In this document: piece after piece, positions 1 to 24,105 of the stretch
Layout: every line of letters begins with the position of its first letter
Numbering within the stretch: position 1 is the stretch's first letter
Origin: Pseudomonadota bacterium
GTDB lineage: Bacteria; Myxococcota; JACRCW01; JAFGSX01
Assembly: GCA_043821645.1 (NCBI GenBank)
Contig: JBDRCO010000098.1
Location: 1 to 24,105 of the forward strand
DNA: 24,105 nt
Direction: 5' to 3'
Translations under genes and position numbers: made by a program
The notes under the pieces: model-generated
What the model was told of the DNA's origin: nothing
What the model saw: the letters and a program-made list of their open reading frames with translations, nothing else
The model's database searches: none

Positions 1-1
1 G

Positions 2-460
2 CGACAGCAGCTGCTCGATGCGTTGAAGCAGCGCCTGGCGGTCGACGAGGGATCCCTGATCGCCGAGCTGACCGCTCAGCCCGAGGACGGGCGGCTCAAG
101 CTGCTGCTCGTGCATCGCCTGCTGCAGTTCCGACGCCAGCATCCCGAGCTGTGCGCGCGTGGGGACTACCAGCCGCTGCAGGTCGAAGGCGAGCGCGCCG
201 CACACGTGGTGGCCTTTGCCCGCCAGCATCTCGACGAGGTGGTGGTGGCCGTGGCCTCGCGCCTGGTGGGCCAGCTGCAGCCCGAGCCCGCGCTGTCCAT
301 CCCGGAGTCGGCGTGGCAGGGCACCGTTGTGCACCTGCCGCGCACCACGCGCGGGCAGTGGCGCGACCTGCTCACGGGGCGACGCTTCGAGGTGGGAACG
401 CCGCTGGCCCTGGCCGAGCTGACCGCGGCATTGCCGGTGGCGGCCCTGGTGGCCGAGTAG
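2..460 (+). CDS. treY: Malto-oligosyltrehalose synthase, C-terminal part (runs off window start)
   Basis: Frame is open from base 2. DGRLKL...RRQHPEL...GDYQPL...HVVAFAR...WQGTVVHLP...WRDLLTG...LPVAALV matches the TreY C-terminus. Lies directly upstream of treZ. Confidence 0.9.
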   Translation, partial: RQQLLDALKQRLAVDEGSLIAELTAQPEDGRLKLLLVHRLLQFRRQHPELCARGDYQPLQVEGERAAHVVAFARQHLDEVVVAVASRLVGQLQPEPALSIPESAWQGTVVHLPRTTRGQWRDLLTGRRFEVGTPLALAELTAALPVAALVAE

Positions 461-477
461 CGACGAACGAGGGACAC

Positions 478-2310
478 ATGTGGCAGCTGGACAGGGGATC
501 CCGGGTCGAGCCCGGAGGCCAGGTGCGCTTCAGGGTCTGGGCGCCGCGGGTGCAGCAGCTCGAGGTGCAGATCCAGGGGGAGACAGGCGCTCGCGCGGTC
601 CTCAAGCGCGACGAGCAGGGCATGTTCGAGGGACGCCTGGCCGCGCAGGCGGGGGACGACTACCTGTTCGTGCTCGACGGTGAGCACCCGCGACCGGACC
701 CGGTGTCGCGCTGGCAGCCGCAGGGCGTGCACGGTCCCTCGCGCATCGTGGATCCGGCGGCCTTCGCCTGGACCGATGCGCACTGGAAGGGCCTGCCCCT
801 CGACCGATACACAGTCTACGAGCTGCACATCGGCACCTTCACAGCGGCGGGAACCTTTGACGCGGCCCTCGACCACCTCGATCACCTGGTGGCACTGGGC
901 GTCACCGCCGTCGAGCTCATGCCGGTGGCGGAGTTTCCGGGTGGCCGCAACTGGGGCTACGACGGCGTGCACCTGTACGCACCGCAGTCCAGCTACGGCG
1001 GTCCCGAGGGCATGCGCCGCCTGGTCGACGCCTGCCACAGCCGCAACCTCGCGGTGGTGCTCGACGTGGTCTACAACCACCTGGGACCAGAGGGGAACTA
1101 CCTGCACGGCTACGGCCCCTACTTCACCGATCGCTACCGCACGCCCTGGGGCGAGGCGGTCAATTATGACGGTCCGGACAGCGATCTCGTTCGCGCGCAC
1201 GTGGTGGACAACGCCCGCCACTGGTTTCACGAGTACCACGTCGACGCCCTGCGGCTCGACGCCATCCACGGCATCTTCGACTTCGGAGCGCGCCCCATCC
1301 TTGGCGAGCTGGCCGAGGCTGCAACGCAGTGCACGGGCGAGCTGGGGCGCCCCTGCCTGCTCATCGCCGAGAGCGATCTCAACGACGCCCGGGTGCTGCG
1401 CGCCACGGAGGACAACGGCCTGGGCATGGACGCGCAGTGGTGTGATGACTTTCACCACGCCTTGCACGCGCTGCTCACGGGCCAGGACCGCGGCTACTTC
1501 GCCGACTTCGGTCGCGTGGCCCAGCTCGGTCGCGCCTTCAGCGAGGGCTACGTGCACCAGGGGGAGTACGCGAGCTACCGTCGCCGACGCCACGGCAACG
1601 ACTGCCGCGATCGTCCCGGCCAGCAGTTCGTGGTCTTCGTGCAGAACCACGATCAGATTGCCAATGCCTGCCAGGGCCAGCGCCTGGTCGAGCTGGTGGG
1701 GTGGACCAAGGCGCGGCTCGCCGCCACCCTGATGCTGAGCGCGCCCTACCTGCCCATGCTGTTCATGGGCGAGGAGTACGCCGAGCTCGCGCCCTTTGAC
1801 TACTTCACCAGCCACGGTGACCCGGGTCTGGCCGCGGCGGTCAGCGACGGGCGACGGCGCGAGCATGCGGTGTTCGACTCCGGTCGCGCCTTTTGTGACC
1901 CCCAGGCCGAGGCCACCTTTGCGGGCAGTCGTCTGCGTTGGGATCGGATCGGACAAAGCCCACACCGCGAGCACCTGGCCATGGTGAAGCAGTTGATCGC
2001 GTTGCGTCACCAGCACCCGGCCCTGGGCAACTGCCGCAAGGACCTCACCAGGGCGAGTTGCAGCGAGGCGCCCGCCTGGATCTGCGTCGAGCGCGGCGAC
2101 CCGTCGGCACAGCACGCGCTGGTCGTCGCCAACCTGGGCGACGTGACGAGCCAGATCACGATTCCCGACGCCGTGCCCGAGCTCGGGCGCGTGTTCTGCA
2201 GCGAGGACCCGGCCTGGGGTGGCGCGGGCTGCGACGCCGTGCCGGCGACGACGGGAGCCGGCCAGGACCTCTCGCTGCCACCCTTCGCCGCCGCGATCTT
2301 TCTCGGCTGA
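478..2310 (+). CDS. treZ: Malto-oligosyltrehalose trehalohydrolase (GH13, N-terminal CBM48-like domain)
   Basis: ATG 478 follows a GAGGGA RBS. Motifs FRVWAP, RPDPVSRWQPQGVHGPS, YELHIGTFT, ELMPVAEFPGGRNWGYDGV, DVVYNHLGPEGNY, LRLDAIH, LIAESD, QNHDQI. Confidence 0.96.
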   Translation: MWQLDRGSRVEPGGQVRFRVWAPRVQQLEVQIQGETGARAVLKRDEQGMFEGRLAAQAGDDYLFVLDGEHPRPDPVSRWQPQGVHGPSRIVDPAAFAWTDAHWKGLPLDRYTVYELHIGTFTAAGTFDAALDHLDHLVALGVTAVELMPVAEFPGGRNWGYDGVHLYAPQSSYGGPEGMRRLVDACHSRNLAVVLDVVYNHLGPEGNYLHGYGPYFTDRYRTPWGEAVNYDGPDSDLVRAHVVDNARHWFHEYHVDALRLDAIHGIFDFGARPILGELAEAATQCTGELGRPCLLIAESDLNDARVLRATEDNGLGMDAQWCDDFHHALHALLTGQDRGYFADFGRVAQLGRAFSEGYVHQGEYASYRRRRHGNDCRDRPGQQFVVFVQNHDQIANACQGQRLVELVGWTKARLAATLMLSAPYLPMLFMGEEYAELAPFDYFTSHGDPGLAAAVSDGRRREHAVFDSGRAFCDPQAEATFAGSRLRWDRIGQSPHREHLAMVKQLIALRHQHPALGNCRKDLTRASCSEAPAWICVERGDPSAQHALVVANLGDVTSQITIPDAVPELGRVFCSEDPAWGGAGCDAVPATTGAGQDLSLPPFAAAIFLG

Positions 2311-2464
2311 ACCGCCACGCCGGGGCGCACCAGGTGCTCCCGCGCCCGTCGACGCGACACGGGTGCAGAACCCGTGCACAGCCAAGGTCCCTGCCTGGGC
2401 AGGGCCGTGACAGGGCGGTGCGGAATGCGCCGTTGGTCGCCGCGGGTTCTATACTCGACAGCGC

Positions 2465-3523
2465 ATGACAGCTTTTCGCCACAGTCGCCTGCGTCTCGTG
2501 CTCCTCGCCTTGGGCTGGCTGGGCCTGGTGGCCGCCTGCATCGCCGCGTTGGCGTTTCAGCCCGTGCACATCGGCCGCATGGTCATGCCCCCCGAGCAGC
2601 GCATCGCGGTGCTGGTCGCGTTGGCGCTGGTGCTTCACCTGCTCACGGCCTGGACCTGGATGGCGCTGCGCGCGTTGCTGCGCCTGGTCGGCGTCAAGGG
2701 ACCGCGCTCCTGGATAGAGCGCCCGGCGGTGCGGGCCACCCTGCTTGGCACCCTGCTCGCCTTTGCGGCGCTTCTCGGCTACGGCCGCTGGGTCGAGCCG
2801 GGTTGGCTCGCGGTGCGGCATGTTCCCCTGGGCCAGGTCGGCGCGCCGGGGGCCAGGCCCCTGCGCATCGCCGTGCTGTCGGACCTGCACGTCGACGGCT
2901 GGAGGGCGCCCTTCATCGACGTGTCCGCGACCGTGCGCCGCCTCGAACCCGACGTCGTGATCTTTCTGGGCGACAGCCTCGGCCGGCGCGACGCCTTGCC
3001 CCTGCTGCATCGCGTCCTCCAGGACATCGAGGCTCCCCTGGGCTGCTACGCGGTGCGCGGCAACTGGGAGGCCTGGTACTACAACGATCTGCCCCTGCTG
3101 CAGGGCACGCACTTTCGCTGGCTCGACGACGAATTGGTGACCCTCGAGCGCGCTGGCACGCGCGTGCACCTGGCAGGCCTGGCCTACACTGACGACGAGG
3201 ACGGGGCTCGCGCGCAGCGGCGTCTCGCCGCCGTGTCCATCGACGACTGGCGCGTGCTGCTGTTCCACACCCCGGACCTCGTCGACGCGGTGCCGTCGGC
3301 AGACCTGGTGCTGTCGGGACACACCCACGGCGGGCAGGTGGCGATTCCCGGCTTCGGGGCCCTGGTCACGCTGGCCAAGACAGGCAAGCGCTTCGAGCGC
3401 GGGCTGGTGCGCGCGGGCCACACCTGGGTCTACACCACGCCGGGCATAGGGGTGGAGCCCGCCATCCCGCTGCGCCTGGGCGTGCGGCCCGAGGTCACGC
3501 TGATCGAACTGTGGCCGAAGTAG
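2465..3523 (+). CDS. Membrane-anchored metallophosphoesterase (calcineurin-like, YkuE/YaeI type)
   Basis: Three N-terminal hydrophobic segments. Metal motifs SDLH, GD, GNWE, HTPD and SGHTHGGQV, with C-terminal RLGVRPEVTLIEL. Confidence 0.9.
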   Translation: MTAFRHSRLRLVLLALGWLGLVAACIAALAFQPVHIGRMVMPPEQRIAVLVALALVLHLLTAWTWMALRALLRLVGVKGPRSWIERPAVRATLLGTLLAFAALLGYGRWVEPGWLAVRHVPLGQVGAPGARPLRIAVLSDLHVDGWRAPFIDVSATVRRLEPDVVIFLGDSLGRRDALPLLHRVLQDIEAPLGCYAVRGNWEAWYYNDLPLLQGTHFRWLDDELVTLERAGTRVHLAGLAYTDDEDGARAQRRLAAVSIDDWRVLLFHTPDLVDAVPSADLVLSGHTHGGQVAIPGFGALVTLAKTGKRFERGLVRAGHTWVYTTPGIGVEPAIPLRLGVRPEVTLIELWPK

Positions 3524-3529
3524 CGCGCA

Positions 3530-3558
3530 GCGACAGGGACGATCGCCGGTGTTATTGT
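3530..3558 (+). promoter_or_regulatory. Putative sigma70-type promoter for the hydrolase gene
   Basis: GCGACA-N17-TATTGT, with TG in the extended -10 position. Confidence 0.35.
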
Positions 3559-3606
3559 GTGCTGGCGCGGCCTGCGGGCGTGAATCCAGGCCGTAGCGAG
3601 GACGCC

Positions 3607-4305
3607 ATGATACAGGACTACCCCCGCTCCAGTGCCCCCACCTGGCAGCTCGTGGGCAAGGAAGCGGCGGCCTATGTCGCGGCGGGTCTGCTGTTTCCTC
3701 TGGGCCTGCGCGATCCCCGGCGTCGCACGCTGCGAGCGCGCGAGCAGCGCACGGTGGTGCTGGTGCACGGCTACCTGGCCAACCGCTCGTCGCTGCTGCC
3801 CCTGGCCGCCTACCTGCGCTGGGCCGGGTTCAAGCAGATCTTGATGTACGACTACGCCACGGGCGTGGGCATCGAGCAGGCGGCCATACAGCTCAAGAGC
3901 TACCTGAAGCGCCACGTGCGCGGCGGCCGCATCGACCTGGTGTGCCACAGCCTCGGCGGCCTGGTGGCCCGGGTCTACCTGCAGCAGCTCGGCGGCGAGC
4001 GGCGGGTCTATCGCTGCGTGACCCTGGGCACGCCGCACCGCGGTACCTACAACGCCTACTGGACCTGGTCGCGGGTCGGCGCCGAGCTCAGGCCGGACTC
4101 GCCGCTGCTGGGTCGTCTCAACGCCGAGGACAGGGCGCCGTCGACGGTGCGCACCCTGTCCGTCATCGCGGGCTCGGACAACATGGTCATCCCGCGCGTG
4201 TTCGCCGGCCACGACCAGGAGGTCTGCTTCAAGGACCTCGGACACATCTCCATGCTTTTCTCGCCGCGGGTGTTTCGCCTGGTGGGGCAGCACCTGCGAG
4301 CCTGA
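3607..4305 (+). CDS. Alpha/beta-fold lipase/esterase
   Basis: ATG 3607 follows GAGGA. VVLVHGY, nucleophile elbow CHSLGG, TLGTPHRGT, GSDNMV and GHISML give a Ser-Asp-His triad. Confidence 0.88.
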   Translation: MIQDYPRSSAPTWQLVGKEAAAYVAAGLLFPLGLRDPRRRTLRAREQRTVVLVHGYLANRSSLLPLAAYLRWAGFKQILMYDYATGVGIEQAAIQLKSYLKRHVRGGRIDLVCHSLGGLVARVYLQQLGGERRVYRCVTLGTPHRGTYNAYWTWSRVGAELRPDSPLLGRLNAEDRAPSTVRTLSVIAGSDNMVIPRVFAGHDQEVCFKDLGHISMLFSPRVFRLVGQHLRA

Positions 4306-4317
4306 CGGCCGTCGCCA

Positions 4318-4337
4318 CGACAGGCAGGGGCCTGTCG
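4318..4337. terminator. Hairpin between convergent genes (possible terminator, no U-tract)
   Basis: Perfect inverted repeat CGACAGGC-AGGG-GCCTGTCG in the 44-nt gap between convergent stop codons. Confidence 0.45.
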
Positions 4338-4349
4338 CGCGCGTCCGGG

Positions 4350-4997
4350 TCACGCCCGCGTTGTCGTCGCACCGAGCGCTGAGGGACCTCGCCACACCAG
4401 GGCTCTCCACTCCCCCAGGGCGAAGACCTGCGCGGCCTTTCCGGCGAGCAAGGGTGCATAGCGGGCGTTGAGTTCCGGCACATCGGTGGCCACCAGCCCC
4501 GACAGCACCAGATCGCCACCCGGGGCCACGCTCGCAGCCAAGGTGGGCGCCAGCTCCAGCAACACCGGTCGCAAGATGTTGGCGAGCACGAGGTCGTAGC
4601 ATCCTGGCCGGGGCGCGAGCTGCCCGGCCAGGCGAACGCGCTGCTGCACGCCGTTGAGCCCGAGGTTGATCAGCGCCTCCTGGCACGCGGCTCCCTCGCA
4701 GTCCACGGCATCGACACGAGCGCCCAGGTGTGCGGCAGCGATGGCCAGGATGCCAGACCCCGTGCCGACGTCGAGCACCTGCCAGGCTCGCCCGTCCCTG
4801 GGCGCGTAGGTCGCGATGGCCTGCAGACACAGCTGCGTGCTCGGATGTCTGCCATCTCCGAAGCTCTTTCCAGGCCGGATGTAAAGGCTCCGCTCTCCGT
4901 CGACACCCTGCTCGCCGGGGCGAAGCACGCGCCAGCAAGGTGGGACCGCGATGCCAGCGGGCGCCCGCTGAAAGCCCGGCACGGATTCGTCGCTCAC
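4350..4997 (-). CDS. PrmA-like class I SAM-dependent methyltransferase (catalytic domain only)
   Basis: Likely GTG start at 4997 after GGAGGGGGA; alternative start 5021. IRPGKSFGDGRHPSTQLCL, VLDVGTGSGILAIAA, YDLVLANIL and LVLSGL are PrmA motifs. Confidence 0.8.
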   Translation of the reverse strand: MSDESVPGFQRAPAGIAVPPCWRVLRPGEQGVDGERSLYIRPGKSFGDGRHPSTQLCLQAIATYAPRDGRAWQVLDVGTGSGILAIAAAHLGARVDAVDCEGAACQEALINLGLNGVQQRVRLAGQLAPRPGCYDLVLANILRPVLLELAPTLAASVAPGGDLVLSGLVATDVPELNARYAPLLAGKAAQVFALGEWRALVWRGPSALGATTTRA

Positions 4998-5063
4998 TCC
5001 CCCTCCCTCCCTCGGAATCACGACCCACTGTGATTGTCCCGTAGCGTGCCACAGCCGTCCAGC

Positions 5064-5092
5064 CTGACAGGGCGCGCTTCGCGCACTACATG
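5064..5092 (+). promoter_or_regulatory. Putative sigma70-type promoter for the DoxX gene
   Basis: CTGACA-N17-TACATG in a divergent intergenic region. Confidence 0.3.
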
Positions 5093-5177
5093 GTGCCAGA
5101 CCGCCGTTCGATGGACGGCGTCACAAGAAAACGCGCACACAGCCGGACCCGGCAGTGCCGACCGAGGAGATCGAGAC

Positions 5178-5615
5178 ATGACCACCGCAGCGGCGACATT
5201 GCCTGGATCCACCGTCTCCGGACGCAAGGGGCTCCATATCGCGCTCTGGATCGTTCAGGGCCTGCTGGCCGTGGCCTTTGGCTTCGCCGGAGTGATGAAG
5301 TTGACGACACCCTACGATCAACTTGCGCAGAACATGGCCTGGGCCGTCGTCGTGCCAGAAGCGCTGGTTCGCTTCATCGGCCTGTCGGAGCTTGCAGGTG
5401 CTCTGGGCCTGGTGTTGCCCGGGCTCACCCGCATCAAGACAGGGCTCACGGCGCTGGCCGCCCTCGGCCTGACCTCGGTCATGGTGCTGGCCGCGGCCTT
5501 TCACGTCTACCTGGGCGAGACGGCGGCGATGGGCCCGAGTCTGGTGCTCGGCAGCCTGGCGGCCTTCGTGGCCTGGGGGCGGTATCGACGGGCGCCGATC
5601 ACTCCGCGCGCGTGA
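5178..5615 (+). CDS. DoxX family membrane protein
   Basis: ATG 5178 follows GAGGAG. LWIVQGLLAVAFGFAGVMKL, RFIGLSELAGALGLVLP, MVLAAAFHV and FVAWGRY; four hydrophobic segments. Confidence 0.9.
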   Translation: MTTAAATLPGSTVSGRKGLHIALWIVQGLLAVAFGFAGVMKLTTPYDQLAQNMAWAVVVPEALVRFIGLSELAGALGLVLPGLTRIKTGLTALAALGLTSVMVLAAAFHVYLGETAAMGPSLVLGSLAAFVAWGRYRRAPITPRA

Positions 5616-5644
5616 CCCCGCGACAGGGCGCGCAGCTCCAGAGC

Positions 5645-7765
5645 TCACAGCTTCTCGTCCACCTTGGCCACCTCGCCCGGCACGACCTGCACCTTGACGC
5701 GCTTCTCGGCACCGCTGGGTGGATGGCGCAACACGAGCACGTGCTGACCCTCGAAGACTTCAAAGGGCGGCATGGGTGTGGTTCCTAGTTTCTTGCCGCG
5801 CAGGGAGACCTCGGCCCAGGGATCTACGCGGATCACCACCTTGCCCTTGCCGAAGGTCTCGTGGCGGCTCGCGTGCTCCCCGGGTTTGATCTGCCAGGTG
5901 AAGTTTCGATTCAGGCCCAGTGCTGGATTGCGCAGCGAGACCTGATGTGGACCAGGAGCCAGGTCCAGATTGGACAGGGGGGTGCTCCCGGCACTCTTGC
6001 CGTCGATGAACACCACCACTTGTGGCTCGCTGGTGAGCTGGGCGCGGAACTCTGGCGAGTTCGCGGCCAGGGCTTTGGTCGCGGGTGTGCGGGACCCGGG
6101 CGACCGATCCACCACAGGCCTGGTGGGCCGGCGGGACTTCGATGGGGATCTCCGCGGCGGCGAGACATCGGGCGCAGCGGCAGCGTCCGCCACCCGTCCG
6201 GCATCCGCTGTCATGACGACCGCGGCCTGCGGTTCCTTCTCGAGCGTGTCGACGTGAGACACGATGGCAGGTGGGGCTGGCGGTGTGGGATTCTCCAGTG
6301 CCGGACCCGGCTCGGCACGGCCTCCCCAGTACACGGCCGACACCGCCACAGCACTTGCCAGGGCGAGGGCGGCCGCCGCAACAAGCCAGCGCGATGCGGT
6401 GGGTCGGGCGATGCCATCCAGCGCAGCGTCCCGATGAAGCGGGCTCTGCGGCGCGGGTATGGAGACGGGGGGGCGCTCCCGAATGGTGTCCTCGCCGGCC
6501 GCCGCCCGGGCCTCGAGCGCAGGGACTTGATGGCGAACCGTGGCCTCGTCCTCGACGGGAGGGGGCTCAAGCACGATGGGACGCTGCGGTGCGGTCTCCT
6601 CGGTCGCCACCCGAGGCGCCGCATGCTGCGGCTCCGAGCTGTGAACCGGCGGAGCCGGTATGCGTATGGTCTCCTCGTCCTGTGAAGGATCCCCGGTGCG
6701 TCCGAGGACACCCAGCCTGACCAGAGAGGTCGGTTCCTCGCGCAGCACCTGCGCTGGCCTCACCTCGTCGAGGAGGGGGCCCGGTGCCAGCGCCTCCACG
6801 TCGCTGTGCGAGGTGGCCGTGAAGACGCGCGCCGGCTCCATGGTCGGGCTCGCGCCGAGCGCTTCGAGCACCTCCCGGATCTCTTCGCTGCGAGGGCGTC
6901 CCACGGACGCCAGGAAATCCTGCAGATCCTGCACCACCTCGCTGGCCCGGCTGTACCGCTCATCGGGTTCGCGCGCCAGCAGCCGCGACAGAATACGTTC
7001 GAGCTCGAGGGGCAGGTCAGGCCGGCGCTCCCGGGCTGGGATGTAACGCGTCAGGACCACCGCTTCGAGGGTCTCGAAGGGAACCTTGTGCTTGAAGCAG
7101 CGCTCGAGGGTGAGCAGCTCGTACAGCACGATGCCCAGCGAGAACAGATCACTGCGCCTATCCAGGGCTTGTCCCATGCCCTGCTCGGGGGACATGTACG
7201 AGAGCTTGCCCTTGAGCACGCCGGTCTGGGTGCGGGTCGACGACTCGCGATGCTTGGCGATGCCGAAGTCCACTACTTTGACCGCCCCCGACCAGGTGAC
7301 GACGATGTTTGAGGGGGACACATCGCGATGCACGAGGTTCAGGGGGTGACCGTCGTCGTCGGTGAGATCGTGGGCGTGCTGCAATCCGGCAGCGGCCTCG
7401 GCAACGACATGCGCGATGAGGGAAAAATCGAAATGCCGTCTGTGCTTGTGTGCGGCGATGAGCAGATGATCCAGGTCCACACCTTCGAGGTATTCCATCA
7501 CCAGGCAGTACTGACCCTCGATTCGGGTCAGTTCGTGGATCTCGACCAGGTTGGGGTGGTGAAAGCGCGCGGCAATGCGCGCCTCGTCGAGAAACATCTG
7601 CACGAAGTGCTCGCTGTCAGCGCGGTGAGGCAGGATGCGCTTGAGCACGACAGGGCGCTGTACACCATCTGAATCGAGGACGTAGGCCAGAAAGACCTCG
7701 GCCATGCCGCCGCAACCGATGCGCTGGGACAGCAGGTAGCGACCGAGCTGGCTGGATTCCTCCAC
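5645..7765 (-). CDS. Hanks-type Ser/Thr protein kinase with transmembrane helix and two C-terminal PEGA-like domains (kinase 1)
   Basis: IGCGGMAEVFLA, VVLKRI, MFLDEARIAA, HRDVSPSNI, DFGIAK, KGKLSYMSPEQ and SDLFSLG. TM segment WLVAAAALALASAVAVSAVYW. PEGA-like VFIDGKSAGSTP and PWAEVSLRGKKLGTTP. Start is GTG 7765 or ATG 7801. Confidence 0.93.
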   Translation of the reverse strand: MEESSQLGRYLLSQRIGCGGMAEVFLAYVLDSDGVQRPVVLKRILPHRADSEHFVQMFLDEARIAARFHHPNLVEIHELTRIEGQYCLVMEYLEGVDLDHLLIAAHKHRRHFDFSLIAHVVAEAAAGLQHAHDLTDDDGHPLNLVHRDVSPSNIVVTWSGAVKVVDFGIAKHRESSTRTQTGVLKGKLSYMSPEQGMGQALDRRSDLFSLGIVLYELLTLERCFKHKVPFETLEAVVLTRYIPARERRPDLPLELERILSRLLAREPDERYSRASEVVQDLQDFLASVGRPRSEEIREVLEALGASPTMEPARVFTATSHSDVEALAPGPLLDEVRPAQVLREEPTSLVRLGVLGRTGDPSQDEETIRIPAPPVHSSEPQHAAPRVATEETAPQRPIVLEPPPVEDEATVRHQVPALEARAAAGEDTIRERPPVSIPAPQSPLHRDAALDGIARPTASRWLVAAAALALASAVAVSAVYWGGRAEPGPALENPTPPAPPAIVSHVDTLEKEPQAAVVMTADAGRVADAAAAPDVSPPRRSPSKSRRPTRPVVDRSPGSRTPATKALAANSPEFRAQLTSEPQVVVFIDGKSAGSTPLSNLDLAPGPHQVSLRNPALGLNRNFTWQIKPGEHASRHETFGKGKVVIRVDPWAEVSLRGKKLGTTPMPPFEVFEGQHVLVLRHPPSGAEKRVKVQVVPGEVAKVDEKL

Positions 7766-7840
7766 GCTGCGAGGATAACGGCTTTCCCGCCTGGCTGCCA
7801 TGGCGGTGGCGACGTGCGGACGTGAAGTCGACCCCGGTGT

Positions 7841-7870
7841 TTGCCCGCTGCCCGGGTGCGCAGCTATGCT
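7841..7870 (+). promoter_or_regulatory. Putative promoter (TTGCCC-N18-TATGCT), 6 nt upstream of ATG 7877
   Basis: Sequence match and spacing. No Shine-Dalgarno before the ATG. Confidence 0.45.
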
Positions 7871-7876
7871 CCGAAC

Positions 7877-8533
7877 ATGCGGTGCAGCTGGAAGCCCTGG
7901 GCAGCCCTGATGGTGGTCGCGCTCGGACTGGCCACGGCGGCGCAGCTCCGCGCCGCATGCCCCTCGCTCAAGCTGGCGCGCCAGGCCTACCAGGATCTCG
8001 ACTACGACCGTGTGACACCGCTGCTCGAGCAGGCCCTGGGCGAGGACTGCAGCGACGAGGACAGGGCCGGCGTGTACGAGCTGCTGGCGGTCATGCACGT
8101 GACCTACAATCGCGATCAGGACGCCGTGGAGGCCTTTACCCGGCTGCTCGAGATCCGCCCCGACTTTTCCCTGTCGCCCGATCGCTCGCCCAAGCTGCTC
8201 CTGGCCCTGGAGCAGGCCCAGCGCGCCCGGACGGACCCTGCGAGCGCACCGCCAGCCGTCGAGACAGCAGCCACAAGTATCGCGCCGCTTGCCGAGCCAT
8301 CGGTACCGACGGACGGCTCTGCACGTGGTGAAGCCAGCCCTTCGACCGAGGCCGTTGAGGACACCCGCCGCGCCGAGGTGAACGAGCCTCAGGAGGACAT
8401 GGGTAGCTGGTGGGTGTGGGCAGGTATTGGTACTGCTGTCACAGCCACCGCCCTTGCCGGCGCCGGCATCGTCACCTGGATCCTGTTGCAGCCATCTGGC
8501 AGCGACGTGGATTTTGGACCCTACCCCCTGTGA
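7877..8533 (+). CDS. Exported TPR-like protein with C-terminal hydrophobic anchor (TPR 1)
   Basis: Signal peptide ...LGLATAAQLRA. Helical repeat ARQAYQDLDYDRV...AVEAFTRLLEIRPDFSL...SPK, then an acidic linker and WWVWAGIGTAVTATALAGAGIVTWIL. Confidence 0.8.
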   Translation: MRCSWKPWAALMVVALGLATAAQLRAACPSLKLARQAYQDLDYDRVTPLLEQALGEDCSDEDRAGVYELLAVMHVTYNRDQDAVEAFTRLLEIRPDFSLSPDRSPKLLLALEQAQRARTDPASAPPAVETAATSIAPLAEPSVPTDGSARGEASPSTEAVEDTRRAEVNEPQEDMGSWWVWAGIGTAVTATALAGAGIVTWILLQPSGSDVDFGPYPL

Positions 8534-8910
8534 CGTCGAAGAAGCACAGTACGGTCCGTGCCCTGGGGTGCCTGCTGGCCCTGGGAATGTTCGCCTGCGG
8601 GCCGCAGTCCAGTCTGATCATCGTCGAGGTCGATGCCGGCTTGAGCATCCCGGACCAGGTCAATGCCCTGGCGCTGGAGGTTTCTGATACCCGGACGCTG
8701 GTCGCGATCACCCAAGTCGTGATCCGGCTGGACCCCGGCCAGGACTTTCCACTCCGCATCTCGCTGGAGCCGGGGGAGGACACCCCCCCTGACCTCACCA
8801 TCGTCGTGAGCGCGCTGCTTGACGGTGCCGACATCGCTCGCGCGACGGGTCAGGTGAGCTGGACTGACGACCACGAGACCGTCGTCACCCTGCCTCCGCT
8901 GGTGCCTTGA
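8530..8910 (+). CDS. Small lipoprotein with a predicted all-beta domain
   Basis: GTG start overlaps the upstream TGA (GTGA coupling). Basic N-terminus, hydrophobic stretch and lipobox-like GMFA-C, followed by alternating beta-strand pattern. Confidence 0.75.
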   Translation: MTSKKHSTVRALGCLLALGMFACGPQSSLIIVEVDAGLSIPDQVNALALEVSDTRTLVAITQVVIRLDPGQDFPLRISLEPGEDTPPDLTIVVSALLDGADIARATGQVSWTDDHETVVTLPPLVP

Positions 8911-8931
8911 GCCCATCCTCGCGGCGCACGC

Positions 8932-10923
8932 TTACTGAGTGGTGCACGGCCCGCCCATGCTGCCGAGGCAAAAGCGCCCGACCAGCAGCGTGACGCCCTG
9001 GGTGAAACTTTCGTCGGCGAAGATCTTGAGCGTTCCGCCGTTGCTGGTGCTGTCGCCGCTGCCGGTCGTGTCGACGGTGGCGGCCACCCCGAAACCCACC
9101 GAGGGCGCGACCAGCAGGATGCCGCCACCCGCGCCTCCGCCACCGAGCCCGCCGCGGGCTCCGTAGCGGTTGTCGCCTCCGTCGAGGCAGGGATTGCCGC
9201 GTAGACCGCGAAGGCTGGTCTGGACCACGTCGGCATGGCCACCGCGGCCACCGCTGCCTCCGTAGTAGCGGCAGGTGCCGTCGCCGCCGTTCACGCCGTT
9301 GCCACCTTGTACCCCGCCAGTCCGCAGGCTGCCGAGGATGACCACGCTCTCGGCGGCGAACAGTCTGAGCAGACCACCACCTCGCCCACCGGCGCCCCCG
9401 CCACCACCGCCACCTCCGCCGTAGTTGTGGCTGTTGCCGTGGTGACCGCCGCCTCCGCCTCCGCCGCCCCCGCCCCCGCCAGAACCCATCAGGACGCTCT
9501 GGTCGGCGCTGGTGTCGCCGTTGTTCCCGTTCGCCGCGTAGCCGCCAGCAATACCGCTGGTACCTTCACTGCCGTTGGCATAGCGCACCACAGCTCCCGG
9601 TCCGCCGCCGCCGCGGGCGCCACCAAAGGGTCCGCCGCCAAGACCGCCCCGGCCTCCGTTGCCACCGCCGCCTGTGCTGTCGCCGCAGTCGGAATTGATC
9701 TGGGGTGCGCCACCGGCGACACCATCGGCACCATCTTCCACGCCGACGCCGGCTGCACCGGCCCCGCGCGTGTAGGACCCGCCCCCGCCGCCCCCGGCGC
9801 CTCCGCCACCGCCTCCTCCACCGCCGTGGCCCTTGCCCACCGCCGACAGCGTCCCGGTGATGTCGATGACGCGTGCATGCACCTCGAGTGAGCCCCCGGC
9901 TCCGGCCTTGTAGGCCGCCACCGTGGTGGTCCCGGACACGCGAAAGGTGTCTATGCTGGTGTGCACGCCGGCGACCTCGCCCGTGCCCGGCTCCCAGTCC
10001 GCGCCGCAGTGGTCGCCTCCTTCGGTCGCCGTCCACAGGTGGCCCTCGCACAGGATGCAGCTGCCGTTGCCCGCACCGGTGCAGGCCCAGCCGGCTTCGA
10101 CCTGGCATCGGTCGTCACAGCCATCGCCCGGGCTGAGGTTGTCGTCGTCGCAGGTCTCCCCGAACTCCACATCACCGTTGCCACAGGTGCCGGCGTCCTG
10201 GGCCGTGACGAGGTCAGAGACGTGTGCATCGCGTCGCGTGTCGTCACCCGTACGATCCGAGGGAAAGAGGTCGAGCGCCGAGGTATCGGGAACGCGGGTA
10301 TCCCCTGGAGAATTGTCTGTGGCAATGGCGTCGAGCGCAGGTGCGTCCCTGGGCGTGGCATCCCCGCTGTTCAAAAGGTCCCGGGTTCCGAGATCCCCAG
10401 GGGACCTTTCCGTCGACGCCACGTCGACGACACGCCTGTCCGGCAGCGACAGGTCCGAAGCCTCTCCGTCACCGGAGCCGAGGTCCCCGGGCAGCAGGTC
10501 TGTGTTGTCTCCGTCTTGACCCGTCGAGGCGTCGCTTGCGACGTCGAGGCAGCTCGCATCGTGAGGCGCCTGGCAGATCCCCCCGGCGCAGGTCTCGCCC
10601 GTCGCGCAGTTGGTGACGCCAGCGCACAGGGTCCTGCACTTTTTTTCGATGCAGGTCTCGCTGCTCAGGCAGTCGTCAGAACGGGCACAGGCTGCGCCCA
10701 CGACGAGGCACGCGTGTGCCCGGCAGGCGAGACCCGGCTCGCACTGGGCCGTACTGTCGCAGCGCCGACGGCAGCTCGCCTCGACACAGATCTCGCTGGA
10801 TGTGCAGTCCGCGGAGCTCAGGCATGGGCTCGCGGGCGACGCGCAGGTGCACGCTTGCATGCCCCCGGTGACGAGCACCGCCAGCTCCAGCAGCAGGACC
10901 AGCCGATCACCGGAGCACGCCAT
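8932..10923 (-). CDS. Exported/lipoprotein: Cys-rich repeats, Asp-rich linker, myxobacterial Cys-rich repeat and glycine-rich domain (Gly-rich protein 1)
   Basis: ATG 10923 with hydrophobic stretch and MQA-C. Four C-x5-C-x5-C-x4-C units. CGNG...ETCDDDN..PGDGCDDRCQVEAGWAC. GGGGG runs alternate with strands (LEVHA, LLRLFA, ILLVAP, TLKIFA). Start is uncertain because the frame is open up to 11292. Confidence 0.8.
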   Translation of the reverse strand: MACSGDRLVLLLELAVLVTGGMQACTCASPASPCLSSADCTSSEICVEASCRRRCDSTAQCEPGLACRAHACLVVGAACARSDDCLSSETCIEKKCRTLCAGVTNCATGETCAGGICQAPHDASCLDVASDASTGQDGDNTDLLPGDLGSGDGEASDLSLPDRRVVDVASTERSPGDLGTRDLLNSGDATPRDAPALDAIATDNSPGDTRVPDTSALDLFPSDRTGDDTRRDAHVSDLVTAQDAGTCGNGDVEFGETCDDDNLSPGDGCDDRCQVEAGWACTGAGNGSCILCEGHLWTATEGGDHCGADWEPGTGEVAGVHTSIDTFRVSGTTTVAAYKAGAGGSLEVHARVIDITGTLSAVGKGHGGGGGGGGGAGGGGGGSYTRGAGAAGVGVEDGADGVAGGAPQINSDCGDSTGGGGNGGRGGLGGGPFGGARGGGGPGAVVRYANGSEGTSGIAGGYAANGNNGDTSADQSVLMGSGGGGGGGGGGGGHHGNSHNYGGGGGGGGGAGGRGGGLLRLFAAESVVILGSLRTGGVQGGNGVNGGDGTCRYYGGSGGRGGHADVVQTSLRGLRGNPCLDGGDNRYGARGGLGGGGAGGGILLVAPSVGFGVAATVDTTGSGDSTSNGGTLKIFADESFTQGVTLLVGRFCLGSMGGPCTTQ
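10081..10185 (-). repeat. Myxococcus cysteine-rich repeat (DUF4215-like) unit
   Basis: CGNGDVEFGETCDDDNLSPGDGCDDRCQVEAGWAC. Confidence 0.85.
10573..10824 (-). repeat. Four tandem Cys-rich protein repeats (C-x5-C-x5-C-x4-C)
   Basis: CLSSADCTSSEICVEASC / CDSTAQCEPGLACRAHAC / CARSDDCLSSETCIEKKC / CAGVTNCATGETCAGGIC. Confidence 0.85.
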
Positions 10924-10939
10924 GCCCTTGCCTCGAGAA

Positions 10940-11296
10940 TCACGCCTGCAACATTTTAACGTGTTTACCGCGGAGAAGCTCACGCTGGGCAACGGTGAAG
11001 GACACGACCTGCCGCAGGGTGGTTCGGCCGTCGGGATGATCCGCTTGCCGTCGATGAGGTCGCGACCGACTCCCGGTGTAGCGGTGCCGCTCACGGTGAT
11101 GGGTACCACCACGGCACTGCTGCTTGCAGCGTCGAGCAGCAGGATCGCGGGCTGGCCGGGCTGGTCGAAGCACGCGTGCCCGGTGATGGCGGGTTCCTGG
11201 GTCTCGAAGGTCACGTGCAGGGTCTCCTGGGCCGAGGCGACGGAGATCGCGCTCACGGATGCGGTGACGGCGAGCGCGAGCGGCGAGTCAGGTCAT
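10940..11296 (-). pseudogene. Possible decayed gene for an exported Calx-beta-like protein
   Basis: GGGAGA RBS then ATG(11296)-ACC-TGA. An adjacent frame reads LALAVTASVSAISVASA-QET (signal-peptide-like) and LLDAASSSAVVVPITVSGTATPG.GRD...IIP (Calx-beta-like). Confidence 0.4.
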
Positions 11297-11451
11297 GTGG
11301 TTCTCCCAGAAATAAAGATGAGCGAATCACAAGACATCAGCTCGCCCTTGCGGCTGCAGCGCGGCCACCAGGAGAGCCATCGGCCTCAACTCGACGACGC
11401 TGCTATGCTGTCCCCACCACCACGGGGTGATCCCAGCACGCAGGGGGTTGT

Positions 11452-14400
11452 ATGGCCAGACATGCGAAGGGTCCCACCGCAGGCGATCACCTTTGGCGCC
11501 GTCGTCAACGACCGGCTGTCTTCGGTGGAGGTACCGGTCCGTCGCGCTGGCTCGCGCGCGTCCTCGGCCTCGGCCTGCTGCTGGGCTCGCCCGTGGTGGG
11601 CCGCGCCGCATCGGTGGAGCTGGTGTTTCGTGACTACCTGGTCTACCCGGACTTCGTGCAGAGCCTGCAGGGCGGCGCTGCGTTGACGCTCGGGCGCTGG
11701 GACTACCACGACGCTGGCGGCACCTGGATCGACGTGCCGCGGGTGATCAACGGCCACCTCGACGGACCCGGTACCGCAATCTCGGGCGCATTCAATGGAA
11801 TGCAGCCGGACCCGCACTGGAAGCGCATCGTGGTGCAGGGCTCCTTCCAGAGCCTGGAGCTGCGCGGTGCCGATGACGACGGCGCGCGTCGTGGACGTCC
11901 CGGTGCCTGGGGGAGCTGGCTCGCGGTGACGGGTCAGGACGTGCCCGCCACCCTGACCGACGCGCAGTACCTGAGCTACCGCATCACCCTGAATGGCGGC
12001 GACGTGGTGACCCAGATAGACCTCGTCATCGAGCCGGATCTTCGCGACGCGCACCCGCGCTTGCTGGTCGATGACCTGACGGACCTGCGTGCGCGCTGCA
12101 CCGGTGCGCTGTCGCACGCCTGCGACGTGAGCTCGATGTTCGCCAACTCCACCCACCTCACGGCAGCGCTGTCAGGCTACGACGCGTCGCAGCTGGCGCG
12201 CATCGCCAAGGTCATGGCCTTCGAGTACCTGGTGCGCGGCACGCCCCAGCACGCGGTGCGGGCGCGCGCCGTGCTGGCCCAGCTCGCCAGCCACGACAGG
12301 CAACACTGGGTGGACCTGCGCGATCAGATCCAGGATCTGGGTCTGGGCTGGATAGGCCTGAGCTGGATGCTGGCCCTGGACTGGGTCGTCGACAGCGTCG
12401 ACAGGCAGAACCCCACCGAGCTGGCCGAGCTGCAGACCATCGCCCAGGGCACGGTGGTGTTCGTCGACTACCTGCTCGAGATGTACAAGCACTCGGACTT
12501 CAACAACCACTTTCACCTGGGGCGCTCGCCGGTGCTGCTGGCGGGCCTGGCCCTTCACGACGAGGGCCTGGTGGACGCGGACGCCCGGCGCTACCTCGAC
12601 CAGGGTTTCGACCTGCTGTTCAACCACGCGCACCCGGGGCTCAACGTGGTGGCCGGCGACATGGGCGGCTGGCACGAGAGCCTGGGCTACTTCGACGGCG
12701 AGATGGGCCTGCCGCTGATGGTGGACATGGACGCGTTGCGCACCGCCACCGGCGTCGACTTCTTTCAGGACTCGAGCTTCTGGCGCAACCTGCCCTTCTG
12801 GTACCTGTCGTCGACGGTCAACAGCGACCTGTCGCTGATCCACTGGGCGGACCAGGGCAAGGACCGCTGGTCCACCGCGCTGGATGGCTCGGCCTCCGAG
12901 GGCAAGGGCACGCGCGACTACTTCACCGGCCTGCACAAGAACCTGGCGCGCCTGGGCTATGCCGAGGCCGAGCTGGCGCAGTACCTGCTCGACCAGCGCA
13001 TCGGCGCCTACTACGACTCCGGCAGCTACGGCGAGTCCTACTACAAGGTGGCGCACCTGAACGACGTGCTGTGGTACACGCCGGGGGCGCCGGCCTCGGG
13101 CCTGCCCAACGCGCCGGCGTCGAGCCACTTTGCCAACCTGGGCGAGGTGATCCTGCGCCAGGGCACGGACGCCGACGACGCCATGGCCATGTTCGCCTGC
13201 GCGGATTTTCGCGGCGGCCACCAGCAGGCCGACAACGGCCACTTCTCGATCTGGTACCGCGGCTACCTGGCCGTGGACTCGGGCTACTACGACGGCTGGG
13301 GCAGCGCGCACCACATGAACTACGCGCGGCGCAGCATCGCCCACAACACCCTGACCGTGACCATGCCCGGCGAAACCTTCTCGGGTACGGGCCACAACGA
13401 CGGCGGTCAGGCCTTTGCGTGTAACACCGACTACTACAACTCGCCGGCCCGGGATCCTGCCTGCGACGTCTGCGACATGTGGTTGAGCACGGGCAGCAGT
13501 CCGGCCTACGACTGGATAGATGCGGACCTGACAGCATCCTACGACCCGGCCAAGGTGACGACGGTGACCCGCAGCTTCGTCTGGCTGCGGCCGGATCTGT
13601 TCATCGTCCACGACCAGGTCGAGAGCACCCATGCGAGCTACCCCAAGCGCTTCCTGCTGCACGGGCTGGGACCCTTCGTCGCCAGCGGCAGCGACCACTA
13701 CGTGGACCAGGACAGCGGCCGCCTGTTCGTGCGCACCCTGCTGCCCGCGTCCGCGCAGACCGTGCAGGTGGGAGGCGCAGGCCACGAGTGGGAGGTCGAG
13801 GGCACCAACTACACGCCGTCGCGCGGTCTGGCCTTCTCGGGCACGCACAGGCTCGAAATCTCCCCGCCGACTTCCGCGGTGCGCGACACCTTCGTGCACG
13901 TGCTGCAGGTGGCAGATCAGGGCCTGTCCACGATGCAGGCCTCGACGCTGCTCACCGCCAGTGGCGCCCACGGCGTGCAGGTGGACAACTGGCTGGTGTG
14001 GTTCGGCGACCCCGGGCCGCTGAACGCGCTGAGCTACCAGGTGGACACTGGGTCGGCGACCCAGGTGCTCGTCGGCAGCCTCGCTGCCACCACGGCCTAC
14101 CAGGTCCAGAGCGGCAGCGGCGCAGCCTTCACCGCCACGACGGACGCGCACGGCGTGCTTTTCTTTGCGGACAGCGTGACGGGCTCGCACACGGTTACCG
14201 TGGGCGGGGGCACCCCGGCCGATGCGGGGCCTGGCGTCGACGCGGCGGTGACCACAGATGCCGCCACAAGCGCAGATGTCAGCACCCCGACGGACGCGAC
14301 CACGGCCAGCGATGTGGCCACCAGCGTGGATGGGGCGACGACAACCGATGCCGCGACGGGCGCGGATTCTTCCACCGCCGCGGATGCGTCGACGGGTCAG

Positions 14401-14634
14401 GACGCGGCAGCGGGCACCGATGCCGGGGTGGCCGCCGATGCCAGTGTTGTGGGCGACGCGAGCAGCGGCGCCGACGCGGTGATGCCGGCCCAGCCCGACG
14501 CTGGCGCCCCGGCGGTCGTGGGCAGCGGCTGCGACTGTGCGGCCTCCCCCGCCCGACAATCGTCAGCGCTGCTGGGTGTCGTGCTCAGCGCGGCAGTCCT
14601 GTGGCGACGACGCCGAGGCCCGGGTCGAGCCTGA
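11452..14634 (+). CDS. Secreted heparinase II/III-like polysaccharide lyase with MYXO-CTERM sorting signal
   Basis: Signal-like RWLARVLGLGLLLGSPVVGRAA. HPRLL, GGWHESLGY and GGHQQADNGHFSIWYRGYLAVDSGYY...HHMNYARRSIAHNTL fit the Hepar_II_III motif. Asp/Ala/Thr linker, then GCDCAAS...LLGVVLSAAVLWRRRR. Exact start uncertain. Confidence 0.82.
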   Translation: MARHAKGPTAGDHLWRRRQRPAVFGGGTGPSRWLARVLGLGLLLGSPVVGRAASVELVFRDYLVYPDFVQSLQGGAALTLGRWDYHDAGGTWIDVPRVINGHLDGPGTAISGAFNGMQPDPHWKRIVVQGSFQSLELRGADDDGARRGRPGAWGSWLAVTGQDVPATLTDAQYLSYRITLNGGDVVTQIDLVIEPDLRDAHPRLLVDDLTDLRARCTGALSHACDVSSMFANSTHLTAALSGYDASQLARIAKVMAFEYLVRGTPQHAVRARAVLAQLASHDRQHWVDLRDQIQDLGLGWIGLSWMLALDWVVDSVDRQNPTELAELQTIAQGTVVFVDYLLEMYKHSDFNNHFHLGRSPVLLAGLALHDEGLVDADARRYLDQGFDLLFNHAHPGLNVVAGDMGGWHESLGYFDGEMGLPLMVDMDALRTATGVDFFQDSSFWRNLPFWYLSSTVNSDLSLIHWADQGKDRWSTALDGSASEGKGTRDYFTGLHKNLARLGYAEAELAQYLLDQRIGAYYDSGSYGESYYKVAHLNDVLWYTPGAPASGLPNAPASSHFANLGEVILRQGTDADDAMAMFACADFRGGHQQADNGHFSIWYRGYLAVDSGYYDGWGSAHHMNYARRSIAHNTLTVTMPGETFSGTGHNDGGQAFACNTDYYNSPARDPACDVCDMWLSTGSSPAYDWIDADLTASYDPAKVTTVTRSFVWLRPDLFIVHDQVESTHASYPKRFLLHGLGPFVASGSDHYVDQDSGRLFVRTLLPASAQTVQVGGAGHEWEVEGTNYTPSRGLAFSGTHRLEISPPTSAVRDTFVHVLQVADQGLSTMQASTLLTASGAHGVQVDNWLVWFGDPGPLNALSYQVDTGSATQVLVGSLAATTAYQVQSGSGAAFTATTDAHGVLFFADSVTGSHTVTVGGGTPADAGPGVDAAVTTDAATSADVSTPTDATTASDVATSVDGATTTDAATGADSSTAADASTGQDAAAGTDAGVAADASVVGDASSGADAVMPAQPDAGAPAVVGSGCDCAASPARQSSALLGVVLSAAVLWRRRRGPGRA
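14212..14481 (+). repeat. 15 degenerate hexapeptide repeats (xxxD[A/V/G/S]x; 18-bp period) in the lyase linker
   Basis: TPADAG PGVDAA VTTDAA TSADVS TPTDAT TASDVA TSVDGA TTTDAA TGADSS TAADAS TGQDAA AGTDAG VAADAS VVGDAS SGADAV. Confidence 0.9.
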
Positions 14635-14655
14635 AGCGCAGATCCGGAGTCGCGC

Positions 14656-15048
14656 TCAACCCTCTCCCAGTGCCCGCGCGAAGGCATCGGGAAGCGGCAC
14701 CGGATGTCCCTGGTCGTCGGCGGTGACCATGCCGGTATGGCCCTCGACCAGCAGCTCGCGGCCGCCACCGTCGCCCAGCCTCTCGACCCGGCTGCCGAGC
14801 ACGAAGCCCTTGCGGCGCAGCTCCTGCACCCAGGTGCTGATCAGCAGCTCATCGTCAAAGCGTGCCGAGGCGCGGTAGCGACAGGCGGTGTCGGCGATGG
14901 GCAGGTGGCGGTCGTAGACCAGGCCGAGCTGGCGGAACATCTCGACCCGACCCAGCTCGAAGTAAACGAAGTAGGCCCCGTAGTAGACGATGCCGCTGGC
15001 GTCGGTCTCGGCGTAGCGCACGCGGGTGCGGGTCTCGTAGATCTTCAT
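14656..15048 (-). CDS. Acyl-CoA thioesterase (YbgC/4HBT hot-dog fold)
   Basis: RVRYAETDASGIVYYGAYFVYFELGRVE and CRYRASARFDDEL. ATG at 15048. Confidence 0.92.
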   Translation of the reverse strand: MKIYETRTRVRYAETDASGIVYYGAYFVYFELGRVEMFRQLGLVYDRHLPIADTACRYRASARFDDELLISTWVQELRRKGFVLGSRVERLGDGGGRELLVEGHTGMVTADDQGHPVPLPDAFARALGEG

Positions 15049-15054
15049 GGCGGG

Positions 15055-15083
15055 ATCATGGGTCAGCGACGAGGATCTGCCAA
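15055..15083 (-). promoter_or_regulatory. Putative promoter (TTGGCA-N17-CATGAT), 6 nt upstream of the thioesterase ATG
   Basis: Minus-strand match with canonical spacing. No Shine-Dalgarno before the ATG. Confidence 0.5.
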
Positions 15084-15113
15084 GTGCGGCTGCAACGCGC
15101 GCCCGGGCAGCTG

Positions 15114-17240
15114 CTACCACACCGCGATGCCACCCTGGCTGCACAGGCCGTCACAGGCATCGGCGGTGATGCTGGGGCTGAGCACGGCACCGGTGGCGAT
15201 GGACAGCCCGCTGCTCGAGGTGTTGAAGCGGAGACGCCCGGCGCCGCCCCCCCCTCCACCCTGGGCCGCGGTGTTTGGCGTCGAGGTGTACTGGTGACCT
15301 TGCTGGCCGTCGGGCGTGCTCGCGGCGCCGCCAAGCCCGCCACTGCCGGTCTCGGTGCCTGCCTTGGCCGCTCCACCCTGCGCTCGTTGTCGATCCGCGG
15401 TCCCTGTTTGGCCAGCCTGGCCAAAATCGGAGTCCGTTCAAGTGCAGTCGCCGCTGGCACCTCCCCCGCCAGCTGCCGTCACGAATGCGTTCTGTTCCAC
15501 GAAGACCAGGGGCGCCTCGATCAGGACGGCGCCGCCTGCACCGCCGCCGGCCCCGCCGGCATTGCCGGTCTGCCCACCGCCACCTCCCGCAGCCTGTATG
15601 CCACCACCCGCGGCGATGGTGATGCTCTCACCGGCAGAGATCTGCAGGGCGCCACCGCCGCCGCCCCCCGGGCCCAGCCAGTCACCCGCGGGCCCTTCCC
15701 CGACGACAATGGACTGTCCCGCGCCGCCGCTGCCGCCGACCAGGGGAACCAGCTCGGCGCTGCCGCAGACGCCGCCACCCTCGCCGCCACCCAGCCAGGT
15801 GCCGCTGCCATCTTGTGATGGACCGCCCTCGCCCCCCGCACCACCGTGGCCACCGCCGCCGCTGCCCTTGGAGTAGATGTTGGCGACATCGACGCCCACG
15901 CCGGGTTGCCCCGGGCAGGGACCGTCGCCCGCCACACCCTCGTCGCCACCGGAGAAGCCTCCTGGCCCTCCCGTCTCGGTGTAAAACCAGGGCCAGGTAT
16001 CGCCGATGTGTTCGGCCGTGCCCGTGGCACTGATATCGATGATGCCTGCCAGCTGTACGGTCTCGGTGGCGACCAGGGCCACGGCCCGGCTGCCCACGAT
16101 GCGAACGCGCACCCCGGAGGCCACGACCATGTTGCGTGCGCCGAACACCAGCAGCTGGGGCGCACCTGCTCCCTGGGACACGATGCTGTACTCCGAGGAG
16201 TCCAAGGGCGTGCCGTTGATGGTGATGGCCGTGGTGTCGACCACGACATCGGTGTCGAGGAGCACATCGAAATCCCAGCCGCCGATGAGGGTGCGGCTCA
16301 TGTTGGAGGGATCCAGCAGGTTGCAGCGGGCGGGGTCCTCGAACCCGTTGCAGCCGAGCGGGCAGGGCAGGGCGTCCTCGACCGAACCCGCGCTGTCGCA
16401 GGTGACCAGGATGTCACCGCGGCAGCTCACCTCTGCGGGAACGCAAACGCGGGTGTCCGGAAGCGCTGCGTCGGCGATGGCGGCGTCGGGATTCCCCGCG
16501 GCATCGCTCGCGCCGCCGCTGTCCAGCCCGCTGCTCGCGTCCGGGGAGCCGCTGGCGTCGTCACCACCGGCACCGTCGACAGCAGGCGCAGAGTCCGCTG
16601 CTCCGCCGCTGTCGTCGCTCGACGCGGCGTCACTGCCCGGTGTGGTGTCCCCGCTGGCGCTCGCATCTGCGTGTGCGCTGTCCATCGCCGTGGCATCGGC
16701 AGTCGCGACGTCATCGCCGCCGCCGTCGAGGGGCGCCTGATCCACGCTCCCGTTGTCGCTAGCGTGCAGGTCCAGACTCACGGCGTCGCCACCGCCGCCG
16801 TCGGCCACCAGGCAGCGACCGCCCTCGCAGCGTTGCGCCGCTGCGCAGCCCGCGCCGGAGGTGGCCTGCAGCGAGATGCGCAGGATGGCATCCTGCCCGG
16901 CCTGCAGCGTCTGCTCGACGCAGCCGTCGACGAAGACCAGGCAGCCGTCGTCGCGGACCTCGGCGCGAAAGGCCACGCGGCCGAAGCCCACCTCGCCCAG
17001 GGAGGGCATGGCGCCGCGCGCATCAAAGCTCAGGCGGGGAGCCAGGTTGGCCTGGCGCAGGGCCTCGCAGCTCAGGGCCTCGCCGACGAACAGGTCGACC
17101 CAGCGCGCGCGGTCCAGCGCAGCCTGGTCGGGATAGCTGAGGATGAGCTGGTAGCGGCCGCCCTCGCAGCACAGCGTGCCCAGGGCGAGCGCCGCGATCA
17201 GCGCCCCCTGTCTTGCCCAGCTGGCTGCGGCATGGCCCAC
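15114..17240 (-). CDS. Glycine-rich surface lipoprotein with in-frame TGA at codon 601; candidate selenoprotein (C-T-U), 708 aa (Gly-rich protein 2)
   Basis: GTG 17240 lies 6 nt after AGGAG. Lipoprotein-like signal ...IAALALGTLCC, then a beta domain, Cys repeat, Asp-rich linker and Gly-rich domain. After TGA (15440-15438) the frame stays open for 107 codons to TAG 15116-15114, encoding TDSDFGQAGQ...GGGGGGAGRLRFNT...VLSP...CDGLCSQGGIAVW. Confidence 0.78.
15398..15437 (-). promoter_or_regulatory. Candidate bacterial SECIS element
   Basis: mRNA: UGA ACGGACUCCGAU UUUGGCCA GGC UGGCCAAA CAGGGACCG. Perfect 8-bp upper stem, loop starting GG 20 nt after the UGA, lower stem CGG-A-CUC/GGG-A-CCG. Confidence 0.68.
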
Positions 17241-17399
17241 GTGACACTCCTGCCCGGTCCGTTCTGAGATGATGCCATCTCCGGTCGCATCCACCAAGTC
17301 CGCGTCGAGATTCGCCCGCGCAGCGCGGCACCAAGTTTGAGGCAGACCCGGCCCGTGCTACGCTTCACCGAGAGGACAGGACAGCCTCGTGGACGGATC

Positions 17400-18314
17400 A
17401 TGACCTGCGGCCTGCCGCGACGATGCGCTCACCGATCCCGCCCCCCGGGCGCCTGGGCGCTGGTGTTGCTGCTCTGTGGCTGGGGAACTCCTGCGGCTCT
17501 CCGCGCGGACAATGCCCAGCTTCCGCGCGCCCTGGGTCTGTACGAGGAGATGCGCTACGAGGAGTCGGCACAGGCCCTGCGCGAGGCCCTGGCCCAGCGC
17601 GGCAACAGCCCCGACGAGGTCGCGACCATCTACCAGCACCTGGGGCTGGTGGCGGGCTACATGGACCGCCACGACGAGGCCGTCGACGCCTTCTCGCGCT
17701 GGCTGTGCATTGCACCCGACGCCAAGCTGGCCCAGGGGCTGTCGCCCAAGGTGCAGAAGCCCCTCGACGAGGCGCGGCAGCGCATGGCCGCGCAGCAGAC
17801 CTTCAAGCTGGTGCACACGCCCGTGGGCACGATGCCGGCAGCCGGCGGTCTGGAGCTGGATGCCGAGCTGCAGCCCGACGCGCTGGGCCTGGCCACCGGG
17901 GTGACCCTGCAGTATCGAGCGGTGGGCGCTCCCAGCTTCGCGGCCCTGCACCGCGACGGCAGCGGGCGCCTGATCTTCACCGTGTCGTCGAGCGAGCTGC
18001 CCGCGTGCCAGGACGCCGAGTACTTCTTGCAGATCAATGAGGCCCACGGCGGGGCCATCGGCCAGTTCGGCTCCGAGCGCACCCCCATCCGGGTGCGCGC
18101 CGCTCAGGCGGCGGTGGTCGCCACGGCTGCCGCCGGTGCCGCCGTCGACGAGGTGAGCGCACCCTTCTATGCGCAGACCTGGTTCCTGGTCGCCGCGGGC
18201 GTCGGTGCAGCCCTGCTGGTGGCGGGCGGAACGACCGTCGCGGTGGTCGCCCTGGCCCCGCCCGCGGCCGAGTCCGCGAGCTTTGGCGAGGTGAAGCAGG
18301 AGGTGGCGCGCTGA
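17400..18314 (+). CDS. Exported TPR-like protein with beta domain and C-terminal hydrophobic anchor (TPR 2)
   Basis: Signal ...VLLLCGWGTPAALRA. ALGLYEEMRYEES...AVDAFSRWLCIAPDAKL..GLSPKV, then VTLQYR...EYFLQ and PFYAQTWFLVAAGVGAALLVAGG. Start uncertain. Confidence 0.82.
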   Translation: MTCGLPRRCAHRSRPPGAWALVLLLCGWGTPAALRADNAQLPRALGLYEEMRYEESAQALREALAQRGNSPDEVATIYQHLGLVAGYMDRHDEAVDAFSRWLCIAPDAKLAQGLSPKVQKPLDEARQRMAAQQTFKLVHTPVGTMPAAGGLELDAELQPDALGLATGVTLQYRAVGAPSFAALHRDGSGRLIFTVSSSELPACQDAEYFLQINEAHGGAIGQFGSERTPIRVRAAQAAVVATAAAGAAVDEVSAPFYAQTWFLVAAGVGAALLVAGGTTVAVVALAPPAAESASFGEVKQEVAR

Positions 18315-18364
18315 GCGACTCCCTCTCTTCTCCCGGCTCTGCGGTCACCGGACTCGACGACGCG

Positions 18365-20170
18365 GTGGCGGTCGCCGACGAGCACCGCAAGCTCGGCCGC
18401 TTCGAGCTGCTGTACGAGCTGGCCGCCGGCGGCATGGCCACGCTCTACCTGGCACGGGTCTCGGGCCTGGCCGGCTTCGAGAAGCTGGTCGCCATCAAGC
18501 GCATCCACCCGCACCTGTCGCGCGAACGCCAGTTCATCGAGATGTTCCTCGACGAGGCGCGCATCGCGGCGCGCCTGCACCACCCCAACATCGCGCAGAT
18601 CTACGAGCTGGGCGAGGTGGACCGCAGCCTGTTCATCGCCATGGAGTACGTCGAGGGCGAGAGCCTGGCGCGCTTTGCCAGGGCCTACCTCAAGCTGCAG
18701 CGCGAGCGCGGTGGCCCCAAGGGGATGCCGATTCGCGAGTGCGCGGCGGTGGTGGCCGAGGCGGCGGCCGGTCTGCACGCGGCGCACGAGCTGCGCGGTG
18801 CCGACGGCGAGCCCCTGGAGCTGGTGCACCGGGACGTGTCGCCGCACAACATCCTGGTCACCTATGACGGCTACGTGAAGCTCATCGACTTCGGGGTGGC
18901 CAAGGCGCGCGGCCGCATCTCGCACACCCAGGGCTCCAGCGTGAAGGGCAAGGTGGCCTACATGTCGCCGGAGCAGATCCAGGCCCAGCCCCTGGACCGG
19001 CGCTCGGACGTGTTCTCCCTGGGCATCGTCCTGCACGAGATGACCTGCGGCCGTCGGCTGTTCAAGAGCGACATCGAGGTCGAGACCCTGCGCCAGATCC
19101 TGCAGGCCGACATCCCACGGCCGAGCAGCCTGCGCCCGGACTACCCGCCGCCGCTGGAGCAGGTGGTGATGAAGGCCCTGGCCCGCGATCCGGCGCAGCG
19201 CTACCAAACCGCCGACGAGATGCGCCGGGCCATCCTGAACGCGCTGCACGAGGGTGGGCCGCCGGTGGGGGCCTCGGAGATCGGCGCCCTGATGCGCGAC
19301 ATTTTCGGCGAGCGCATGCAGCTCAAGGCGCGTCTGCGCGAGGCACCGGAGCCCGGGCGCGCGGATCGGTCCGACGTCTCGGCCCTCATCGGCAGCAGCG
19401 ATACCCTGGAATTCAGCGCCAAGGTCAGCGAGGCGGCTGACGCGGTCCCCGCTGCCGTGACCGCGGGTCTCCCGGCCACGGCACCGAAGAAGCACCGCGG
19501 TCTGATCGCACTGGGTATTGGCGCGCTCGCCGCTGCCCTCGTCGTCGTCGCGGGTCTGTGGTGGCGTACGGCCAGCGCTCCCGAGGTGGGTGGCCTGCGC
19601 GTGGACAGCACGCCGCCAGGCGCCCAGGTGGCCGTCGACCACGGCCTGCGCACCGCCGTCACGCCCGCGGTCATTCCCGAGCTGGCGCTCGGGCCCCATG
19701 ATGTTCGGGTCTGGCTCAACGGCTACCAGGCCTACGAGAAGCAGATCGAGATCACCCAGCCAGGCCAGGAGTTCGTGCTCGACGCCACCCTGGTGCGGGA
19801 GGTGGAGCCCGTCCCCGAGGCGCCCGTGGCGCCGCCGGTCGAGCCCGTGGCCGCGCCAGCAGCGGAACCGCAGCCCCCCCCAGCGACGGAGCCTGTCAAG
19901 CACCCCCCGCGCGAACCCGTGCAGCCGGTGCGCAGGCCCGGTGCGAATCGCAGCTCGACCGAGAAGGGCAAGCTCACCCTCAAGACCATCCCCTGGTCCG
20001 AGGTCTCCCTGGGCAAGAAGAAGCTCGGCGTGACACCTCTGGTCGGCGTCGAGCTACCCGCGGGTTCACACCGCCTGACCTTGCTGCCCGAGGGCAAGCC
20101 ACCGGCCAGGACCGTGACCGTCAAGATCGCGCCCGGTGAGCACAGGCGCGAGGAGATCAAGCTCAAGTAG
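18365..20170 (+). CDS. Hanks-type Ser/Thr protein kinase with transmembrane helix and PEGA domains (kinase 2)
   Basis: LAAGGMATLYLA, VAIKRI, MFLDEARIAA, HRDVSPHNI, DFGVAK, KGKVAYMSPEQ. TM segment LIALGIGALAAALVVVAGLWW. PEGA GLRVDSTPPGAQVAVD and PWSEVSLGKKKLGVTP. Confidence 0.95.
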   Translation: MAVADEHRKLGRFELLYELAAGGMATLYLARVSGLAGFEKLVAIKRIHPHLSRERQFIEMFLDEARIAARLHHPNIAQIYELGEVDRSLFIAMEYVEGESLARFARAYLKLQRERGGPKGMPIRECAAVVAEAAAGLHAAHELRGADGEPLELVHRDVSPHNILVTYDGYVKLIDFGVAKARGRISHTQGSSVKGKVAYMSPEQIQAQPLDRRSDVFSLGIVLHEMTCGRRLFKSDIEVETLRQILQADIPRPSSLRPDYPPPLEQVVMKALARDPAQRYQTADEMRRAILNALHEGGPPVGASEIGALMRDIFGERMQLKARLREAPEPGRADRSDVSALIGSSDTLEFSAKVSEAADAVPAAVTAGLPATAPKKHRGLIALGIGALAAALVVVAGLWWRTASAPEVGGLRVDSTPPGAQVAVDHGLRTAVTPAVIPELALGPHDVRVWLNGYQAYEKQIEITQPGQEFVLDATLVREVEPVPEAPVAPPVEPVAAPAAEPQPPPATEPVKHPPREPVQPVRRPGANRSSTEKGKLTLKTIPWSEVSLGKKKLGVTPLVGVELPAGSHRLTLLPEGKPPARTVTVKIAPGEHRREEIKLK

Positions 20171-20210
20171 CGACTGTCCGCAATCCCGGATCCGTGTCAG
20201 CGGGTGCAAC

Positions 20211-21053
20211 ATGAAGGACATCGTCATCACCGGGGCCTCGCGCGGCATTGGGCGGGCGCTCGCGCTGGCGATTGCCCAGGGGAGTTCCGGCCCGCTTCGA
20301 CTGGTGCTCACCGCCCGCGACGAGGCCTCGCTGCGGGACGTGGCGAGCCAGGTCGAGGCCGCGGGAGCGAGCGCACTGAGCATTGCCGGGGACCTGTCGA
20401 CGCTGGCGGGATCCCGCGCGCTGGGCGAGGCCCTGGCCGCGACGCTGCAGGCACCGGCGACCCTGGTTCACAACGCCGGGCTGTGGCCCTCGCGCCGCGT
20501 GCTCACCGAGGACGGGCTGGAGACCGCCTTCGTCGTCAACTGCGTGGGTCCTGTGGTGATGCAGCAGGTCCTGCTCGCGCGACAGCTCGTCGATCGCATC
20601 CTTGTCGTCGGGGCAGGGCTGATGGTCAAGGGCCGCTACTCGACCGAGCGCACGCCCACAGGGCAGGACTTCTCGGCCTGGCGCACCTACTGCACCACCA
20701 AGCTGGCCTTCGCCGTGGCCGAGCGCGAGGTGGCGGCGCAGCACCCAGAGCTCGACGTCGTGGTGCTGCACCCCGGCGTGGTGCGGACCGACCTCGGTGC
20801 CCGGCGCGGCCCCCTGGGATGGCTGCTGCGCCTGGCCAAGCGCCGCTTCGAGAGCCCCGAGGTCTGCGCCGCTCGGCTCAAGGGCGTGCTGGAGCGCGAG
20901 CGCTGGTCGCCGCCGGGGCAGGCGCGCTGGCTGTTCGAGGACACCGAACAACCCTGGCCCGAAGTTGCCGAGGACGAGCGGACGCGACAGTCCATTCGCG
21001 AGATGATGGCCGCATACCTGGCGACGCCCCCTGGTGCTCATGCGCAGGCCTGA
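20211..21053 (+). CDS. SDR family NAD(P)-dependent oxidoreductase
   Basis: ITGASRGIG, HNAG, catalytic YCTTK and LHPGVVRTDL. Confidence 0.92.
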   Translation: MKDIVITGASRGIGRALALAIAQGSSGPLRLVLTARDEASLRDVASQVEAAGASALSIAGDLSTLAGSRALGEALAATLQAPATLVHNAGLWPSRRVLTEDGLETAFVVNCVGPVVMQQVLLARQLVDRILVVGAGLMVKGRYSTERTPTGQDFSAWRTYCTTKLAFAVAEREVAAQHPELDVVVLHPGVVRTDLGARRGPLGWLLRLAKRRFESPEVCAARLKGVLERERWSPPGQARWLFEDTEQPWPEVAEDERTRQSIREMMAAYLATPPGAHAQA

Positions 21054-21101
21054 GCGCGGCGGCCAGGAACCGGGCGCCAGAGGCGGGCAGGTGCCTTGCC
21101 C

Positions 21102-21623
21102 ATGACGTCAACATCGCCCCGGCTCGAGACAGGACCCTTCGTGCTCTGCGCACCGCACGAGCGTGCGCCAAAGCCACGTCGCATGGGCACAACGGACGGC
21201 CTGGGCGACAGGATGCGAACGGCGGCTTTTGCCGAGCTGCAGGCGGTGCAGGCCTTTGCCTGGGCCGCAGATCATTTTGACGACGTACCTGCCGAGCTGC
21301 GAACTGCCTGGCGGGCGCTGGTTCCCGACGAGCAACGGCACCTGGATGCGATCCTCGGTCGCATGGTCGAGCTCGCGCTGGCTGTCGACGCCCGACCCGT
21401 GTCCGCAGGGCTGTGGCAGGCGCTAGTAGGCTGCGCCAGCGGTCGCGACTTCGGCCTGCTCATCGCCAGTGCCGAGGAGCGAGGGCGTCAGTCCGCGATT
21501 CGCCTCGCGGGCTACCTGGGGACTCGCGATCCCACCACCGCCACGGTGTTTGCGACCATTGCCGACGAAGAGAGAGCCCACGTGGCGCTGGCGTCGCAGT
21601 ACCTGGGCCGGGCGCCGGTCTGA
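21102..21623 (+). CDS. Ferritin-like di-iron protein (DUF455-like)
   Basis: AELQA, DEQRH, AEERG and IADEERAHV give the two E...ExxH halves of a di-iron four-helix bundle. Confidence 0.78.
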   Translation: MTSTSPRLETGPFVLCAPHERAPKPRRMGTTDGLGDRMRTAAFAELQAVQAFAWAADHFDDVPAELRTAWRALVPDEQRHLDAILGRMVELALAVDARPVSAGLWQALVGCASGRDFGLLIASAEERGRQSAIRLAGYLGTRDPTTATVFATIADEERAHVALASQYLGRAPV

Positions 21624-21752
21624 GCACAGGTCGGTTCACGTCTGCATCCAGTGCGCAGGCGTGAGGGACGCGTGGTTGACGGATGATCTTCAGTCGGGCA
21701 AAGAAATCAGCGGCGGTGCGGGTGTATCTCGCGATGCAGACTGGGGGCTAAC

Positions 21753-23738
21753 GTGGGCGCGGCCGCGCGTGTTCTCGATCCAGTCAGGGCCACTTTCGTG
21801 GCCTTTCTGTATGGAGCACTTGTCCACTCCCTATTTGTGCTGGTGCAGATCCAGGCGCCACCAGGCGTCAGAGTGCTCGTTCATGTTTATGACCTCGCAC
21901 AGTTCTGTCTGTGCGGGCTGCTGTGCGCCTCGGTGGTGGCCATCTGGCAGCGCCTGGGGCCGTGGCGTCGAGGGACAACGGGTGCCGCGCTGTGGATCGC
22001 CTTTCAGGTGCTGGGCTTCATGACGCTGACGCTCGATCTGGAGAACTTTTCTCGCCGCACGAGTGGGGACAGCAGTCACTATCTCGTTCTCGTGCCCGCG
22101 GTGGTCCTCATCGCGAGCAGTGCACCTCTCACATGGTTGGTTGCAGGCCAGTGGCGTCCGTCGTGGTGGCGGGGTGTGTGTTTCTGTGCGGCGACGACGG
22201 GATTTGTCGCCAACGGTCTGATCCTGCCCCGGGACTACCCGGGTGGGCATCTCTTCCTGGCGCTGGCCTGTGCTCTTGCGCTGCGGGCGAGTCTGATGGG
22301 ACTTCGGCTTCCCGGCCGCATCGGCACATGGCCAGAGATCCTCGAGGTCCCCGGGCGGCGTAGAGCCATGTTGCTTGCCGTGGCCTGGGTGCTCCTGCTG
22401 TGTTCCGTCGTGGTTCCTCCGCCGGGGCGCGTGACCACGGCCTGGTCCAGATTCGATGGCGCCGTGCTGATGCCCTTCGTCGGCCGGGTCCATGCCCGCA
22501 TCCGCGAGCAGATGAGTTCGAGCGCGGTTGCGCACGCCTACAACAGTCCGTGGTTCCAGGACAGGAGTCGGCTCGCTGCGATACCTGCACGGCCTTACAA
22601 GGCGATTCCCGAAAACCCCATCGTGATCTTCTTGACCGTCGAAGCCCTGCGCGCTGACGTCGTCAATTCGCGGCAGTATGACGCGCAGATTCCCACCCTG
22701 GCGAGGATGCGTGACACCGGGTTGTGGTTCACGGCCGCCAGGACTGCGGGCACCAAGACCATCCCTTCGCTGGCAGCCCTGTTCTCGGGCGTCTACTTCT
22801 CGCAGCAGTACTGGATGCCCGTCGCGAAAGACGGGACGGGGCGCCCCAACACGGTGCGCGGGGATGAGCAGGTGAGGTTCCCGGAGCTGCTGCAGCGCGC
22901 AAACATCCGGACCCTGCACGCCCAGTCGATAGCCTGGCTCGCTCCCCCGAGTGGACTCGTGCGAGGGTTCGGAGAGATTTTCTACATCTCAAAACCCAAA
23001 AAGGAATACCCCGCGCTGTCCAGAGACGTGGCGCTGCACATCATGGACAAGCTCAGAGAACCCGTCGAGGGACCGCTGTTTCTGTATGCCCACTGGTACG
23101 ACCCCCATCATCCCTACAAGAGCTCCGAGGTCAAAGGCTCAGCCTTCGAACGCTACATCGGAGAGGTCGGGCTCATTGATCAGAGCCTGCACACGTTGGT
23201 GGAGTTTGTGCGCGACCGTGGACTCGAAGAACGGACCTTCTTCATCGTCAGCGCAGACCATGGTGAAGCATTCGGTGAGCACAAGAGTCAGCAGCATCCA
23301 GGGACCCTGTACGAAGAACTGCTGCGCGTGCCCCTGATCATCTCCGGACCCGGCGTCGAGCCCAGGGTGGTAACCCAGGCGGTGAGCTTGATCGATCTGG
23401 CCCCGACGGTGCTCGAGTTTTTCGGCCAGGCCACTCCAGGGCACTTCATGGGCGAAAGCCTGGTGCCATTCATGTTTGGTGAAACAGTCGCCCTGACTCG
23501 ACCCATCATCGCAGAGACCATGCTCAAGCAGTCCCTGGTTCTCGACAACGGCCTGAAGGTGATCGTGGACAATCACTATGGCCGCACAGAAGCTTATGAC
23601 CTCGATGCCGACCCCAAGGAACTCCACAACATCGTCGACAGCGACGAGCGGGTGCACACGCCCCTCGAGCTCCTGCGCGACTTCTTCATCGTCCATACGC
23701 TGCGCAAAGAGGGCTACACCCCACCTTTCTTCAATTGA
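21753..23738 (+). CDS. Multi-pass membrane protein with C-terminal sulfatase/alkaline-phosphatase-superfamily domain
   Basis: Several N-terminal hydrophobic segments. IFLTVEALRAD, TIPSLAALFSG, HWYDPHHPY, IVSADHGEAFGEH, LYEELLRVPLII, SLIDLAPT, YDLDADPKE. Confidence 0.87.
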   Translation: MGAAARVLDPVRATFVAFLYGALVHSLFVLVQIQAPPGVRVLVHVYDLAQFCLCGLLCASVVAIWQRLGPWRRGTTGAALWIAFQVLGFMTLTLDLENFSRRTSGDSSHYLVLVPAVVLIASSAPLTWLVAGQWRPSWWRGVCFCAATTGFVANGLILPRDYPGGHLFLALACALALRASLMGLRLPGRIGTWPEILEVPGRRRAMLLAVAWVLLLCSVVVPPPGRVTTAWSRFDGAVLMPFVGRVHARIREQMSSSAVAHAYNSPWFQDRSRLAAIPARPYKAIPENPIVIFLTVEALRADVVNSRQYDAQIPTLARMRDTGLWFTAARTAGTKTIPSLAALFSGVYFSQQYWMPVAKDGTGRPNTVRGDEQVRFPELLQRANIRTLHAQSIAWLAPPSGLVRGFGEIFYISKPKKEYPALSRDVALHIMDKLREPVEGPLFLYAHWYDPHHPYKSSEVKGSAFERYIGEVGLIDQSLHTLVEFVRDRGLEERTFFIVSADHGEAFGEHKSQQHPGTLYEELLRVPLIISGPGVEPRVVTQAVSLIDLAPTVLEFFGQATPGHFMGESLVPFMFGETVALTRPIIAETMLKQSLVLDNGLKVIVDNHYGRTEAYDLDADPKELHNIVDSDERVHTPLELLRDFFIVHTLRKEGYTPPFFN

Positions 23739-23774
23739 CATCCACGCTCCCCGGCGTCACCGAGGCTCCCGTTT

Positions 23775-24104
23775 TCACGCGCGGTAGATCGCGTGATCCC
23801 AGTAGCGCCGCGTGGGAATGCGCGGACCTCTCCAGCCCTGGCGCCGCAGCTCGCGGGCGATGAGGATGTTGATGAAGCCGTGGCCGGCGAGCAGCACCGT
23901 GCCGTGCTCGGCGGCCGCCTGCGCCAGCAGCAGGGCACCTTGTCTGGCGCGTCCGCGTGCAACCTCGACGGGTTCGGCGTCCAGGTTGCGACCCGAAAGC
24001 CACAGCACCCTGGAGATCGCTCCCCAGGTGTGCGGTCCCAGAGCGAGACGCCGCTGTGTCGGCGTCGGCAGATCCGCTTCGCGAAAGACCTGGTCGACGA
24101 TGGG
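23775..24104 (-). CDS. Histidine phosphatase (phosphoglycerate mutase-like) family protein, C-terminal part (runs off window end)
   Basis: Frame is open to the window edge: VFREADLP...W...RVLWLSG...VLLAGHGFINILIARELRRQGW. The RHG motif would lie outside the window. Confidence 0.75.
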   Translation of the reverse strand, partial: PIVDQVFREADLPTPTQRRLALGPHTWGAISRVLWLSGRNLDAEPVEVARGRARQGALLLAQAAAEHGTVLLAGHGFINILIARELRRQGWRGPRIPTRRYWDHAIYRA

Positions 24105-24105
24105 C

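Follow-up and report, generated by a model that had tools for sequence, protein, structure and literature searches.

A gene on the reverse strand of the 24,105-nucleotide stretch of myxococcal DNA analyzed here (the window) is very probably a genuine selenoprotein gene, in which the in-frame UGA at codon 601 is decoded as selenocysteine (Sec). The first-pass annotation of this DNA had proposed a 708-residue exported selenoprotein, and at the sequence level this reading is supported by a conserved TGA, a coding extension, a SECIS hairpin, the presence of Sec machinery and a series of truncated database entries. Judging from the homologs collected, the protein belongs to a large, undescribed, Myxococcota-centered family. 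One of its subfamilies carries a C-x-U motif, and the annotated proteins of this subfamily consistently stop short at ...DCx. None of the outcomes that had been named beforehand as refuting the selenoprotein reading occurred.

The full read-through coding sequence occupies positions 15114..17240 (-) and comprises 708 codons plus a TAG stop codon (15114..15116). Its start codon is the GTG at 17240-17238, which is also the start of the 600-residue database protein P0002, and an alternative TTG is located at 17297. In the encoded protein, a lipoprotein-type signal and an N-terminal domain are followed by an acidic linker, then by a Cys-rich module and finally by a glycine-rich beta-helix. The signal peptide (17166..17240, minus strand as for all features of this gene) includes a lipobox-like ...LGTLCC at residues 20-25 that was judged by eye, and the column containing C25 is at least 90% conserved in an alignment of homologs (A1). 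The low-complexity linker, rich in Asp, Ala, Ser and Gly in the translation (approximately residues 156-270; 16431..16775), is unconserved in the same alignment. The part of the beta-helix domain located 5' of the UGA spans approximately residues 310-600 (15441..16313), as assigned by homology, an AF2 model and a fold search. At the end of this part, the TGC codon for Cys599 (15444..15446) belongs to a D-C-x-U motif in which the cysteine is invariant in 11 of 11 rows of a second alignment (A2), placing a cysteine two residues ahead of the proposed Sec codon (15438..15440), as had been pointed out earlier.

As first described, the annotated frame ends with ...GGGGASGDCT at the TGA (15440-15438) and then remains open for 107 further codons (15117..15437) up to the TAG. 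The domain repeats that had been reported on both sides are indeed present, with GGGGGGALQISA and GGGAGGAVLIEA preceding the TGA and GGLGGAA and GGGGGGAGRLRFNT...VLSP following it; the extension also contains GGGGGGAGRLRFN and a C-terminal CxxxC...W. The open frame alone is weak evidence, because at least 107 open codons follow 118 of the 628 stop codons in the six frames of the window, whose DNA is approximately 71% GC. Thus, the significance of the read-through derives from the comparative evidence rather than from the open frame. A frameshift in place of read-through was also considered and rejected, as the other two frames encode Arg/Pro-rich nonsense and in-frame GC3 is back at 0.80-0.90 across 15330-15114.

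Such frequent open frames after stops in GC-rich DNA, along with the practice of gene callers everywhere to end the gene at this codon, speak for the possibility that translation truly stops at the TGA with a 600-residue product, leaving the frame beyond it as an untranslated relic or a separately translated small ORF. This explanation is very unlikely in view of the behavior of the extension. The 107 codons align across all Sec forms (alignments A2 and A5) and also with uninterrupted homologs, which run straight through the site. For 12 pairs of sequences, dN/dS is 0.12-0.69 in the extension versus 0.17-0.56 upstream, so the downstream codons are under purifying selection like that on the gene body, as the selenoprotein reading had anticipated, even though the Sec-form lineages compared are only 38-55% identical. 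Furthermore, the first 18 codons after the TGA in the window include no in-frame ATG, GTG or TTG from which a separate small ORF could begin, and the extension completes the predicted fold of the domain that precedes it.

The earlier expectation of homologs with a TGA aligned to this one and with conserved sequence flanking it was borne out in several collections. A search of the phylum returned 35 loci, of which 11, located in 9 of 401 sampled genomes, have a TGA that aligns exactly with the one in the D-C-x-U motif of the window gene. A motif scan that was independent of the hairpin found the TGA in 23 of 24 stretches of species-representative genomes, and among the 80 metagenome loci listed as matches to a motif that left the codon unspecified, all 11 family members carry it. 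Taken together, the Myxococcota genomes and the metagenomes contribute 45 loci with this TGA, and 34 of their sequences are distinct. There is a negligible chance that the TGA arose through faulty sequencing or assembly, or that the gene is decaying and has acquired a nonsense mutation of its own. The assembly to which the window belongs is indeed fragmented (140 contigs), but the codon recurs at this site in those 34 distinct sequences from independent assemblies. Contigs from two public sequencing runs, X1 and X2, also carry it; the runs belong to two studies, and X1 is probably the source sample. These comparative data refute both an error and a private mutation.

Database proteins that end at ...DCx, which had been predicted to exist, number 22 among the 120 matches listed and 34 when the 150 top-scoring cluster representatives are considered. 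The domain family as a whole comprises 12,945 clusters, defined at 50% identity, at E <=0.001, and in the top 150 of them the Sec forms number at least 34. Among relatives without Sec, either the whole motif is absent (e.g., G-L-A, as in paralog L052) or the cysteine is kept and the Sec site is occupied by Thr, Ser or Ile. One non-Sec clade has a lone loop cysteine (..YCP..) whose alignment is ambiguous, matching C599 in A1 and U601 in two loci from the phylum search. Cys-for-Sec homologs are a usual, albeit not strictly defining, feature of selenoprotein families. No Cys-for-Sec form (D-C-x-C) was found in the 120 listed proteins, the 150 best representatives or the 11 metagenome family loci among the matches listed.

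The SECIS-like hairpin that had been noticed downstream of the TGA (15407..15425) fits the bacterial SECIS model in having a 3-nt apical loop that begins with G (GGC, 15417-15415), an 8-bp stem and a spacing of 20 nt between the UGA and the loop. Constraints of this model include a small apical loop with G as its first nucleotide and the spacing to the UGA, as given in the Fig. 2 legend of a 2026 review (PMC13188914). Counted from the U of the UGA, RNA positions 16-23 pair with positions 27-34, and the core energy of the window hairpin is -9.7 kcal/mol. The common hairpin is formed at 21 of 24 loci with core energies of -9.1 to -14.6 kcal/mol, and the same structure is folded by all 11 metagenome family loci among the matches listed. 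The remaining three of the 24 loci, which constitute the GRPGGRG clade, form only a different, weaker hairpin. In the aligned hairpins, 93.5% of 186 cells are paired, compared with 7.5-44.6% when the partners are slid, a control that is inflated because the sequences compared are also those used to derive the structure. Changes on both sides of a pair occur in 21 cells, a count reached in none of 500 shuffles, and compensatory change is seen in four of the eight base pairs. A search of Rfam with 15300-15520 at a permissive E-value returned no SECIS family; the BLV_package model scored 12 bits on this segment and was dismissed as a chance match.

The hairpin also bears on the interpretation of codon usage. 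GC3 dips just after the TGA, which is the remaining argument for a true stop, with a value of 0.61 for the 12 codons after the UGA versus 0.80 in the flanks. In the window, the dip extends over approximately 35 codons (0.58 and then 0.61). In most other Sec-form loci, however, it is deepest in the 12 hairpin codons (mean 0.61, with 0.75 over the 23 codons that follow). In 19 non-Sec homologs, the corresponding aligned codons show no dip, with GC3 at 0.80. The hairpin bases of the window gene encode F-G-Q-A-G-Q-T. The conserved G-Q-A-G-Q part of this peptide and the SECIS share one stretch of bases, which are consequently constrained at the levels of both RNA structure and protein sequence, and the gene offers a test case for the study of overlapping constraints.

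The genome that contains the window encodes the Sec machinery whose presence had been proposed as a check, with matches of 387.7 bits for selD, 531.3 bits for selA, 256.3 bits for selB and 78.6 bits for tRNA-Sec (selC), all above curated cut-offs. The selD gene of this genome itself has an in-frame TGA. Among the eight other genomes that carry the Sec form, selA was found in six. The two in which it was not found are G235, which is 96% complete and encodes tRNA-Sec and selD, and G110, which is 81% complete and encodes a selD with a TGA. The co-occurrence with selA carries little weight, because 293 of the 401 sampled genomes of the phylum have this gene.

The two genomes in which selA was not found and the lack of Cys-for-Sec homologs among the proteins compared could be taken to mean that the UGA is recoded in another way, through hairpin-stimulated near-cognate read-through that inserts Trp, Cys or Arg and generates a full-length, selenium-free protein. 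We consider this improbable. Sense codons should then occur often at the site, yet TGA is found at all 11 D-C-bearing loci among the matches listed by the codon-unspecified scan, and Sec-trait genes are present in nine of nine carrier genomes. Also, the hairpin agrees with every constraint of the bacterial SECIS model set out in the figure legend cited above, and the invariant cysteine stands where redox or metal motifs containing Sec typically have one, two residues before the Sec, as in the C-x-U families listed in the same review. If UGA601 is decoded as Sec, then SelB carrying Sec-tRNA(Sec) would bind the SECIS hairpin, which starts 13 nt after the UGA and presents its apical loop 20 nt after it, and the ribosome would insert Sec and translate the 107 further codons to the UAG. 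The product would be a 708-residue protein that is exported and probably lipid-anchored.

The extension also gives the locus a more compact arrangement. The downstream gene encodes a 4HBT thioesterase with an ATG at 15048, and read-through shrinks the intergenic gap from 389 to 65 nt, in agreement with the original estimate of approximately 390 to 65. The 65-nt gap, which lies outside the selenoprotein gene, holds a promoter-like site for the thioesterase gene (15055..15083, minus strand, read from 15083 to 15055), and this consensus match is the sole sigma-70-like site within 14950-15500. No recurrent partner family was found among 40 neighboring ORFs of 13 Sec-form loci. A neighboring heparinase-like gene in the window carries a TIGR03901 tail.

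The glycine-rich, non-thioredoxin fold that had been suggested for the protein is consistent with both structure prediction and fold searches, which indicate a beta-helix. In the AF2 model, the body and the extension form a single beta-helix domain (pLDDT 89.9, pTM 0.90), and the extension has pLDDT values of 74-97 per 10-residue block. The C-terminal approximately 400 residues are accordingly modeled as one glycine-rich right-handed beta-helix whose last coils and cap are supplied by the segment after the UGA. The invariant D-C-x-U would lie on a glycine-rich turn, where it might form a Cys-Sec (selenenylsulfide) redox pair or a site for soft metals or metalloids that is displayed outside the cytoplasm. 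Our best guess is that the protein is a surface lipoprotein with a putative exposed C-x-U site for redox chemistry or metal binding.

Decoding of UGA as Sec is known to compete with release factor 2. If Sec insertion is inefficient, both products might matter, with selenium supply setting the ratio of the 600-residue to the 708-residue form. This possibility, which adds to the selenoprotein reading instead of competing with it, is one that we hold tentatively. The shorter form would be without the last coils and, in some clades (L029, L030 and L035), without a sorting-type tail that is encoded 3' of the UGA. However, truncation would break the predicted single domain, so the 600-residue form may simply be degraded.

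A more speculative proposal, which we rate as rather unlikely, is that the full-length selenoprotein displays a surface selenol on a glycine-rich beta-solenoid that has no thiol-oxidoreductase ancestry, with Sec used for an extracellular role that sulfur cannot fill. The C-x-U motif appears and disappears as a whole, and no Cys-for-Sec intermediate was found among the relatives compared, which suggests that Sec does something that sulfur cannot. Because the cap is encoded 3' of the UGA, as is the sorting tail in some clades, selenium supply would gate both completion and anchoring of the protein. If true, covalent capture of thiol-bearing ligands or of soft-metal or metalloid ligands might occur, for example during contact with prey or minerals.

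The earlier impression that this is not a described family is upheld by the resources consulted. The read-through protein has no match to any family model in Pfam or NCBIfam (release 20.0), and the 119 families in Table 1 of the 2026 review (PMC13188914) include no glycine-rich or Myxococcota entry. The string 'Myxococc' is absent from the main texts of this review and of the BSepDB paper, and literature searches on Myxococcota or glycine-rich selenoproteins yielded no description of a D-C-x-U beta-helix family. The prokaryotic selenoproteome would therefore gain a new, previously unrecognized family whose phylum (Myxococcota), fold (glycine-rich beta-helix) and location (exported, predicted lipoprotein) set it apart from the thioredoxin-like redox enzymes that are usually encountered. 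Because no Cys homolog was found among the relatives compared, search methods that depend on Cys/Sec pairs would overlook the family. Hundreds of database entries apparently are cut short by approximately 90-230 residues, and such entries could be flagged by the annotation signature ...ANGGGGxxxDCx-TGA followed by a GGCCAG-N3-CUGGCC hairpin.

Various known systems share some features with the protein. In the predicted model, its fold class is common with that of right-handed beta-helix proteins. A Foldseek search against the PDB gave no match at E <=0.001, and among the best structural matches are the beta-helix secretion or adhesin domains of EtpA (8vba/8cpk), HxuA (4i84), HMW1 (2odl), HpmA (4w8q) and FHA (1rwr), as well as the beta-solenoid ice-binding proteins 7bwx and 3wp9. 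The best of these beta-helix matches have VIA-align Z scores of 10.1-8.4 and rmsd values of 2.2-3.5 Å over 120-152 aligned residues, and they cover model residues 40-439, extension included. The likeness to these adhesins and ice-binding proteins is only a generic solenoid resemblance, with 8-20% sequence identity and no Pfam match. Moreover, the window protein has a lipoprotein-type signal whereas the adhesins have a two-partner-secretion signal, and its long glycine runs are not a feature of the known adhesin and ice-binding families.

Another glycine-rich system is the T-even phage protein gp38, which forms a polyglycine-II sandwich. Its receptor-binding domain, which has glycine-rich motifs (9v85), is the top Foldseek row at a non-significant E of 0.84; its VIA-align Z of 7.0 is a weak score, and its alignment is the longest, at 174 of 222 residues. 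Both proteins are rich in poly-Gly runs that lack regular strands, but gp38 is without Sec and shares no common sequence family with the window protein. The MYXO-CTERM surface proteins offer a different parallel, in that the Sec-form relatives L029, L030 and L035 end in tails composed of a cysteine, a hydrophobic segment and an Arg-rich segment; the score of L030 against TIGR03382 (16.2 bits, cut-off 15.85) is marginal. The window protein has no such tail, ending instead in ...CDGLCSQGGIAVW with no NCBIfam match.

With regard to other selenoproteins, thiol oxidoreductases of the thioredoxin fold use CxxC-type motifs (UxxC/CxxU), in contrast to the beta-helix and C-x-U of the window protein, which has no thioredoxin-like Pfam match. 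The C-x-U families listed in PMC13188914 include rhodanese-like form 3 (NF041203), UshA-like (NF041198), thioredoxin-like Sec.1 and ferredoxin-thioredoxin reductase (NF041072). Like these, the window gene has an in-frame UGA, a SECIS directly downstream, a cysteine two residues before Sec and database entries truncated at the UGA. Unlike them, it encodes an exported, predicted lipoprotein that is not of the rhodanese, thioredoxin or metallophosphatase fold, has no sequence relationship to the listed proteins and has no Cys-for-Sec form among the relatives compared. The MerB-like SaoL and the other 'unexpected' families of Haft and Gwadz (bioRxiv 10.1101/2022.07.06.499078) have a CU motif rather than C-x-U. 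They occur in anaerobes, either in the cytoplasm or in ABC transport, and their gene neighborhoods are conserved, whereas no conserved neighbor was found for the window family. What SaoL and these other families do share with the window protein is the use of non-thioredoxin folds.

The candidate gene (17240..15114, minus strand) begins at GTG 17240, the same start as its 600-residue database entry (P0002), and reaches its first in-frame TGA at 15440-15438, immediately after ...GGGGASGDCT. Translation of the minus strand bears out the first-pass annotation, in that the frame meets no further stop over the next 107 codons, up to TAG 15116-15114, the quoted repeats occur both before and after the TGA, and a cysteine (Cys599) lies two residues ahead of the proposed Sec codon (UGA601). 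The open frame by itself is not evidence, because at least 107 open codons follow 118 of the 628 stops in the six frames of this window, which has a GC content of about 71%. In-frame GC3 is 0.8-0.97 in the body, about 0.6 over some 35 codons past the TGA, and 0.80-0.90 over 15330-15114. The next gene, encoding a 4HBT thioesterase (14656-15048, minus), starts at ATG 15048, and with read-through the intergenic gap is therefore 65 nt instead of 389 nt, as proposed earlier (about 390 to 65). The only promoter-like site of the scan (15055-15083, minus) falls inside the 65-nt gap, and no terminator-like site was found between the two genes. Contigs assembled from two public sequencing runs of two studies, one probably the source sample and the other independent of it, cover the TGA and show no difference at the site; the TGA is not an error. 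No RNA runs containing the window stretch were found.

Whether the frame is read through is decided by the homologues. When residues 330-708 of the read-through product were queried against a protein database, 155 matches reached E <= 0.001 (among 8000 candidates scored). Among the 120 matches listed, 22, including the window's own entry, end exactly at ...GGGG..DC[T/H/N/S], as had been anticipated for truncated database proteins, and others are uninterrupted and align with the post-TGA frame as far as the C-terminus. A six-frame search found matches in at least 31 of 401 genomes of the phylum, a number that is a floor because the first look was stricter. At 35 aligned loci from these searches of the phylum, the codon at the identical site is TGA in 11 (nine genomes), another residue in 20 (G 6, Y 5, A 4, C 2, R 1, I 1, W 1), and has no aligned residue in four. 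The DNA motif A-N-G-G-G-G-x3-D-C-x-TGA, with the hairpin left out, was then found in 24 stretches of species-representative genomes, labelled Myxococcota, Myxococcales, Polyangia or 'Deltaproteobacteria' metagenome-assembled genomes; a conserved extension of 88-230 residues follows in 23, and one is a chance match. When the codon after D-C-x was left free, metagenomes yielded at least 80 loci, with 11 family members and 69 unrelated sequences among the matches listed, and all 11 members carry TGA. The predicted conservation on both sides of the TGA is present in each of these collections, and the three DNA searches total at least 45 TGA-bearing loci with at least 34 distinct sequences. When 1.84 billion cluster representatives were searched with a profile, 12,945 clusters matched at E <= 0.001, of which 8,021 still match at 1e-10 and 3,075 at 1e-30; of the best 150 among the 12,945 representatives, 34 stop at ...DCx, and D-C-x-C occurs in none. 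Chance motif matches in metagenomes include a recurrent family of small Cys-rich ORFs (...YPVCMHVYSG-ANGGGG-EWYDC-SFTSLPQC...; loci L085, L090, L107, L115, L118, L124, L138, L142, L144, L146, L154, L156 and L159) that is unrelated to the selenoprotein.

A quick, unrooted maximum-likelihood tree built from 67 rows places every one of the 19 Sec forms in a single clade (SH-aLRT 95), together with 23 non-Sec forms. At least three changes between Sec and non-Sec states are needed, two of which are forced by starred branches, and gains are not separable from losses because the tree is unrooted. Non-Sec forms follow three patterns: both Cys and Sec are absent, as in a paralog (L052, with G-L-A) nested within the window's own clade (support 98); Cys is retained and the Sec site holds Thr, Ser or Ile; or, in one clade, there is a single Cys (..YCP..) that aligns ambiguously. 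Among the non-Sec relatives examined, none has D-C-x-C. The window's genome holds another, distant paralog (G000:C76:44691-45764, minus; E 5.9e-13) whose match includes one in-frame TAG, and which could represent a pair of genes, a disrupted gene or an artefact of the alignment.

The assembly containing the window (7.07 Mb, 94.7% complete) carries the Sec machinery for which a check had been proposed, with selA (531.3 bits), selB (256.3 bits), selD (387.7 bits) and tRNA-Sec (78.6 bits) all above curated cut-offs. Judged from this gene content, the organism can decode Sec. The selD match (G000:C87:204011-204937, minus) has one in-frame TGA of its own, so SelD would itself be a selenoprotein; selD also has an in-frame TGA in carrier genome G110, and has none in carrier genome G235. 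Six of the eight other carrier genomes have selA. The two in which this gene was not found are G235 (96% complete), with tRNA-Sec (73.5 bits) and selD, and G110 (81% complete), with the TGA-containing selD. Co-occurrence with selA is weakly informative, because this gene is present in 293 of the 401 sampled genomes of the phylum.

Several features show that the extension is translated sequence. Invariant columns after the UGA comprise G-x-x-G-x-x-G, GG-GG, GGGGG..G-R-I-R-x-N and S-P, and dN/dS (Nei-Gojobori, 12 pairs) is 0.12-0.69 in the extension versus 0.17-0.56 upstream, in keeping with purifying selection on the downstream 107 codons. An AlphaFold2 model of residues 270-708 from a 38-row alignment has pLDDT 89.9 and pTM 0.90, and body and extension would form a single domain because the extension blocks score 74-97. 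At three loci, a sorting-type tail (Cys, hydrophobic, Arg-rich) is located past the UGA; against TIGR03382 (cut-off 15.85 bits), L030 passes narrowly (16.2), L029 narrowly misses (15.4), and L035 has no match.

The SECIS-like hairpin noted earlier was located at 15425-15407 (minus), with an 8-bp stem (RNA positions 16-23 with 27-34, numbered from the UGA), a GGC loop, a UGA-to-loop distance of 20 nt and a core energy of -9.7 kcal/mol. It agrees with the published bacterial SECIS model, for which PMC13188914 (Fig. 2 legend) gives four constraints: a 3-9-nt loop; G in its first two positions; a 4-16-bp stem and a spacing of 16-37 nt; and an MFE of at most -7.5 kcal/mol. Across 24 aligned loci, from which the structure was itself derived and which are related to one another, 93.5% of 186 cells are paired versus 7.5-44.6% with partners slid. 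Both sides change in 21 cells, a number attained in 0 of 500 shuffles, and four of the eight pairs show compensatory change. The exception is the GRPGGRG clade: these three of the 24 loci do not match the common hairpin, and another hairpin occurs about as far from the UGA. More independent checks come from the metagenomes, in which all 11 family loci among the matches listed, found without the hairpin, share the identical fold and add new compensatory variants, and from GC3, which is 0.61 over the 12 codons past the UGA versus 0.80 in the flanks (22 Sec forms), and 0.80 in the aligned stretch of 19 non-Sec homologues. This drop is the footprint of an RNA constraint superposed on coding sequence.

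No conserved gene neighbour was found among 40 ORFs around 13 loci, and the pairing with the thioesterase gene is not kept at other loci. Convergent with that gene in the window is one (11452-14634, plus) for a 1060-residue heparinase II/III-like protein (Pfam PF07940), which scores 126.9 bits with the NCBIfam HepB-like model, far under the cut-off, and whose tail passes the MYXO-CTERM model TIGR03901 (21.6 versus a cut-off of 20 bits). Directly upstream of one Sec-form gene elsewhere (L071:2766-4100, minus) lies a gene for a PDZ plus AhpC/TSA/thioredoxin-like protein; a Trx7/PDZ selenoprotein family is among the families of PMC13188914.

Overall, the sequence comparisons and the structural model show that UGA601 is recoded, with a covarying SECIS at canonical distance and a predicted 708-residue product whose last coils are encoded past the UGA, and the window gene is very probably a real selenoprotein gene. 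From established knowledge, SelB loaded with Sec-tRNA(Sec) would bind the hairpin and insert Sec. More tentatively, the invariant D-C-x-U would be exposed on a solenoid anchored at the surface, where it might act as a selenenylsulfide redox pair or as a site for soft metals or metalloids. In addition, how much of the protein is truncated and how much complete may depend on the supply of selenium.

The searches agree with the earlier remark that the protein was not recognised as a described family: the read-through protein matches no family in Pfam or NCBIfam, and none of the models of the 119 families in Table 1 of a May 2026 review (PMC13188914), in which every family has a domain model. That table includes no glycine-rich, beta-helix or Myxococcota family, the string 'Myxococc' has no occurrence in the accessible text of that review or of the BSepDB paper, and literature searches turned up no description of this family. 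By main-text listings the family is new, and a prior supplementary listing is possible. Its points of interest are the fold, the location, the phylum, the absent Cys counterpart and the scale of mis-annotation.

By eye, the N-terminus resembles a lipoprotein signal, with a Cys column at least 90% conserved, followed by a small domain, a low-complexity linker of acidic character, a module rich in Cys and the glycine-rich domain. Several Sec forms (P0017, position 271; P0020, 285; P0019, 269; L054, L057 and L060) have a further C-x-C motif in a glycine-rich turn that comes earlier in this domain, with the variants GDC[ST]C, GACSC, GDCDC and GACTC; the motif could be the sulfur version of the C-x-U loop. 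The domain also occurs in tandem arrays, since giant proteins P0122 (7437 aa), P0124 (4063 aa) and P0125 (5597 aa) each contain 5-9 matched stretches. Residues 320-399 of the AlphaFold2 model, including C330 and U332 (C599 and U601 of the full protein), have no regular strands by DSSP and are confidently predicted. Foldseek gave no significant match for the model, and the best matches in an all-against-representatives structural search are right-handed beta-helix proteins, in agreement with the non-thioredoxin, glycine-rich fold first proposed: EtpA (8vba_A, Z 10.1, 127 residues aligned, rmsd 2.2 A), HxuA (4i84, Z 9.8), HMW1 (2odl, Z 9.7), HpmA (4w8q, Z 9.6), an ice-binding protein (7bwx, Z 9.3) and FHA (1rwr, Z 8.9). 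A lower Z of 7.0 was obtained for the glycine-rich domain of phage gp38 (9v85_C), which nevertheless gives the longest aligned stretch (174 residues). As modeled, the likeness to beta-helix proteins would be one of fold class rather than family membership.
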